The position numbers and the translations under genes are program-made. Positions 1-64,000 of a stretch of 64,000 nucleotides of DNA are shown piece after piece. This stretch comes from Vicinamibacteria bacterium (GTDB lineage: Bacteria > Acidobacteriota > Vicinamibacteria > Vicinamibacterales > JAMQPK01). The stretch lies in contig JANMJM010000127.1 in assembly GCA_031371345.1 (NCBI GenBank), positions 133-64,132 on the forward strand, given 5' to 3'. Positions within the stretch are counted from its first letter, which is position 1. Each line of letters starts with the position of its first letter. Under the pieces are notes generated by a model. That model was not told the origin of the DNA, searched no databases, and saw only the letters and a program-made list of their open reading frames with translations.

Positions 1-528
1 GGCCGAGTCGGCGACCTGCTGCAGCTCCTTCAGCACGAACTGCGGGACGACGAGCGTGCCGTCCACAAAACCCGTTTCGCAGATATCGGCGATGCGGCCG
101 TCAATGATGACGCTCGTGTCGAGAATACGATACCGACGCTGCTGGACCCTGGGGCGGAAGATGCCGATCATCCGCTCGGGCTCGAGCCACTCGCCCGACT
201 TGCCTCCCAGCATGAGGCCGATGTACGGCAGCACGAGCAACACAAGACTGTGCAGGAAGGCGACACGCGAATCGCTGGTATTGGCCCAGAAAAGGGCCGA
301 TCCGATCATGCGCGCCGCGAACAGGCCCGCGGCGCCGCCAACCAGCGCGCCGATCACGTTGGCGAGCGAGGTCTCGCGCAGCCGGTGTTCGAGATAGACG
401 AAGAGGGCGGCAATGATGAGCGCAAAGGCCACGTTGACCAGCGGGCCACCACCCAGAGGACGAATCAGGAACGCGCAGTAGGCCACCGCGCAGACGAAGA
501 CGATGCGTGCGACGCCGTTCCACCTCAT
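1..528 (-). CDS. PIN/TRAM-type membrane protein (YacL-like), N-terminal part; gene runs off the left edge
   Basis: Not in the ORF track because there is no stop in the window. Minus-strand ATG at 528 opens a frame reading [25 protein letters not shown]...[11 protein letters not shown]...[39 protein letters not shown]. This gives hydrophobic N-terminal segments followed by a PIN-like [10 protein letters not shown] motif. It lies immediately downstream of radA, as yacL does in many bacteria. Confidence 0.7.
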
Positions 529-557
529 AGGCCGCCCATTCTATCGGCAAGTCTTGA

Positions 558-1940
558 TCATGCCAGAAGCGCCTGCAAGGCCTCATCGACGGTGCGCACG
601 CCGACGAGCTCGATCTGCGCCGGCCGCTCCGATTTCGGCAGGTCGGCGTTCGCAAGCGGCAGCACGCATCGTTCGAACCCCATACGCGCGGCTTCCCGCA
701 CGCGAAGCCCGGTCTGGGTAATCGCGCGAACCTCGCCTCCGAGTCCCACTTCCCCGAACATCGCCGTCGTCGATCCCACTGCACGGTTCTGCACACTCGA
801 GGCCACCGCGGCGACGATACTGAGGTCGGCGGCAGGCTCGTCGACGTTCATGCCTCCCGCGACGTTCACGTACACGTCGTCTCCGAGCAGCCCGAGCCCG
901 GCACGCTTCTCCAGCACTGCGAGGAGCAGTGACAAACGCTGCTGATCGACCCCGCTCGCCATGCGCCGCGCATTACCGAACGTGCTGCTGCTGACGAGCG
1001 CCTGCACTTCCACGAGTATTGGGCGCGATCCTTCAATGCAGCAGAGCACGGCGGAGCCGGGCTTGCCGATGGAGCGCTCGGCCAGGAACATCTGCGAGGG
1101 GTTCGGCACTTCGCGTAGACCCGTGGCCGTCATCTCGAAGACGCCTAATTCGCTCGCCGCGCCGAAACGGTTCTTGAACGCGCGTACGACGCGGTGCGCG
1201 TGATGCCGTTCGCCTTCGAAATACAACACCGTATCGACCACGTGCTCGAGCGCCTTCGGGCCCGCAAGCGCGCCGTCTTTTGTGACGTGGCCGACGAGCA
1301 CAATCGGCACGTTCCGTCCTTTTGCGGCGAAGAGCAGATGCGTGGCGACCTCGCGCACTTGACCGATGCTGCCGGGAGCGGACTGGAAACGGGCCGAGAA
1401 AATGGTTTGAATCGAATCGACCACGACGAGCGACGGTTTCAGCCGCTCGATTTCCTCGAGAATGCGCTCGAGACAAGTTTCGGCAAGCAGATATAGCGGG
1501 GAGCGGTCGACCGACAGTCGCTCGCCGCGCAGTTTGATCTGGTGCTCTGATTCTTCGCCCGAGCTGTACAGCACGGGTCCGACATTGCGGGCGACGTGCG
1601 CAGCGACTTGGAGCAGCAGTGTGGATTTGCCGATTCCCGGCTCGCCGCCGAGCAGCACGAGCGCTCCCGGCACGATGCCGCCGCCAAGCACACGATCGAA
1701 CTCGGCGATGCCCGACGACATGCGCGGCGCGTCGGACGTCTGAATATCGCTATAGAGCTTGGCCGTGGCGCTCCCGGCGACGTTCCCGTATCGGTGAGTG
1801 GCTGCGGCGGGGGCGATCTGAGGAGCCGGCTGTTCTTCGACGAGCGAATTATAAGTGCCGCAATCCGGACAGCGCCCCTGCCATTTCGCCTGCTGCCCAC
1901 CGCACTCCTGGCAGACAAAGATCGTTCTGGGCGCCTTCAC
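558..1940 (-). CDS. radA: DNA repair protein RadA/Sms
   Basis: 460-aa ORF. It has an N-terminal zinc ribbon (CQECGGQQAKWQGRCPDCGTYNS), Walker A GEPGIGKST, the KNRFG motif and a Lon-protease-like C-terminal domain. Confidence 0.95.
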   Translation of the reverse strand: MKAPRTIFVCQECGGQQAKWQGRCPDCGTYNSLVEEQPAPQIAPAAATHRYGNVAGSATAKLYSDIQTSDAPRMSSGIAEFDRVLGGGIVPGALVLLGGEPGIGKSTLLLQVAAHVARNVGPVLYSSGEESEHQIKLRGERLSVDRSPLYLLAETCLERILEEIERLKPSLVVVDSIQTIFSARFQSAPGSIGQVREVATHLLFAAKGRNVPIVLVGHVTKDGALAGPKALEHVVDTVLYFEGERHHAHRVVRAFKNRFGAASELGVFEMTATGLREVPNPSQMFLAERSIGKPGSAVLCCIEGSRPILVEVQALVSSSTFGNARRMASGVDQQRLSLLLAVLEKRAGLGLLGDDVYVNVAGGMNVDEPAADLSIVAAVASSVQNRAVGSTTAMFGEVGLGGEVRAITQTGLRVREAARMGFERCVLPLANADLPKSERPAQIELVGVRTVDEALQALLA

Positions 1941-1973
1941 ACCGGCATCCTACATCGTCTCTGTTGAATGTCT

Positions 1974-3137
1974 CTAGTGAACTCTTCGCGCGGCGCGGCG
2001 CTCTTCGTAGATCCGCTCGATGCGGGTGCCAATGCGGCACAGCACTTCGTAGGGATTGGTGCCGATCGCGGACGAGATTTCGCGAATGTCGATGCGAACG
2101 CCTCCCTGCTCGCCGATGATCACGACTTCATCGCCGGGCTCGACCTGCACGTCGGACACATCGACTGAGATCATGTCCATGTTCACCGCGCCCACAATTG
2201 GCGCGCGGCGGCCGCGAATCAACACGGTGCAGGTTCCCGCCATGCGTCGATCGAGGCCGTCGGCGTAACCAGCTGGCACGACAGCCACGCGCGACGGTTT
2301 CTCGGCGGTCCAGCGCGCGCCGTACCCCACAATCTCTCCGGGCCGCACGCCTTTCACGGCGACGACGCGGCTGCGTAACGACATGACGGGCTTCAACGGA
2401 ATCGTCGATGCCAGCGGTGGAGGAATGACGCCGTACATCAGCAATCCAGGCCTCACCAGGTCGTACCACACACGCGAGTCGCGCAGCGTGGCGGCGCTGT
2501 TCGCGGCGTGCCGCAGCTTCGGATTGACGCCGAGCTTGGGCAACCTTGTGAGCACTCGTTCGAACCGTTCACGCTGCAATTCGAACAGCGGATACTCCGG
2601 ATCGTCGGCCGTCGCAAAATGTGTGTAGACGGCGTCGATTTCCAGGTTCCTACCGGCGACGAGCTCGGGCAGCGTGCGCTCGAGGTTGTCGAAACGCAAT
2701 CCGAGGCGATTCATCCCCGTGTCGATTTTCAGATGACACTTCAGCCGGAAACCGCGCGCGGCGGCCGCGGCCTGCAGCGAGCGTCCAGCTCCAGGCGTCG
2801 AGATCGTCGGCGTAAGGTTGTAATCGAAGACGCCGGCGACATCGCTCACGCTGAGCGCGCCGAAGATCAGAATCTCGGAAGTGACCCCGGCATTGCGCAG
2901 CACGATGGCTTCTTCAATGTCGGCGCACGCAAGAATCTTCGCGCCGGCATCCTGCAACGCCCGCGCGACCGCCGGCGCACCGTGCCCGTAGGCGTTCGCC
3001 TTCACGACCGAAATAATGCCGGGGACGTGTTTGCCGCCTTCGATGCGCGTCTGTTCGGCGAGAAATTCGGCGATCGCGCGGAAGTTTGATTGAAGGGCGG
3101 CGAGATCGACGTGGGCGAACGTAGATCGCGCGCTCAC
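1974..3137 (-). CDS. alr: Alanine racemase
   Basis: 387-aa ORF with the PLP-lysine motif [11 protein letters not shown] and a C-terminal beta domain (PAGYADG). Its start overlaps the dnaB stop by 4 nt. Confidence 0.9.
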
Positions 3138-4477
3138 TGCCGACGCTGTTCGAGATTCCCGAAGCGGGTCTCCGACTTCAGGAAGGCCAGGCGAACCAGG
3201 CCGGTCGGGCCGTTGCGCTGTTTGGCGATGTTCACCTCGGCGATGTTCTCGTCCTCGGGTTTCACATCGGGATACTGATCGGGGCGGAACAGCAGCATGA
3301 CAACGTCTGCATCCTGCTCCAAGGCGCCCGATTCACGAAGGTCCGACAGCATCGGACGATGGTCCGACCGCGCTTCAGGCGCGCGGCTGAGCTGCGACAA
3401 GATCACCACCGGAACGCTCAACTCTTTGGCCAGCACTTTCAGCGAGCGCGAGATCGACGCCAGCTCGAGTGTGCGATTTTCGAACCGCCCGCGACCCTGC
3501 ATCAGCTGGATGTAGTCGACGATCAGCATGTCGAGGCCATGCTCGGACATCAGTCGCCGCGACTTCGCGCGCATCTCGAGCACGCCGATGCCAGGAGTGT
3601 CGTCGATGAACACCTTCGCTTCGCTCAACGTGCCGAGAGCGTGCGACAGCCGCCCCCAATCGCTCTCCACCAGAAAGCCCGTGCGAAGGCGATGACTGTC
3701 GATGTGCGCTTCCGAGGTGAGCATTCTGAGGAACAGTTGCTCCTTCGACATTTCCAGGCTGAAGATGCCGACCGTCCGCCCCGTCTTGGTGCCCACGTGC
3801 TGGGCGATGTTCAGTGCGAGCGCCGTCTTGCCCACCGACGGCCGCGCCGCGATGATGACGAGATCGCCTCCCTGAAAGCCGGCCGTGAGCTCGTCGAGAT
3901 CGGTGAATCCCGACGGCACGCCCGTGATGAGCTGCTTCTTCTCGTGCGCCCGCTCGATGGTTTCGAAGCTGGCATGCGCGAGCTGGCGCATCGAGACAAA
4001 GCCGGCGCGGACGCGATCCTCGGCGATCGCGAAGATCGACTGCTCGGCCTCGTCGAGTATCAGGTTCGGCTCGAGCTCGGCTTCGTACGCCGTCGCAAGA
4101 ATCTTGTTGGCGGAGAAAATCAGGTTGCGCAGCGTCGATTTCTCGCGAACGATGCGCGCGTAGTGTTCGACGTTGGTGGCGTGCGGCAGGCCGTCAACGA
4201 GCGATGCGACGTAGGCGGGCCCGCCCACCTCGTCGAGCTCCCCGGACTTGGAGAGCTCTTCCTTCAGCGTGATGAAGTCGATCGCGTTCCCGCGCTCGCT
4301 CAGCTGGATCATCTTCTCGAAGATCCGGCGGTGCGCGTCGCGGTAGAAATCGCGGGGATTCAGTACTTCGGCAGCCTGATTGAACGCGTCATTGTGAATC
4401 AGGATGGCGCCGAGTACAGATCGCTCCGCCTCGAGGTTGTGCGGAAGCGTGCGATCGGGCGCGGCGACTTCGGGCAT
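3134..4477 (-). CDS. dnaB: Replicative DNA helicase DnaB
   Basis: The ORF runs 3134..4606, but conserved sequence starts at internal ATG 4477 ([26 protein letters not shown]). Walker A is [12 protein letters not shown]. The 43 upstream codons fall in the intergenic repeat hairpin. Confidence 0.92.
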
Positions 4478-4490
4478 GGAAGCTTCCAGC

Positions 4491-4552
4491 GACCAGCTGC
4501 CAGCCTCCAGTCGCTTCCAGTCGATCGGCTGGAAACTGGAAGCTGGGAGCCG
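4491..4552 (-). repeat. Imperfect inverted repeat built of CCAG/CTGG words between rplI and dnaB
   Basis: gccagcctccagtcgcttccag tcgatcgg ctggaaactggaagctggga. CTTCCAG (4514-4520) pairs with CTGGAAG (4537-4543), and CCAG with CTGG around an 8-nt loop. The words are shared with the 8352..8424 element. Confidence 0.6.
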
Positions 4553-4556
4553 GGAG

Positions 4557-5036
4557 CTATGCAGATTCGGTTTTCGGTGCGACGGCCGGCTTGCCTTCGG
4601 CGACAACCCTCACCGGCAGCTGCACGACGACTTCGCGGTGTAACTTCAGCGGCACCGTGTACTCACCGAGTTTCTTAATCGGCTCGCGCAGGCCGAGCTT
4701 TCGCCTGTCGACCTCGTGCCCAAGCTTGGCGAGCGCTTCGGCGATGTCGGCGGTAGTGACCGAGCCGTACAGCGCTTCGGTGTCGCCGACGCGGCGGACG
4801 ATGACGACCACGACGCCGGCCATACCCGTCGCGATAGCGTCGGCGCCGCTCTTCTCCTCGGCTTCGCGCGCGTCGAGCTTTACGCGCTCGCGCTCGATCT
4901 GCTTCAGGTTCCCTGGCGTCGCCACAAGGGCAAGCTTGCGCGGCAGCAGGTAGTTGCGCGCATAGCCGTCGGCGACCTTCACCACTTCACCGCGCTTGCC
5001 GACGTTCTCGACGTGATCTCGAAGTATCACTTCCAT
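4557..5036 (-). CDS. rplI: 50S ribosomal protein L9
   Basis: The ORF runs 4557..5105. The conserved N-terminus [32 protein letters not shown] begins at ATG 5036. Confidence 0.93.
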
Positions 5037-5115
5037 TGTTCCCTCTCTACGAACTTCCGGCTCTCGACTTGAGGCTTTTGGCCTGGCCTCGAGCCTAGAG
5101 TCCAAAGCCTAAAGT

Positions 5116-5427
5116 CTATTCAGTGACGTAAGGAATCAGCGCCAACTGCCGCGCCCGCTTGATGGCGGTCTGGAGTTTCCGCTGGTGTGTCGCGCACGTG
5201 CCCGAGATGCGGCGCGGCAGAATTTTTCCGCGCTCCGGCACGAACGGCCCGAGCAGCTTCACGTCCTTGTAATTGATGTCATCGATCTTGTCCGCGCAGA
5301 ACTTGCAGACCTTCCGCCGACGGAACAGTGTGCGCTTCTTATCGTCTTTCTTGTCGGCGCCGCGGCCGCCGCGGCTGTCCGATGATGATGACGAACGTCC
5401 TCGTGTTTCTCCACGCATATGCAACAC
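5116..5427 (-). CDS. rpsR: 30S ribosomal protein S18
   Basis: 103 aa. [52 protein letters not shown] is typical of S18. It has a basic N-terminal tail. Confidence 0.93.
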
Positions 5428-5446
5428 CTTTCACATTCAAATACGG

Positions 5447-5902
5447 TTAGATAGCGTCGTCGGCTTCCCCGCCGAAGCGATCGTCGTCGTCGTCATTGCG
5501 CTGGGGGCCTTCGCCGGGCTGCCGCTCCGGCGGCAGGCCGCGTGCCACGCGCCGGCGCTGCGAATCTTCTTTGCGCTCCGTGCGGGCGCGCTCGATCACG
5601 CGGTTCTCTTCGTCCACACGGACGGTCAGATGGCGGATTACCTGGTCGCTCACGCGCAAGCGGCGGTCGATCTCCTTCATCAGCTCGCCCGAACCGGAAA
5701 TCACTTCGAGCACGTAGGTGCCTTCTTTGTGGGGGCCGATTTCGTAGGCGAGCTTGCGCCGTCCCCAGTTCTCGGTTTTGTCCAGCTTGCCCGAGAACCG
5801 GCCGGCGATTTCTTCTACCTGTGTGTGAAGGTCGGTGATCTGCTGTTCGGTCGCGTCTGACGCGACGATGTAGATGAGCTCGTACTGTCTAATCTGACTC
5901 AC
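5447..5902 (-). CDS. rpsF: 30S ribosomal protein S6
   Basis: 151 aa, MSQIRQYELIYIV..., with an acidic C-terminal tail (NDDDDDRFGGEADD). It lies 19 nt upstream of rpsR. Confidence 0.92.
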   Translation of the reverse strand: MSQIRQYELIYIVASDATEQQITDLHTQVEEIAGRFSGKLDKTENWGRRKLAYEIGPHKEGTYVLEVISGSGELMKEIDRRLRVSDQVIRHLTVRVDEENRVIERARTERKEDSQRRRVARGLPPERQPGEGPQRNDDDDDRFGGEADDAI

Positions 5903-5963
5903 TGCTGTCTCCTTCCGGACCCCTCATCGGGGGCCACGCGTCGCGTGGCAAGAAGTTGGTTTG

Positions 5964-6548
5964 CTATCGAGCGTCTGACTCTGGCGCTGACTCCAACTTA
6001 TTGAACGTGTTCATCGCTTTCTCTATCCCGTCGGTCGCAAACATTTCTGCGGCGTCGGCCGCGCGCAAAATCGAATGGCCGATCTCCTCCGCTTCGTCGG
6101 GCTCGAATCTGGCGAGCACATGATCGGCCAGATCGCGCCGCGTGTCGCCGCGCCCGACTCCAACCCGCAGCCTCGGAAACTCGTTGGTGCCCAGCTGCTC
6201 GATAATCGACCGCAGCCCGTTGTGACCGCCTTCCGAACCGCGGGCCCGCACGCGCAGCCGTCCGAGCGGTAAGTTCACATCGTCGGTGACGATGAGCACG
6301 TCGGCCGCTGGAATCTTGTAGAAACTGCGCAGCTTCTGCACCGCGTAGCCGCTCAGATTCATGAAGGTCTCGGGCTTGGCGAGCCAAGCCTGCCAGCTTC
6401 CGTTGACCTTCGCGACCTCGGCGTCTTCACGTACCCGGAAATCCGTCTTATGGCGCCGCGCCAGCTCGTCGAGCACCATGAACCCGACGTTGTGGCGCGT
6501 GCTTTCGTACTGCCGCCCCGGATTGCCGAGACCAACGATCAGCTTCAG
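5964..6548 (-). CDS. pth: Peptidyl-tRNA hydrolase (probable CTG start)
   Basis: The ORF-track frame is 5964..6857, but the Pth sequence (L)KLIVGLGNPGRQYESTRHNVGF starts at codon 104 (CTG, 6548..6546), 2 nt after the rplY stop. Upstream codons overlap rplY and are Arg/Gly-rich nonsense. Confidence 0.85.
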   Translation of the reverse strand: MKLIVGLGNPGRQYESTRHNVGFMVLDELARRHKTDFRVREDAEVAKVNGSWQAWLAKPETFMNLSGYAVQKLRSFYKIPAADVLIVTDDVNLPLGRLRVRARGSEGGHNGLRSIIEQLGTNEFPRLRVGVGRGDTRRDLADHVLARFEPDEAEEIGHSILRAADAAEMFATDGIEKAMNTFNKLESAPESDAR

Positions 6549-6550
6549 TT

Positions 6551-7258
6551 CTACTTCTTCTCTTTCTTCGCAGCCGGTGCAGGAGCCGCCGCTTCGGCGT
6601 CTCCTTCTTCGTCCTTCTTGCCCTTCTTGATGACCTCGGGCTCGGCAGGTCCGGCCGCCGCCGCTGCCGCAACCGCATCGGGTGTCGCCGGCACTTCCTC
6701 GACCTTCGGAATGATGACGTGCATGAGCATCATGTCGGGGTCGCTGACCGCTTTCCACTTCGCGCTGGTCGCCACGTCGCGCACACGCACGCTCTGACCG
6801 ACCATCATCTCGGTGACATCGACTTCGATGTGCTCCGGAATGTCGCCCGGCAGGCACTCGAGCTCGAGTTGACGATGGACGATGTCGAGGACGCCGCCCT
6901 GCTGCTTGACGCCCTTCGGCTCGCCGCGCGGCACCACGGTGACGGTGACGCGAATCACCTTGTCGAGCGCAACCTTATAGAAGTCGGCGTGGAGGAGTTT
7001 GTGTGTGACCGGATCGTATTGATACTCCTTCACGAGCACCCGCGCGTCGGCGCCGCCGGGGAGCTTCAACGAGATCAGGGTATTGGCGCCGAGCTCGGTC
7101 TGAAGAATTTTCGTGAGGCCCTTCGGATCGACGGCAATGGCCACGCCGCCTTCCCGTTCGCCATAAATGACGGCCGGAATCTTCCCGGTCACTCGCAGGC
7201 GCCGGGCTTCGTTCTTGCCGCGCGAGGTACGTTCAACGGCTTCTAACACTGCGTCCAT
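6551..7258 (-). CDS. rplY: 50S ribosomal protein L25 / general stress protein Ctc
   Basis: 235 aa. MDAVLEAVERTSRGKNEARRLRVTGKIPAVIYGE is the L25 N-domain. It also has the Ctc C-domain and an Ala/Lys/Glu-rich tail. Confidence 0.9.
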   Translation of the reverse strand: MDAVLEAVERTSRGKNEARRLRVTGKIPAVIYGEREGGVAIAVDPKGLTKILQTELGANTLISLKLPGGADARVLVKEYQYDPVTHKLLHADFYKVALDKVIRVTVTVVPRGEPKGVKQQGGVLDIVHRQLELECLPGDIPEHIEVDVTEMMVGQSVRVRDVATSAKWKAVSDPDMMLMHVIIPKVEEVPATPDAVAAAAAAGPAEPEVIKKGKKDEEGDAEAAAPAPAAKKEKK

Positions 7259-7270
7259 GTTCTTTTCCTT

Positions 7271-8227
7271 CTAAACAAACAACGATGAAACCGACGACTC
7301 TTCGTGAATGCTCCGAATCGCCTGTGCCAGCAGCTTGGCCACCGATAGCACCTGAATCTTTCCGCACTTCGCGCGCTCGCCGTTGGACGGGATCGTGTTG
7401 GTGACGATCAACTTCTCGATCGGCGCCTTCTCAATCCGCTCGATCGCCGGGCCCGACAGCACACCGTGCACCGCGCACGCGAAAATACGCCCCGCGCCGT
7501 TCGCTTTCAGCGCCACCGCCGCCTTGGCGATCGTGCCCGCCGTATCGATGATGTCGTCCTGAATCACGCAGGTGCGGCCATCGACGTCGCCGACCACGTT
7601 CATCACTTCAGCGCTGCCATCATCCGATCGGCGCTTGTCGATCACGGCCAGCTCGCCGCCCAGGCGTTTGGCGTAGGCCCGCGCGCGCTCGGCACCGCCG
7701 GCATCCGGCGCGACAATCGTCAGTTTCGGAAAATCCTGGCGCGCCAGGTAATCGAGAATGACCGGCGCCGCAAACAGATGATCGACCGGAATATCAAAGA
7801 ACCCTTGAATCTGCGCCTTGTGCAGATCCATCGTCAGCACGCGATCGACGCCGGACGCGCTCAGAATGTTGGCGACGAGCTTCGCGGAAATCGGCACGCG
7901 AGGCTTGTCCTTGCGATCCTGGCGTGCATACCCGTAATACGGGATGACAGCCGTAATCCGCGCCGCCGACGATCGACGGAACGCGTCGATCATGATCAGC
8001 AGCTCCATGATGTGTTCGTCCACCGGCATGCTTGTCGGTTGGACGATGAACACATCGGTGCCGCGGATGTTCTCGTCGATCTGAAAACTGACTTCCGTAT
8101 CCGGAAATCGCCGGAGCCGGCACTGCCCCATCGGCAAGCCGAGGTGCTGCGCCATCTCCTTCGCGAGCTCGGGATGGGCGCTTCCCGAGAACAGTTTCAG
8201 TTCGCCGTACCCTGCAGGTCTGTCCAT
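7271..8227 (-). CDS. prs: Ribose-phosphate pyrophosphokinase
   Basis: 318 aa. It has the PRPP loop VIQDDIIDTAGT and YYGYARQDRK, with full-length similarity to Prs. Confidence 0.95.
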   Translation of the reverse strand: MDRPAGYGELKLFSGSAHPELAKEMAQHLGLPMGQCRLRRFPDTEVSFQIDENIRGTDVFIVQPTSMPVDEHIMELLIMIDAFRRSSAARITAVIPYYGYARQDRKDKPRVPISAKLVANILSASGVDRVLTMDLHKAQIQGFFDIPVDHLFAAPVILDYLARQDFPKLTIVAPDAGGAERARAYAKRLGGELAVIDKRRSDDGSAEVMNVVGDVDGRTCVIQDDIIDTAGTIAKAAVALKANGAGRIFACAVHGVLSGPAIERIEKAPIEKLIVTNTIPSNGERAKCGKIQVLSVAKLLAQAIRSIHEESSVSSLFV

Positions 8228-8252
8228 GGTCAGGTGTGCAGCGCAGAAAAAC

Positions 8253-8327
8253 TGGCTGGGGCGGGTGGATTCGAACCACCGAATACGGGATCCAAAGTCC
8301 CGCGCCTTACCGCTTGGCCACGCCCCA
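8253..8327 (-). tRNA. tRNA-Gln (anticodon UUG), CCA encoded
   Basis: The reverse complement reads TGGGGCGTGGCCAAGCGGTAAGGCGCGGGACTTTGGATCCCGTATTCGGTGGTTCGAATCCACCCGCCCCAGCCA. Features are a 7-bp acceptor stem (TGGGGCG/CGCCCCA), anticodon loop CTTTGGA, T-arm GGTGG-TTCGAAT-CCACC and a 3' CCA. Confidence 0.93.
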
Positions 8328-8351
8328 AACGTTTACTCACGCACCCAGCTA

Positions 8352-8424
8352 CGAGCGTCGAGCTCCCAGTTTCCAGTTGCCTGACGCTCGAACTCGGAGC
8401 TGAAAGCTGAAGCTGAAAGCTGGG
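8352..8424 (-). repeat. Repeat-word structured element between ispE and tRNA-Gln
   Basis: CGAGCGTC (8352-8359) is complementary to GACGCTCG (8383-8390). CCCAGTTTCCAG (8365-8376) is nearly complementary to CTGAAAGCTGGG (8413-8424). The two helices are interleaved. The right side is a tandem (AGCTGAA/AGCTGA)x4. Confidence 0.55.
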
Positions 8425-8492
8425 AACAGGCGTGGCTCGACCACCGCAGCGCAAACAAAGAGTTTATACGATAGAAGGAGTTACGGGCAAAT

Positions 8493-9404
8493 TCAGCGGT
8501 TTCGACGGGGCAATAAGCGGGTGAGCAGGACGCTCGCGCCCGCCCGGCGCAGTTTCTTCGCCGCGGCCTCGGCCGCGCCAGCCGTTTGAAAGAGGCCAAA
8601 CACCGTCGATCCGCTGCCCGACATGGCCGCCATCGCGGCGCCCATTTTCATCAATCGATCCTTCAACTTGGCGACAACCGGGTGGCGCTCGATGACCGGT
8701 TGCTCCAGGTCATTGACCAGCGGCACGACCCGCCCGAGCCACGTCCGTTCCAGATAGCTCGGCGCCGATCCGACCGAGGTTCGAGCACGCATCTCGTCGA
8801 GCCACTCGTACGCGTCGGCGGTCGCAATACCGAACGGCGGAAAGATCAGCACGACCCACAGCCGCGGCAGGTCGTCCAACGGATAGACCTCGTCGCCTCG
8901 TCCAAGGCCGAGCGCCGTGCCGCCGACAAAAAAATAGGGCACGTCGGAGCCGAGCTTCGCCGCGATCGCATAAAGCGCGTCGTCGGCGATCTTCAACTTC
9001 CATGCGCGCCGCAATGCAAACAGTGCGGCGGCCGCGTCGCTGCTTCCACCGCCGAGGCCGGCTTTGATGGGAATACGCTTATCGAGCGTCACGCGCGCAT
9101 CGCGCGGCAGACCTTCGCGCCCGGCGGCGTCCCACAACCGCTGCGCCGCTTTCCACACGAGGTTCGTGCGATCGGCGGGTACGCCGGGCGTCGCGCAGAC
9201 GATGTCGAACGCGCCGCGGCGCGACTCACAAATGACCCGATCGGCGAGATCGATGCCCTGAAAAATTGTCCGCACCTCGTGAAAGCCATCGCCCCGCCGT
9301 TCGGCGACGCGGAGGCTGAGGTTGATTTTCGCGAACGCGCGCATCGTCGATCGTCCATCGTCCATCGTCGTCTCATTTCTCAGAGCCGAGCGGTCCGGCC
9401 TCAC
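8493..9404 (-). CDS. ispE: 4-diphosphocytidyl-2-C-methyl-D-erythritol kinase
   Basis: It has AKINLSLRV and the GHMP-kinase loop KAGLGGGSSDAAAAL. The true start may be an internal Met (9365 or 9344). The 5' end overlaps the upstream gene. Confidence 0.9.
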   Translation of the reverse strand: MRPDRSALRNETTMDDGRSTMRAFAKINLSLRVAERRGDGFHEVRTIFQGIDLADRVICESRRGAFDIVCATPGVPADRTNLVWKAAQRLWDAAGREGLPRDARVTLDKRIPIKAGLGGGSSDAAAALFALRRAWKLKIADDALYAIAAKLGSDVPYFFVGGTALGLGRGDEVYPLDDLPRLWVVLIFPPFGIATADAYEWLDEMRARTSVGSAPSYLERTWLGRVVPLVNDLEQPVIERHPVVAKLKDRLMKMGAAMAAMSGSGSTVFGLFQTAGAAEAAAKKLRRAGASVLLTRLLPRRNR

Positions 9405-10161
9405 GTAACTGCTCCAGCGTAATCGGCTGCAGGCCCGTCGGGATTTTGATCGCGACGAGCTCGTCGCGCGGCAGATCGCCGTTCACTTCGAGCTGACTCA
9501 AGCCGACGGTCAAGTTCGCGTTCGCTGCAAGAATGATGATCTGCGACGGCTGCTCGCCGGCAAACCGCGGGTACTCGATCTCGAGCCCCCCGTATCGCCC
9601 GGCAACAAACCGCCAGCGGCCCGCCTGACGCTGAAGATACAGCGTACCGCTCGACTCGAGATCCACGCTCAGCCAGTCGGAACCGTACTCGCGCCCGCTC
9701 GTCGGCCGAGCATTGGCTTTCACGCATCCGCTCAGCACCGCGCGCAGGTCATCTGGACCGAGCCTGACGCCGATGAGCGCGTTCAGAATGTCTTCCGGCG
9801 CCGTATTCTGCAGAATGCGGCGATCGCGCGGCAGCAGCAGCGTGCCACGCGACCCGTCCGCCGTAAGAATGAACGCGGGACTTCCGAACGGCGCCACCGC
9901 CTCGAGCCGCATGCCTCCGGGTGCGAAGCCCGCGAGCACGCGGCCGCGTAGTTTCTGCGGCCCCGCATTGCCCGATAACGCGAGCTCAACCTGCAGTGAG
10001 CGCACGTCGCGGCAACCCGTCTGTGCGCTGTCGAAGGCCGCCACGTAGTCGGTCGAGGTGGTACCGGTGCCGGTCGGCAGTACAATCCGGCGCGCACCTG
10101 CGGGCGCACACGCAATACCCGCGATGGTCGCCAGCGCGATGAGCAGCAGCCGGTGATTTAT
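9373..10161 (-). CDS. Putative outer-membrane lipoprotein in the lolB slot (start uncertain; ORF-track start is GTG 10044)
   Basis: The frame stays open upstream of GTG 10044 and reads (I)NHRLLLIALATIAGIAC-APAG, i.e. a signal peptide plus a lipobox-like IAGIAC. It occupies the position between a TPR gene and ispE, which is the lolB position in gammaproteobacteria. No canonical start precedes the signal peptide. Confidence 0.5.
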   Translation of the reverse strand: MNHRLLLIALATIAGIACAPAGARRIVLPTGTGTTSTDYVAAFDSAQTGCRDVRSLQVELALSGNAGPQKLRGRVLAGFAPGGMRLEAVAPFGSPAFILTADGSRGTLLLPRDRRILQNTAPEDILNALIGVRLGPDDLRAVLSGCVKANARPTSGREYGSDWLSVDLESSGTLYLQRQAGRWRFVAGRYGGLEIEYPRFAGEQPSQIIILAANANLTVGLSQLEVNGDLPRDELVAIKIPTGLQPITLEQLREAGPLGSEK

Positions 10162-11909
10162 TTTTTCTTTCCGCTTTTCTGGCGGGCCGATTTGATCTTG
10201 TCGTCGAGCTCGGCGCGCGATACCGAGTCGCCATCGCCGTCAATCGCGCGCTGCCACGCGTCGATCGCGTCCTGATACAGACCGCGCTTCAGCAGGACGT
10301 CGCCCAGGTGGCTCTGAATGACAGACACAGACGGCAGTTTCGCGGCCGCCTCTTTGAGCGGCGCTTCGGCGAGATCGAACTTGTTCTGCTTGTAGTAGGC
10401 CCAACCGAGGCTGTCGAGATAGGCGGGGTTGCCGGGCTCGAGCTTCAGGGCACGCTCGACCAGCGAGACCGATTCGTCGAGCTTCTGCCCTCGCTCGGCC
10501 AGCATGTAGCCGAACGAGTTCAGCGCATTCGCGTCGGCCGGAGCGCCCGCGATTATCGTTCTGAACAGCGCCTCGGCCTCGGCGTACTTTTTCTGCCGCT
10601 CGAGCGTCGATGCCAGCTCCAGCTTCAACGTCGGCTCGTCGGAAAACTTGGCGACAGCGCCCTCGAGCGTCGACACGGCATTGTCCGCCTTGCCGCCGTT
10701 CATTTGCGTCCGCGCCAGTCGCACGGCGATCGAAGGGTCGGAGGGGGAAAGCATGCGTGCCTGCGTCATCACGCCGATTGCCTTGTCGTACTGCTTCAGA
10801 TCTTCATACGTCGAGGCCAGATCGAAATACAGGCTGCGGAATGTCTCGTCGCCGACCTCCGCGGCGTCGGCCGTCCGGAAACGCGTGGTGACGATCGGCT
10901 CGAGCAGCGCAATGATTTTTTGAAATTCCTTTTGATCGCGGAACACCAGCGCGAGCGCGCGCGGCCCGGTCAATCCTTTCGGATCGAGCGTGACAACGCG
11001 CCGCGCCGTAATCTCGGCCGATACAAAGTCCTTCGTGCGGCGCTGGGCCTCAGCCAGAAGAAAGAGCCCGCGAGTATTACGGCTGGAACCAACCGATCCT
11101 TCTTCGAGCACTTCGCGCGCACGCTGCGGATTACCGGAGTTCAGCAGCGCAGTGGCCCACTGCAATCGCAGAGACACGTTGGTCGGACGCTCTTCGACGG
11201 CACCTTCGTACGCCTTCGCAGCATCGCTCCATCGACCGGAGCTCTCGTACACCTGCGCGAGTGTGGCGTAGAGTTCCGGCGATTCCTGCACCGAACGCTC
11301 GAGGAGCGCCACCGCGTCGGCGTCGCGATCGGTGGCCTGATACGCATCGGCAAGAAGCGCGACCGCCTCGACGTTGTCGGGCTGGTCGACGACGAACGGC
11401 GCAAGCCGCGAGATCGCTTTGGAGAATTGACGCGTGGCGAGATACATGCGCCCGAGCATCAGCGGTACGCTGGGATGTGCGTTGGCATCAGCCTGGGCGA
11501 GATTCGCGGCCGCGCGCTCCGTATACATCTGCCGATCGGCATCGCGCGTCGTTGGCAGCTCGATCATGCGCGCGTACAAGCTACCGAGAACCCAGTTCGC
11601 TTCGGAATTGGCGGGGTTGGCCTTCAGCGCGCGTTCGCCGGCCGCAATCGCGTCGGTCGGACGATTCAAGCGCGCGTAGAGCTCGGCGAGCGCCGCCGGA
11701 ATTTCTGCCGACTTCGGGTCGAGCGTCTCGGCGCGTTGGTATGCGGCGGTGGCGCCCGCCGCGTCGCCCATGCTTTCGAGATGCAGGCCGAGCACGAACT
11801 CGAAATACGCGCCGCCAGCTTCTTCAGACGGCGTCAGTTTCGACTGCGCCGACCACGACGAGCTCGCCCCGACCACAAGCGCCAAGGTCACGAGAAGCGT
11901 TTTTTGCAT
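10158..11909 (-). CDS. Secreted tetratricopeptide-repeat protein
   Basis: The ORF runs 10158..12098. A signal peptide MQKTLLVTLALVVGASSSWSAQS starts at ATG 11909. Many TPR-like units are present (AYQRAETLDPKSAEIPAALAELYARL..., AIDAWQRAIDGDGDS). Confidence 0.8.
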   Translation of the reverse strand: MQKTLLVTLALVVGASSSWSAQSKLTPSEEAGGAYFEFVLGLHLESMGDAAGATAAYQRAETLDPKSAEIPAALAELYARLNRPTDAIAAGERALKANPANSEANWVLGSLYARMIELPTTRDADRQMYTERAAANLAQADANAHPSVPLMLGRMYLATRQFSKAISRLAPFVVDQPDNVEAVALLADAYQATDRDADAVALLERSVQESPELYATLAQVYESSGRWSDAAKAYEGAVEERPTNVSLRLQWATALLNSGNPQRAREVLEEGSVGSSRNTRGLFLLAEAQRRTKDFVSAEITARRVVTLDPKGLTGPRALALVFRDQKEFQKIIALLEPIVTTRFRTADAAEVGDETFRSLYFDLASTYEDLKQYDKAIGVMTQARMLSPSDPSIAVRLARTQMNGGKADNAVSTLEGAVAKFSDEPTLKLELASTLERQKKYAEAEALFRTIIAGAPADANALNSFGYMLAERGQKLDESVSLVERALKLEPGNPAYLDSLGWAYYKQNKFDLAEAPLKEAAAKLPSVSVIQSHLGDVLLKRGLYQDAIDAWQRAIDGDGDSVSRAELDDKIKSARQKSGKKK

Positions 11910-11993
11910 CTTCGCTTCGATTGTTCCACAAAAGACCCTACGTGTCACGGTTCGACAGCATGTCGGCGGGGCCGGTTCTGCTATAGTTTCGGC

Positions 11994-12164
11994 ATGCCGA
12001 TCGACGCTGAACTCCTTGAAATTCTGGCATGCCCGCACTGCAAAACTCCCGTCGTGCTCGTGCACAACGGCACCGGTTTGAAGTGCAGTACCTGCCACCG
12101 CGTCTATCCGATCAAGGACGACATCCCGGTGATGCTGATCGACGAGGCAACTATTGAAACGTAA
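11994..12164 (+). CDS. Trm112/YcaR-family small zinc-ribbon protein (UPF0434)
   Basis: 56 aa: MPIDAELLEILACPHCKTPVVLVHNGTGLKCSTCHRVYPIKDDIPVMLIDEATIE. It forms the tail of the otherwise antisense ORF 10308..12164. Confidence 0.85.
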   Translation: MPIDAELLEILACPHCKTPVVLVHNGTGLKCSTCHRVYPIKDDIPVMLIDEATIET

Positions 12165-12181
12165 GACGTAATAAGTTTGAC

Positions 12182-13249
12182 GTGAAGATCCTTCTGGTTC
12201 GCCTGCGCCTAATCGGCGACGTTGTCTTCACGACGCCGGCGATTCGTGCGCTGCGCCGACACTACCCGGACGCCCGCCTGGCCTACGTCGTCGAGGAAGA
12301 AGCCGAACCTGTCGTGCGCCACAATCCACATCTTGACGACGTGATTGTGGCGAAAAGCCCGCGCGCACCCGGTCGGCTGCGTGCCGATGTCGCCTTAATC
12401 CGCCGCCTGCGTCGCGAGCGCTACGATCTCGCCATCGACTTTCACGGAGGGCCGCGCAGCTCGCTCATCACGTGGGCCAGCGGCGCGCCCGCGCGCATCG
12501 GTTATCAGGTGGCTGGACGAAGTTGGATGTACACAACCGCTGTTCCGCGTCCTCGCGGGCTTCGGCCCCGCCACTCTGTCGAGAGTCAGTGGGACGTGCT
12601 GCTGCCGCTCGGCATCAGCCCGCCGAACCAGGAGATCGATCCGACGGAAATGGTGAACGATCCGGACGCCTCTGCGGACGTGGCCCGCCGCCTCGCCGAA
12701 GCGGGCGTGGGCGCCGACGATCCACTCGTCGTTATTCATGTAAGCGCCGGCAATCCGTTCCGTCGATGGCCGGCTGCCTCGTTCGTGGATTTGATCGGCC
12801 GTCTCGTGGCAACCAACCCATTGCGGCGCATCATTGTGACCTCGGGCCCGTCCGACGCTGGAGCCGCGGCGACCATCGCCGATGACGCGCGCGCGCAGTT
12901 GAGCCCGCCGATGCGCGAAGCGATTGTGGATTGTGGCGAATTCAACCTGGCCGAGCTGCGCGCCTTACTCGGACGGTCTTCGCTGTACATCGGCGGCGAT
13001 AGTGGGCCTCTTCACATCGCTGGGACGACGAGTGTGCCGGTGGTCGGACTCTACGGGCCAACGCTGCCTGTACGGTCGCAGCCCTACCGCAGCGCATCAT
13101 TTATTAGTATGGCCGCCGAGGCCGGTGCGCTCCCGTGCCGGCCGTGCGATCAGCGCGCGTGCGAACCCGGCGACTTCCGGTGCCTTACCGGCATCTCGGC
13201 CGAAGCTGTGGCAGCGGCCGCCGAGCGCGCCGTCATCAGGAGAAGCTGA
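12182..13249 (+). CDS. Glycosyltransferase family 9 (LPS heptosyltransferase-like)
   Basis: 355 aa. MKILLVRLRLIGDVVFTTPAIRALRRHYPDARLAYVV is the typical GT9 N-terminus. The C-terminal region has LYIGGDSGPLHIAG. Confidence 0.85.
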   Translation: MKILLVRLRLIGDVVFTTPAIRALRRHYPDARLAYVVEEEAEPVVRHNPHLDDVIVAKSPRAPGRLRADVALIRRLRRERYDLAIDFHGGPRSSLITWASGAPARIGYQVAGRSWMYTTAVPRPRGLRPRHSVESQWDVLLPLGISPPNQEIDPTEMVNDPDASADVARRLAEAGVGADDPLVVIHVSAGNPFRRWPAASFVDLIGRLVATNPLRRIIVTSGPSDAGAAATIADDARAQLSPPMREAIVDCGEFNLAELRALLGRSSLYIGGDSGPLHIAGTTSVPVVGLYGPTLPVRSQPYRSASFISMAAEAGALPCRPCDQRACEPGDFRCLTGISAEAVAAAAERAVIRRS

Positions 13250-14416
13250 GTGAAAAATCGCGACTGGTTCGAACGCATCGGGTTTCTGGCGCTGCTGGGC
13301 TTCGTCTCGGCCCTGCAGTTTTCCATCGCCGTCGCCAATATCTGTCTCTCGATCGCGCTGCTCATGTGGCTGCTGCACATCGCCAACCGGCGCGCGATAG
13401 AAGTTCCGTCGTTTTGGGTTCCGCTTGCCGCGTACGGCGCCATTACGCTCGTCTCGGCCGCGTTTTCCAGCGATCCGCGTGCGAGCTTCGTCGATTCGAA
13501 GCAGCTCGTGCTCTTTCTCATTGTCCCGATGGTGTATGAGTTCGCGCGCGCTTCGAAGGCGCCGATGGTTGTGCAGGTGATCATCAGCGTCGGCGCGATC
13601 AGCGCGGCGCTGGGCATCATCCAGTACGGCGTGCTGCAATTCGATAACCTCGGACGCCGGCCGCAAGGATTGCTCGGCCACTACATGACGTATTCAGGTC
13701 TCGTCATGCTGGTCACCTGCGCGGCCGCGGCGCGGATCCTGTTTTCCCAACAGCGCCTCTGGCCGCTGTTGATGATGCCGGCGCTGCTCGTCGCGCTGGC
13801 GCTCACGTTCACACGCAGCGCATGGATTGGCACGTGCGCCGGCATCGCGTTCCTCTTCATGCTGAAGGGAGATCTGCGGCTTATCGCGGTGCTGCCGATG
13901 CTGGCAGCGCTGTTCCTCGTCATCGCGCCGCCGCAGATCACGAACCGGTTTTATTCGATGTTCGACGCGAAGGATCCGACGAGCGTCGATCGCGTGACGA
14001 TGCTTCGAGTGGGAGCGCGGATGATTCAGGCGCATCCGCTGACCGGCGTAGGACCCACGCTGGTCGAAGACCGCTACCGGGAGTACTTGTCGTCGAACGA
14101 GCCCCAACATGTGAACCCGCATCTCCATAACGTGCCGATGCAGATCGCCGCCGAACGCGGGCTGCCGGCGATCGCGATCTGGCTCTGGCTCATCGTGACG
14201 CTGGTCATCGGATTGTTCAAGCGGCTACACATTCCCGAGGCGCGCTTTCTGGCGGCCGCGGCGCTGGCGTGCGTCGCCGCGATGATGACGGCCGGCCAGT
14301 TCGAATACAATTTCGGCGACTCTGAATTTCTGATGTTGTTTCTCGTCTTGATGACGCTTCCCTATGCCGCCAGCGCCGGCGCTCGTCCCATGTCCAGCCC
14401 TCATGCCGGCGCCTGA
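13250..14416 (+). CDS. O-antigen ligase (Wzy_C/WaaL-like) family membrane protein
   Basis: 388-aa polytopic membrane protein with the family-typical loop PHLHNVPMQIAAERGLPAIAIWL. A GTG start abuts the GT9 stop. Confidence 0.75.
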   Translation: MKNRDWFERIGFLALLGFVSALQFSIAVANICLSIALLMWLLHIANRRAIEVPSFWVPLAAYGAITLVSAAFSSDPRASFVDSKQLVLFLIVPMVYEFARASKAPMVVQVIISVGAISAALGIIQYGVLQFDNLGRRPQGLLGHYMTYSGLVMLVTCAAAARILFSQQRLWPLLMMPALLVALALTFTRSAWIGTCAGIAFLFMLKGDLRLIAVLPMLAALFLVIAPPQITNRFYSMFDAKDPTSVDRVTMLRVGARMIQAHPLTGVGPTLVEDRYREYLSSNEPQHVNPHLHNVPMQIAAERGLPAIAIWLWLIVTLVIGLFKRLHIPEARFLAAAALACVAAMMTAGQFEYNFGDSEFLMLFLVLMTLPYAASAGARPMSSPHAGA

Positions 14417-15407
14417 CATCGCGCTGCGCCCGGTCGATCGCGAGCGTGCGCTAGACGTGATCCGGCGATTTTCCGGCGTGCCGGTGCTTATCGTCGGCGA
14501 CCTCATGCTCGATCACTTCGTGTTCGGACGAGTGGATCGAATTTCTCCCGAGGCGCCCGTGCCGGTCGTGGAATTCGATCATGAAGATTTCCGCATCGGA
14601 GGGGCGGGCAATGTCGCGCACAACGTGCGCGGACTTGGCGGCGCTGTCGAGATGGTGGCCGTCATCGGCCGCGACGATCACGGAGCACGCCTCAAGGAAG
14701 CGCTGCGAGCCGACGGCATCGGCGTTTGCGGTGTGGTGACCGAGGATGGCCGGCCGACGACGAGAAAGATGCGCCTGGTGACCAGCCGCAACCAGCAGGT
14801 CGCGCGGGTCGATTATGAAACGGATCGCGAGGTGAAAGGCGACATCGAGGCGGCGCTCGTCGCCGCGCTGGAGGCGGTGTCGGGCTCGGTCCGGGCGATT
14901 GTCATTTCCGACTATCTCAAGGGCTCGGTCACGCGAGCGATCGTGGCGCGTGCGAGCGGCATCGCACGCGATTTGCGCGTGCCGCTGCTGGTCGATCCCA
15001 AGATTCCACACCTCGACTACTACGCCGGCGCGACGCTGCTCACGCCGAACAACGCCGAAGCTGAAGCTGCCTCGCATACGCGCATTCGAACCAATGCCGA
15101 AGCACATGCGGCTGCTCGAGCGATACGCGATCGCCTAGGCTGCAAGGGTGTGCTCATCACCCGCGGCGAATCGGGCATGTGGCTGCTCGACGAGAGCGGC
15201 GAAGGACATCTTCCGGCGGCGACACGGGAGGTCGCCGACGTGACAGGGGCGGGCGACACGGTGATAGCCACGCTCGCACTGGCCATGGCCGCCGGCGCCG
15301 ACGTCGTTGAAGCCGCGACGCTGGCGAATGCCGCGGCCGGCATCAGCGTCGGTAAATTCGGACCTGCGGGGGTAACTCCTGACGAACTCCGAACCTCACT
15401 TCGCTGA
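14403..15407 (+). CDS. hldA: D-glycero-beta-D-manno-heptose-7-phosphate kinase (RfaE domain I type, PfkB family)
   Basis: VLIVGDLMLDHFVFGRVDRISPEAPVPVV is followed by the C-terminal PfkB motif DVTGAGDTVIATLALA. Only the kinase domain is present. The ORF-track start is 14364, and ATG 14403 is the more likely start. Confidence 0.85.
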   Translation: MPAPDIALRPVDRERALDVIRRFSGVPVLIVGDLMLDHFVFGRVDRISPEAPVPVVEFDHEDFRIGGAGNVAHNVRGLGGAVEMVAVIGRDDHGARLKEALRADGIGVCGVVTEDGRPTTRKMRLVTSRNQQVARVDYETDREVKGDIEAALVAALEAVSGSVRAIVISDYLKGSVTRAIVARASGIARDLRVPLLVDPKIPHLDYYAGATLLTPNNAEAEAASHTRIRTNAEAHAAARAIRDRLGCKGVLITRGESGMWLLDESGEGHLPAATREVADVTGAGDTVIATLALAMAAGADVVEAATLANAAAGISVGKFGPAGVTPDELRTSLR

Positions 15408-15436
15408 TAGGGGCGAAGGGAAAGGGGCAAAGGGCA

Positions 15437-17070
15437 ATGACCCCTCACCCCTCACCACTTACCCCTTTTTATTTGCACTCCTGACCATCGCCGCGCGCCT
15501 GCCGTTTCTCGTCTCCGGAAAAATTGCGTTTGATTCCGACGAAGCAATCGAAGGGTTGATGGCGCGTCACGTGCTGCACGGCGAGCTGCCTGCGTTTTTC
15601 TGGGGGCAGGCGTTCAAGGGCGTGCCGGAAGTGTATGCGGCGGCTGGGGCGTTTGCGCTGTTCGGTTCCAGCGTCACCGTGCTGAAAAGCGTGACGCTCG
15701 CGTTCTTCGCGGCGTTCGTAGCGCTGAACTTCGTGCTCCTCGACAAACTGGCGGGCCGCTGGATGGCGGTGTCCACATCGCTCCTTCTTATTGGCGGGCC
15801 GCCGGCACTGGTGTTCTGGAGCCTCGACGCGAGCGCGGAGTATGTGCTCATCATGCTTGTCGGGACGGGGTTTCTTCTTCTGTGCCTGCGCCTGGAAGAA
15901 GCACGTAGGGAAGAGGGAAGAGCGGAAAGGGAAGAAAGACTGCTCGTCGCGATTGGCGTCGTGGTGGGACTGGGATTCTGGGTGCACCAGATTTTCGCGT
16001 TCTATCTGCTGCCGGCCATCGTGATCTTCACGTTTCAGAGCGAATGGTGGAAACGGCGGGCGTTCGGGACTGTCCGCTTTCCTGCCATCGCACTTGGAAC
16101 GGTCGCGACCATCTATCTGACGCTCGCGGTCTTCGCGTTCTTCACCGGCGGTTTTTCCGTTCAGCTTGGATCGATGACTGTTGGCGCACGAGCGCCACAG
16201 AAGCTTCTTCGCATCGCGGTGGCGATCGCGGCGCTCGCGCTGTTCTTTCATCTGATCGCCAATGTGTCGCGCGACGTCTTCACGGAACGCGCGCGGCGCT
16301 ACCGTGGGCTTGCGGCGGGCTTCTTCGCCGGCTATCTGCCCGTGATTCTCTACTCGATGCTCGTCGAGCCCGCGCGAACGCCGTCGCGCGTCGGCGATAT
16401 CAGGCATCTCATGAAGGCCGCTCCGGATATCTACGGCAACGTCATTCCGATTCTCTCCGGCTTCAAACTCGCCACGACGGAGCCGCTCGACATTCCGCTC
16501 GCGGCCGCCGCCATCATCGTCGCCGCGCTGATCACGTATGTGGAAACCATTCGTCATCGCCTCGCCGGTTTCCTCCGGCTGCGGCCGATGCCCCCCACGC
16601 TTGCCGAGGATTTCTTTCCGTTATTCCTGATTGTCGTACCCTCGTTGTTCATCGTGAGTGGCGCGTATATCGACACCCAGTCGTACCGGTATCTCGTCCC
16701 GTATTACACGGGGCTTGCCGTCGCGCTGGCCGCCGGAAGCGTCGCATTGGCGAAAGGCGACCGCAACATCGCGGCGATCTTCGTCGGCATGCTCTTAATC
16801 GTCTTCGGACTGCAGCAATTTGTCTGGTATCAGAAGTTGACCCCTGACGCCGAGTCGAGCCGAATGCTCGATTGTCTGGCCCGCGACGGCATCCGGGGAG
16901 GCTATGCGGACTACTGGACGAGCTACAAGTTGACGTTCCTGTCGAAGGAAGCGATCATCCTCGCTCCATCCAATGGCGTCGATCGGTACCCCTCGTACAC
17001 AGAGTTCGTCCGGGCACTCCCCGAAGATCAGCGCGTCACGACATTACCGGACTGCGTCGTATCACCATAA
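15437..17070 (+). CDS. GT-C fold (ArnT/PMT_2-like) membrane glycosyltransferase; the N-terminus needs a frame change at 15463..15469
   Basis: Polytopic 504-aa ORF from TTG 15556. The same frame is open from 15376 and encodes ..PFLFALLTIAARLPFLVSGKIAFDSDEAIEG. ATG 15437 is in the neighbouring frame, and the two frames join at C CCT TTT. Confidence 0.65.
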
Positions 17071-17082
17071 AGAGGAGAGCAA

Positions 17083-18339
17083 ATGCGAAACACAGTGCTG
17101 ACATTCGCGGCGGTGGCTTGTCTCTGCTCCATCGCGATCGCCGGACAGGATGCGCCCGCGCCCGCCGGCCGGGGAGGGCGCGGCGGCGCGACGGTCACGC
17201 TGCCAGAAGGCAGCGGCCGTGAGCTGGTGCAGACGACGTGCACCAAATGCCATGGCCTGAATTTGATTACCGGCTCCTGGGGCTATACGCACCAAGGCTG
17301 GGAAGCGGTGTTCACCTCGATGGTCGCCGTCCCCGCCGACCAGCGCGCGGTCCTGGCGGACTACCTCGCGAAAAACTTTCCGGAGAAACCGCGGCCGACC
17401 GCCGTCGTCATTCCGGGAACGACCACAGTCCGAATCCAAGAATGGGCGGTGCCTTCACTCGGCTCGAGACCGCACGATCCGCTCGCCATGCCCGACGGAA
17501 CGCTGTGGTGGACGGGACAATGGGCCAATGTGATCGGGCGACTCGATCCAAAGACCGGGGCGATGAAGGAGTTTCCGTTGAAAACGCCCGGGTCCCTGCC
17601 TCACGGCCTGACAGCCGACCGCGCCGGGAATATCTGGTACACCGGCAATGGCAACGGGCACGTCGGCAAGCTGGATCCGAAGACCGGCGAAGTGACTGAA
17701 TACAAGATGCCCGATCCGGCAGCGCGCGATCCTCATACGCCGATCTTCGATCAGAAAGGGACGCTGTGGTTCACGCTGCAGCAATCCAACATGGTCGGGC
17801 GGCTGAATCCGCAGACAGGCGACATCAAACTCGTCACCATGCCGACCGCCCGCTCGCTGCCGTACGGCATGGTCGTGAACTCGAAAGGCGTGCCGTTCAT
17901 CGTCCTCTTCGGCACAAATAAAGTGGCGAGCGTCGATCCGGACACGATGGCGGTTCACGAGTACGTCCTGCCGAACGCCGCCTCACGCCCGCGACGCATT
18001 GCGATTACGCCCGACGACATCATCTGGTATGCCGACTACTCGCGCGGCTACCTGGGACGTCTCGATCCGGCGACCGGCGCGGTGAAGGAATGGGCGTCGC
18101 CGAGCGGTCCGCAGTCGCAGCCGTACGGCATCACGACGGTGAAGGACATCATCTGGTACAGCGAGTCGGCGGTGAGCCCGAATACCCTTGTGCGGTTCGA
18201 TCCGAAAACGGAGAAATTCCAAACGTGGACGATTCCCTCCGGAGGCGGCGTCGTGCGAAACATGATGGCGACCAGGACCGGCAACCTGGTGCTCGCCTGC
18301 AGCGGCATGAATAAGGTTGCGCTCGTCACGGTCGACTAG
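17083..18339 (+). CDS. Secreted c-type heme domain fused to a Vgb (streptogramin-lyase)-like beta-propeller
   Basis: Signal peptide and CTKCH heme motif. These are followed by repeated blades: PHDPLAMPDGTLWWTGQWANVIGRLDPKTGAMKEF, PHGLTADRAGNIWYTGNGNGHVGKLDPKTGEVTEY, PHTPIFDQKGTLWFTLQQSNMVGRLNPQTGDIK. Confidence 0.75.
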   Translation: MRNTVLTFAAVACLCSIAIAGQDAPAPAGRGGRGGATVTLPEGSGRELVQTTCTKCHGLNLITGSWGYTHQGWEAVFTSMVAVPADQRAVLADYLAKNFPEKPRPTAVVIPGTTTVRIQEWAVPSLGSRPHDPLAMPDGTLWWTGQWANVIGRLDPKTGAMKEFPLKTPGSLPHGLTADRAGNIWYTGNGNGHVGKLDPKTGEVTEYKMPDPAARDPHTPIFDQKGTLWFTLQQSNMVGRLNPQTGDIKLVTMPTARSLPYGMVVNSKGVPFIVLFGTNKVASVDPDTMAVHEYVLPNAASRPRRIAITPDDIIWYADYSRGYLGRLDPATGAVKEWASPSGPQSQPYGITTVKDIIWYSESAVSPNTLVRFDPKTEKFQTWTIPSGGGVVRNMMATRTGNLVLACSGMNKVALVTVD

Positions 18340-18342
18340 GTT

Positions 18343-18425
18343 CAACTGGTGAACTCTTGAACTCGTGAACTGGTGAACTGAATTTTTCAGTTCACCAGCT
18401 CACCAGTTCACCAGTTCACCAGTTG
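18343..18425. repeat. Long hairpin of tandem GGTGAACT words between convergent genes (probable bidirectional terminator)
   Basis: caactggtgaactcttgaactcgtgaactggtgaactg aattttt cagttcaccagctcaccagttcaccagttcaccagttg. The arms are about 38 nt with 4 mismatches. The same 8-mer word occurs at 30887..30975. Confidence 0.8.
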
Positions 18426-18431
18426 CCGGCG

Positions 18432-20042
18432 TCAGTGCCTAAAGTGCCTTTTCCCCGTCAGCACCATCGCGATGCCGTGCTCGTCGGCGGCCGCAATCAC
18501 CTCTGAATCGCGAACCGATCCACCTGGCTGCACCACAGCTGTCGCGCCGGCGGCCGCGAGCGCGTCGAGGCCGTCGCGGAACGGAAAAAACGCATCCGAC
18601 GCAGCGACCGATCCGGCAAGGGGTGTTGCGCCATCTGTCTTTCCAGCCTTCAACACCGCCACCTGCACGGCGTCGACGCGGCTCATCTGCCCTGCGCCGA
18701 TGGCGAGCGTGCGCGACGCATCGGTAAAAATGACGGCGTTCGACTTCACGTGCGCGCAGATGCGCCACGCAAAGCGCAATGCGCTCCACTCTGCGTCGGT
18801 CGGCGGCCGTTTCGTCACGACTTTCAAGCCCGCGGCGTCGGCCGTCTTCGCGCTCCACGGCTCGCGCGCCTCGATCACCTCATCGCGCTGCTGCACGAGC
18901 ACGGCGCCGAGGATCGAGCGCAGCTCGCGACGGCTCGTCGGATCCGATCCTGGATGAAGGTCGGCGACGACAACCCGCATGTTGGCTTTGGCGGCGAGAA
19001 TCGGTCGCGCGTCCTCATGAACCGCGGGGGCAATCACGGCTTCGATAAACGTCGCGACGAGCACTCGCGCGGTCGCCGCATCGATCGGACGGTTCAGACC
19101 GATGATGCCGCCGAAGGCAGCGAGACTGTCGGCATCGCGCGCGCGGACGTACGCCTCATCGATGGTGGTGCCGATGGCCGCACCGCACGGATTGGTGTGC
19201 TTGATCACCGCTGCGGCCGGCTCGGTGAACTCGAGCGCGATGCGGGCCGCCGAGTCGAGGTCGAGCAGGTTGGTGAACGACAGTTCTTTCCCCTGAAGCA
19301 CGAGCGCCGCGCCGAGTCCGGACGGCGGGTCGTTTGAATACCAGCCCGCCTGCTGGTGCGGATTTTCGCCGTACCGCAACTCTTTGATCTTGTGCAGATT
19401 GATCGACAGCCGCGACGGCGTGACCGAGAGCCCCTTCGCTCTCGAGTAGCCGCTCGCCGAGGTCGAGAATTCCATGAGCGTGCCGGCGATCGCTGCATCG
19501 TAGGCCGCGGTATGCGCGAAGGCTTTGCGCGCCAGGTCGAAGCGGAACTCGCGCGAAGGCCCATCCGCGCGCTCGAGCTCGGCGAGGACGTGCGCATAGT
19601 CGCCCGGATCGACGACGACGAGCACATCCTGGAAATTCTTCGCGGCCGAGCGCACCATGCTGGGTCCGCCGATGTCGATTTCCTCGACAAGCGCGTCAAA
19701 CGCGATGTCGGGTCGCGCGGCGGCCTTCACGAACGGGTACAGATTGACGATCACGATGTCGATCGGCGTCATCCGGTGCTGCGCGAGAGTAGCGATGTCG
19801 TCCGGCCGGCCGCGCCGCGCCAGAATGCCGCCGTGCACCGCCGGATGCAACGTCTTCACTCGTCCGTCCATGATTTCGGGAAATCCGGTCACGTCGGCGA
19901 TCGAGGTCACCGTGACGCCGCCGGCGCCGAGGGCCTTGGCGGTCCCGCCGGTGGACACGAGCTCGTAGCCCCGAGCGGCCAGCGCCAGGGCGAAGGGCAC
20001 GAGGCCCGTTTTATCCGAAACGCTGATTAATGCTCTAGCCAT
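18432..20042 (-). CDS. purH: Bifunctional AICAR transformylase / IMP cyclohydrolase
   Basis: The ORF runs 18432..20081. The conserved start MARALISVSDKTG is at ATG 20042, and similarity is full-length (HFRH C-terminus). Confidence 0.95.
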   Translation of the reverse strand: MARALISVSDKTGLVPFALALAARGYELVSTGGTAKALGAGGVTVTSIADVTGFPEIMDGRVKTLHPAVHGGILARRGRPDDIATLAQHRMTPIDIVIVNLYPFVKAAARPDIAFDALVEEIDIGGPSMVRSAAKNFQDVLVVVDPGDYAHVLAELERADGPSREFRFDLARKAFAHTAAYDAAIAGTLMEFSTSASGYSRAKGLSVTPSRLSINLHKIKELRYGENPHQQAGWYSNDPPSGLGAALVLQGKELSFTNLLDLDSAARIALEFTEPAAAVIKHTNPCGAAIGTTIDEAYVRARDADSLAAFGGIIGLNRPIDAATARVLVATFIEAVIAPAVHEDARPILAAKANMRVVVADLHPGSDPTSRRELRSILGAVLVQQRDEVIEAREPWSAKTADAAGLKVVTKRPPTDAEWSALRFAWRICAHVKSNAVIFTDASRTLAIGAGQMSRVDAVQVAVLKAGKTDGATPLAGSVAASDAFFPFRDGLDALAAAGATAVVQPGGSVRDSEVIAAADEHGIAMVLTGKRHFRH

Positions 20043-20063
20043 AAAGCTTGGAGGCCCACGGAG

Positions 20064-20092
20064 TTGACGCGCCGGTAACAAGTCACTATTAT
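20064..20092 (+). promoter_or_regulatory. Sigma70-type promoter candidate for the csp leader
   Basis: TTGACG (20064-20069), a 17-nt spacer, then TATTAT (20087-20092). It lies in the purH/csp divergent region. Confidence 0.55.
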
Positions 20093-20129
20093 TTTCGCGG
20101 CGCTTGCGAGGATAGCGCCGTCAACGGAA

Positions 20130-20155
20130 GGCCGCACCGTTGCGGTCTTTTTTTT
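20130..20155 (+). terminator. Intrinsic-terminator-like hairpin inside the csp 5' leader
   Basis: GGCCGCA ccgt TGCGGTC followed by T8 (20148-20155), 49 nt upstream of the csp ATG. An alternative AACGG (20123-27) / CCGTT (20137-41) pairing competes with it. Confidence 0.6.
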
Positions 20156-20203
20156 GGGAACTCGCGGTCCCTCGCACCGCACGTAAGGTAAGGACAAGGA
20201 ACG

Positions 20204-20407
20204 ATGCGTATCACAGGCAAGGTCAAGTGGTTCAACAACGCCAAGGGTTACGGTTTCATCGAGCGCGAAGGCGGCAGCGATGTCTTCGTGCACTACTCGG
20301 CCATTCAGGGCGCCGGCTTCCGGTCCCTCGAAGAGGGCCAGGCAGTCGAGTTTGAAATCGTAGATGGCCCGAAAGGACCACAAGCCGGCAACGTCACCAA
20401 GGCTTAG
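20204..20407 (+). CDS. Cold-shock protein (CspA family)
   Basis: 67 aa: [35 protein letters not shown], containing the RNP1 and RNP2 motifs. Confidence 0.96.
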
Positions 20408-20417
20408 GCCGCAATCC

Positions 20418-20454
20418 CGCCTCGTCTTCCTGCCCTTGGCGGGGAGACGAGGCG
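20418..20454. terminator. GC-rich hairpin between convergent csp and the 194-aa gene
   Basis: CGCCTCGTCT (20418-27) is perfectly complementary to AGACGAGGCG (20445-54). The flank is T-rich. Confidence 0.6.
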
Positions 20455-20465
20455 ACCTTGCTTTC

Positions 20466-21050
20466 TCACTTCGAACCTTTTAGTCCTCTCGCCGTAAAAT
20501 TCAGCTTCCCGTCCTTCACGGCGACACGGAACGCGACTTCCGGCACGCCGTCTTTCTTCAACTTCGCCACCTGGCCCTTCACCAGCTCGGCAAACTTGTG
20601 GAACGGCACGTTCTCCTCGCCCATCTCCGATCGCGCGTCGCGCAGCGTCGCGTAGAGGTCGTGGAGCTTGTCCATCTCCTTCATCGGATCTTTGAATGCG
20701 GTGACGAACAGAATTTTGTCCGCAGGCCTTGCCGGCTTCGCGGGCTTTTTCGTCTCGATCTGCCGCTGGAATGGTCCCGGGCGCCCTTCTTCACGCGCAC
20801 GGAGACCGCGATCCCACAGATCGACGAATGCGGCAAACCGCGACTGCAGCGACGTGAAGCGGTACCGGTCGCCGAAGTTCTTGATGTAGCTGCGATCGAG
20901 CCGCTTCATTGACGCTTCGACGCGCGACCGCGTTTCCCATGGCGGGCGCGGGAGCCGGCCGGCGAAATACATGTTGTATTCGCCTTCGAGCTTCCGAAGG
21001 TCGCTTTCGAGGAGCTGGAGATCGCGATCGAGCTCGGAGGTCTCGGCCAC
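20466..21050 (-). CDS. Conserved hypothetical protein
   Basis: 194 aa: MAETSELDRDLQLLESDLRKLEGEYNMYFAGRLPRPPWETRSRVEASMKRL... It has protein-like composition, and its start abuts the stop of the upstream gene. I do not recognise a function. Confidence 0.65.
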   Translation of the reverse strand: MAETSELDRDLQLLESDLRKLEGEYNMYFAGRLPRPPWETRSRVEASMKRLDRSYIKNFGDRYRFTSLQSRFAAFVDLWDRGLRAREEGRPGPFQRQIETKKPAKPARPADKILFVTAFKDPMKEMDKLHDLYATLRDARSEMGEENVPFHKFAELVKGQVAKLKKDGVPEVAFRVAVKDGKLNFTARGLKGSK

Positions 21051-21593
21051 TTACCGGGGTATGAGAAACCAAATGAGGGGCAACCACAGCTCGCGTGCGT
21101 AGGGCACCGGCCGATCGTCCACAAGAATTTCTGTCGCGTCGAATCGCCCGACAATTTCAAACAGATCGCGCAGCTTTACCGCCTCGGCGGGCCAGAAGCG
21201 TGCGCGATGACGAAACGAACCGCCGCTGCCCGTCTCGCGGTATTCGCTCGACGCCTTCGCCAGCTCGAGCGCGCGGCCGTAGTCGGCCGAATCGAGCACA
21301 GGAAACGCCACGGTGATCGACAGCGGCCGTGGCGGCGCGCCGAACAACTCGGCGTGCAGATCGGGATCGAGCGCCGCGATTTCTTCGTCGCTGAGCTGCT
21401 CTGGCAGATCGGCGTACGGCCAGAACCGCTCGCGCGGCCGGTAGCGCGGCGTCTCACCCATCAGCGTCGTCTGATCTTTTGGCGGAACGGACATTGGCAT
21501 CGTCGATCGTCCAGCATCGTGGTCGGTTCGATCGTCAGAGGAATGGTATCCTGAGGATGCAGTCACCGCAACTATCCGCCTTCGTTTGTTCAC
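21051..21593 (-). CDS. Hypothetical protein
   Basis: 180-aa ORF (the start may be MPMSVPP near 21500): ...RFWPYADLPEQLSDEEIAALDPDLHAELFG... There is zero gap to the downstream gene. Confidence 0.55.
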   Translation of the reverse strand: MNKRRRIVAVTASSGYHSSDDRTDHDAGRSTMPMSVPPKDQTTLMGETPRYRPRERFWPYADLPEQLSDEEIAALDPDLHAELFGAPPRPLSITVAFPVLDSADYGRALELAKASSEYRETGSGGSFRHRARFWPAEAVKLRDLFEIVGRFDATEILVDDRPVPYARELWLPLIWFLIPR

Positions 21594-21663
21594 GGAAATT
21601 CAGCAACAAACTCTGGCGGACCGGCCGCAGCGCCGCGCGAAGGCGGGCAGAAATGTGATCCTG

Positions 21664-22041
21664 ATGCGCTATTTAGTGACAGCCAAAGTGAAGCCGGGTC
21701 GCGAGAAGGCGCTCGCGCAAGCGATCGAAGACGGCACGCTGGGTGCAGGGTCGATCGCCGGCGGGGAGTATCGCCGCAACATGGAATGCGCACGCCTGGT
21801 GCGCGACGGGGCCGTTCAGTGGGTTGAAGTCTGCTACTGTTCGACGCCGCTCGCAGAAGAACGTCCGTACTGGGAGGCGTATTTCGATGTGGTGAAGGTG
21901 CAGGACGCGCACGCGCGCGATCGCTGTAAGGATTTGAACGGCACCGATCCCTGGGCCTGTTCCGATTGTGACTGCACGGAAAAACTCGAAGCCCGCCTCA
22001 CGACCTGGGGGCCGCTCTTCCTCGACACGTTGGTTGGTTAG
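21664..22041 (+). CDS. Hypothetical Cys-rich protein
   Basis: The ORF runs 21586..22041, and the likely start is MRYLVTAKVKPGREKAL at 21664. It contains CYC and CSDCDC clusters. Confidence 0.55.
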   Translation: MRYLVTAKVKPGREKALAQAIEDGTLGAGSIAGGEYRRNMECARLVRDGAVQWVEVCYCSTPLAEERPYWEAYFDVVKVQDAHARDRCKDLNGTDPWACSDCDCTEKLEARLTTWGPLFLDTLVG

Positions 22042-22100
22042 TTGTTGGTTGGTTAGTTGTTAGTCGCTCGTTGAGCTCACGAACAGCCAACAACTAACAA
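22031..22100. repeat. Hairpin of TTAGTTGTTGG words between convergent genes
   Basis: ggttagttgttggttggttagttgttag ... ccaacaactaacaa. 22035-22048 pairs with 22087-22100 (1 mismatch). The 13-mer ttagttgttggtt recurs at 39706-39718. Confidence 0.7.
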
Positions 22101-22112
22101 ATGCGTTGAACG

Positions 22113-23552
22113 TTACAACAGCGCGGAGATCGATTTGATCGCCAGATCCATCAGGCGCGTCGGCAGGATGCCAAGATAGAAGATCGCAATCGTGGGGACG
22201 CCGAGCGCGAAGAGCGAGGCGGGCGACGGCTTCGTTACGGGCGACAGCGCAATGTCGTCCGACATGTACATCATCACCACGACCCGCAGATAGAAAAACA
22301 CGGAGACGACGCTCGTCAGCACGCCGATAATCGCGAGGCCGTAGTCGCCCGCCGTCACCGCCGCGCTGAAGAGATACCACTTGCCGATGAACCCGGCCGT
22401 CGGCGGAAAGCCGCCGAGAGACAGCAGGAAAATCGTCATCAGCAGCGCGAGCATCGGCTGCCGCTCGGAAAGGCCGGCATAGTCGGCGAGATCGTCGTTC
22501 TGTCGATCGCGCGTGGCGATGAGCGCGGTGACACCGAACGCCCCGACGCTCGTCAGCGCGTATGTGAGCAGATAGAACAACATCGCGCCCTTGCCGATGT
22601 CGTTGCCAGATGTCATCGCCATCAGCAGGTAGCCGGCGTGCGCGATGCTCGAGTAGGCAAGCATCCGCCGGACGTTGCGCTGGACGACGCCGGCCGTGAC
22701 GCCGAGAATCATCGACGCAGCCGACAACACCCACACGACCGGACCCCACTGGGGTTGAAAGCTGCCGAAGGCCGACATGAACACGCGCATGAACGCCGCG
22801 AACGCCGCGGCCTTCACGCCCGCCGACATGAACGCCGTGACGACGGCCGGAGCGCCCTGATACGCGTCGGGCGTCCACATGTGAAACGGCACGGCTGAGA
22901 CTTTGAACGCAAACCCCACGAGCAGCAGCCCGAGGGCGAGGTACGTGAGCACGTCCTGACCCGCCAGGCGGCCGGACATCACGACCACGATCTGATCCAG
23001 CCGCGTCGTCCCGGTCACGCCGAACGTGAACGCGACCCCGTAGAGGAAGAACGCGCTCGCGAACCCGCCGAGCAGAAAATATTTGAAGGCGGCCTCTGCG
23101 CCTTCTTTCGATTCGCGCCGGATGGCCGTCAGGATGTACACGGCAAGCGACAGGATTTCGAGCGCGATGAAAATCACCAGCAGATCGTTCGCCATCGCCA
23201 TCAGCATCATGCCGCCGAGGCCGAACAGCGTGAGCGCGTAATAGTCGCCGGCCGGAATGCCGTCGCGCTCGATCACCTGCGCTGAAAGCGCGATCGTGAG
23301 CACGCCGACGGTGGCGAGAATGAGCACGACGAAGAGGCCGAAGTTGTCTGCCGAAACGACGCCGTAGCTCTGCGCGCCTCTTCCCCACAACAACAGCGCG
23401 GACACGATCGACGCGGCGAGCCCGATGATGCCGAGTCCGCCGATCGGCATACGCTCGTCCGGCGAACGATATGCTTCCGCGAGCATCGCCGCGAGGCCGC
23501 CGAGCCAGACGCACACGATGGGAATGACGGCGGCAAAGCTTCGCATCATCAT
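22113..23552 (-). CDS. nuoN: NADH-quinone oxidoreductase subunit N
   Basis: The ORF runs 22113..23840. The membrane protein starts at the ATGATGATG run (23552), overlapping the nuoM TGA. It has a typical NuoN hydrophobic profile. Confidence 0.9.
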   Translation of the reverse strand: MMMRSFAAVIPIVCVWLGGLAAMLAEAYRSPDERMPIGGLGIIGLAASIVSALLLWGRGAQSYGVVSADNFGLFVVLILATVGVLTIALSAQVIERDGIPAGDYYALTLFGLGGMMLMAMANDLLVIFIALEILSLAVYILTAIRRESKEGAEAAFKYFLLGGFASAFFLYGVAFTFGVTGTTRLDQIVVVMSGRLAGQDVLTYLALGLLLVGFAFKVSAVPFHMWTPDAYQGAPAVVTAFMSAGVKAAAFAAFMRVFMSAFGSFQPQWGPVVWVLSAASMILGVTAGVVQRNVRRMLAYSSIAHAGYLLMAMTSGNDIGKGAMLFYLLTYALTSVGAFGVTALIATRDRQNDDLADYAGLSERQPMLALLMTIFLLSLGGFPPTAGFIGKWYLFSAAVTAGDYGLAIIGVLTSVVSVFFYLRVVVMMYMSDDIALSPVTKPSPASLFALGVPTIAIFYLGILPTRLMDLAIKSISALL

Positions 23553-25081
23553 CGGCCGAGATTCCTTACCTGCTGTCCCTGGGTACGATGAATCTGTTCG
23601 ACGAGGCGCGTCACGGCCGGCTCGATCGGTTTCAGAAACCACATGGGGGCGACGCCCATCACGATGCACATCGCCACCGCCGGCCAGAGCGTCCACCGCT
23701 CGCGCCGCGTCAGGTCTGGCAAGTGCGCGTTTTCCTCGTTCGTCACCGGACCGTAGTTCACACGCTGGAACATCCACAGCATGTAGACCGCCGACAGAAG
23801 CACACCAACCGCGGCGACGGCCGCATAGCGTGGATCCCATCGGAACGCGCCGACCAGAATCAGCAGTTCACCGACGAAGCCGTTCAGTCCAGGTAATCCA
23901 ATTGACGCGAGTGTGACGATCAAAAACGCCGTCGTCAGCTTCGGCAGCACCTTTTTCAAACCGCCGAACTCGGCAATCAACCGCGTGTGACGTCGATCCG
24001 ACAACATGCCGACGATGAGGAAGAGTGCCCCTGTGCTGACGCCATGATTCAGCATTTGATACACGGCGCCCTGCATACCCTGCACGTTCGTTGCAGAAAT
24101 CCCGAGCGCGACGAAGCCGAGATGGCTGACGCTCGAATAAGCAACGAGCTTTTTGAGATCCGGCTGAACCATGGCGACGAGCGCCCCGTAAATAATGCCG
24201 ATCACCGCCAGCCCGCCAAGATATGGAGCGAAATACAAGGCCGCATCGGGGAACAACGGGAAGGCAAAGCGGATCAGGCCGTACGTCCCCATCTTCAAGA
24301 GCACGCCCGCGAGAATGACCGAGCCGGCCGTCGGCGCCTGGACGTGCGCGTCGGGCAGCCAGGTGTGAAACGGAAATAGCGGAACTTTGATCGCAAACGC
24401 GATGGCAAACGCGAGGAAGCCCCAGAACTGCAGCCAGCCCGGAAGCGGCAACTGGTAGAGCTTCAGCAGATTGAAACTGGGCGTGCCTGTGACGGCGCCA
24501 TGGTAATAAGCCAGCGCCAGAATGGCGACCAGCATCAGCACGCTGCCCGCCATCGTATAAAGGATGAACTTGATCGCGGCGTAGACGCGGCGGTCGTACC
24601 CCCAGATGCCGATGAGGAAATACATCGGAATCAACATCGCGTCCCAGAAGATGTAAAACAGGAACAGATCGAGCGAGATGAACACGCCGATCATCGCGCT
24701 CTCGAGTGCGAGCACGACGAGCGCAAACCCCTTCACCCGCTGGTGGACCGATTCCCACGACGACAACAGCGCCAGCGGCGTCAGAAATCCGGTGAGCACG
24801 ACGAGAAACAGGCTGATGCCGTCGATGCCCACGAAATAATCGATGCCGAACGCGGGAATCCACGCGTGTCTCTCGACGAACTGGAAATCGGCAGATGGGG
24901 CGTCGAAGCGGGCCCACAGCAACAGGGTGAACGCGAACTCCACGACGGAGACACCAAGCGCCATCTGCCGGATGAGCTCTTCGCGACGACCGCTGGTGAA
25001 CGCGATGATCGCGAGGCCCGCGATGGGGACGAGCACGAGAAGACTCAGCAGCGGCAATTTATCTCCACAGGTAGTACCCAA
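23549..25081 (-). CDS. nuoM: NADH-quinone oxidoreductase subunit M
   Basis: 510-aa antiporter-like subunit (WLPDAHVQAPTAGSVILAGVLLKMGTYG). Confidence 0.93.
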   Translation of the reverse strand: MGTTCGDKLPLLSLLVLVPIAGLAIIAFTSGRREELIRQMALGVSVVEFAFTLLLWARFDAPSADFQFVERHAWIPAFGIDYFVGIDGISLFLVVLTGFLTPLALLSSWESVHQRVKGFALVVLALESAMIGVFISLDLFLFYIFWDAMLIPMYFLIGIWGYDRRVYAAIKFILYTMAGSVLMLVAILALAYYHGAVTGTPSFNLLKLYQLPLPGWLQFWGFLAFAIAFAIKVPLFPFHTWLPDAHVQAPTAGSVILAGVLLKMGTYGLIRFAFPLFPDAALYFAPYLGGLAVIGIIYGALVAMVQPDLKKLVAYSSVSHLGFVALGISATNVQGMQGAVYQMLNHGVSTGALFLIVGMLSDRRHTRLIAEFGGLKKVLPKLTTAFLIVTLASIGLPGLNGFVGELLILVGAFRWDPRYAAVAAVGVLLSAVYMLWMFQRVNYGPVTNEENAHLPDLTRRERWTLWPAVAMCIVMGVAPMWFLKPIEPAVTRLVEQIHRTQGQQVRNLGR

Positions 25082-26996
25082 CCATGAGCACGGCTCCTAA
25101 CAGGATGGACAGCGCGTAGGCCCGCACCGAACCGGTCTGTATGTGGCGCACGACCGCACCCGTCTCGGCGACGATCGTGGCGGTACCGTTGACGGCGCCG
25201 TCGATGACGGTGGCGTCGAGCCCTTTCCACAGCACGTTTTCGGACAGCGTCTTGATAGGCTGGACGAAGACTTCGTTATAGACCTCGTCGACATAACCTT
25301 TGTTGACGAGGAATCGATACACGCCTGGAAAGCCTGCCGCGAGTCGCTCGGGGATTTCTGGACGTTTCAAATAGAAGCGTGCGGCGATCGCGATGCCCGC
25401 AAGCGCAAGGATCGACGACACCACGATGAGGGTGATCTCGAGCGAGTGACTCGCCGCCGAAGCCGCCGCTTCCCCGCCGGCCGCGCCTTCGAACGCCGGC
25501 GGCATGAAGCTCGGTTCGAGGAAATGCTCGATCCAGTTGCTGCCACCCACCACCTCGGGCACGCCGACGTACCCTGCCAGAATCGAGCCGAGGGCGAGCA
25601 CGGCAAGCGGAATGGCCATCGCGCGCGGCGCATCGTGCAGATGCGTATCGTGGTGCGCCGCTGTGCGCCGAGTTCCGTGGAACGCGAGGAACACGAGACG
25701 GAACATGTAGACCGCCGTCATCAACGACGTGATCGCGCCAATCAACCAGAGCCACGTGTGGCCGCTCGCGAACGTGCGATAAAGAATTTCGTCTTTGCTG
25801 AAAAATCCCGCCAGACCTGGAACGCCGGCGATCGCGAGCGAGCCGATGAGGAACGTCCAGTACGTCATCGGCAACTCGCGCCGCAGTCCGCCCATATTTC
25901 GAAGGTCCTGCTCTCCGGCGAGCGCGTGAATGACCGCGCCGGCGCCAAGGAACAGCAGCGCCTTGAAGAACGCGTGGGTGAACAGGTGGAAGATGCCCGC
26001 GGCGTACGCGCCGACGCCCATGGCGAGGAACATGTACCCGAGTTGCGACACCGTGGAATAGGCAAGCACTCGCTTGATGTCGTTCTGCACGAGGCCGAAC
26101 GCACCGGCCCAGATGGCTGTTGCCGCGCCGATCACGGCGACGATGATGAGCACTTCCGGTGCGTGGCTGAACAGCACGGCGTTGCGGCCGATCAAATACA
26201 CGCCCGCCGTCACCATTGTCGCCGCGTGTATGAGCGCCGACACGGGCGTCGGCCCTTCCATCGCGTCCGGCAACCAGATATAGAGTGGAATCTGCGCCGA
26301 TTTTCCGGTTGCCCCAATGAACAACAGCAACGCCATCAACGACACGGTGCCGAATGACGCCTCGGGAGCGAGCGGTCCCAGCGCGGCGGCAATTCTCTGA
26401 AAGTCGAGCGTGCCGAATCTCACGAAGGCGAGCAGCACACCGAGGATGAACGCCACGTCTCCGATGCGATTGACGATGAAGGCCTTCTTGCCGGCATCGG
26501 CGGCCGACGGTTTCTGATACCAGAATCCAATGAGCAGATACGAGCACAGCCCCACGCCTTCCCATCCGACAAACAAGATCAGAAAGTTGGCGCCGAGCAC
26601 GAGCACGAGCATGAAAAACGCGAACAGGTTCAGATAGGAGAAATATCGCGCGTATTCCGACGCCGGCTCGTCGTGCATGTACGCGGTCGAATAGACGTGG
26701 ATGAGGAATCCGATGCCTGTGACGACCAGAATCATCAGCGCCGAGAGCGGATCGAGCCGCAGCGTCAGTGGAACTTGGAAGTCGCCCGATGCAATCCAGG
26801 TAAATACCGTCTGCATCAACTCACGGCTATCAGGCGCGCGTCCGATGAGCGCAACGACCTCGACCACCGACACACCGAACGCGGCCAGCATGGCCAGCGA
26901 TGCGACGGCGCCGGATATTTCCTTCGGCACGCGTTTGCCGGCGAACGTGTTGATCAGAAATCCGATCAGCGGGAGCAGCGGAATCCAGATGAGCAT
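25059..26996 (-). CDS. nuoL: NADH-quinone oxidoreductase subunit L
   Basis: 645 aa: WLPDAMEGPTPVSALIHAATMVTAGVY, plus the long C-terminal lateral-helix region. Confidence 0.94.
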   Translation of the reverse strand: MLIWIPLLPLIGFLINTFAGKRVPKEISGAVASLAMLAAFGVSVVEVVALIGRAPDSRELMQTVFTWIASGDFQVPLTLRLDPLSALMILVVTGIGFLIHVYSTAYMHDEPASEYARYFSYLNLFAFFMLVLVLGANFLILFVGWEGVGLCSYLLIGFWYQKPSAADAGKKAFIVNRIGDVAFILGVLLAFVRFGTLDFQRIAAALGPLAPEASFGTVSLMALLLFIGATGKSAQIPLYIWLPDAMEGPTPVSALIHAATMVTAGVYLIGRNAVLFSHAPEVLIIVAVIGAATAIWAGAFGLVQNDIKRVLAYSTVSQLGYMFLAMGVGAYAAGIFHLFTHAFFKALLFLGAGAVIHALAGEQDLRNMGGLRRELPMTYWTFLIGSLAIAGVPGLAGFFSKDEILYRTFASGHTWLWLIGAITSLMTAVYMFRLVFLAFHGTRRTAAHHDTHLHDAPRAMAIPLAVLALGSILAGYVGVPEVVGGSNWIEHFLEPSFMPPAFEGAAGGEAAASAASHSLEITLIVVSSILALAGIAIAARFYLKRPEIPERLAAGFPGVYRFLVNKGYVDEVYNEVFVQPIKTLSENVLWKGLDATVIDGAVNGTATIVAETGAVVRHIQTGSVRAYALSILLGAVLMVGYYLWR

Positions 26997-27003
26997 AGGT
27001 CCG

Positions 27004-27306
27004 CTACCCTTTCAACTGCCGGAACGCGTCGGGGTTGAGGGTTTCCATATGGCGGAACAGCGTAATCACCAGCGCGAGGCCCACTGCGGCCTCGGCGGCC
27101 GCCACCGTCACCACAAAAAAGACGATGATCTGCCCGTCGGCAGAGCCGAGGAAATGGCCGAAGGCGATGAAGGTCAGGTTCACGGCGTTCAGCATCACCT
27201 CGATCGACAGCAGGATGGTGATGAGGTTGCGTCGCAGAAACACGCCGGCGATGCCGATCGTGAACAGAACGCCGGAGAGAATCAGATAATGATTCAGCCC
27301 CGCCAT
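27004..27306 (-). CDS. nuoK: NADH-quinone oxidoreductase subunit K
   Basis: 100 aa starting at internal ATG 27306: [44 protein letters not shown]. Confidence 0.92.
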
Positions 27307-27848
27307 GGTTTCTTCTCTGGCAAATGCCGTCCGGCCAGCGCGATGGAGCCGATCATGGCGATCAGAATCAGGACCGACGTCGCTTCGAACGCAAACGCGT
27401 AGTTGGTGAAGAGAATTTTTCCAATTTCGGCAACCGACCAGGCCGTTTCGCGCTCCCCCGTGGCCGGCGCTGCGGCAATGCCTCTCGATCGATTCAGCGC
27501 CCACGCCAGCTCGAGCGCCATCGCGACGGCGAGCAGTGCGCCGAACCATCGTGCGGTCGCCGTACCGCCATCGGACGCCGCTTCCGCCTCGGCGACGGCG
27601 CCTTCCCGCGCGACGTTCAGCAGCATGACGACAAAGAGGAATAACACCATGATGGCGCCTGCATACACGATGATCTGCGTCACCGCGACGAACGGCGCGT
27701 CGAGCATCACGTAAAGTCCGGCGAGTGCCACGAACGAGCAGATCAACAGAAGGACGCTGTAGATGGGATTCGGCTGCGCGATCACGAGCAGCGTAGACAC
27801 GACCGCCATCGCCGCGAACGCGTAGAAGAAGATCAAGTTATGCGCCAA
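27294..27848 (-). CDS. nuoJ: NADH-quinone oxidoreductase subunit J
   Basis: 184 aa: [35 protein letters not shown]. Its start overlaps the nuoH stop by 11 nt. Confidence 0.9.
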
Positions 27849-28869
27849 AGTACAGCACCCCCGCGGCCGTGACGAGCAGGTTGATCACCGAGAGCGGCAG
27901 CAGCACTTTCCAGCCGAACCGCATCAGCTGGTCGTAGCGATATCGCGGCAGCGTCCACCGCATCCACACGTAGAAGAACAAAATCGCGCTCACCTTCAGC
28001 AGGAACCAGATCCAGCCGAGCGACTCCGGCAGAAACGGCCCATGCCATCCGCCCAGAAATAAATCGGTCGCAACCGCCGACACCGTGACCATGTTGATGT
28101 ACTCGGCCATGAAGAACAGCGCGAAGCTCATGCTGCTGTATTCGGTGTGATACCCGGCCACGAGTTCCTGTTCGGCCTCTGGAAAATCGAATGGGGCGCG
28201 GTTGGTCTCGGCGACCCCGGCGGTCATGTAGATGAAAAAGCTGACCGGTTGAATGAAGACGTACCACTTTGGAATGAAGCCGAGCCAGGCGCCCCCCTGC
28301 GCGTTCACGATGTCGCGAAGCGACATGGAACCCGCCAGCACCAGCACACTCGCGAGCGCCATGCCGTAGGAGAGCTCGTAGCTGATCATCTGCGCCGACG
28401 ATCGCAGCGCGCCGAGCAGCGAATACTTGCTGTTCGAGCTCCATCCGGCGAGCACGATGCCGTAGACGCTCATCGATGTGACCGCGAACACGAACAGCAC
28501 CGCCACGTTGACGTCGGCAACCTGAAGAGGAATCGGTGCCGGCAGGAGGCCCCAGAACGTCGTCTCGGCGCCGAATGGCACAACCGCGAACGCGGTGAAG
28601 GCCGCCGTCGCCGAAATGATGGGTGCAAGCGTGAAGAGAATCTTGTCTGCTGCCTTCGGGCGCAGATCCTCTTTCATCATCAGCTTGATGATGTCGGCCA
28701 GCGGCTGGAGCATGCCGTACGGGCCGACGAGGTACGGCCCCATGCGCTGCTGGATCCTTGCCGCCACCTTCCGCTCGACGTAGACCATGATCGCGGCCGA
28801 GTTCAGCAGCATGAAGAAGACAAAGCCCAGAATGCCGAGCTGGGCGATGAGGGTGGCGGAAGGTATCAC
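27838..28869 (-). CDS. nuoH: NADH-quinone oxidoreductase subunit H
   Basis: 343 aa: VERKVAARIQQRMGPYLVGPYGMLQPLADIIKLMMKEDL. Confidence 0.94.
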   Translation of the reverse strand: MIPSATLIAQLGILGFVFFMLLNSAAIMVYVERKVAARIQQRMGPYLVGPYGMLQPLADIIKLMMKEDLRPKAADKILFTLAPIISATAAFTAFAVVPFGAETTFWGLLPAPIPLQVADVNVAVLFVFAVTSMSVYGIVLAGWSSNSKYSLLGALRSSAQMISYELSYGMALASVLVLAGSMSLRDIVNAQGGAWLGFIPKWYVFIQPVSFFIYMTAGVAETNRAPFDFPEAEQELVAGYHTEYSSMSFALFFMAEYINMVTVSAVATDLFLGGWHGPFLPESLGWIWFLLKVSAILFFYVWMRWTLPRYRYDQLMRFGWKVLLPLSVINLLVTAAGVLYFGA

Positions 28870-28951
28870 GTCAGTATTGCCGTCTCGACGCAGAGAAACA
28901 AAACTCTGCGGCTCCGCGTCTTTGCGTCAAAGGCTAAGGAATGCATTTTGA

Positions 28952-30253
28952 TTAGTGCGAGTGCGCCGGGGCCGCCGAGCGGCGGCGCCACGGCGCGGGC
29001 AGCGGGCAGCGCCCCCCGCGAATGTGTGCTTCGTACTCACCCCTGAAATTTTTCAGCGTCGTCAATGCGGGCGTCGCCGCCGCATCGCCAAAGGCGCACA
29101 AGGTTTTGCCCGCAATGAGGCCCGCCACATTTTCGAGCAGCGCCAGATCCTTCATCTCGCCGTCGCCGCGCTCGATTTTTTCCAAAATGTTCAGCAGCCA
29201 TTGAGTGCCTTCACGGCACGGGGTGCATTTACCGCACGACTCGTGACGGTAAAACCTCAGCAGGTTCTCCGCCAGCCAGACCATGCACGTCGTCTCGTCG
29301 AGAACGATGATGCCGGCCGAACCGAGCAGCGATCCCGCCTTCGCCACGCCGTCGAAGCTGGCCTGGATGTCGAGCTGATCGGGAAGAAGAATGGGCACAG
29401 ACGATCCGCCTGGTATGACCGCTTTCAGCGCGCGACCGTCACGCACGCCGCCGGCAATATCAAAAATCAACTCGCGCAGCGTCGTGCTCATCGGCGCTTC
29501 GTAGACGCCGGGCTTCGTGACGTGGCCGCTGACGCAATAGAGTTTCGGGCCGCCGTTTTTTTCCGGCCCGAGCGCCGCGTACCACTCGGCGCCGCGAAGC
29601 AGAATCGACGGCACGTTGCAGAGTGTCTCGACGTTGTTCACCGCAGTCGGGGCTCCATAGAGACCCGCGATGGCGGGAAACGGCGGCTTCAACCGAGGCT
29701 GCGCGCGCTTGCCCTCGAGCGACTCGAGCAGCGCCGTCTCTTCGCCCGCTTCGTACGCGCCGGCGCCGCGATGGATGAAGATGTCGCAATCCCAGCCAAG
29801 GCCCATGGCGTTCTTGCCGACGTAGCCCTTCTTGTACGCCTCTTCGAGCTGCTGCTCGAGCACCTGCTGCACGTGCAGAAACTCGCCGCGTATATAGATG
29901 TAGGCGACCTTCGCGCCGATGGCGTGGCACGCGATGAGGCACCCCTCGAACAGCAAATGCGGGTTGCGCTCCATCAATAAATGATCTTTAAAGGTCCCGG
30001 GCTCGCTTTCGTCGGCGTTGCAAACGATGTACTTCGGTTTCGGTGAGTCCTTGACGACAAACTGCCACTTCATCCCGGCGGGGAATCCGGCGCCGCCGCG
30101 CCCTTTCAGCCCCGAAGCCTTCACGAGCTCGATGACGTCGTTCGGCTTCATTCCCAGCGCTTTACGCAAACCCTCGTATCCCTCGTGCTTGAGATAGAAG
30201 TCGAGCGTGTAACAGTGGGACTCGCGAACGTATTTCGTAAGGATGGCTTCCAC
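28952..30253 (-). CDS. nuoF: NADH-quinone oxidoreductase subunit F
   Basis: 433 aa. It has GLKGRGGAGFPAGMKWQF (FMN/NADH site) and the 4Fe-4S motif SCGKCTPCREG. Confidence 0.95.
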   Translation of the reverse strand: MEAILTKYVRESHCYTLDFYLKHEGYEGLRKALGMKPNDVIELVKASGLKGRGGAGFPAGMKWQFVVKDSPKPKYIVCNADESEPGTFKDHLLMERNPHLLFEGCLIACHAIGAKVAYIYIRGEFLHVQQVLEQQLEEAYKKGYVGKNAMGLGWDCDIFIHRGAGAYEAGEETALLESLEGKRAQPRLKPPFPAIAGLYGAPTAVNNVETLCNVPSILLRGAEWYAALGPEKNGGPKLYCVSGHVTKPGVYEAPMSTTLRELIFDIAGGVRDGRALKAVIPGGSSVPILLPDQLDIQASFDGVAKAGSLLGSAGIIVLDETTCMVWLAENLLRFYRHESCGKCTPCREGTQWLLNILEKIERGDGEMKDLALLENVAGLIAGKTLCAFGDAAATPALTTLKNFRGEYEAHIRGGRCPLPAPWRRRSAAPAHSH

Positions 30254-30262
30254 GTTTTCGCC

Positions 30263-30868
30263 CTAAGCCCTGTCGGGGATCTGATGGTGGCAGCCGGTCA
30301 GTGCGCCCTCGCCGCGAGCGCGGAGATCGTCGGCGAGCTTCCTGGCGTCTTCTGGTTGCAGGCACTCGTGCCAACTGTCGTTCACCATCACCAAGGGCGC
30401 GCGATCGCAGGCGCCCAGACATTCGACTTCCATCAATGTGAAGGTTCCGGTTGAATCCGTTTCGTTGGGCTCGATGCCCAGAACCGACATCAATTCTTCC
30501 GTCACGCGCTCGGCGCCGCGCAGCGCGCACGGAAGCGTTCGGCACACCTGCACCACATATTTTCCGACCGGCCGCGTGTAAAACATGGTGTAGAACGACA
30601 CGACGTCTTCGACGTCCGCCGCGGTGCAGCCAATGACGGTCGCCACATGCTGCACGGAGCTCAGCGAGATGTAGCCGATCTGCCGCTGCACCAGGAACAG
30701 CGCGGGCAGAATCGCCGACTTCCGGCCTTCGAGCGGATAGCGTGTCGCGATCTGCTCGAGACGCGCGCGATTCTCCGGCTCGTAGGCAAACACCTTCCCA
30801 TCATCGAACGGCATTTTGCGCGTCGAGCGATGGAACTCGCGGTAGTCGATCTTTGGGTGAAAGGTCAT
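30263..30868 (-). CDS. nuoE: NADH-quinone oxidoreductase subunit E
   Basis: 201 aa. It has the 2Fe-2S cysteines (VCRTLPCALRG ... VECLGACDRAP). Confidence 0.92.
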   Translation of the reverse strand: MTFHPKIDYREFHRSTRKMPFDDGKVFAYEPENRARLEQIATRYPLEGRKSAILPALFLVQRQIGYISLSSVQHVATVIGCTAADVEDVVSFYTMFYTRPVGKYVVQVCRTLPCALRGAERVTEELMSVLGIEPNETDSTGTFTLMEVECLGACDRAPLVMVNDSWHECLQPEDARKLADDLRARGEGALTGCHHQIPDRA

Positions 30869-30886
30869 ATCAACTTTTGAAGTTTT

Positions 30887-30975
30887 GAACTGGTGAACTG
30901 GTGAACTGGTGAACTGGTGAACTGGTGAACTGGAAACTCCAGATCACCAGTTCACCAGATCGCCAGTTCACCAGA
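30887..30975 (-). repeat. Tandem (GAACTGGT)x5 microsatellite forming a long hairpin between nuoD and nuoE
   Basis: Five perfect 8-mers lie at 30887-30926, with one variant copy. The complementary arm is agatcaccagttcaccagatcgccagttcaccagat. It uses the same word family as 18343..18425. Confidence 0.85.
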
Positions 30976-30980
30976 TTTCC

Positions 30981-32162
30981 TCATCTGTCCACATCCCCCA
31001 TCACCACGTCGATGGATCCGATGACGGCAATCACGTCGGCGATCAACCCGCCGACGATCATCCGCGGCAACGCCTGACACGCGAGCAACGAGGGCGACCG
31101 CGCTTTCAGGCGCCAGGGACGATTCGTGCCGTCGGCCACGACATAGAACCCGTGCTCGCCGCGCGCGCCTTCGACCGGCACGTAGGCTTCGCCGACAGGA
31201 ACCGTGAACCCCTGCGAGTAAATCAAGAAATGCTGAATCAGCGCTTCCATCTCCGTGTAGACGCGATCCTTCGGCGGCGGTACCACCGTCGGCGCGTCGG
31301 CGGCAAAGACGCCGGCCGGGGTGATGCGCGACAGGGCCTGGCGGCAGATCGTGACGCTCTGCCGCATTTCCTCGATGCGCACGAGATAGCGGTCGTACAC
31401 GTCGCCGTCGGTCCCGACCGGCACATCGAAGTCGAACGTATCGTAGCCGCTGTACGGGAAGATCTTGCGGACGTCGTAGTTCCAGCCGGAGGCGCGTCCA
31501 ATCGGCCCCGCCAGGCTGAGCCCGATGCACTCGTCCTTCGACAGCTTGCCCACGCCGCGCGTGCGCTTCACGTAAATTTCGTTCCTGGTCAGCAGACCTT
31601 CGTACTCGTTCAGCTTTGTGGGAAACGTGTCGAGAAACTGCGTGACGGCTTCGTGGAATCCGCGCGGCAGATCGTCGCGAAGGCCGCCCACGCGAATGTA
31701 GCTCGGGAACATGCGGAAGCCGGCGATGCGCTCGTTGATGTCGAGCAGCAGCTCGCGCTCGCGGAAGCAGTACAGCATCACCGAAATCGCGCCCACTTCC
31801 ATGGCGTGCGTGCCCAGCCACACCAAGTGACTGTTGATGCGTTGCAGCTCCGCGAGAAGCACGCGAATCCACTTCACACGATCCGGCATCTCGAGGCCGA
31901 GGAGCCTCTCCACCGACAGCGAGTACGCGAAGGAATTCGACTGAGCGCTCAGGTAATCCATGCGCTCGACGAGGGGAATCACCTGTTGGAATTTTTTTTG
32001 CTCGGCGGTCTTTTCGATGCCGGTGTGCAGATAGCCAATGGTCGGCGACGCCGAGACGACGGTCTCGCCATCGAGCTCGAGCACCAGACGCAGCACGCCG
32101 TGCGTGCTGGGGTGCTGCGGCCCCATGTTAATCGTCATCGTCTCGGTGCGGATTTCCGGCAT
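30981..32162 (-). CDS. nuoD: NADH-quinone oxidoreductase subunit D
   Basis: 393 aa: MTINMGPQHPSTHGVLRLVLELDGE, with a C-terminal ...DVVMGDVDR. Confidence 0.95.
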   Translation of the reverse strand: MPEIRTETMTINMGPQHPSTHGVLRLVLELDGETVVSASPTIGYLHTGIEKTAEQKKFQQVIPLVERMDYLSAQSNSFAYSLSVERLLGLEMPDRVKWIRVLLAELQRINSHLVWLGTHAMEVGAISVMLYCFRERELLLDINERIAGFRMFPSYIRVGGLRDDLPRGFHEAVTQFLDTFPTKLNEYEGLLTRNEIYVKRTRGVGKLSKDECIGLSLAGPIGRASGWNYDVRKIFPYSGYDTFDFDVPVGTDGDVYDRYLVRIEEMRQSVTICRQALSRITPAGVFAADAPTVVPPPKDRVYTEMEALIQHFLIYSQGFTVPVGEAYVPVEGARGEHGFYVVADGTNRPWRLKARSPSLLACQALPRMIVGGLIADVIAVIGSIDVVMGDVDR

Positions 32163-32169
32163 GACCGTC

Positions 32170-32718
32170 TTAGCGACCCGTCCCGGGATTGGCGGCGCGC
32201 GCCGCCCTGTCCTTGGCGAGATTGGCGCGGAACTCTTCTTCGCTCACCTGCAGCGGCTCGGACGACCGGGGCCTCAATCTGATTTGAACGGGGAAATCTT
32301 TGCGCAGCGGATGGCCTTGCCAGTCCTCGGGCATCAGCAGGCGGCGGAGATCGCCGTGATTGTCGAACTCGATGCCAAACATGTCCCACACTTCGCGCTC
32401 GAGCCATCCGGCGGCCGGCCACACACTCTGCACCGTCGGCAGACGCGCCGCCGAGCCTGGTACTGCCACTTTCAATCGAAGGCGCGCCGCAGGAGAGGCG
32501 AGCAGATACACCACTTCGAAGCGAGGCTCGCGCGGCCAGAAATCCACCGCGGTGAGGTCGGCGAGAAAGTTGAAGCCGAGCTCGGGACGATCGCGCAGCA
32601 GCCGGCACACGTCGATCAGCCGATCGGTCTGCACGAACAGCGTTTCCTGCCCGTCGGCGGTCACGATCGGATCGATGACGAGACCCGGCAGCAGGGTCCG
32701 CAGCGCGTCGACGATCAT
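32170..32718 (-). CDS. nuoC: NADH-quinone oxidoreductase subunit C
   Basis: The ORF runs 32170..32898. NuoC sequence starts at ATG 32718 ([12 protein letters not shown]...[25 protein letters not shown]), overlapping the nuoB TGA. Confidence 0.9.
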
Positions 32719-33179
32719 GCGCGCTGGCCCGCGATCTTTTTCTGCAGCTGGACGATGCCGTAGATGAGCGATTCTGGCCGGGGCGGGCAGCCGGGAACGT
32801 AGACATCGACCGGCACGATCTGATCGACGCCCTGCACGAGCGCGTAATTGTCGAACACGCCGCCGATCTACGCGCAGGCGCCCATCGAGATCACCCACTT
32901 CGGCTCCGGCATCTGATCGTAGACGCGGCGCAGCGCGGGCGCCATTTTTCTGGAGAGGCGGCCGGCCACGATCATCAGATCGGACTGGCGCGGCGATCCG
33001 CGGAACACCTCGGCGCCAAAGCGCGCGATGTCGTAGCGCGCGCAGCTCATCGCCATCATTTCAATGGCGCAGCACGCGAGGCCAAAGGTCACGGGCCAGA
33101 TCGACGAGCGGCGGGCCCACTGCACCATCTTCTCGACGCTCGTCGTCAGCACCGGGAGTTCGAGATCGTGATCCGTCAC
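32715..33179 (-). pseudogene. nuoB: NADH-quinone oxidoreductase subunit B interrupted by an in-frame TAG (32868..32870)
   Basis: GTG 33179 overlaps the nuoA TGA. The frame reads ...[15 protein letters not shown]...[59 protein letters not shown], ending at TGA 32715. Conserved NuoB sequence therefore continues in the same frame after the stop. Confidence 0.85.
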
Positions 33180-33535
33180 TGATGACTCCAATCGAGCGCG
33201 CCTTTCTTCCAGACGTAGATATAGCCGGCCGTCAGCACCAGCGTGAACAAGAGGACCTGTAGATAACCCGACCATCCGAGCGCGCGCAGCGCGAGCGCCC
33301 AGGGATAGAGGAACGTGATCTCGATATCGAACAGCAGGAAAATCATCGCGATGAGATAGAACCGGATCGACTGCCGCTCGCGCGCGTCGCCGACCGGCGG
33401 CATGCCGCACTCGTAGGGCGCCATTTTTTCAGGCGTCGGATTGTGGGGTCCGAGAATTCTGGAGAGGAACACGGAGACACCGCCGAATCCGGCGGCCAGC
33501 ATCATCAACAGAAGGATCAGTAGCCAGTCCAGCAT
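33176..33535 (-). CDS. nuoA: NADH-quinone oxidoreductase subunit A
   Basis: 119 aa: ...[42 protein letters not shown]. Confidence 0.93.
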
Positions 33536-33542
33536 CGCAACT

Positions 33543-33572
33543 GAACGCTTGTGAAGCTTTTCGCAAGCGTTC
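33543..33572 (-). promoter_or_regulatory. Hairpin 7 nt upstream of the nuoA start codon
   Basis: GAACGCTTGTG (33543-53) pairs with CGCAAGCGTTC (33562-72), giving an 11-bp stem with one G-U. No obvious SD lies between it and the ATG. Confidence 0.4.
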
Positions 33573-33681
33573 TGGACCTCATACTATCATTTTGCGGCGG
33601 CCGTGCAGCGTACGCCGGCCTCACCCGCTCGACGGACGGCTGGCCGATATGTTGACGTGGTGAATCGGCGATGGGATCGGC

Positions 33682-33954
33682 TTAGTGCGCGTGCGTCACG
33701 CCCAGCGCCTTCAGCTGCTTGTCGAGCTCGGCCAACGCGCTGGTGAGCTGCTGCTTCCTGGCGGTGTGCGCAGTCGTGGCGAGCTGCCGGCTCAGCTCGG
33801 TGTGAGCGAGCCGCAGCGATTCGGCGCGGCGCATGCGTTCCGGGTCGTGATCGGCTTTCTGATTGGCTCGTCGTGCGCGCTCTTCCTCGCGTTCGTCCAT
33901 CCGCTCCTGGATGCGGTTCTGGGCGTCGATTAATCCTTCACCTGCGTCTGCCAT
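33682..33954 (-). CDS. Hypothetical small coiled-coil protein
   Basis: The ORF runs 33682..34029. The likely start is MADAGEGLIDAQNRIQERMDEREEERARRANQ at 33954. It is a charged helical protein of 90 aa. Confidence 0.5.
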   Translation of the reverse strand: MADAGEGLIDAQNRIQERMDEREEERARRANQKADHDPERMRRAESLRLAHTELSRQLATTAHTARKQQLTSALAELDKQLKALGVTHAH

Positions 33955-34013
33955 CGGTAGTCCTTTCGGGGTCGGGAAATTTACAGCTCCTATGATTATA
34001 GTACGATTACCGG

Positions 34014-34514
34014 ATGCCGCCCGCCTCATCTTTTGACGTCACCTCGACCGTCGACTTGCAGGAAGTCGACAACGCCATCAACCAGGCGCGCAAGGAAGTG
34101 GGCCAGCGCTACGACTTCAAGGGGTCGCCGGCGGCCATCGAGTTCAACAAAACTGACAGCACCATGACGCTCGTGGCCGAAGATGCGTTCAAGATGGATC
34201 AGCTCTGGGACGTCCTGCAGACGCGCCTGATTCGGCGCAGTGTGCCGGTGAAAAATCTCAAACTGGGCGATATCGAGAACGCCGGCAACTCCACCGTGCG
34301 ACGGATCATCACGCTTCAGCAGGGAATTCCGAGCGACGCCGCTCGCGACATCATCAAGTACTTGAAGGATCAGAAACTGAAGAAAGTGCAGGCCAACATT
34401 CAGGGCGACCAACTGCGCATTTCTTCACCCTCGAAAGACGAGTTGCAGGACGTGATGCGCCTGCTACGCGATCACGACTTCGGCATCGCCCTCCAGTTTG
34501 GTAATTACCGCTAA
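34014..34514 (+). CDS. yajQ: YajQ-family (UPF0234) nucleotide/c-di-GMP-binding protein
   Basis: 166 aa: SFDVTSTVDLQEVDNAINQARKEVGQRYDFKGS ... ALQFGNYR, with the full-length family pattern. Confidence 0.9.
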   Translation: MPPASSFDVTSTVDLQEVDNAINQARKEVGQRYDFKGSPAAIEFNKTDSTMTLVAEDAFKMDQLWDVLQTRLIRRSVPVKNLKLGDIENAGNSTVRRIITLQQGIPSDAARDIIKYLKDQKLKKVQANIQGDQLRISSPSKDELQDVMRLLRDHDFGIALQFGNYR

Positions 34515-34645
34515 CCAAAACCGCCGTTGATGTGCCTTTCTGGCACTAAAAAGAACTCTTCGGTGTTGCGCGATTGTCCTGCTATCAATTTGGAAGGGCG
34601 CAACTTATCAGTGACTTAGCCCCGCACCACGAATGTGCGATCGGC

Positions 34646-34660
34646 TGGCATATCTCCTGC
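34646..34660 (+). promoter_or_regulatory. Sigma54-type -24/-12 promoter candidate upstream of the TonB-dependent receptor
   Basis: TGGCATATCTCCTGC compared with consensus TGGCACG-N4-TTGC. GG and GC are at canonical spacing, and it lies 34 nt upstream of ATG 34694. Confidence 0.4.
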
Positions 34661-34693
34661 TCTCTTGCCATTGAATTTACCGAAGGGACGGCT

Positions 34694-37579
34694 ATGACGC
34701 GCAGGATTTTGTGGGTGTTGTTTGTACTTATCACAGCCTTGATGCCTGTCTGGGCATACGGACAAGGTGTGCAAACCGGCGCAGTCACAGGAACGGTGAC
34801 ATCGAGCGACAACGCCGTGCTGTCGGACGCAAACGTCTTCGTGTCCTCGCCTGCGCTTCAAGGTGCGCACAGCACCACCACCGATGTGAATGGCGTGTTC
34901 GTGGCGGTGAATCTTCCCCCGGGACGCTACACCATTAGAATTTCCAAGTCAGGCTTCAACGCCGTCGAGAGAAGCGCACTCGTGCCCCTTGGCGGCACGG
35001 CGACCGTGAACGCGATCCTCGCAGTGGCCTCGGTCGTTGAGACGGTCGTCGTCGAAGGCGTCGTCCCGCCACCGGTCACCGAAATCCAGACGAGCGCAAA
35101 CATCCTCGCGAGCGACATCAATGTGATGCCGCTTGGCCGAACGCCGTATCTTGTCGCCGAGTTGATGCCTGGCGTGACGACCAACACGCCGGTGGCCGGC
35201 CAGGTGACGATCTCGGGCGGCTTCGGCTACGACAACGTGTTTCTGATCGACGGCGTCGATGTGAACGACAACCTGCTCGGCACGTCCAACGATCTCTATA
35301 TTGAAGACGCCATCGGTGAGGTTCAGGTGTTGACCTCTGGCATCACCGCGGAATACGGCCGCTTCTCGGGTGGCGTGATCAACATCATCACCAAGAGCGG
35401 CGGCAACATGTTCAGCGGCAGTTACCGGACGACATTCACCAATCCGGCATGGACGAAAGAGACACCGTTTGAGACCAGGCAGCGCACCAGCAAATTGTCG
35501 ACCTTCAGCGAGCTGACGGCGGGCGGGCCGGTCGTGAAGGATCGCCTCTGGTTTTTCGGCGCGGGACGATTCGAGAATTCGTCGACCGCTGGCACCATGC
35601 CGCTGACGGCGCTCCCCTATACGAAGACGAACAACAGCAAGCGATACGAGGTGAAGGCCACGGGTACCGTGCGCCAGGGACAGACACTGCAGGGGAGCTA
35701 TATCGACAACCGCGTGCATCGCGCGAACGAGCCGGTGCTGTCGTTCAGCATCGACAAGGCCGCGCTGATTTCGCCGTCGACGCCGAACCACCTCGGGGTG
35801 GTCACCTATCACGCCGCGGTTTCTTCGAAGATGCTCGTCAGCGCCCAGTATTCGCGGCGGGACTTTGAGACCAGGGGCGTGGGCAGCACGCTCACCGATA
35901 TCGTGAACTCGCCGTTCCTGACGCGCACCGGCACGCAGTATCAGTACAACGCGGCGTACTTCGACGCCACCGATCCTGAACAGCGCAACAACCGCCAGCT
36001 CACGGGCAGCCTCTCGTACTTCGCGTCAAGCCGCCGGCTCGGCAGTCACGAGTTGAAAAGCGGATTCGAGGATTTCGTCGATGCACGCATCGGCGCGAAT
36101 GCGCAGAGCGCGACCGGCTACGTGTTCCTTTCGAACTTTCGCGTCGACGCCGCGGGCATTCCGGTGCTCGACGCCGCTGGTCGCCTGATTCCGACGTTCG
36201 TTCCGGGCACGTCGAGGGTGCAGCGCTGGATTCCCACTCGCGGTGCGGCATTCCACATGCGAACGGCGGCAGCCTACGTGCAGGATCGATGGGTCGCGTC
36301 GCCACACTTCACGTTCAACCTCGGCCTGCGGATCGAGCACGCGTCGAGCAGCGCGACGGGCGACATCAATGCCATCAACCTCAACCGCATCGTGCCGCGC
36401 CTCGGGGCCTCTTACGATCTGAAGGCCGACGGCCGCACAGTGCTGCTCGCCTCCTACTCCCAGTATTCCGGGAAGTACAACGACGTGCAGTTCTCGAAGA
36501 ACACGAACGTGGGGAATTCCGACCGGTATACCACCGTCTACCAGGGCCCGGCCGGCGAAGGACGCGATTTCGCTCCTGGATTCGACGTGAACAACTATGC
36601 CGGCGTTGTGGCCGGCACGTTCCCAGCGGTGAACATCCGGTTCGACAGCCATCTGTCGTCGCCGGTGACGAACGAATTCACGCTCGGCGCCGCACGAATG
36701 CTCGGCACGCGTAGCTATCTCAAGGCCGTCTACGTCCAGCGAACGGCGACGAACTTCGTCGAAGACTTCACGGAGTTTGCCAACGGCAGCTCGCCGCTCG
36801 TCGTTGGCGGCGTCACCGTTGGATTGACCGACAACGTGCTGTACAAGAACAGCGACCTGCCAAAGCGCGAATATCGCGCGATCGAACTTCTGGGACAGCA
36901 TCACGTGACGAAGGCTGTGGCGGTGAACGGCCAATGGTCGGTGCAGATGAGAAACGACGGGAATTTCGAGGGAGAATCGCCGAATCCAGCCGGGTCGCCG
37001 CTTGGCGACTATCCGGAAATGACCTCGCTCTCACGGAGCGCGCCACTGGGCCATCTCGACGATTTTCAGCGCAGCAAGGTCCGCGTCTGGGCAACCTACG
37101 GTCTCTCGCTCGGTCAATACGGATCGCTCGACGTGACGCCGCTCTACCGATACAACTCGGCGAAGACCTATAGCCTCGCGGTTGCCGGTCAAGCGCTCAG
37201 CGCCGTGCAAGCCGCTCGAAATCCCGGTTACGCCAGCACGCCCACGCAAACGATTTTCTTCGGGCGTCGCGGATCGGAATCGTTCAAGGGCTACGCGCTC
37301 TTCGACATGGCCCTCACCTACGGTGTGCCGCTGTGGAAATCGGCGCGACCGTGGGTGAAGTTCGAAGCGTTCAACCTGCTGAACAACCAGAAGCTGATTG
37401 CGTGGAACACCGCGATCACGCAGGACACGACGAGCGCGCGCGACGAAAACGGCCTCGCGACCGGATACATTACATCGCCGACCTTCGGCACAGCGACCTC
37501 GGCGAGCCACTATCCGGCGCCTCGCGCCGGCGCCGATGGCGGTCGAATGATCGACGTCGCCGTCGGGTTCCGCTTCTAA
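34694..37579 (+). CDS. TonB-dependent receptor with N-terminal carboxypeptidase-regulatory-like domain
   Basis: The ORF runs 34574..37579, and a signal peptide MTRRILWVLFVLITALMPVWAYG starts at 34694. It has a CarboxypepD_reg-like GTVTSSDNAVLSDANVFV, the plug motif LTSGITAEYGRFSGGVINIITKSG and a terminal aromatic residue (VGFRF). Confidence 0.85.
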   Translation: MTRRILWVLFVLITALMPVWAYGQGVQTGAVTGTVTSSDNAVLSDANVFVSSPALQGAHSTTTDVNGVFVAVNLPPGRYTIRISKSGFNAVERSALVPLGGTATVNAILAVASVVETVVVEGVVPPPVTEIQTSANILASDINVMPLGRTPYLVAELMPGVTTNTPVAGQVTISGGFGYDNVFLIDGVDVNDNLLGTSNDLYIEDAIGEVQVLTSGITAEYGRFSGGVINIITKSGGNMFSGSYRTTFTNPAWTKETPFETRQRTSKLSTFSELTAGGPVVKDRLWFFGAGRFENSSTAGTMPLTALPYTKTNNSKRYEVKATGTVRQGQTLQGSYIDNRVHRANEPVLSFSIDKAALISPSTPNHLGVVTYHAAVSSKMLVSAQYSRRDFETRGVGSTLTDIVNSPFLTRTGTQYQYNAAYFDATDPEQRNNRQLTGSLSYFASSRRLGSHELKSGFEDFVDARIGANAQSATGYVFLSNFRVDAAGIPVLDAAGRLIPTFVPGTSRVQRWIPTRGAAFHMRTAAAYVQDRWVASPHFTFNLGLRIEHASSSATGDINAINLNRIVPRLGASYDLKADGRTVLLASYSQYSGKYNDVQFSKNTNVGNSDRYTTVYQGPAGEGRDFAPGFDVNNYAGVVAGTFPAVNIRFDSHLSSPVTNEFTLGAARMLGTRSYLKAVYVQRTATNFVEDFTEFANGSSPLVVGGVTVGLTDNVLYKNSDLPKREYRAIELLGQHHVTKAVAVNGQWSVQMRNDGNFEGESPNPAGSPLGDYPEMTSLSRSAPLGHLDDFQRSKVRVWATYGLSLGQYGSLDVTPLYRYNSAKTYSLAVAGQALSAVQAARNPGYASTPTQTIFFGRRGSESFKGYALFDMALTYGVPLWKSARPWVKFEAFNLLNNQKLIAWNTAITQDTTSARDENGLATGYITSPTFGTATSASHYPAPRAGADGGRMIDVAVGFRF

Positions 37580-37585
37580 TCGGGC

Positions 37586-38116
37586 TTATCTGCGCGCGGC
37601 CATCCGCTCCTGCATCTGGCGGGTCAGATGCGGCGTGATGCCAATCATCCGCTCGATGAGCATCAGCTGCCCGCGGTGATGCATCTCGTGTTCTTTGGGC
37701 GACAGCAGCATCTCGAACCGCGTACGCGTCGGCTGCGTGGCCACCGGCGCCTTCACTTCTTCCCGCAAAAATTCCTCCGACAAGCCCTCGAGCCACGAGG
37801 CGAATGCCTCGCCTTCCGTCGTAAGCAGGTCGATGATTTGCGGTTTCGTGCGGGGCTGCTGCTCTTCGGCGCCGACGTTCTGCATGAACGTGGGGAAGTT
37901 GAACCCCTCGAGCGTGGTCAGCCGGTCGACCGCGTGCGCCTGGTGCTGAAAGCGATGGCCAAGCGCGATATGCGCGAGCAGTTGCCCGATCGATTTGGTG
38001 TCGGGCGACGCCTTGAAGCCGTACTTATCTTCCGGAATGTCCTCGGCAATTTTCAGTGTGTTCTGTCTCACCGTCCGAAAACTGTTGGCTAGCTGTTTGC
38101 CGCCGTAATACGTCAT
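37586..38116 (-). CDS. DinB-superfamily protein
   Basis: The ORF runs 37586..38224 and the likely start is MTYYGGKQLA at 38116. A His triad pattern is present (LLAHIALGHRFQHQ ... EHEMHHRGQLMLIER). Confidence 0.8.
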   Translation of the reverse strand: MTYYGGKQLANSFRTVRQNTLKIAEDIPEDKYGFKASPDTKSIGQLLAHIALGHRFQHQAHAVDRLTTLEGFNFPTFMQNVGAEEQQPRTKPQIIDLLTTEGEAFASWLEGLSEEFLREEVKAPVATQPTRTRFEMLLSPKEHEMHHRGQLMLIERMIGITPHLTRQMQERMAARR

Positions 38117-38171
38117 GACACTTCCTCCTCTATCGGTCCGCCGACATTTTATCCGAGTATGATGACTGTCC

Positions 38172-39710
38172 GTGGCATCGCTCGTCGCCCTCGGCATTCT
38201 GTTCAGCCGCCTGACCGGCCTCATCCGACAACGCGTCTTCGCCCACTATTTCGGCCTGCAGTCGGATGCGGCCGACGCGTTCATGGCGGCGTTTCGCATC
38301 CCCAATTTTCTGCAGAACCTGTTCGGCGAGGGGGCGCTCTCGGCGTCGTTCATTCCGGTCTATGCCTCGCTGATCGCACGAGGCGATCGCCGCGAGGCAA
38401 CGCGCGTCGCCGGCGCGGTCGGCGCGCTGCTCGCCCTGGTCACATCGGTCCTCGTCCTGCTAGGCGTGCTGTCGACGCCGGTGCTGATCGCAGTGATCGC
38501 GCCTGGATTCCGCGGCGCGAAGCGCGATCTCACGATTGCCATCGTTCGCGTACTGTTTCCTGGGGCGGGCTTCCTGGTGTTGTCGGCATGGTGCCTCGGC
38601 GTACTCAACAGTCACCGGAAATTTCTGCTGTCGTACACGGCTCCGGTTATCTGGAACGTCTCGATGATTGCCACGCTCGTTATCTGGGGTGCACGCATCC
38701 CGTTGCCCGAGCTCGCACTGCAGCTGGCGTGGGGATCTGTCATTGGCAGCGCGCTTCAGTTCCTGATACAGCTGCCGGCCATCCGGCAGCTGGTCCCGGA
38801 ACTGCGATTGCGGCTCGACTTTTCCGAACACGTCCGCACGACGGTTCGCAATTTTGTTCCTGTGTTCATCAGCCGCGGTGTCGTGCAAATCAGCGCGTAT
38901 ATCGACGCGCTCCTGGCGAGCCTCCTGCCGACAGGCGCGGTCACCGGCCTTGCCAATGCGCAGCTCCTCTACACGCTGCCGGTCAGCCTCTTCGGCATGT
39001 CCGTGTCGGCTGCCGAGCTGCCGGCGATGTCCGGAGCCGCAGGGCTCGACGCAACAGACGAGCTTCGTGCACGGCTGAACAACGGCCTCCGACAAATTGC
39101 CTACTTCGTGATTCCCTCTTCGGTTGCGTTCCTCGCACTCGGCGACATTATTGCCGCGGCGCTTTTTCAGACGGGCCGTTTCACACACGAGGATGCGATG
39201 TACGTGTGGGCGATTCTCGCGGGATCCGCTGTAGGGTTGGTGGCCTCGACCCTCGGGCGGCTGTACTCATCCACCTACTATGCCCTTCGCGATACGCGGA
39301 CGCCGCTGCGCTATGCATTGATTCGCGTCGTGCTCACGACAGTGCTCGGATATGTGTGCGCGATTCTCCTGCCGCAGCGCCTGGGCATCGATCAACTGTG
39401 GGGCACCGCCGGCCTGACAGCCTCGGCCGGCGTCTCGGGATGGATTGAATTCCTGCTGCTGCAGCGCACGCTCAATCACCGCATCGGACAAACGGGTCTG
39501 CCGCTGGGATTCTCCACGCGGTTATGGATCGCGGCACTCGTCAGTGCCGGCATTGCCTGGTCGCTGAAAATCGCGTTGACCGTGTCACAGCCAATCGTGC
39601 TGGCCGCCGTGACGCTCATTCCCTACGGTCTGTGCTATTTCGCCGTCACGTTCTGGTCGGGGATTCCGGAAGCGCGGACGATGCTGGCGAGAGCGAAGGT
39701 AGTTAATTAG
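38172..39710 (+). CDS. murJ: Lipid II flippase MurJ (MviN)
   Basis: 512 aa: LFSRLTGLIRQRVFAHYFGLQSDAADAFMAAFRIPNFLQNLFGEGALSASFIPVY. Confidence 0.92.
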   Translation: MASLVALGILFSRLTGLIRQRVFAHYFGLQSDAADAFMAAFRIPNFLQNLFGEGALSASFIPVYASLIARGDRREATRVAGAVGALLALVTSVLVLLGVLSTPVLIAVIAPGFRGAKRDLTIAIVRVLFPGAGFLVLSAWCLGVLNSHRKFLLSYTAPVIWNVSMIATLVIWGARIPLPELALQLAWGSVIGSALQFLIQLPAIRQLVPELRLRLDFSEHVRTTVRNFVPVFISRGVVQISAYIDALLASLLPTGAVTGLANAQLLYTLPVSLFGMSVSAAELPAMSGAAGLDATDELRARLNNGLRQIAYFVIPSSVAFLALGDIIAAALFQTGRFTHEDAMYVWAILAGSAVGLVASTLGRLYSSTYYALRDTRTPLRYALIRVVLTTVLGYVCAILLPQRLGIDQLWGTAGLTASAGVSGWIEFLLLQRTLNHRIGQTGLPLGFSTRLWIAALVSAGIAWSLKIALTVSQPIVLAAVTLIPYGLCYFAVTFWSGIPEARTMLARAKVVN

Positions 39711-39769
39711 TTGTTGGTTATTAGTGGTTAGGTGTTGACCAACAACCAACACCTAACAACCAACCACTA
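39710..39769. repeat. Hairpin of GTTGTTGGTTA / GGTTAGGTGTTG words between convergent genes
   Basis: TTAGGTGTTG (39728-37) pairs with CAACACCTAA (39747-56), TAGTGG (39722-27) with CCACTA (39764-69), and alternatively GTTGTTGGT (39710-18) with ACCAACAAC (39738-46). Confidence 0.75.
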
Positions 39770-39774
39770 CGAAG

Positions 39775-40326
39775 TTAGTGAACGTACCCGTACTGTTTCG
39801 CCATCTCGACGTTGCGCTGTGACTGCTGGAAGTGATTCGCCGACGCAAGATACGACACGTAGGACGCAAATCCGACGCGCTCGGCCCATCCCAGCGCTTT
39901 GAACAACTTCCGATGCTGGGGATACTTCGCGACGAGCACTCGCTCGAAAATTTGCGTCGAGACATTGTTGACCACCGACTCCTGCAGGTGCAGGAGCGCC
40001 ATCCGCGTGATCTGCCGGTTTCCCGCCTCGAAACTGAGCGGCGTGTCGTCTGGCTTGCCGCTGACCGTGAACCGATAGTTGTGCTCGAGCCAGCCCTGTC
40101 GGAACAGCGTCTGGGACGTTTTCCAGTCCATGCGCTGTGCGGTATAAGAAAAGGTAGCCGGTGCGTAGGTGGTCGGGTCGAAGACAACAGCTTTTGCGAT
40201 GTCCAAGACCACGTTCGATCGCCTCTGGTCCTGAGCCGATGCGACGCACGGAGCCATGAGGAACAACGAAATAACCAGGCCGCACAGGGCGGCTCGGAGC
40301 GTTTGTCGTTTATGAGTAAGCATCAC
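39775..40326 (-). CDS. Hypothetical secreted protein
   Basis: 183 aa with signal peptide MMLTHKRQTLRAALCGLVISLFLMAPCVASAQ. I do not recognise a domain. Confidence 0.6.
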   Translation of the reverse strand: MMLTHKRQTLRAALCGLVISLFLMAPCVASAQDQRRSNVVLDIAKAVVFDPTTYAPATFSYTAQRMDWKTSQTLFRQGWLEHNYRFTVSGKPDDTPLSFEAGNRQITRMALLHLQESVVNNVSTQIFERVLVAKYPQHRKLFKALGWAERVGFASYVSYLASANHFQQSQRNVEMAKQYGYVH

Positions 40327-40501
40327 GGTTCTCCTAGCCCTATCGAGAGCAAGGTAAGTACCGTGTTTGTGTAGCGTTCTACTGCAGCTTATTGTTCGTT
40401 AACATGACAACAACGTGCCATGACGGATCGCGTCGTACGAAAGGACTACGATTCAGCAATAGACGCTATGGACGGGCCGTCAGGCACACGAAGAGACGAG
40501 C

Positions 40502-40786
40502 ATGACACTCGAACGCTTCAAGGCCACGCTCCTGAACGACGCACCACCCGAAGGCCTCTCGCCGGCCCTGCGCGCGATGTGGGAAGACGCGCGCGGCAAA
40601 TGGGACGCCGCTCACCAAATCGCGCAGGACATCGACGACAAGACCGGCGCGTGGATACATGCCTATCTCCATCGCAAAGAAGGCGACCTCCCTAACGCCG
40701 GCTATTGGTATCGGCGCGCGGGCCAGCCTATCGCGAGCGGCTCGCTCGACGAGGAGTGGACGCGCATTGTGACGCCGCTGCTCTAG
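40502..40786 (+). CDS. Hypothetical small protein
   Basis: 94 aa: MTLERFKATLLNDAPPEGLSPALRAMWEDARGKWDAAHQIAQ... It has protein-like composition and an unknown family. Confidence 0.55.
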   Translation: MTLERFKATLLNDAPPEGLSPALRAMWEDARGKWDAAHQIAQDIDDKTGAWIHAYLHRKEGDLPNAGYWYRRAGQPIASGSLDEEWTRIVTPLL

Positions 40787-40841
40787 ACAGAGGACAGCGG
40801 CAAGGCCGGCTTTTCAGAACCCCTTTACGTCTAACTATTTA

Positions 40842-40922
40842 GCGTGGGCGTAGAGCTGGTATCTTCTTTGCTCTACAGCACAGCAGAAACCTGCTGCGAC
40901 CTCCACGCAGTAGAGAGAGGAG
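40842..40922 (+). promoter_or_regulatory. Structured 5' leader (three-helix arrangement) upstream of the BON-domain gene
   Basis: P1 is GCGTGG (40842-47) with CCACGC (40903-08), enclosing two helices. P2 is GTAGAGC (40850-56) with GCTCTAC (40870-76). P3 is CAGCAG (40881-86) with CTGCTG (40891-96). A second GTAGAG (40910-15) abuts the SD GAGAGAGGAG. Confidence 0.45.
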
Positions 40923-40930
40923 AACAGACC

Positions 40931-41491
40931 ATGTTCGGTCGAATATTTTCGTTGGTCGTCGTTAGTATGTTCCTCGCCGCTCCGGCATTTGCTGCCCCGT
41001 CCGCGCGCGCCGTTGAGGCGCGTCCTGCCGCAAGCGATCAGCTGATTGCGGATCGCATCGGTGAGCAGATTAATCGGTATGTCTACTACACGATTTTTGA
41101 CGACGTGCAGGGAAGCGTCGACAACGGCCTCGTGACGCTCACAGGCAAAGTGACGGCGCCTCACAAAGCGAAAGAAATCGCGGCGCGCGTGAAGCGGGTG
41201 TCCGGCGTGCGCGAGGTCGACAACCAGATCGAGACGCTGCCGGTGTCAACCTTCGATGATCAGCTGCGGGTCGCTATCGCGACCAGCATTTATCGCGATG
41301 GGATGTTCTGGAATTACGCGATCCAGGTGAACCCGCCCATCCACGTGATCGTCGATCGGGGGCACGTGACGCTCACCGGCGTCGTGAACTCGGAAGTCGA
41401 ACGTCGTGTTGCCGGGATGAAGGCGCGCGAGACCTTCGGATCGTTCAGCGTCGCCAACAAGCTCGAGCTCGATCGCGACAGGGGAAACTAA
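40931..41491 (+). CDS. Secreted tandem BON-domain protein
   Basis: The ORF runs 40844..41491 and signal peptide MFGRIFSLVVVSMFLAAPAFAAP starts at 40931. Two BON units are present (VTLTGKVTAPHKAKEIAARVKRVSGVREVDNQI; VTLTGVVNSEVERRVAGMKARE). Confidence 0.85.
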   Translation: MFGRIFSLVVVSMFLAAPAFAAPSARAVEARPAASDQLIADRIGEQINRYVYYTIFDDVQGSVDNGLVTLTGKVTAPHKAKEIAARVKRVSGVREVDNQIETLPVSTFDDQLRVAIATSIYRDGMFWNYAIQVNPPIHVIVDRGHVTLTGVVNSEVERRVAGMKARETFGSFSVANKLELDRDRGN

Positions 41492-41496
41492 ATCAA

Positions 41497-41576
41497 GTAG
41501 AAACTGGAAACTAGGAACTGGAAGGTAAGTGTTGAACTTACTTTCTAGTTTCTAGATTCTAGTTTCAAGTTTCAAG
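41497..41576 (+). repeat. 34-bp-arm hairpin of GAAACT/CTAG words; contains a 20-mer repeated at 49192..49213
   Basis: gtagaaactggaaactaggaactggaaggtaagt gttga acttactttctagtttctagattctagtttcaag. Four arm differences are G-U pairs on the + transcript only. TTCTAGTTTCAAGTTTCAAG (41557-76) overlaps the phoD stop. Confidence 0.8.
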
Positions 41577-43110
41577 TTAACTGAGCTCCCGCCCTCCCAT
41601 CTTCGACAATAAAGGACGAGCGCGTCTGAATCGGCGAACCTTGGCGTGTGACATATTCCAGCACCTTGAAGTCGGTGCGCATCTGCGCCGGTTTGATGTC
41701 GCACATCACGTATCCCCGCTGATCATTGTAAAACCGCACCCACGGGTTTTCCGACGCCGCCTCCTGATATCCCGGCTTCTGGTCTGCTCCGTCGCCCGTC
41801 GACGTGACCGATGTCCCGACGAATTCGGTCGCCACAATCGGTGACTTCGGATTGTCGAAATCGAGGTGAAGGTCGTTTACCCAGTTGCAGTGGATGTCTC
41901 CGGCGAGCGTCACCGGATTCCTCGGCTTCCGCGTGCCCAGGAAATCGAGCAGTCGCTGACGCGCGACTTCATACCCGTCCCACTTATCCATGGAGTACTG
42001 TTTCGCTGGTCCCGCGACGCGGTCGAGCCGCGAAATCATCACCTGCTGCCCGAGGAGATTCCACGCCGTTGGCGAGCGGTCGAGGCCCCTCATCAACCAT
42101 TTCTCCTGGTCACGTCCCAGCATCGTCGCTTTCGGATCCAGCATGCCGGGACAGGGCGATTGCACGTTGTCGCCGCAGGGCTGATCGGTGCGGAACTGCC
42201 GCGTGTCGAGCATGAAGATGTTGGCGAGCGTGCCGTACTGAAAAGGTCGATAGAGCTGCAGCGACGTGCCGCGCGGCACCGACGAGCGGCGGAGCGGCAT
42301 GTGTTCGTAGTACGCCTTGTAGCCGTTGGCGCGCCGGATGGCGAAGGCCTCGAGCGGCGCGTTGTTTTCCTGGAAAAACCCCGCGTAGTTGTTGTCGACT
42401 TCGTGATCGTCCCACACGACGATCCACGGATACTGCGCATGCGCGGTCTGAAGCGACGGATCGGTCCGGTATTGCGCGTACCGATTCCTGTAGTCGTCGA
42501 CCGTCATCAATTCCGGCCCGACGTGTTTGCGCACGCGCAGGTTGACGCCTGGCGCTTCGTAGATGTAGTCGCCGAGGTGCATGACAAAGTCGAGATCTTC
42601 CTTCGCCATGTGATCGTAGGCCGTGAAGTAGCCCTGCTCGTAGTGTTGACACGACGCGAACGCAAAGCGCAGGCGATCCACCGCCGACTGCGCGGCGGGA
42701 AACGTCCGCGTGCGCCCAATCCGACTCAGCTCGTTGCCGGCGCGAAACCGATACCAGTACCACCGGTGTGGTTGCAGCCCCGTCACTTCCACGTGAACCG
42801 CGTGCGCCCATTGCGGCGAGGCGACGCCCATCCCTGTTTTCACCACGTCCGACATCTTCTCGTCGGTCGCCACCTGCCATTCGACCTGCACCGATTCGCG
42901 CCCCATGCCGCCGCCATTCAGCGGATCGACAGCCAGCCTCGTCCAGAGAACGACGCCGTCAGACGTCGGATCGCCCGAGGCCACGCCGAGCGTGAACGGA
43001 GACGTGGAGAATTTCGGATTTTGCAGTGGAGCGCCGCCAGCAAACAGCTCGCGCGCGGACGCACCATACAGCGCCAGCCCGCTCAGGAGAAACGCACGTC
43101 GATGCACCAT
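41572..43110 (-). CDS. phoD: Alkaline phosphatase D family (PhoD), Tat-exported
   Basis: 512 aa. It has the twin-arginine signal MVHRRAFLLSGLALYGASA and the metallophosphatase motifs MHLGDYIYE and VVWDDHEVDNNY. Confidence 0.9.
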   Translation of the reverse strand: MVHRRAFLLSGLALYGASARELFAGGAPLQNPKFSTSPFTLGVASGDPTSDGVVLWTRLAVDPLNGGGMGRESVQVEWQVATDEKMSDVVKTGMGVASPQWAHAVHVEVTGLQPHRWYWYRFRAGNELSRIGRTRTFPAAQSAVDRLRFAFASCQHYEQGYFTAYDHMAKEDLDFVMHLGDYIYEAPGVNLRVRKHVGPELMTVDDYRNRYAQYRTDPSLQTAHAQYPWIVVWDDHEVDNNYAGFFQENNAPLEAFAIRRANGYKAYYEHMPLRRSSVPRGTSLQLYRPFQYGTLANIFMLDTRQFRTDQPCGDNVQSPCPGMLDPKATMLGRDQEKWLMRGLDRSPTAWNLLGQQVMISRLDRVAGPAKQYSMDKWDGYEVARQRLLDFLGTRKPRNPVTLAGDIHCNWVNDLHLDFDNPKSPIVATEFVGTSVTSTGDGADQKPGYQEAASENPWVRFYNDQRGYVMCDIKPAQMRTDFKVLEYVTRQGSPIQTRSSFIVEDGRAGAQLT

Positions 43111-43112
43111 TG

Positions 43113-43433
43113 TTATCGGCCCGGAGCTGTGTAGGTGCCTGTTTTCTTCACGACCTGATCGAGATCCTCAGGGGTCAGCAACACGGTGATTGTGGAAGTG
43201 GCGGCTCCGCTGCTCGCCAGTGTGAGCGAGGCCGCGGCGGCCGCCGCGTTGTCGGGCATCTCGGCGATGACGACGACATCGGTGGCGCCAAACGCGTAAT
43301 AAAAGGATTCGAGCTTGCCGCCAAGGCTTTGAATGAGGGTCGTGGCAACCGCGCGGCGTTTGGTGCCGCCGTCTTTCAGCAATCCCTTTGCGCCGTCCGC
43401 CGTGTAAGACACCTGCAGCAGAAATTTGGGCAC
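43113..43433 (-). CDS. GYD-domain protein
   Basis: The ORF runs 43113..43481. The family-typical start (V)PKFLLQVSYTADGAKGLLKDGGTKRR is at GTG 43433. Confidence 0.8.
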   Translation of the reverse strand: MPKFLLQVSYTADGAKGLLKDGGTKRRAVATTLIQSLGGKLESFYYAFGATDVVVIAEMPDNAAAAAASLTLASSGAATSTITVLLTPEDLDQVVKKTGTYTAPGR

Positions 43434-43458
43434 AGAGCCTCCTTTCAGAAAGGAAGGA

Positions 43459-44454
43459 CTATACACCGAGTGCAGACGCATGCAGCTGCGCGGTCATCTC
43501 GTAGGAGCGCAGCCGGGCCGCGTGATCGAACACCTGCGCGACGATGATGAGCTCGTCGGCGTTCGTGCGTCCAATGAACTCCTCAATCCCCTGTTGAACG
43601 GTCGCGAGCGAACCCACGACGGCGACCGACAGCGTCTGGTCCAGTTCCCACCGTTCCTGCGCAGACAGCTGCCGAACAGCACGCTCGTCGGGCGGCGGAA
43701 GTGGTCCGGGCATGCCTCGCCGCAGATTCACGAAGGCCTGCTGGTGCGACGAGAACAGGCGCCGCGCTTCTTCGTCGGTCTCGGCGGCGATCACGTTGAT
43801 CCCGAGCATCACGTGAGGATGCTTCAGGTCTTCCGAAGGACGAAAGCGGCTGCGATAGACCTCGATCGCGTTCATCATGAGCGCCGGTGCGAAATGCGAC
43901 GCAAAGGCGTACGGCAGGCCCAGCTCGGCGGCCAGCTGCGCGCCGTACAGGCTCGACCCGAGAATCCAGATCGGAATTTTCAATCCGGCCCCGGGAATGG
44001 CTTTCACCGTTTGGCCCTGCGGCGCGTTGAAATACATCATCAGCTCGAGCACGTCCTGCGGAAAGCTGTCGACATCGCTCGTCAGCGTCCGCCGAAGCGC
44101 ACGGGCCGTCACCTGATCGGTTCCCGGAGCGCGGCCGAGCGCCAGGTCGATGCGGCACTGAAACAGCGACTCGAGCGTCCCGAACTGCTCGGCGATGACG
44201 AGCGGCGCGTGATTGGGAAGCATGATGCCGCCGGCACCCACGCGTATCGTGGACGTGACACTGGCGACGGCGCCAATGACGACCGCCGTCGCGGCGCTGG
44301 CGACCGAGGGGATGTTGTGATGTTCGGCGAGCCAGTACCGATGGTAGCCCCATGTTTCGGCATGACGCGCAAGGTCCTGCGTGTTGCGCAGCGCCTCCGC
44401 AGCGTCGCCGCCCTGAACAATCGGCGAGAGATCGAGAATCGAAAACGGGATCAT
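43459..44454 (-). CDS. LLM-class flavin-dependent oxidoreductase (luciferase-like)
   Basis: 331 aa: [47 protein letters not shown]. Confidence 0.88.
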
Positions 44455-44489
44455 GGCAGCTCCGATCCCATTATGACTATGATGTGGGG

Positions 44490-44999
44490 ATGATGCATGC
44501 CACGTTTACGACCAGTGAAGGAACGTTCAAGGTCCGTTTGTTCGATGCCGAAGTGCCGAACACGGTTGCCAATTTTGTTGGACTTGCCGAGGGCACGAAG
44601 GAGTTCAGCGATCCGAAGACCGGCCAGAAGAGCAAGCGCCCGTTCTTCAACGGTCTCAACTTTCACCGCGTGATCAAGGACTTCATGATTCAGGGCGGCT
44701 GCCCGCTCGGTACTGGAACAGGCGGGCCCGGCTACAAGTTCGCCGACGAGTTCAGCCCGAAACTGCGCCACACGAAGGCCGGGCTCCTGTCGATGGCCAA
44801 CTCGGGGCCGAATACGAACGGCAGTCAGTTCTTTGTGACGCTGGCGCCGACGCCGTGGCTCGACAACAAGCACAGCATTTTTGGCGAGGTTGTCGAGGGG
44901 ATGGACGTGGTCAGCAAGATCGGCTCGACGTCCACGGCCTCCGGGGACAGGCCTTTAAAGCCCATCACGATTCAGGACGTGAAAATTGAACGCACGTAG
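44490..44999 (+). CDS. Cyclophilin-type peptidyl-prolyl cis-trans isomerase
   Basis: The ORF runs 44352..44999 and the start [18 protein letters not shown] is at 44490. It contains [15 protein letters not shown] and [16 protein letters not shown]. Confidence 0.93.
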
Positions 45000-45006
45000 G
45001 GTGAAC

Positions 45007-45072
45007 CTGAAATCTAGAATTTGAAATCTATAATCTAAAATTTTAGATTTCAAATTCTAGATTTTAGATTCA
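45007..45072. repeat. AT-rich hairpin of AGATTT/CTAGA words between convergent genes
   Basis: ctgaaatctagaatttgaaatctataatctaaaa | ttttagatttcaaattctagattttagattca. It has about 27 paired positions with a 7-nt bulge and runs into the stop of the minus-strand gene. Confidence 0.75.
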
Positions 45073-45606
45073 TTGATCCGGACGGCTGTACTGAATGGCC
45101 CATGCCTTGAGCGCCGGGCTGGTCAGGCCGAGTGCGGTGGCCTCCGCCGTCGCACGGTCCACGTCCCAGTGATCGACGGTCAGCCGCTTGATCAGCCACA
45201 TGGCCGCCGCGCGATTACCGCCGGCGCAATGAATGAACGCCGGCTCGGCGCCTTCCGACGTGATTGCCTTCACAAACTGATCGGCGGCTTTCACATCAGG
45301 TTTTGTGCCGTTGAATGGCACGTGAAAGTATCGAAGCCCCACCGCGCGCGCGGCCGCTTCTTCCTTCTCGATATCGGCGCCCGTTTCGCTCGCCTCGCGT
45401 AGGTTGATGATCGAGGTAAATCCCATCTTCTTGATCTCTGGCACAGCGTCGGCCGTAATCGCGCCAGCGCACGCGACCGTCGTCTCCAGACGAGCGAGAT
45501 TGCGGATGCCCTCGACGGTGTCTTTGGTCACTTGCTGAGCGCCCAGGGTCGCCGTGGCGGCGACTCCGGCGAGCCCGACAAGAATGAGAAGGAATGGATG
45601 GCGCAT
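45070..45606 (-). CDS. Secreted DUF442 / PTP-like phosphatase-fold protein
   Basis: 178 aa with a signal peptide and the cysteine P-loop-like motif FIHCAGGNRAAAMW. Confidence 0.7.
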   Translation of the reverse strand: MRHPFLLILVGLAGVAATATLGAQQVTKDTVEGIRNLARLETTVACAGAITADAVPEIKKMGFTSIINLREASETGADIEKEEAAARAVGLRYFHVPFNGTKPDVKAADQFVKAITSEGAEPAFIHCAGGNRAAAMWLIKRLTVDHWDVDRATAEATALGLTSPALKAWAIQYSRPDQ

Positions 45607-45615
45607 CGCCTTAGG

Positions 45616-46062
45616 CTACACGAATTCGGCCGCGGCGGGGTGATGACGGCAAATCTTTGCCGCAAGCGCCGGGGAATCTCTCAATAGAGAGAAATCGGCG
45701 AACTGAAACGCCGGCGACACCGTGCACCCAGCCAGCGTGTATCCGCCGCGCGATCGCGCCGCCTGCCAGTGATGGGCGGGTACGCAGTGCACCGGCTGCT
45801 GCATCTCCGACAACGGGCCGAGCACAAAGCGCCCCATCTCTTTGCCGTCGGGCGCCAATTGAAGCAGGTCGAGCGGCGCGCCCTCGTAGTGGTGCCAAAT
45901 TTCATCCGACGCCACCCGGTGCCATCGGCTCTTCTCCCCTGCCGGGAGCAGAAAATAAATTGTCGTCACAGCCGGCTTGCGGTAGACCTCCGCGTAGTAG
46001 CCCCCTTCAGGATGGGGCTGCAATCCAAGCGAGCGGATGAGGCTTTCGGCCCGCGCCTCCAT
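45616..46062 (-). CDS. Cupin (DUF985) protein
   Basis: 148 aa: LGLQPHPEGGYYAEVYR ... WHRVASDEIWHHYEG. Confidence 0.8.
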   Translation of the reverse strand: MEARAESLIRSLGLQPHPEGGYYAEVYRKPAVTTIYFLLPAGEKSRWHRVASDEIWHHYEGAPLDLLQLAPDGKEMGRFVLGPLSEMQQPVHCVPAHHWQAARSRGGYTLAGCTVSPAFQFADFSLLRDSPALAAKICRHHPAAAEFV

Positions 46063-46111
46063 TTTGTGTGGCAGAGCGTAAGCCGTCGGGCTTCAGACGA
46101 CAAGCTTTGTT

Positions 46112-47398
46112 ATGATGTCTCACTTTATGCCCGCATTCAGCCGGTTCGCCTCATCGGTCGGCGTGGAGTCGGCCTTCACCGTCTTGGCGGTTGCCAAGAA
46201 GCTCATGGCCGCCGGGAAGGACGTCATCGAGCTCGAGATCGGCGATAGCCCGTTCGCCTCGCCGCAGAAGGTCATCGATGCTGCCATCCAGGCCATCCGC
46301 GACGGCCACACGCGCTACGGACCGTCGCTTGGTATCCCCGAGTTTCGCAAGGCCGCAGCCGAGTACGTGAACCGCGAATACGGTTTGACGGTCACCGCCG
46401 AGCACGTGGTCGCCGGTCCGGGCGCGAAAAACTTCGAGCAGCTGTTCTGCGAGGCATTCCTGAATGCCGGCGACGGCGTGCTGGTCTTCAGCCCGCACTT
46501 CCCGACGTATCCGCCGAATATTTTCCGGCGCAATGCGCGGGTCGTCATCTCCCAACTCAAAGCGTCGCACGACTTCCGCCCGAGCCTCGACGATGTCCGC
46601 CGCTTTCTCAACGAGGACCAGTCGCCGCGCGCGATCTTTTTAAATAGCCCGCACAACCCGACAGGCGGCGTGGCGCTGTTCGAAGACTTGAAGGGGTTGG
46701 CCGATCTGGTTCGAGGACGCGAGGTCGCGGTGTTCAGCGACGAGCCCTACGATCGCATGGTCTGGCGCGGCCGGCATCATAGTCTGCTCGAGCTGCCAGG
46801 CATGCTCGAGCAGACGTTGGCGGCCTATACCTTCAGCAAGTCGTTCAGCATGAGCGGGTGGCGCCTCGGATTTGCCGTCAGCAGCCCCGCGATCATCGAT
46901 GTGTTCGGCAAGCTCACCAACAGCGCGCTTTCGTGCGTGCCGCCGTTTACGCAGATGGCGGGCGTGGCCGCCATGCGCGACGAGCTGCCCTACCGCAACG
47001 CGAAGATGCTGGAGTTTCAAAAGAAGGTCGAGCTGCTCGTGGCGGGATTGAACAAGATCGATGGCGTGTCGTGTCTGATGCCGGGCGGAACGTTTTACGT
47101 GTTTCCCTCGGTCGGGAAGGTGTGCAACCGCCTTGGGATCAGTTCGCAGGGGCTGGCGCTCTTCCTGCTGGAAGGGGCCGACGATCGGCGCGGCGTCGCC
47201 TGCCTGGGAGGCGAGGCGTTCGGCGATGCCGGAAAAGGCTTTCTGCGGTTAAGCTGCGCGCAGCCAGACGAACGGATTGCCGAAGCGGTCGTGTTCATGG
47301 CGCAGGCGTTCACGCGCAAGGATAGGGTCGACGCGTACCTGAAGACTCATCCCGATTATCGGCTCAGCGAGCAGTACGAGGAAATCACCTACGCCTGA
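46112..47398 (+). CDS. Class I/II pyridoxal-phosphate-dependent aminotransferase
   Basis: 428 aa. It has NSPHNPTGG and the PLP-lysine motif FSKSFSMSGWRLGF. Confidence 0.88.
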   Translation: MMSHFMPAFSRFASSVGVESAFTVLAVAKKLMAAGKDVIELEIGDSPFASPQKVIDAAIQAIRDGHTRYGPSLGIPEFRKAAAEYVNREYGLTVTAEHVVAGPGAKNFEQLFCEAFLNAGDGVLVFSPHFPTYPPNIFRRNARVVISQLKASHDFRPSLDDVRRFLNEDQSPRAIFLNSPHNPTGGVALFEDLKGLADLVRGREVAVFSDEPYDRMVWRGRHHSLLELPGMLEQTLAAYTFSKSFSMSGWRLGFAVSSPAIIDVFGKLTNSALSCVPPFTQMAGVAAMRDELPYRNAKMLEFQKKVELLVAGLNKIDGVSCLMPGGTFYVFPSVGKVCNRLGISSQGLALFLLEGADDRRGVACLGGEAFGDAGKGFLRLSCAQPDERIAEAVVFMAQAFTRKDRVDAYLKTHPDYRLSEQYEEITYA

Positions 47399-48528
47399 GC
47401 CGTCGGCGTCGTTCCGCTGACGCCGAGACGTTTCAGGGACGCTTCGAAGTTCGGTTTGTCGACCGACTTCGAGTAGGCCTCGTCGGGGGCCACGATCTTC
47501 TTGGCGACCAGATCGAGCAGCGCCTCGTTCAGCGACACCATACCCACGTTCTTTCCGACCTGCATCATCGACGGAATCTGAAACGTCTTGCCTTCGCGTA
47601 TCAGGTTGGCGATGGCGCTGGTCGCGATCAGCACTTCCAGCGCGGCGATGCGCCCGCCGCCGATCTTGCGGCACAGGGTCTGCGCGATGACGCCGCGGAG
47701 CGATTCCGACAGCATGACGCGAATCTGCGCCTGACGGTCGGCCGGGAACTGATCGATGATGCGGTCAATCGTCGACGCGGCCGTCGTCGTGTGCAGTGTC
47801 CCGAACACCAGGTGCCCCGTCTCGGCCGTCTCAATCGCGATGGCCACCGTTTCCAAATCGCGCAGCTCGCCCACCAGCACGATGTCCGGATCCTCGCGCA
47901 GTGCCGCGCGCAGCGCGGCCTTGAAGGACGTCGTGTGGGTACGAACCTCGCGCTGATTGATCAGGCACTTCTGATTGTCGTGCACGAACTCAATCGGATC
48001 TTCAATCGTGATGATGTGCTCGTCACGGTTCCGATTGATGTAATCGATCATTGCGCACAGCGTCGTCGACTTGCCCGATCCCGTCGGACCGGTCACCAGC
48101 ACAAGCCCTTTGTTGAGTTTGCACAGATTCAGAATGGCCGGGGAGAGGCCGAGCTTTTCGGCCGAGAGAATCTGTGTCGGGATCACGCGAAAGACCGCGC
48201 CTCGTCCTTTTCGATCCGCGTAGATGTTGGCGCGGAACCGCGCGAGGCCCGTAATCTCGTACGCGAAATCGGTGTCGTGGCGCTCGGCAAACTCCGCGCG
48301 GTTCGGCGGCGGCATGATCGGATCGAGTAGCCGCGCCAGAAAGTCGTCGGTCAACGCCGGCATATTCGGATCGAGCGGCTGCATGCGGCCGTCCTTCCGC
48401 ACGAGCGGCGGCGTGCCGACACAGAGGTGCAGGTCCGACGCGCCTCCGTTGACCATCGCGTGAAACAACTTATCAATCGTGTGACCGGTCGCGGGCGCGG
48501 TGCGTTCGGCCTCGGGGGCAAGAGTCAT
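47389..48528 (-). CDS. pilT: Type IV pilus retraction ATPase PilT
   Basis: 379 aa. It has GASDLHL, Walker A GPTGSGKSTT, HLVFGTLHT and the PilT signature AIANLIREGK. Confidence 0.92.
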   Translation of the reverse strand: MTLAPEAERTAPATGHTIDKLFHAMVNGGASDLHLCVGTPPLVRKDGRMQPLDPNMPALTDDFLARLLDPIMPPPNRAEFAERHDTDFAYEITGLARFRANIYADRKGRGAVFRVIPTQILSAEKLGLSPAILNLCKLNKGLVLVTGPTGSGKSTTLCAMIDYINRNRDEHIITIEDPIEFVHDNQKCLINQREVRTHTTSFKAALRAALREDPDIVLVGELRDLETVAIAIETAETGHLVFGTLHTTTAASTIDRIIDQFPADRQAQIRVMLSESLRGVIAQTLCRKIGGGRIAALEVLIATSAIANLIREGKTFQIPSMMQVGKNVGMVSLNEALLDLVAKKIVAPDEAYSKSVDKPNFEASLKRLGVSGTTPTAQA

Positions 48529-49025
48529 GGCTTGGTCGTCTCCTCCAGGAGCTCGATGACATGTCGGACGTTGACGAGAAATGTCAAACGGTCGCTCTCG
48601 AGATACATGAATCGCTCTGCCGCGCGGGCGAAATCGCTCAAGCGATCGTGTCCGTGCGGCCGATTCACGCTGACAGTTCCCTGCAACCGCACGCCGTCCG
48701 ATAGCAACATCGACACCTGGCGGCGGGTCGCCACGTTGTACCCGGGTTCGCTTTGCGCCTCGGCGCCGCTTTGGAGCTTGGCGACCACAACGTGTTCGCG
48801 GTTCACGAGAATGGTTCGAGATTTGCCGGCGCCGCCCACTTCAAAAGGGAAAAAGAGCGGTTCGGCGTTCAACACATCCTTGATACGCTCTGGGCCCGCG
48901 TGCGTGCCGGTGCTGCCGGCGAGAAAGAAGGATCCATGCACTAACGTGCCGTTCGACAGCGTCAGCGTCGCTTCTGTCTTCGCTTTTTCGACACGAAATT
49001 CGGATTGCGCGTGAGACTCCGGCAT
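48525..49025 (-). CDS. Hypothetical protein with an internal tandem duplication, translationally coupled to pilT
   Basis: The ORF runs 48525..49097 (TTG), and the likely ATG is 49025. The stop overlaps the pilT start (ATGA). Two ~65-aa halves share the pattern xLxLSxGxxxxGxxxx...R(I/L)xD....F....E....(I/F)LVNxxHV. Confidence 0.6.
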   Translation of the reverse strand: MPESHAQSEFRVEKAKTEATLTLSNGTLVHGSFFLAGSTGTHAGPERIKDVLNAEPLFFPFEVGGAGKSRTILVNREHVVVAKLQSGAEAQSEPGYNVATRRQVSMLLSDGVRLQGTVSVNRPHGHDRLSDFARAAERFMYLESDRLTFLVNVRHVIELLEETTKP

Positions 49026-49189
49026 CGGGGCAGACACGTTGGTGGGAGCTGAAGTGCAAGCCGATTGCCACGCATCGTCTGTGCAGGGAGACGTCAAACT
49101 GAGCGATTTTGGGCGAGAAAGCGGACCTCAGACCGGCCGGTAGCGCTGTGCGATGTCCCAACATCGCACACGCCGAACATTTTCGTCAG

Positions 49190-49275
49190 GGCTTGAAACT
49201 TGAAACTAGAAAGTGAGGCGGTGCTGGGCTTCGGGCCTGAAACCCAAAGCCCAGAGCCCGGACCTTTCTTTAAAT
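49190..49275 (-). terminator. Repeat-word hairpin downstream of the CBS gene
   Basis: CTGGGCTTCGGG (49224-35) pairs with CCCAAAGCCCAG (49243-54). The single mismatch is a G-U on the minus transcript only. It is flanked by CTTGAAACTTGAAACTAGAAAG (49192-49213), the reverse complement of the 41557-76 20-mer. Confidence 0.65.
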
Positions 49276-49695
49276 CTTTTCCTTCACGCCCTCAGAAATT
49301 CTTTCCAGGGTGTCGCCTGTGCGGCTGTCTTTGTTTTCTTTGACGGCAATGTCGCCAATCGACACGATACCGACAAGGATGCCGTTTTCGACCACCGGAA
49401 GCCGGCGAACTTGGTGCTCGCTCATCAGCTCGCTCGCCTCGCGCGTCGACATTTCAGGCGACGCGCAAATCACATCCATGCTGGCGATGTCGCGGACCGA
49501 GCCGGTGACCGAACCGCCCTGAGCGACGACGCGGACGACGATATCGCGATCGGTCACCATGGCGAGCACGCGGCCGTTATTCACGACCGGTACGGCGCCT
49601 GTGTCTTCGGCCTGCATGATGCGCGCGGCTGCCTGAACCGTATCGTCCGGCGACACTGTTCGTGGATTAGGGGTCATTACGTCGCGGATTTTCAT
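49270..49695 (-). CDS. CBS-pair domain protein
   Basis: 141 aa: MKIRDVMTPNPRTVSPDDTVQAAARIMQAEDTGAVPVV ... HQVRRLPVVENGILVGIVSIGD. Confidence 0.88.
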   Translation of the reverse strand: MKIRDVMTPNPRTVSPDDTVQAAARIMQAEDTGAVPVVNNGRVLAMVTDRDIVVRVVAQGGSVTGSVRDIASMDVICASPEMSTREASELMSEHQVRRLPVVENGILVGIVSIGDIAVKENKDSRTGDTLERISEGVKEKI

Positions 49696-49754
49696 AGTGC
49701 TGTTCCTCCGCTGGGTTCCTTACGCAAACGCCGCGCCGTAACGACGGAAGGCAT

Positions 49755-51893
49755 TCAGTACAGCATGTAAGCTGCAATGGTCCCGGTGCCCGACAACCCG
49801 ATGTATTGTTTGCCTCCCACCATATAGGTCATCGGCGTGGCGTTGGTCATCTGAGCCAGGTTTACGTTCCACAACGGTTTGCCGGTCTTCGCGTCGACGA
49901 CGAGCAAGCCGCCACCGCCGCCGAGGAACAACAGCCCTCCCGCGGTCGACAGGACACCCGAACGTCCGACCGGCGCTGGCATATCCCAGACTCTCTTGCC
50001 CGTGACTGGATCCATCGCACGAATGAAGCTGCCGGTCTTGTAACCCTTCAGCAATTCCGACAGGGCCTCGCGCGCCTTGTCGCTGGGCGTCCCGCGACCG
50101 AACCAGCGATTACCACTGGCGCCGAGCGGATCGTCGTGCGACGTGTATAGCGCACAGCTGTCGCTGACGCGCGTGTAGAACAGCTTCGTGATCGGGTTGT
50201 AGGACGCAGCCGGGAAATTCGCGCCGCCGCCGCCGCCGGGGCACGCCGCAATGCCTTCCTTCGTCGCGATCGATGCGGGATCGACGATGGGTTTGCCGCT
50301 CTTGTCGAACCCTTTCAGCCACGTCACTTTCGTCGACAGGTTTCCCGTCTGCAGCACCTCGCCGTTCGTGCGGTCGAGCACGTAGAACATGCCGTTCCGG
50401 TCACCATGCATCAACAGCTTGCGCGGACGGCCCTGCCAGTTCTCGTCAACGAGCAGCATGGGCTGCACCGCGTCCCAGTCGTGCGTATCGTGAGGCGTGA
50501 ACTGGTAGTACCACTTCAGCTCGCCGGTCTTGGCCGCGAGCGCGACGACGCTCGATGTATACAGGTTGTCGCCGATGCGCTCTTCACCGGCGATGTCGGG
50601 GCACGGGTTGCCGATCGCCCAGTAAATAAGGTCGAGCTGCGGATCGTACGACCCGGGCATCCATGTCGCTCCGCATCCATGCTCGAGCGCCTGCCCCACC
50701 CAGGTTTCCGATCCCTTCTCACCCCGTTTTGGAATCGAATACCAGCGCCACACGCGCTCGCCCGTCGATGCGCGATACGCGTCGAGGAATCCTCGCGCAC
50801 CTTCTTCGCCACCAGCGACGCCGACGACAACCAAGTCGCCCACAGGCAGCGGCGGCGACGTCGAGCTGTAGGACTCGGCGTGCGGTCCCATCTCGACGTC
50901 CCACAATTTTTGTCCCGTGAACCGGTTGAATCCGAGGACGTGCGCATGGTCGGTCACCATGAACACCTTGTCGCCATTGATCGATGCGCCACGGTTGGTG
51001 CCGATGCCGGCTTCGCTGACGATCCCCTCGTGTCGCGCACCATCGCTGTACGACCACAGCTGACGGCCGCTCGTCGCGTCGAGCGCGTAGATTTCGTTCC
51101 ACCCGGTGACATACATGATGCCGTCCTGCACCACGGGCGTCACTTGGAGCAGGCGCTGAGTATTCGGGATCGGAAAAACCCATGCGGCCCCGAGCCGCTG
51201 CACCGTCGTCGCGTTAATCAGCTCGAGGGGACTATAGCGATTGCCGTTGAGGAAACCGTCGTAGTGCGACCAATCGGCTTTCGGCGCGATCGGCTTCTCG
51301 CGGTACACGTCGCCCTCTCTTGAGAGCAGCACAAACCGATTATTTTCGAGCAGGACCGCAGACGTGTCGGAGTCCGCGAGCAAGATGCCTGTTCGCGACC
51401 GCCCGTCGGACATTTTGATCGTCGTCGGCGCATAGCTGCCGATGCCCGCGCTCGCGGCGCCTGGCATCGCCGCCGTCGGTGCGACAGCGGTCGCAGGATC
51501 CGGTGTTGACGCAACGGGCGCCGCCACGCCGCGTCCTCTGCCCCTCGCTGGTCCCGCCCCGCTCGCTCGGCTCCCCGTATACCCACCGGTCGCCATCGTC
51601 GGGTTGGTGCCCGCCAGCACCCGAATCTCGGCAAGAATCTGCCGCAGTTCCGACTCGGCGATCGTGAGGCTGTTGTGTTTTTGCGACACCGCAGCCCGCA
51701 CGTCGGCGTCTGTGTGATAACGGATGTAACTCAGGATGGACGGACCCGTGCCGCCTGTCAGGGCGGCACCGTGGCAACCAGCGCAGCGGCTTTGATAGGC
51801 CGCTGTACTTGTCGCCTGCTGTTGTGCCGTGGAGACGAGTGCGAGCACGACGACGCAGAAAAATATCGTGGCGGAAATGAAAGCGCGTCGCAT
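49755..51893 (-). CDS. PQQ-dependent dehydrogenase (beta-propeller) with an N-terminal c-type heme domain
   Basis: 712 aa. After the signal peptide come CAGCH (aa 37-41), a Gly/Ala/Pro linker, then a quinoprotein propeller (LQVTPVVQDGIMYVTGWNEIYALDATSGRQLW ... TPHDTHDWDAV ... GGLLFLGGGGGLLVVDAKTGKPLW). Confidence 0.85.
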   Translation of the reverse strand: MRRAFISATIFFCVVVLALVSTAQQQATSTAAYQSRCAGCHGAALTGGTGPSILSYIRYHTDADVRAAVSQKHNSLTIAESELRQILAEIRVLAGTNPTMATGGYTGSRASGAGPARGRGRGVAAPVASTPDPATAVAPTAAMPGAASAGIGSYAPTTIKMSDGRSRTGILLADSDTSAVLLENNRFVLLSREGDVYREKPIAPKADWSHYDGFLNGNRYSPLELINATTVQRLGAAWVFPIPNTQRLLQVTPVVQDGIMYVTGWNEIYALDATSGRQLWSYSDGARHEGIVSEAGIGTNRGASINGDKVFMVTDHAHVLGFNRFTGQKLWDVEMGPHAESYSSTSPPLPVGDLVVVGVAGGEEGARGFLDAYRASTGERVWRWYSIPKRGEKGSETWVGQALEHGCGATWMPGSYDPQLDLIYWAIGNPCPDIAGEERIGDNLYTSSVVALAAKTGELKWYYQFTPHDTHDWDAVQPMLLVDENWQGRPRKLLMHGDRNGMFYVLDRTNGEVLQTGNLSTKVTWLKGFDKSGKPIVDPASIATKEGIAACPGGGGGANFPAASYNPITKLFYTRVSDSCALYTSHDDPLGASGNRWFGRGTPSDKAREALSELLKGYKTGSFIRAMDPVTGKRVWDMPAPVGRSGVLSTAGGLLFLGGGGGLLVVDAKTGKPLWNVNLAQMTNATPMTYMVGGKQYIGLSGTGTIAAYMLY

Positions 51894-51959
51894 GAATCCT
51901 CCGTGCTACCGACAGGTTGGGCGGGAACGGGGAAAGTCTAGTCGAGAGCTACGCGCCCT

Positions 51960-52556
51960 TCAAACAGAAATGCCTGCCCGGATTCGCTCGTTGGCGAACC
52001 GGACGAACGCCTCGACATCGGTCTGCTGCCGTTCGAGCAGCCCGTCGATAGCGAGCATCGCAATCCCGTGAACCGTCGCCCAGACGAACTGCGCCAGTCG
52101 TAACGGGTTTTCGGCCCGCACTGATCCTTGTGTCTGTTGCGCGAGCAGCGCGTCGACGAGCGCCTGGAACGCGCCCGCGCCCTCCCGAGCGCGCTCGGAA
52201 TCGATGTTCGCTTCCACGTGGCCGCCGAACATGACGCGATAGTGCGACGGGTTGGCGACGGCGAACCGCACGTATGCCATCCCCATCTCCTCGAACGCTG
52301 AACCGCTCTGGCCGTGTCTGTGCCACGCCTCGATCAGCTCCACCCGCAACATACGAAAACCTTCAGTTGCCACGGCCGCGAGCAGCGCCGATTTGTCGGT
52401 GAAGTGCCGATAGAGCGCGGTTCGCGACACTCCGAGCCGCGCCCCGACGACCCGCAGGGTTAGCCCGTCGACGCCCTTTTTCTGGATAATGCGGACCGCC
52501 TCCTGGAGGAGGGCCCGGCGGAGGTCGCCGTGGTGGTACGCGTGTTTTCTGGCCAT
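51960..52556 (-). CDS. TetR/AcrR-family transcriptional regulator
   Basis: 198 aa. The HTH is GVDGLTLRVVGARLGVSRTALYRHFTDK. Confidence 0.9.
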   Translation of the reverse strand: MARKHAYHHGDLRRALLQEAVRIIQKKGVDGLTLRVVGARLGVSRTALYRHFTDKSALLAAVATEGFRMLRVELIEAWHRHGQSGSAFEEMGMAYVRFAVANPSHYRVMFGGHVEANIDSERAREGAGAFQALVDALLAQQTQGSVRAENPLRLAQFVWATVHGIAMLAIDGLLERQQTDVEAFVRFANERIRAGISV

Positions 52557-52576
52557 AAACAGATGGTAACCGGTCT

Positions 52577-52608
52577 ATGTTGACAATGTCAACATAAGGG
52601 ATTATCAT
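52577..52608. promoter_or_regulatory. Perfect 19-bp palindrome (TetR-operator candidate) overlapping a TTGACA-17-TATCAT promoter
   Basis: The palindrome is ATGTTGACA-A-TGTCAACAT (52577-52595). TTGACA (52580-85), a 17-nt spacer and TATCAT (52603-08) face the + gene. Further GTTGAC half-sites lie at 52618-52640. Confidence 0.6.
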
Positions 52609-52659
52609 CGCGCTCGTGATGTTGACGTTGTTGACATTGACTTCAACGAGGAGCGTATC

Positions 52660-53622
52660 ATGCAGACGATGATGAACAGGACACGGGATCAGATGAGACG
52701 GTTGTGGAACGCCGACGCGCCTCTCACGGGCGCCAGTATGCTGATGCTGGCCGCTTTGGCGCTTGCCGTTTTTGGCCTGGCAGTCGATCCGCGGACGATC
52801 ACGGGCATGCCGGCATGGATGAAGCCGGCGAAGTTCGCGGTGTCGACCGCGATCTTCATGACGACCCTGGCATGGATCTTCGGCTACCTGCCGTCCTGGG
52901 TGAGGATGCGACGAATCGTCGGCCGGGCGGTCGCCTTCATCTTATTACTCGAGGTCGCCATCGTTTACCTCCAGGCGTGGCGCGGCACAACCAGCCACTT
53001 CAACGCGGGAACGCCGCTGGACACCACGCTCTTCGCCGTGATGGGCATTGCCATCGGGATACAGACCGCTCTCAGTGCGGTTGTCGCGATCGCGTTGTGG
53101 CGCCAGCCGTTCACAGACCGCGCGCTCGGATGGGCGCTGCGCCTCGGTCTCGCCATTTCGATCATCGGCGCGTCAACTGGTGGGCTCATGGTGTCGCCAA
53201 CCGCGGCCCAGATTGCCGAGGCGCGTATCACGCATCGGCTGCCGGTTTCCGGCGGGCATACGGTCGGCGCGCCAGACGGTGAGCCTGGCATCACCGGGCT
53301 TGGATGGAGTCGCGAGCACGGTGACATTCGTGTGCCCCATTTTCTCGGGCTTCACGCACTGCAATTTCTCCCACTCGTCGTCCTCGCAGCGGCGCGCAGA
53401 GGGCTGGCCGACGCTCAACGCGTCCGGTTGGCGTTCGTTGCGGCCGCGAGCTATTTCTCGCTGTTTGCGATCCTTCTGTGGCAGGCGCTGCGAGCTCAGT
53501 CGGTTCTCGGGCCCGACGCGACGACGCTGATCGCGCTGTCGATCTGGGCGGTGGTGACGATCATCATGTCGTGGACCATCGTCTCGCGGCACCCGGTCCG
53601 CTTGCATGTCATGGTGTATTGA
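52660..53622 (+). CDS. Hypothetical polytopic membrane protein
   Basis: 320 aa with about 8 hydrophobic segments and a strong SD (GAGGAG) 6 nt upstream. No family recognised. Confidence 0.65.
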   Translation: MQTMMNRTRDQMRRLWNADAPLTGASMLMLAALALAVFGLAVDPRTITGMPAWMKPAKFAVSTAIFMTTLAWIFGYLPSWVRMRRIVGRAVAFILLLEVAIVYLQAWRGTTSHFNAGTPLDTTLFAVMGIAIGIQTALSAVVAIALWRQPFTDRALGWALRLGLAISIIGASTGGLMVSPTAAQIAEARITHRLPVSGGHTVGAPDGEPGITGLGWSREHGDIRVPHFLGLHALQFLPLVVLAAARRGLADAQRVRLAFVAAASYFSLFAILLWQALRAQSVLGPDATTLIALSIWAVVTIIMSWTIVSRHPVRLHVMVY

Positions 53623-53627
53623 GGTGC

Positions 53628-54074
53628 ATGATGACAGCCAATACCGTCTTCTCGATCGTGAATCCCCTCGCGCTGCTCTCGTGGCTGCTTCTTATCGTGC
53701 TCCCTGGTCGGAGATGGGTGACTGAGATCGTGACGGGACTTGTCGTGCCTGCCCTGCTCGCAGTTGTCTACGTCGCCATCGTCGGCACGCACTTCTTTGG
53801 AAGTCCTGGCGGTTTTTCGTCGCTGCCGGATGTCGCATTGCTGTTCAGCAATCCGTGGCTGCTGCTCGCCGGCTGGGTTCACTATCTGGCGTTCGATCTT
53901 CTGATCGGCACATGGGAAACCCGAGATGCGCGCGAGCGCGGTGTGCCGCATCTCGTGCTGGTGCCCTGCCTGGTCCTTACGTTCCTTTTTGGCCCTGCAG
54001 GGTGGTTGCTGTACCAAGGGCTGCGCGCAGTTGGGGCGCGCCCTCGGTCCCGAACAGCTCAATCGATTGCATGA
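53628..54074 (+). CDS. ABA4-like / DUF4281 membrane protein
   Basis: The ORF runs 53478..54074 and the start is MMTANTVFSIVNPLALLSWLLLIVLPGRRW at 53628. There are four TM segments and WVHYLAFDLLIG. Confidence 0.75.
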   Translation: MMTANTVFSIVNPLALLSWLLLIVLPGRRWVTEIVTGLVVPALLAVVYVAIVGTHFFGSPGGFSSLPDVALLFSNPWLLLAGWVHYLAFDLLIGTWETRDARERGVPHLVLVPCLVLTFLFGPAGWLLYQGLRAVGARPRSRTAQSIA

Positions 54075-54455
54075 TCACATGCGTTGGATCGCCGCCTTTT
54101 CGAGCAGGATACGGTGTCCAATCTGGGTGTGCGAGGCCAACAGCGTTCCTTCCGGCAACTCGAGCACGCTGAAGCTCCCCTCACGGGGAAATCGGACACG
54201 CCATGGTCGAAGGCCGGCCACGGTGTCGACGACGCGTCCCACGGCGTTCAACACGATGATGTCGATCGTAAATCGCATGAACCAGGTATGAACGCCCCGG
54301 CACGGCACAATGAGTAGGCCATCGCCGGCGTCGAGATGATCGCGCGTCAGCAATCCCACGGCGCGCTCGAGCCTTCGCTTGGCGACGGTGACGCGGCGAG
54401 CGACGACGGCGTCGGTGTCGAGATTTTTCGCGACGAGCGTTTCTGATGTCGGCAT
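54075..54455 (-). CDS. DUF192 (COG1430) protein
   Basis: 126 aa: RAVGLLTRDHLDAGDGLLIVPCRGVHTWFMRFTIDIIVLNAVGRVV ... SVLELPEGT. It starts 4 nt after the stop of the 955-aa gene. Confidence 0.8.
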   Translation of the reverse strand: MPTSETLVAKNLDTDAVVARRVTVAKRRLERAVGLLTRDHLDAGDGLLIVPCRGVHTWFMRFTIDIIVLNAVGRVVDTVAGLRPWRVRFPREGSFSVLELPEGTLLASHTQIGHRILLEKAAIQRM

Positions 54456-54459
54456 ACGT

Positions 54460-57327
54460 TTAGAACGGCAGTTTCGCTTCAGTGGTTTGCTCGAACTTCA
54501 CGTCGACGGCGGTCCGCCGCTCGCCGCGGTCGGGATGCGACGCCGTGATTTCGTGAGTGCCGACAACGAGTGGAAGGAGCTCAGCGAACGGCGCCTTGCC
54601 TATCGGCTGTCCGTCGACGCTCACGTCGGTGCCGTCCGGAACGGAAATCTTCAGCGTGCCGGTCGGCAGCGACACTGTGTACGCCGTCACTTCTCCGGGC
54701 TTCACGATCAATGTCTCGTGCTGACGGAAATTGTACCGAGCGTTCACCATCTCGACTTGGTATGTGCCCGGAGCAATCATGAAGCGGCCATCTTCCGCCG
54801 GCGCCACCGTTGCGCCATTCAACTTGATGTCGAGCTTGATCGGCGCGAAGAGCGCCAGCCATCCTGAGAAAATCGCCTCAGATGCGAGCGTCGTCTGTCC
54901 GAGGCGCACCGTCACGCGCCTGATAATGGTGCCTGACCCACTATGCAGCACCAGGTTGTGCGAGCCAGGCTTCAGATTTGGGATCGTCTGAGGTGATTCC
55001 CCGCGGCTCTCGCCATCGAGCGTGATCTGGGCGCCGGCCGGTGTTGTTTCCACCCTCAACGTGCCGCCTTTCACTGGGGGCGCGACGACTTCACGCCGCC
55101 GAACCTCGGTGACGGTGCGTTGGGGAGCGGGCTGGGCGGTCGCCGGTGCTCGCCGCGCACCCGTGTCCATCCCGTTCATCACGACGACCACCAAGGCTGC
55201 GGCCACCGGAAGGCCCCACTTGATCCAACGGACGTAGTTGAACGGCGCCGCTTCCTCGTCTGCTCCCTGCGGACCTTCTGGTTCCGTCGCGTCGCCGCGA
55301 TGGGTGATTTTCTGCCAGAGGCTGTAGTAGTCGCGTCGCTCGCCGGAGAATTGCGCGGCGGCCACCTCGACTTCCGCGACTTCCGCGGGTTGTTCGAGGC
55401 GTAGGGCCGCTTGTTGTTGGAGGCGTAGCGGCGAATCTGCCTGGAGGCGTAGCGGTTGCTGTGGTCGCGCGATGAGCATCGGTGGCGGTGCTTCTGCCAC
55501 GGGAAATGAAATGACCTCGGCCGGCCGACGCGCCGATGCGGCGCGCGCCTGCTCTGCTACGGCGCGGGCTTCTTCCGCGGCTTGGCGTGCCTGCTCGGTT
55601 GCCGCCTGGCGCGCAGATGCGGCTCGCGCCTGCTCTGCGGCAGCACGGGCTTCTTCCGCGGCCTCCCGCGCCTGCTCGGTCGCCGCCTGGCGCATCTCGG
55701 CCATCTGCGTCCGTAGCTCGAGCAGCTGGACCGCTTGACGCTCCTGCGCCTCGGCGCGCACGCGGGCGATTTCAGTTTCGAGAATGGTGTCGGCTTGAGA
55801 GCGCACGCGGGCGATCTCGGCGGCGAGCGTCTGCCGGGCAGCGTCTTCAGCAATCGCCCGCGCCTCTCGCGCGGCGTGCTCACGAATCTGTTCCGCGGTT
55901 TCTTTCGCGTGCGATTGATCGGCGGCGCGCGCGCGCTCGGCGTCCTTGCTGATGCGCTCGAGCTCGGACTTGAGATGCGCGTCGGCTTGCGCGCGAACCT
56001 GGGCCACTTCGGCTTCGAGGGTGCGCGCGGTTTCCGTCGCCTCGTCCTGCACTCGCGTCAAGTCGGCGCGCAGCGCCTCGGCGTCCTGCCGTGCGCGGCC
56101 AATTTCCTGGCTGAGCGTGCGCTCGGCTTCGATCTTCACTCTGTTCACCGCTTCGGCGACTGTGCCTTCCGCCTCCGACCGTACGCGCGCGACTTCCGAC
56201 GCAAGAGCACGCCGTGTCTCCTCCTCCGCTGCCGCTCGCGCATCGGCGATCGCGGCTTCGCGCATTGCATCCGAGTCGGCTTGGAGCCGCGCGAGCTCGG
56301 CGAGGCGACGCTCTTCGGCCTCGGCACGAACACGTTCAAGTTCCCTCGCCAGGTTGGCTTCGGTCTCGGCCTGGACGAGCGCCACTTCAGCGGCCATCCG
56401 TTCGGCCGATTCCTCGTTCTGCACGTCGACCAGCCCCGCCTCGAGACTCAGGCCCAAATCGCGCGCGAGCTGATCGAGATCGCTTTTGCCGGGTTCGGCA
56501 TTCACAGGCGCGGCGGTGAATCGTTCCGACGCCCATGGATCGGCGAACGCTACCGGCTCGATGTTGGTGTTCGGAACGGGCGCGTTGAACACAGATGAGG
56601 TATCAGGAGATTCATTGTGCGAGACCTGGTTCACAGGCGCTGCGGTGAACCGTTCTGTCGACCAAGGATCGGCGGCGCGCGGTTGGTCGAGGACACTCGA
56701 TGGTTCAGCCACGGGTTCGCCGGGCTCTGGCGTCCATGCCGCCGGCTCGGGCGTCCAGGTCGCCGGCTCCGGTGCCCAAGCTGCCGGCTCGGGTGCCGAC
56801 GCGACGGGCTCGGGTGTCCAAGGTTCAGGTTCGGCCGTCCAAGGCTCGGGCTCCGGATTCACCTCCGCTGTTGGCGCATTAATAAGGGTGGGGTACTCGC
56901 GGGTTCGCACTGGCCGGTTTCGTAATTCGGCTGCGCGCTCCAAGTGGGTCGCGACCTCTTCGGCGAAGACCGCCGGGTCGCAACCCGTGGGCGCCGCGGT
57001 CTCTTTTTTTTTCTTCCGGAAGCTGAAGCCCCCGGTCTTCCCCCCCGACGAAGACGACTTGCCCGACGATTTTCGCAATTGCGGAATCGTCAGCGTCTGA
57101 AGATGTGAGGCGCCGTCGAGCGATCGCAGATACGTCATCAACCGGTCTTCATCGCGGGGCGACAGCAAGGCCGTCACAAGGATAACGTCCGGCACCTGTC
57201 GGTCGATGGTCTCGATAGCGGCGTCGATGGACGGCACCAGAACGAGCTCCGCTCCAAGGCGCTTCTGCATCGTCCGCAGAAGATTTGCCTGGTTTGTATC
57301 TGGCTCGACCAGCAACACGACGCTCAT
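54460..57327 (-). CDS. 955-aa receiver-like / acidic-repeat / coiled-coil / single-TM / PEGA-domain protein
   Basis: The N-terminal CheY-like fold is MSVVLLVEPD...PDVILVTALLSP. It is followed by (PEPxxW)n, a long A/E/R/Q coiled coil, a TM segment WIKWGLPVAAALVVVVMNG, and C-terminal PEGA units (LRVETTPAGAQITLDGESRG; LKISVPDGTDVSVDGQPIG). Confidence 0.85.
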   Translation of the reverse strand: MSVVLLVEPDTNQANLLRTMQKRLGAELVLVPSIDAAIETIDRQVPDVILVTALLSPRDEDRLMTYLRSLDGASHLQTLTIPQLRKSSGKSSSSGGKTGGFSFRKKKKETAAPTGCDPAVFAEEVATHLERAAELRNRPVRTREYPTLINAPTAEVNPEPEPWTAEPEPWTPEPVASAPEPAAWAPEPATWTPEPAAWTPEPGEPVAEPSSVLDQPRAADPWSTERFTAAPVNQVSHNESPDTSSVFNAPVPNTNIEPVAFADPWASERFTAAPVNAEPGKSDLDQLARDLGLSLEAGLVDVQNEESAERMAAEVALVQAETEANLARELERVRAEAEERRLAELARLQADSDAMREAAIADARAAAEEETRRALASEVARVRSEAEGTVAEAVNRVKIEAERTLSQEIGRARQDAEALRADLTRVQDEATETARTLEAEVAQVRAQADAHLKSELERISKDAERARAADQSHAKETAEQIREHAAREARAIAEDAARQTLAAEIARVRSQADTILETEIARVRAEAQERQAVQLLELRTQMAEMRQAATEQAREAAEEARAAAEQARAASARQAATEQARQAAEEARAVAEQARAASARRPAEVISFPVAEAPPPMLIARPQQPLRLQADSPLRLQQQAALRLEQPAEVAEVEVAAAQFSGERRDYYSLWQKITHRGDATEPEGPQGADEEAAPFNYVRWIKWGLPVAAALVVVVMNGMDTGARRAPATAQPAPQRTVTEVRRREVVAPPVKGGTLRVETTPAGAQITLDGESRGESPQTIPNLKPGSHNLVLHSGSGTIIRRVTVRLGQTTLASEAIFSGWLALFAPIKLDIKLNGATVAPAEDGRFMIAPGTYQVEMVNARYNFRQHETLIVKPGEVTAYTVSLPTGTLKISVPDGTDVSVDGQPIGKAPFAELLPLVVGTHEITASHPDRGERRTAVDVKFEQTTEAKLPF
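55528..55689 (-). repeat. 2 x 81-bp in-frame tandem repeat inside the 955-aa gene
   Basis: aa 547-573 QAATEQAREAAEEARAAAEQARAASAR is followed directly by aa 574-600 QAATEQARQAAEEARAVAEQARAASAR. Confidence 0.85.
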
Positions 57328-57328
57328 A

Positions 57329-57601
57329 TCAGGTCCTCAACATCGCGACGAACAGAAGACATGCCGCCACGAGAAACGCAAAAAGGTAAACGTTGTCGCT
57401 GGCATACCCCGAGGTCACCGCAATGATCGAGTCGACCGTATGGCTGACAACGGCGCTTCCCGTTTCCCACTGCTGGTTCGTAATGCCGCCCGTCACTTCC
57501 CCGGCGCGTTCGCGTACGCGGGGATTGATCGAGACCATCATGACGAGCAGCGCGGTAAGCGCTCCGAGCGCAATCGCGGTGTCGCGGAATTTTTTCTTCA
57601 T
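57329..57601 (-). CDS. Small two-TM membrane protein, first gene of the divergent operon
   Basis: The ORF runs 57329..57724, with likely start MKKKFRDTAIALGALTALLVMMV at 57601 (or 57613). A second TM is VYLFAFLVAACLLFVAML. Its stop is 1 nt from the start of the 955-aa gene. Confidence 0.6.
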   Translation of the reverse strand: MKKKFRDTAIALGALTALLVMMVSINPRVRERAGEVTGGITNQQWETGSAVVSHTVDSIIAVTSGYASDNVYLFAFLVAACLLFVAMLRT

Positions 57602-57985
57602 GACGTGACTCATTACATGACTCGCGCGCAACTCTGGTACGCGCAGAACCCCTTTCGCAAGCGCCGTGCCTGTCGTGTCGTACTGATCATGTGTTTTGGA
57701 ACACAGCTTTCTTCTGGCAAACATTGCTGTTGTCGCGCGCGTGTGCTGTTTTGATCGCCGTCGTGCCGCAGGGCCATGGACAATTCATGCACTTCGGTTA
57801 CGAAATTGGCAGGGGCGACCGCGTGCAATTCCCACCGATCAGTTCGGTCTTCGTACTACCAACTTTGTCGAGTCGGGCGTGTGCTGCTTCAAGCCACGGT
57901 ACGCGCTCGAACCGGGTGGTGGTCGCACCGTAACTGGTTCGCCGCTCTGCTAGTTACGCCATTCTGATACCACAAATTACTCGCG

Positions 57986-58000
57986 TGGTACGCCGGTTGC
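57986..58000 (+). promoter_or_regulatory. Sigma54-type -24/-12 promoter candidate upstream of flp
   Basis: TGGTACGCCGGTTGC compared with consensus TGGCACG-N4-TTGC (one deviation, canonical GG/GC spacing). It lies 58 nt upstream of the flp ATG. Confidence 0.5.
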
Positions 58001-58057
58001 GTTATGACCGCCCGAACGCGCAAAGCCACCGTGGCAGCGCAACCTAAGGAGGAAGAA

Positions 58058-58243
58058 ATGGTGTACCTCGTTTCACTCGTCAACTGGCTTCACCGAGAGG
58101 AAGACGGACAGGATCTTCTCGAATACGCGCTGCTTGTGGCGTTGATCGCCCTGGTGGCCGTCGGAGCCGTGACGGCAGCTGGCGTGCGCGTCGACGCGAT
58201 CTTCAAGGCCGTTGTCGCCGCGATTCCGTTGCCCGCCGCCTAA
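58058..58243 (+). CDS. flp: Flp/Fap-family type IVb pilin
   Basis: The ORF runs 58004..58243. ATG 58058 is preceded by TAAGGAGG. The 61-aa product has the Flp motif EEDG-QDLLEYALLVALIALVAV. Confidence 0.88.
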   Translation: MVYLVSLVNWLHREEDGQDLLEYALLVALIALVAVGAVTAAGVRVDAIFKAVVAAIPLPAA

Positions 58244-58266
58244 GACTGCGTAGCCAGCACTCGCGA

Positions 58267-58296
58267 AGTGGGCGTTGCCTTCGGGCAACGTCCACT
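58267..58296 (+). promoter_or_regulatory. 13-bp stem / UUCG-tetraloop hairpin just after flp
   Basis: AGTGGGCGTTGCC TTCG GGCAACGTCCACT (one G-U). There is no U-tract. It sits between flp and cpaA. Confidence 0.65.
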
Positions 58297-58317
58297 GCGC
58301 CCTGCGGGATCGCATCA

Positions 58318-58830
58318 ATGGTGGGAGCACTCTCGAACGCCGTCGTGTTCGCGACGTTATGTGCAGGCGTCGGCACCGCGGCGGTGATCGACGTCCGGCA
58401 TCGGCGGATTCCTAACGTGGTTTGTGCCACGACAGCCATCGCGGGAATCACGTTCGCAGCAACAGGTGTTAGCCAAATTACCGTGGCCTCGTCGGCGATT
58501 GGGTTGGTCATCGGGCTCGTGATGATGCTGCCGGGCCATCTGTTCGGCGCCACTGGAGCCGGTGACGTGAAGTTATTCGGCGCTGCGGGCGCACTGCTCG
58601 GCGCCGGACGAATCTTGCCCGCGTTCTTTTTTATGGCGATCGCCGGCGGCGTGCTGGCCGTCTTCATCGCCTGGCAGCGCGGCAGACTTCGACAGACCAT
58701 GCGGCACACCGCACAACTGGCCGGGGGAAGTGCCGACGCAAAGGCGGCAATCGAGTCGCCGCGCACGAATAACAGATTTCCTTATGGCCCGGCCATCGCG
58801 GTCGGCAGCGTGCTCGCGGCGCTGATGTAG
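58318..58830 (+). CDS. cpaA: Prepilin peptidase CpaA/TadV (A24 family)
   Basis: 170 aa: AAVIDVRHRRIPN ... GAGDVKLFGAAGALLG. Confidence 0.88.
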   Translation: MVGALSNAVVFATLCAGVGTAAVIDVRHRRIPNVVCATTAIAGITFAATGVSQITVASSAIGLVIGLVMMLPGHLFGATGAGDVKLFGAAGALLGAGRILPAFFFMAIAGGVLAVFIAWQRGRLRQTMRHTAQLAGGSADAKAAIESPRTNNRFPYGPAIAVGSVLAALM

Positions 58831-58839
58831 ATAGCAGAG

Positions 58840-59298
58840 ATGGATAAAGGAGACCGACCCATGCAACCTCGTCACGGCGAACGCGGAAATGCGCTCATTG
58901 AGACGGCCATCACGATGCCGATTCTTCTGCTGCTGATGGTCGGCATCTTCGAGATCGGCCGCGCGTACGAAACGTGGCAGGTGCTGACCAACGCGGCGCG
59001 CGAAGGCGCGCGCATGTCGGTCACGCCAGACAACAACGCGGCGACGACGACGGCGAGGATACGGCAATACATGGCGGACGGCCAGCTCCCAAAATCGGCG
59101 CAGGCCACAGTGGACGTGAATACCGCGGGAACCATGGTCGTGAACGGGCTGACCGTCGGTGTGTCGAAGATCACCGTCGACTATCCGTTCGAATTCATCA
59201 TGTTGCAGCCGGTCGCCCGGCTCGTCGTGCCGGGCACGGCCACCGGGGCAGCCATCACCATGCGCGCGACCGCGCTAATGCGTAACGAATCACAGTAG
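58840..59298 (+). CDS. tadE: TadE-like pilus assembly protein (pseudopilin)
   Basis: 152 aa: GERGNALIETAITMPILLLLMVGIFEIGRAY, the TadE N-terminal motif. Confidence 0.8.
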   Translation: MDKGDRPMQPRHGERGNALIETAITMPILLLLMVGIFEIGRAYETWQVLTNAAREGARMSVTPDNNAATTTARIRQYMADGQLPKSAQATVDVNTAGTMVVNGLTVGVSKITVDYPFEFIMLQPVARLVVPGTATGAAITMRATALMRNESQ

Positions 59299-59320
59299 TT
59301 CAAGAAAAAAAAGAGGCCCT

Positions 59321-60175
59321 ATGACTCGCATGCGGATTTTGACTGTGTTTCTCGTGGCGCTCATCGCTGGAGGCGGACTGGCAGCTGGCACCTACAGCTA
59401 CCTGCAGAACGTGCCGGTGAAGACGGTCACGGTGCCGACCCGGCCGGTGGTCGTCGCCAACGCGAACCTCTCGCTCGGCAGCGAGCTGCGCGCCGACGAT
59501 CTCACCACAATTGACTGGCCGACGAGCGCTGTTCCGGAAGGCGCATTTGACAGCGTCGCTGCGCTGGTCGGCCGCGGTCTAATCGCGTCGGTCGTCCGCC
59601 ACGAGCCCGTCCTTCCTGGAAAACTTTCGTCGAAGGAAGCGGGCAGCGGCCTGCCGCCAATTATTCCCGAGGGGAAACGCGCGCTGTCGGTGAAGGTGAA
59701 CGAAGTGATCGGTGTCGCCGGCTATGTGCTCCCGGGCACGCACGTTGACGTGCTCGCGACGGCCAACGCGAGCAACCGCGCGGAAGACATGACGTCGAAG
59801 GTTGTTCTGTCGAACGTCCAGGTGCTCACCGCGGGCACGCGCCTCGAGCAGGAGACGAAAGACAGCAAGCCGGTGCAGGTGACCGTCGTCACCCTGCTCG
59901 TGACGCCGGAGGAAGCCGAGCGGTTGACGCTCGCCAGCACCGAAGGCCGAATTCAACTCGCACTGCGCAATCCGATGGACCTCGGATCTCCCGAGACGCC
60001 AGGCATTCGGCCAGGCATGCTCCTTGGCAACGTTCAGCAAACTAGAGCCGCGTCCCCGTCCCCGATCAAACGGGTGACGACGGTCTCGAAACCGGCGGCG
60101 CCTGTTACCCAGCCGGCCGCACCCACTGTCGAAATCATCCGCGGCGACAAGCGCGTCTACGTCACCGTTGGATAG
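59321..60175 (+). CDS. cpaB: Flp pilus assembly protein CpaB/RcpC
   Basis: 284 aa with an N-terminal TM, a SAF-like domain (VVVANANLSLGSELRADDL) and an RcpC beta-domain. Confidence 0.88.
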   Translation: MTRMRILTVFLVALIAGGGLAAGTYSYLQNVPVKTVTVPTRPVVVANANLSLGSELRADDLTTIDWPTSAVPEGAFDSVAALVGRGLIASVVRHEPVLPGKLSSKEAGSGLPPIIPEGKRALSVKVNEVIGVAGYVLPGTHVDVLATANASNRAEDMTSKVVLSNVQVLTAGTRLEQETKDSKPVQVTVVTLLVTPEEAERLTLASTEGRIQLALRNPMDLGSPETPGIRPGMLLGNVQQTRAASPSPIKRVTTVSKPAAPVTQPAAPTVEIIRGDKRVYVTVG

Positions 60176-62141
60176 GAGATTGATGATGAACATCGCCCGA
60201 ACCTCTCATCCCAGCGTTCTGCGCACTGTGGCCGTCGCCATCCTTATCGTGATGGTGCTCCCGCCGTTCCTCCCCACGCGTGGCGTGGTCGTGGCGAACG
60301 GCGAAGTCGACATGAGCCCCGCAACCGAGCAGATCTTTTTGCTCGTGGGCCGCTCGACCATCATCCGCACCGATCGCCCCATCGCGCGCGTGTCGGTCTC
60401 GACACCCGACATCGCCGATGCGATGGTCACGGCTCCACGCGAGCTGCTGGTCCACGGGAAAACGCCCGGCACCATCTCGTTGCTCGTCTGGAACGACAAC
60501 GGACGCATTACCTCGTACGAAGTTGCGGTTCGTCGCGATTTGAGTCCGCTCGATGCCCAAATCAAGAGGCAGTTTCCTGACGAACAGATCGCCGTCGCCA
60601 GCAACGGCAAAGACGTCGTGCTGTCGGGCATCGTCTCGACCAAGTACGTCGTCGATCGCGCGTCTTCACTCGCGGTGGGCTACGTCGACAAAGCCGAGAA
60701 CGTCGTCAACTTGCTCCGCCAGCAGGAAAGCACGCTCACCAATCAGGTGATGCTCAAGGTGCGGTTCGCCGAAGTGAGCCGCAGCGCAATCCAGGAGCTC
60801 GGCGCGTCGTTCTTTACCGGGCCCAACGGCAAAGGTGACTGGATTGCGCGCGGCACGACGCAGCAGTTTCCGGCCCCGACCTTCGATAAGGACAAAGGGC
60901 TCGTCTTCAGCGATTTCCTGAATTTATTTGCGTTCAACACCGAAGAGCAGCTCGGTCTTGTCGTGCGTGCACTCAAGAACAAGGGCTTGTTTGAGAGCTT
61001 AGCGGAGCCCAATCTGATCACGCAGGATGGAGTCGAGGCGAGCTTCCTTGCCGGCGGCGAGTTTCCCTACCCTGTCGTTCAGGGCGGCGGCGCCAACGCG
61101 TCAGTCACGATCATGTTCAAAGAATTCGGCGTTCGTCTGAAATTCACGCCGACGATTACGGCGGGCGACATGGTCCACTTGAAGGTCGCGCCAGAAGTGA
61201 GCACGCTCGACTTCAGCAACTCCGTCACTCTTCAAGGCTTCAGCGTGCCGGCCCTCGCCACACGCCGTACAGAAACACAGGTCGAGCTTCGGGACGGCCA
61301 GACGTTCGCGATCGCCGGACTCCTCGATCGCAACGTGAACGAGACCCTGGAGCGCGTGCCGGGTATCGGCGACATTCCGATCCTCGGGTATCTGTTCCGC
61401 AGCCAGAAATATAAGAAGAACCACACCGAACTGGTCGTGATGATTACGCCGCACATCGTTCGCCGTGGCGAGTCCGGCGTGACGCCGAATTTGCCGGCTC
61501 TGGATCAGCCATTCCTGCAGGTGCCCAATAAAAAGGTTCCACAGCCTCCGCCGGCTTTCTCCAATCCTACGTCGGGGCAGGATCAGGGTGCACCGGCGCG
61601 CAGCGTCGTCTCCAATGCACCATCCATCGAGCCGGCCGCACCTGACGTTCGCGTAAACGACAACGAGCGCAAGGCGGCCGACAAGGCGATTAAGGATCTG
61701 GCAAGACAGCAGGCGGTGCTCTCGCAGCAGCAACAAAAGCAGAGTGCGGCCTCACAGCGCACGGCGGCGGTGCAGGCCAGGCAGGAACAGGAACACACCC
61801 GAGAAGCTGCCAAGATCGAAGCGGCGCGCGCAGCGAAAGATCAGCAGGCCGCGGCACGTCAACAGGCGATCGACGCCGAACGTCAGAAGCGCGAGCAGAA
61901 AATCTCGGAGAAGCGCGCGGCCGAGCAGGCGATTGTAGACCGTAAGCGCTGGATGGAGCAGCAGGCACAGGCCGCGGAAGCGAAAGAAGCCGCCGACAAG
62001 CTGGCGAGGGAACAGGAAAAAATCAAGAAGGAACAGGACCGGCTCGCTAAGGAACAGGCGGCGCGTCAGAGCGAATTGGCCCGGTTGGTCTCGCAATACC
62101 GGAAGCTCACCGAACCCCAGACGACGCAACCGTCGCAATAG
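60168..62141 (+). CDS. cpaC: Tad secretin CpaC/RcpA with a long C-terminal coiled-coil extension
   Basis: 657 aa. It has a BON-like N-domain and a secretin core (GQTFAIAGLLDRNVNETLERVPGIGDIPILGYLFRS...ELVVMITPHIV). About 220 extra residues follow, including a Q/A/K/E-rich helix (aa ~497-645). Confidence 0.9.
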   Translation: MDRRLMMNIARTSHPSVLRTVAVAILIVMVLPPFLPTRGVVVANGEVDMSPATEQIFLLVGRSTIIRTDRPIARVSVSTPDIADAMVTAPRELLVHGKTPGTISLLVWNDNGRITSYEVAVRRDLSPLDAQIKRQFPDEQIAVASNGKDVVLSGIVSTKYVVDRASSLAVGYVDKAENVVNLLRQQESTLTNQVMLKVRFAEVSRSAIQELGASFFTGPNGKGDWIARGTTQQFPAPTFDKDKGLVFSDFLNLFAFNTEEQLGLVVRALKNKGLFESLAEPNLITQDGVEASFLAGGEFPYPVVQGGGANASVTIMFKEFGVRLKFTPTITAGDMVHLKVAPEVSTLDFSNSVTLQGFSVPALATRRTETQVELRDGQTFAIAGLLDRNVNETLERVPGIGDIPILGYLFRSQKYKKNHTELVVMITPHIVRRGESGVTPNLPALDQPFLQVPNKKVPQPPPAFSNPTSGQDQGAPARSVVSNAPSIEPAAPDVRVNDNERKAADKAIKDLARQQAVLSQQQQKQSAASQRTAAVQARQEQEHTREAAKIEAARAAKDQQAAARQQAIDAERQKREQKISEKRAAEQAIVDRKRWMEQQAQAAEAKEAADKLAREQEKIKKEQDRLAKEQAARQSELARLVSQYRKLTEPQTTQPSQ

Positions 62142-62164
62142 CGTCATTTTCACCGGAGGCGAGC

Positions 62165-63319
62165 ATGAGCAGGCTTCAACAAAAACTGCGGGACGAGCGG
62201 GGTATGACGGTCGTGATGGTGGGCGTCGGTTTTCTGGCGTTCATGAGCGCGACGATGCTGGCCATCGACGTCGGCCAGATGATGGTCGCGCGCACGCAGT
62301 CGCAGAGCGCGGCCGACGCCGGGGCTCTCGCGGGCGCCGTCGCGCTCGCGTTCGACAACTACGACGATCGATCGGCGGGCGGCCCGGCCGTGCAGAACGC
62401 GATTGAGGCAGCGCGGTCGACGTCGAATAACGTCGTGAACGCAAAGACCTCCGTCATCGCAAGCGACGTGACGTTTCCCGCCATCGACAAGGTCCGCGTG
62501 GTCGTGCAGAGCAGCGCCGCGCGGGGGAATCCTATCTCGATGTTCATCGCCCCGATCATCGGCATCAACACCGCCAATGTGGGCGCGATCGCCACAGCGC
62601 AAGTGATGCCGGCCAACGCGATGACCTGCGTGAAGCCGTTTACGATTCCCGACAAGTGGGTCGAAAACCAGACACCGCCATGGGATTCGACCGATACGTT
62701 CGACGCGTTCGACAAAAAGGGAAACCCGATTGCGAATCCCGACGTCTACATCCCGAAAGGGGATCCAGCGAACCCAAATCCCAATTACTCGGGGTACGAC
62801 CAGAAGCGCGATACGGGCACGCTGCTCACGCTGAAGGCCGGCACCGGCAACAACATCGAGCCGAGCTTTTATTTCGCCTGGGCGATTCCGGGGAGTGGCG
62901 GCGCCAGTGATTACCGCTGGAACATCGGCAACTGCAATACGACCGTCATCGGCTTCGATTTTCTCGAAACAGCTGAGCCAGGAAACATGGTCGGGCCGAC
63001 CAAACAGGGCATGGACGATCTGATCGCACGCGATCCGAGCGCCTACTGGGATGCGACCAACAAGAGAGTGGTCAGCGATATTCATCCGAGCCCTCGGGTA
63101 GTGGCGATTCCCGTGTTTGATCCGGTGTACTACGAGAGCGGCAAAGTGAACGGCCGGAATGCCGATCTGAAGGCGGTCAACTACATCGGATTTTTCATCG
63201 ATCGTATGGTAGGCAACGACGTGCGGGGGTACATTACGCCGATCGGTGGCCTCTATAAAGGTAATGGCGGCCCGACGCCGCCTGGCGCGTTTCCAAAAGC
63301 AATCGTCCTGGTCGAATAG
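62165..63319 (+). CDS. tadG: TadG-like pilus assembly protein
   Basis: 384 aa: DERGMTVVMVGVGFLAFMSATMLAIDVGQMMVARTQSQSAADAGALAGA, the Tad_N motif. Confidence 0.8.
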   Translation: MSRLQQKLRDERGMTVVMVGVGFLAFMSATMLAIDVGQMMVARTQSQSAADAGALAGAVALAFDNYDDRSAGGPAVQNAIEAARSTSNNVVNAKTSVIASDVTFPAIDKVRVVVQSSAARGNPISMFIAPIIGINTANVGAIATAQVMPANAMTCVKPFTIPDKWVENQTPPWDSTDTFDAFDKKGNPIANPDVYIPKGDPANPNPNYSGYDQKRDTGTLLTLKAGTGNNIEPSFYFAWAIPGSGGASDYRWNIGNCNTTVIGFDFLETAEPGNMVGPTKQGMDDLIARDPSAYWDATNKRVVSDIHPSPRVVAIPVFDPVYYESGKVNGRNADLKAVNYIGFFIDRMVGNDVRGYITPIGGLYKGNGGPTPPGAFPKAIVLVE

Positions 63320-63329
63320 CGGCGCTGAC

Positions 63330-64000
63330 ATGGCACAACTAACGGCTCTGATCAATAGCGGGGACGCTGAGTTTCGTTCCTATGTGACGAAACTTCTACG
63401 GTCGTCCTCTGTCTCAGTAGGCATCGTCGACGAGCGTCACGCCACCAGCAGTCCGCCCGCGCTGGCGGTCGTGGACATCCGCACCGGATCAACCAAGAGC
63501 GTGGACTCAATCGAACGATTGCGCGCGGCGGTGCCTGCCGCCACAATCTTCGCGATCGCCTCCACCGCCCAGCCCGACCAGATTCTGCAGGCCATGCGCG
63601 CCGGCGCGAACGAGTACCTCTCCTGGGGGCCGTCGCTCGAAGAAGCTTTTCTCACGGCCATCGACCGAACGGCGCAGCGCATGCGGTCGAAGGACGGCGC
63701 GCGTTCGAGCATTGTTCTCTCGTTTTTCGGCGCGAAGGGCGGCGCTGGCACGACGACGCTGGCGGTCAACACCGCGATCGAGATCGCGCGCGTCTCCAAA
63801 CACCCGACGCTCATCATCGACCTTCATCAGTTCATCGGCGAGGTGTCGCTGTTTCTCGGCGTGCGGCCCCGATTCACGCTCGTGGATGCGCTCGACAACC
63901 TGCACCGGCTCGATGCGGAGTTCTTGCGCGAGCTCGTCGTGAAGCACAACTCCGGCCTGGACATTCTCGCCGGCGGCGAGCACATCGACCGCCCCGGTCC
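63330..64000 (+). CDS. cpaE: CpaE/TadZ (receiver-like domain + MinD/ParA-type ATPase), 5' part; runs off the right edge
   Basis: Not in the ORF track because there is no stop. ATG 63330 opens MAQLTALINSGDAEFRSYV...ALAVVDIRTG... followed by FFGAKGGAGTTTLAVNTAIEIA (deviant Walker A). Confidence 0.85.
   Translation, partial: MAQLTALINSGDAEFRSYVTKLLRSSSVSVGIVDERHATSSPPALAVVDIRTGSTKSVDSIERLRAAVPAATIFAIASTAQPDQILQAMRAGANEYLSWGPSLEEAFLTAIDRTAQRMRSKDGARSSIVLSFFGAKGGAGTTTLAVNTAIEIARVSKHPTLIIDLHQFIGEVSLFLGVRPRFTLVDALDNLHRLDAEFLRELVVKHNSGLDILAGGEHIDRPG

Follow-up and report, generated by a model that had tools for sequence, protein, structure and literature searches.

A conserved two-gene module divergent from a Tad/Flp pilus locus in Acidobacteriota

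The window, a 64-kb stretch of a Vicinamibacteria contig, holds three minus-strand ORFs that are divergent from a Tad/Flp operon. The layout described in the first-pass annotation is confirmed: the small and big genes are separated by 1 nt (TGA-T-ATG), the big gene and the DUF192 gene by 4 nt (TAA-ACGT-ATG), and the small-gene start and the flp start by a 456-bp divergent spacer. The genes are as follows.

57329..57601, minus strand: small gene, 90 aa, first gene of the module
54460..57327, minus strand: big gene, 955 aa, pseudo-receiver/coiled-coil protein
54075..54455, minus strand: DUF192 gene, 126 aa, third gene here, product without signal peptide or TM segment
58058..64000, plus strand: divergent Tad operon, as context (Pfam matches; CpaE N-terminus)
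58058-58243, plus strand: flp
58318-58830, plus strand: cpaA
58840-59298, plus strand: tadE
59321-60175, plus strand: cpaB
60168-62141, plus strand: cpaC
62165-63319, plus strand: tadG-like gene
from 63330, plus strand: cpaE/tadZ, cut by the window end

The small gene could be read as a longer ORF of 131 aa reaching 57724; the 90-aa start is preferred because both the homologues and the promoter position favour it. The real start of flp is at 58058, with AAGGAGG just 5′ of it. The module ORFs are regarded as real genes and not chance ORFs, since 149 homologues were found at E ≤ 1e-3 and AF2 gives confident models. The Tad gene order of the window is kept in related loci, which run on into cpaF, tadB and tadC. 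The N-terminal domain of CpaE/TadZ gives a weak Response_reg/TadZ_N match, in agreement with the atypical receiver noted there on first reading. The secretin of this Tad subtype has an unusual long helical tail.

The small protein (~90 aa) consists of a basic N-terminus, TM1, an NPRVRER motif, a loop of ~35 aa, TM2 and the ending LMLRT. The two hydrophobic segments found by hydropathy indicate a hairpin membrane protein, for which no Pfam or NCBIfam family was matched. Close relatives in which the ORF is intact have a homologue directly 5′ of the big gene, abutting or overlapping it; in a few close relatives the ORF is frameshifted or undetected. In six distant loci the small gene is 4-64 nt upstream of the big gene. 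It occurs with all architecture classes of the big protein and was detected by tblastn in 19 of 24 metagenome loci.

The big protein is divided into the following regions.

56908..57327, minus strand: pseudo-receiver domain (head), aa 1-140 (AF2, Foldseek, alignments)
56428..56907, minus strand: acidic Pro-rich linker, aa 141-300, net charge -19; contains the PEPxxW repeats and both ADPW boxes
55408..56427, minus strand: predicted helical (coiled-coil-type) stalk, aa 301-640, A/E/R/Q-rich, with recurring LxxELxRVRxEAE units
55315..55332, minus strand: juxtamembrane motif DYYSLW, aa 666-671, ~35 aa before the TM segment
55162..55221, minus strand: single TM segment, aa ~703-722 (hydropathy scan), position conserved in the family alignment
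54463..55065, minus strand: three PEGA-type beta-sandwich domains, aa 755-955, ~65 aa each (Pfam, AF2)

The AF2 model of the head (pLDDT 83.8) runs in the order beta1-alpha1-beta2-alpha2-beta3-alpha3-beta4, followed by a disordered loop, GCDP and a terminal helix (aa 118-137). The alpha4-beta5 segment is missing from the model and its place is taken by the disordered loop (aa 85-117), which is basic, K/S/G-rich and carries a conserved GFxFRKK motif. The top Foldseek matches are receiver domains (~80 columns, rmsd 2.3-2.7 Å), including BaeR, LuxO, FrzS and DivK, while Pfam Response_reg scores 15.3 bits, below its cut-off of 30.2. Alignment with RstA places T53 at the position of the acceptor Asp, as the by-eye alignment of the first-pass annotation to a Thr had suggested, and across the family this position is S, T, G or N and rarely D. 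As modelled, the head is a receiver fold that lacks a conserved phospho-acceptor. Conservation within the big protein is highest in the loops around the former active site. The N-domain profile recovered 2324 cluster representatives, of which 585 reach E ≤ 1e-30, and hhalign detected no sequence similarity between the N-domain and the CpaE N-terminus of the same locus (probability 0.6%).

The repeats, the coiled-coil-type region, the LRLQ units and the single TM segment read from the sequence at first pass are all present. PEPxxW occurs four times and PEP seven times at aa 158-202, over a DNA tandem repeat of period 21/42 (56718-56843), and two ADPW(S/A)xERFTAAPVN boxes start at aa 219 and 262. 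The stalk contains 26% A, 15% E and 13% R; there are six xxRVRxEAE-like units, a 2 x 27-aa tandem at aa 549-600 (81-bp period, 86% match, 55529-55693) and three LRL(Q/E) units at aa 626-645. Its sequence type, which is kept with varying length across homologues of all architecture classes, suggests a helical or coiled-coil structure, and helical repeats may be present instead of a long coiled coil. In the DYYSLW motif Y667 and L670 do not vary and W671 hardly does, and the motif is also found in the polytopic-TM class (P0102-P0109).

An N-in/C-out topology is indicated because the N-terminal domain lacks a signal peptide, and the PEGA-type domains would be periplasmic. Pfam calls PEGA in two stretches (E = 7.5e-17) and the AF2 model of the C-terminus (pLDDT 90.2) has three all-beta domains rather than two, so that of the two or three domains first proposed the type is upheld by Pfam and the higher count appears in the model. 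Foldseek matches the C-terminus to strings of Ig-like domains, the best being B. anthracis TIE (6fwv). The composition read at first pass does not hold for the family as a whole: the C-terminus is modular, with at least four variants including TM plus PEGA, polytopic TM and a soluble domain, the last being commonest among the top representatives. The linker varies in length and sequence among homologues, and the family does not conserve the acidic PEP tract, the two ADPW boxes, the 27-aa tandem or the LRLQ units, which are peculiar to the window.

All 24 loci with the canonical N-domain are divergent from flp-cpaA-cpaB-cpaC-cpaE. In each of the 18 genome loci where a canonical N-domain comes with an upstream flank, flp-cpaA-(tadE)-cpaB-cpaC-(tadG)-cpaE lies just upstream on the opposite strand, and six more distant proteins with different C-termini (P0109, P0115, P0117, P0095, P0112 and P0116) have the same arrangement with differing downstream neighbours. 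The reverse test used 80 metagenome loci fetched with CpaB, of which 24 were informative (at least 1.1 kb upstream of flp); an N-domain gene was found upstream of flp on the opposite strand in 24/24. For a more distant Tad subtype one locus was informative (L128, CpaB 45% identical), and there the position upstream of flp is taken by an ECF sigma factor. All module loci come from related Acidobacteriota and from one related Tad subtype (CpaB 55-77% identical), and part of the synteny is therefore due to shared ancestry. Linkage of the module to the Tad/Flp locus is strongly supported: the homologues, followed from the module and from the pilus genes, are not scattered, in keeping with the association first proposed. 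Paralogues with a divergent N-domain and PEGA were also observed away from Tad loci, at five loci.

The third gene encodes a DUF192 protein (Pfam PF02643, 55.6 bits against a cut-off of 27, E = 5.8e-15). In 13 genome loci it follows the big gene directly; in the five loci L016, L044, L047, L061 and L093 it closes the tad operon at the 3′ end. It belongs to the wider Tad gene set, within which its place can change. The conserved unit is thus a two-gene core, the ~90-aa two-TM protein and the pseudo-receiver/coiled-coil protein; of the three-gene operon originally envisaged this pair stands and DUF192 falls outside it. The literature search found no paper describing the module, as the first-pass annotation had supposed.

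The spacer contains two opposed promoter-like elements and conserved blocks between them.

57657..57670, minus strand: sigma-54-type promoter (-24 GG/-12 GC) GGCACGGCGCTTGC, facing the small gene, whose start is 55 nt past its 3′ end
57987..58000, plus strand: sigma-54-type promoter GGTACGCCGGTTGC, facing flp, whose ATG (58058) is 57 nt past its 3′ end
57738..57884, no strand assigned: conserved blocks GCACAC..., ...TGATT, TTTCGTAA-N-GAATTGT and CGGnACAC (spacer alignment)

The pattern GGYACG-N4-TTGC has only two matches in the window (0.38 expected), both in the spacer. Across 14 aligned spacers the GG, ACG and TTGC positions of the module-facing promoter, and the block of the flp-facing promoter, reach at least 80% consensus. 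The flp-facing match is present in 43/46 loci and the module-facing match in 28/46 (absent in 18), each also in the additional loci L129 and L130, and 71 of the 77 sigma-54-type matches in 699 kb of loci sit in the flp-module spacer in the right orientation. The conserved blocks, defined as runs of at least 4 columns identical in at least 12 of the 14 sequences and mapped to window coordinates, are candidate activator (UAS) or IHF sites. The paired, opposed sigma-54-type promoters and their conservation in relatives argue for co-regulation of flp and the module, which appears from sequence to share the flp on-switch.

Like the big protein, FrzS has an N-terminal pseudo-receiver with no phospho-acceptor Asp and, behind it, a long coiled coil. 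FrzS works by protein recognition and not phosphorylation, targets a T4aP activator to the pole and organises a type IV filament machine there (PMC1974792, PMC9811614). Its receiver (2i6f) matches the head in Foldseek (E = 1.6e-3, 83 columns, rmsd 2.7 Å, 24% identity); sequence-level homology was not detected, FrzS being absent from the phmmer PDB matches at E ≤ 10. FrzS retains the alpha4-beta5-alpha5 output face, essential for its function, whereas in the head the disordered basic loop replaces alpha4-beta5. FrzS is also soluble, acts on T4a pili in a frz context and has neither a small membrane partner nor PEGA domains.

RomR combines a receiver with a disordered acidic, Pro-rich region, a layout also seen in the big protein. 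With its degenerate receiver, RomR positions the Tad machine of Bdellovibrio bacteriovorus and binds TadZA (bioRxiv 10.64898/2026.07.08.737194), which lacks the atypical receiver domain kept by TadZ/CpaE here. RomR, compared by description only, is a soluble general polarity hub encoded away from the tad genes and has no coiled-coil stalk, TM segment or PEGA domains. The ARDs of TadZ, proposed as protein-interaction modules, resemble the head in being receiver-like without phosphorylation chemistry and function in Tad localisation and complex assembly (bioRxiv 10.64898/2026.07.08.737194). The ARD is fused to a ParA/MinD ATPase, the head to a stalk and membrane anchor.

PodJ of Caulobacter crescentus is bitopic, with a cytoplasmic coiled-coil-rich N-terminal part, one TM segment and a periplasmic C-terminal part. 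It shares this topology with the big protein but lacks a receiver-like head, its periplasmic part has TPR and peptidoglycan-binding domains, and its gene is not beside the cpa locus. FimV, HubP and TspA are large membrane-anchored scaffolds with strongly acidic, repeat-rich cytoplasmic regions that organise polar pili or flagella. Their topology is opposite to that of the big protein, with a periplasmic N-terminal LysM and a cytoplasmic C-terminus bearing the FimV TPR motif, and the likeness of the acidic tract is weakened by its lack of conservation in the big protein's own family. Pfam and NCBIfam found no TPR, peptidoglycan-binding, LysM or FimV C-terminal domain in the module proteins, in line with the original statement that no sequence similarity to PodJ, FimV or HubP is seen. 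FrzS and RomR are nearer counterparts of the big protein than FimV/HubP. CpaE, a TadZ homologue, owes its localisation to PodJ (bioRxiv 10.64898/2026.07.08.737194).

The gene pair is probably a dedicated Tad-pilus helper in a group of soil Acidobacteria. With a confidence that stops a little short of even, we interpret it as a dedicated accessory module of one Tad/Flp subtype in Vicinamibacterales-like Acidobacteriota that organises Tad machines like a landmark protein. A single enhancer-binding activator would turn on the module along with the pilin/machine genes. The big protein, its head incapable of phosphorylation, would dimerise through its stalk, and its own TM segment, the small hairpin protein or both would anchor it at the inner membrane. 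The remodelled 'active-site' face (LLSPRDE, TIPQ and GCDP loops) and the basic GFxFRKK loop would bind a cytoplasmic Tad component, most plausibly TadZ/CpaE, with its own atypical receiver domain, or alternatively CpaF, and this contact would set where, or whether, Tad machines assemble. The PEGA class might also touch the envelope, at CpaB/CpaC or the cell wall. The big protein would thus work like FrzS, RomR or PodJ without homology to them.

It is doubtful, though worth weighing, that the module is instead a transmembrane regulator of tad expression, its pseudo-receiver titrating or activating the receiver of a sigma-54 enhancer-binding protein and its periplasmic PEGA or small membrane protein reporting pilus or envelope status, in a feedback loop on both divergent promoters. 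Divergent pairs with a shared control region are typical of regulators and their targets, both promoters are of the sigma-54 type with conserved blocks between them, and pseudo-receivers commonly act by protein-protein contacts (PMC12632262). Pfam and NCBIfam found no DNA-binding domain in the module proteins and therefore any regulation would have to go through partner binding. In a simple anti-activator, a helical stalk of ~300 aa together with a long disordered linker would be unusual. The commonest class, moreover, lacks both a TM segment and a periplasmic part and hence any obvious sensing route, and no linked bEBP gene was found near the locus.

The landmark-like reading also has to be set against an integral structural subunit of the Tad subtype, such as a cytoplasmic/inner-membrane cage or an element aligning the platform with CpaB/CpaC, required for assembly everywhere and not concerned with placement. 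Presence in 24/24 Tad loci of the subtype is as expected of an obligatory part, the module is apparently co-expressed with the pilin, PEGA domains could reach the periplasmic CpaB/CpaC ring and the helical tail of the secretin hints at extra architecture. Core machine subunits, however, do not have a C-terminal half that is freely swapped between PEGA, polytopic TM and soluble forms; the linker is hypervariable, well-studied Tad systems work without such a protein, and a structural role is judged unlikely.

A general cell-envelope or cytoskeletal protein unrelated to pili, next to flp by inherited gene order in one clade, would fit the restriction to related Acidobacteriota and the divergent-N-domain PEGA paralogues off Tad loci, but is very improbable, since the big gene stays next to flp even where its C-terminal half has been replaced and where the genes downstream differ (ABA4-like, amidohydrolase, SNF2 helicase, sulfatase-modifying enzyme, PIG-L), DUF192 moves only between the two ends of one Tad neighbourhood, and flp and the module have a promoter type in common.

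The module consists of three minus-strand genes, which read as ORFs exactly where the first-pass annotation had placed them:

54075 to 54455, minus strand, DUF192 gene (ORF, 126 aa)
54460 to 57327, minus strand, big gene (ORF, 955 aa)
57329 to 57601, minus strand, small two-TM gene (ORF, 90 aa)

The tight spacing (junctions TGA-T-ATG, 1 nt, and TAA-ACGT-ATG, 4 nt) and the divergent orientation to flp, which starts at 58058 after AAGGAGG and lies 456 bp from the small gene on the opposite strand, are likewise confirmed. The small ORF can alternatively be read as 131 aa, starting at 57724; the 90-aa version is preferred because the homologues start at the position of MKKKFRD (57601) and a predicted promoter sits within the longer ORF.

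On the 3′ side of flp the gene order is cpaA, tadE, cpaB, cpaC, a TadG-like gene and cpaE/tadZ (from 63330, incomplete at the window end); CpaF, TadB and TadC come next in related loci. Pfam matches for Flp pilin, prepilin peptidase, TadE, RcpC/CpaB, secretin and TadZ/CpaE identify a Tad/Flp locus, the Flp match being under the Pfam cut-off (21.9 vs 32.2) and those of the incomplete CpaE (AAA_31 and TadZ_N) being weak. The window Flp is 54–77% identical to the Flp of related loci, which Pfam calls Flp_Fap. The CpaC secretin (60168-62141, plus strand) carries an A/E/K/Q-rich, probably helical tail of ~200 aa (aa ~450-657) after the secretin domain. Related secretins are 647–833 aa long (loci L042, L044, L047 and L129), and the tail extension is therefore a trait of this Tad subtype. 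At a distance of ~10 kb from the Tad locus, a second T2SSE-family ATPase of PilT-like size is encoded (47389-48528, minus strand, 379 aa); the genes next to it include no others for pili. An ABA4-like membrane protein gene (53478-54074, plus strand), convergent with the DUF192 gene, keeps this position in the closer Vicinamibacterales loci alone and is thus a handy marker for the end of conserved synteny.

Linkage of the module to Tad was examined in both directions. A forward scan of one genome per species gave 41 loci, which are Acidobacteriota/Vicinamibacterales MAGs or bins so labelled, save a few evident mis-binnings. The receiver-like N-terminal domain of the big protein (the head, aa 1-140) was counted as canonical at ≥50% identity. 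All 18 loci with a canonical N-domain and upstream sequence have flp-cpaA-(tadE)-cpaB-cpaC-(tadG)-cpaE directly upstream on the opposite strand. Most of these have the small two-TM gene between flp and the big gene, tblastn having missed it in three (L014-L016); it abuts the big-gene start wherever the small ORF is intact. The arrangement is also kept around six of six distant relatives (P0109, P0115, P0117, P0095, P0112 and P0116), which have only the N-domain and stalk in common with the window protein and whose small genes encode 69–117 aa. Neighbours on the far side vary by lineage and include ABA4-like, amidohydrolase, SNF2 helicase/methylase, FGE-sulfatase and PIG-L genes. In the reverse direction 80 metagenome loci were fetched by CpaB profile; of these, 24 extend ~1.1 kb or more upstream of flp, and all 24 have an N-domain gene on the opposite strand, 19 of them with a detectable small gene as well. 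The Tad linkage of the two genes thus held in 48/48 informative loci, and the scattering of homologues away from Tad that would speak against the pilus landmark module proposed in the first-pass annotation was seen in neither direction. We regard the association of the module with Tad as strongly supported.

The coupling is bidirectional and specific to a subtype. Since every positive locus has Tad proteins 55–77% identical to those of the window, the module marks one Tad subtype, not Tad loci generally. In the sole informative locus of a more distant subtype (L128, CpaB 45% identical), the module's place is taken by an ECF sigma factor and a SnoaL-like gene. Homologues whose N-domain is divergent and without the LLSPRDE/HLQT motifs have no Tad genes adjoining (5/5: L027, L028, L035, P0099 and P0087). 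Such paralogue-like genes, encoding a divergent pseudo-receiver plus PEGA, were seen in L027, L028, L035 (10001-11700), L045 (10001-13960) and L048 (7407-11030), all with Tad genes not adjoining; one of this kind adjoins a sigma-70 gene and one a LysR regulator.

The head is by far the best conserved part of the big protein (first ~135 residues in an alignment of 18 full-length homologues), with the consensus VLxVEPDxxQA...VPDLILLSALLSPRDED...ASHLQTLTIPQ...GFxFRKK...GCDPxxFAEEV. Pfam does not call it a receiver: Response_reg (PF00072) scores 15.3 bits (E=0.024; cut-off 30.2) over profile positions 1-67 only, and the sole NCBIfam match is to the HrmK receiver at 14.5 bits. The best PDB sequence match is the RstA receiver (E=0.055), marginal like the other receiver matches; its acceptor Asp stands opposite T53 and its acidic pair VEDD opposite VEPD, with Pro in place of the first acidic residue. 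An AF2 model built from 30 family members (pLDDT 83.8) has the order beta1-alpha1-beta2-alpha2-beta3-alpha3-beta4, followed by a disordered K/S/G-rich loop (aa 85-115) and a helix (aa 118-137). The loop replaces the alpha4-beta5 segment, and the complete (beta-alpha)5 fold with its beta5 Lys is absent; from its position, GCDP probably stands where the K-P motif would be. Foldseek matches in the PDB are nearly all receivers (BaeR, LuxO, FrzS, DivK and the CikA pseudo-receiver), aligned over ~80 columns at TMq ~0.5 and 2.3-2.7 Å. These results bear out the CheY-like fold with Thr at the acceptor position that had been aligned by eye. At the acceptor position, the sequences of the first search have S in 72, T in 22, G in 10, N in 3 and D in 2 cases, and the cluster representatives S in 63, T in 47, G in 4, P in 2 and D in 1; by alignment, beta3 ends without a conserved phospho-acceptor Asp, D being rare family-wide. 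The head has a receiver fold without phosphorylation chemistry. It is a pseudo-receiver by the definition of PMC12632262, a paper that analysed Pfam-called PF00072 sequences, a level that the N-domain does not reach. For a pseudo-receiver it is unusually truncated, as it lacks the alpha4-beta5 segment. Its most conserved residues form the loops round the former active site (LLSPRDE, TIPQ and GCDP), a pattern which suggests a preserved binding surface. Descent from a duplicated TadZ ARD was considered and dropped, no relationship having emerged when the N-domain profile was compared with the CpaE N-terminus by hhalign. SPRDED resembles an RxxD c-di-GMP motif, which is not claimed, since the last Asp is not conserved.

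After the head, every feature listed by the first-pass annotation is present: four PEPxxW units (seven PEP; aa 158-202, a DNA tandem repeat of period 21/42), two ADPW(S/A)xERFTAAPVN boxes, six RVRxEAE-like units, a 2 x 27-aa tandem (an 81-bp repeat with 86% match), three LRL(Q/E) units and a single hydrophobic segment at ~703-722. Conservation of the acidic Pro-rich tract and the ADPW boxes was not seen in the 18-homologue alignment. The A/E/R/Q-rich region of ~340 aa is conserved in kind and variable in length, and probably forms a helical or coiled-coil stalk; a DYYSLW motif before the TM is conserved. For the C-terminus, 2-3 PEGA domains had been counted, and both figures have a basis: Pfam PEGA (PF08308, 61.4 bits vs a gathering score of 20.8) matches two stretches, and the AF2 model of the last 215 residues (pLDDT 90.2) has three tandem ~65-aa beta-sandwiches, similar to strings of Ig-like domains, of which only the first and third score as Pfam PEGA.

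The membrane/periplasmic end is modular, at least four kinds of C-terminus being found with a canonical N-domain:

TM plus 3 x PEGA: the window protein
TM plus two further C-terminal TMs: P0102-P0109 and P0120
Soluble ~60-aa domain with the end GCRIRRVRVP: P0111-P0116
A fourth type: P0110, P0117 and P0118

The soluble form is the commonest (40 of the top 133 cluster representatives); PF28068 is recorded (precomputed) for P0244, P0276 and P0280 of this class, relatives of P0115. Wherever the four types could be checked, they are divergent from Tad and accompanied by the small hairpin protein; the core is therefore the small two-TM protein, the pseudo-receiver and the stalk. A profile search of 1.84 billion proteins with the N-domain returned 2324 cluster representatives at E≤1e-3, the weakest of which may be ordinary receivers, and 585 at E≤1e-30. 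The domain has no model in Pfam or NCBIfam, and source labels for the proteins are only "PEGA domain-containing" or "CheY-like". An exact-sequence look-up of the 955-aa protein gave no match. Searches of the open-access literature (PMC Creative-Commons papers and bioRxiv), including Tad with sigma-54, PEGA with Tad and Vicinamibacter with Flp or pilus, found no description of the module or the family, in keeping with the earlier remark that no described Tad accessory module of such composition was known. By these searches, the protein family is undescribed.

The third gene behaves differently, so that only part of the three-gene unit first proposed stands: the small and big genes stay paired, and the DUF192 gene stands either at the end of the module or at the tad operon 3′ end. 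Its product matches PF02643 at 55.6 bits (gathering score 27) over 94/96 profile positions, is without a signal peptide or TM and has no match in a PDB sequence search. It directly follows the big gene in the window and 13 genome loci, and stands after tadB/tadC in L016 (415-765), L044 (187-606), L047 (235-540), L061 (18478-18816) and L093 (20012-20332). DUF192 is a member of the Tad neighbourhood and not specific to the big protein. The switch of position may be a first indication of a functional tie between the DUF192 family and Tad pili; no paper linking the two was found in the open-access literature. At the tad operon end DUF192 is followed, in several relatives, by a gene of ~440-450 aa (L061: 18600-20186, plus strand; partial in L044, 1-190, and L047, 1-235), which was suspected to be a sigma-54 activator and has no such domain, nor any Pfam match.

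The spacer between the small gene and flp was aligned for 14 loci with MAFFT, positions with ≥80% consensus being taken as conserved. An element conserved at each end fits the sigma-54 -24/-12 consensus, reportedly TGGCACG-N4-TTGCW after Barrios et al. 1999, with GG at -24, GC at -12 and canonical spacing:

57657 to 57670, minus strand, predicted sigma-54 promoter GGCACGGCGCTTGC, small-gene start 55 nt past its 3′ end
57987 to 58000, plus strand, predicted sigma-54 promoter GGTACGCCGGTTGC, flp ATG 57 nt past its 3′ end
57738 to 57884, conserved blocks GCACAC, TGATT, TTTCGTAA...GAATTGT and CGGnACAC, kept in 12-14 of 14 relatives

The pattern GGYACG-N4-TTGC has two matches in the 64-kb window, both in the spacer (0.38 expected). 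With a slightly relaxed pattern, 71 of 77 matches in 46 related loci (699 kb) lie in the spacer, correctly oriented; a flp-facing match is found in 43/46 loci and a module-facing one in 28/46, the element not being recognisable in the other 18, which are more distant. The sole two matches in each of L129 and L130 are the same promoter pair. The divergent units have a common promoter type, and the blocks between the promoters are candidate sites for an activator or IHF. Control by sigma-54 is a recurrent feature of pili (PMC3162934), and one enhancer-binding protein may fire both units; no bEBP gene was found among nine neighbouring window ORFs (34-54 kb) or after DUF192/the tad operon in L061. 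A scan of 53.9-58.3 kb for sigma-70 promoters and terminators gave nothing above shuffled expectation. The predicted leader of the small gene is ~44 nt in the window. In several of L005-L011 (around 9709-9735) the -12 element of the module promoter is only ~12 nt before the called GTG of the small gene, which reflects either miscalled starts or a nearly leaderless mRNA.

Among known systems the nearest analogue is FrzS, which likewise has a pseudo-receiver followed by a long coiled coil, the helical nature of the stalk here being predicted; it serves the T4aP activator SgmX as a beacon at the pole (PMC9811614). FrzS is absent from the N-domain PDB sequence matches at E≤10, and the similarity to 2i6f is that of the generic receiver fold only. 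Moreover, FrzS uses the alpha4-beta5 segment as its output face (PMC1974792), whereas this face is deleted in the big protein. PodJ has its topology in common with the big protein but not its domains; FimV and HubP have a LysM domain and a topology opposite to the cytoplasmic N-terminus of the big protein. The initial impression of no similarity to these organisers is upheld by Pfam and NCBIfam, which find neither the periplasmic TPR/peptidoglycan-binding domains of PodJ, only PEGA-type beta-sandwiches, nor the N-terminal LysM and C-terminal FimV TPR motif of FimV/HubP. The N-domain of CpaE from the same locus is also unrelated in sequence. If it acts as proposed, the module would belong with the accessory organisers of type IV filament machines that are based on degenerate receivers.

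The Acidobacteriota rank with the most abundant bacteria of soil, and how they attach to surfaces is poorly understood. To our knowledge, the placement and switching-on of Tad machines are known in a few model bacteria only, and the Tad organisers that we know of differ from case to case and are mutually unrelated. The big protein could be a stalked scaffold, probably dimeric, anchored in the inner membrane through its own TM, the hairpin protein or both, and its head would dock a cytoplasmic Tad component; in the PEGA class the periplasmic domains would add contact with the envelope. TadZ/CpaE is the first candidate partner because it has an atypical receiver domain of its own. In the known cases, PodJ-CpaE in Caulobacter and RomR-TadZA in Bdellovibrio (2026 preprint, bioRxiv 10.64898/2026.07.08.737194), TadZ ARDs and degenerate receivers serve Tad positioning. 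A landmark mechanism for the module is plausible. The proposal that the module organises Tad machines is tentative, falling a little short of probable. A role as a regulator titrating the sigma-54 activator we consider fairly unlikely; an integral subunit of the machine itself is likewise unlikely. Absence of any functional link to Tad is very improbable.

A fuller form of the organiser proposal, which as a whole we hold to be somewhat doubtful, would make the module a new sigma-54-co-regulated Tad organiser family, always with a tiny two-TM protein, an obligatory partner of the dominant Vicinamibacterales-like Tad subtype, with exchangeable C-terminal anchors (PEGA, polytopic TM or soluble), an origin independent of FrzS, RomR and PodJ, and a former active-site face that binds TadZ/CpaE or a small ligand. 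The analysis provides a testable two-gene candidate, a predicted paired sigma-54 regulatory logic and a new domain family without a model. Should the function be confirmed, three independent cases would be known in which a degenerate receiver was co-opted as organiser of a type IV filament machine, and hundreds of hypothetical proteins with only generic labels would gain a name.

The TM plus 3 x PEGA module, with an IFSGWLA motif, recurs in another Acidobacteriota family (L029: 7988-10774, plus strand; L024, L030-L034, L036, L037 and L039), as the end of proteins that have an unrelated N-terminal part and a long disordered linker. PEGA-only matches (L024, L029-L040), with a secretin 5 kb downstream, were rejected as members of the present family, having only TM plus PEGA in common with it, and were left out of the linkage counts. 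A LolA gene and a 1094-aa TPR-secretin come ~3 kb downstream of the L029-type gene, and the PEGA module may be a general element of secretin neighbourhoods.
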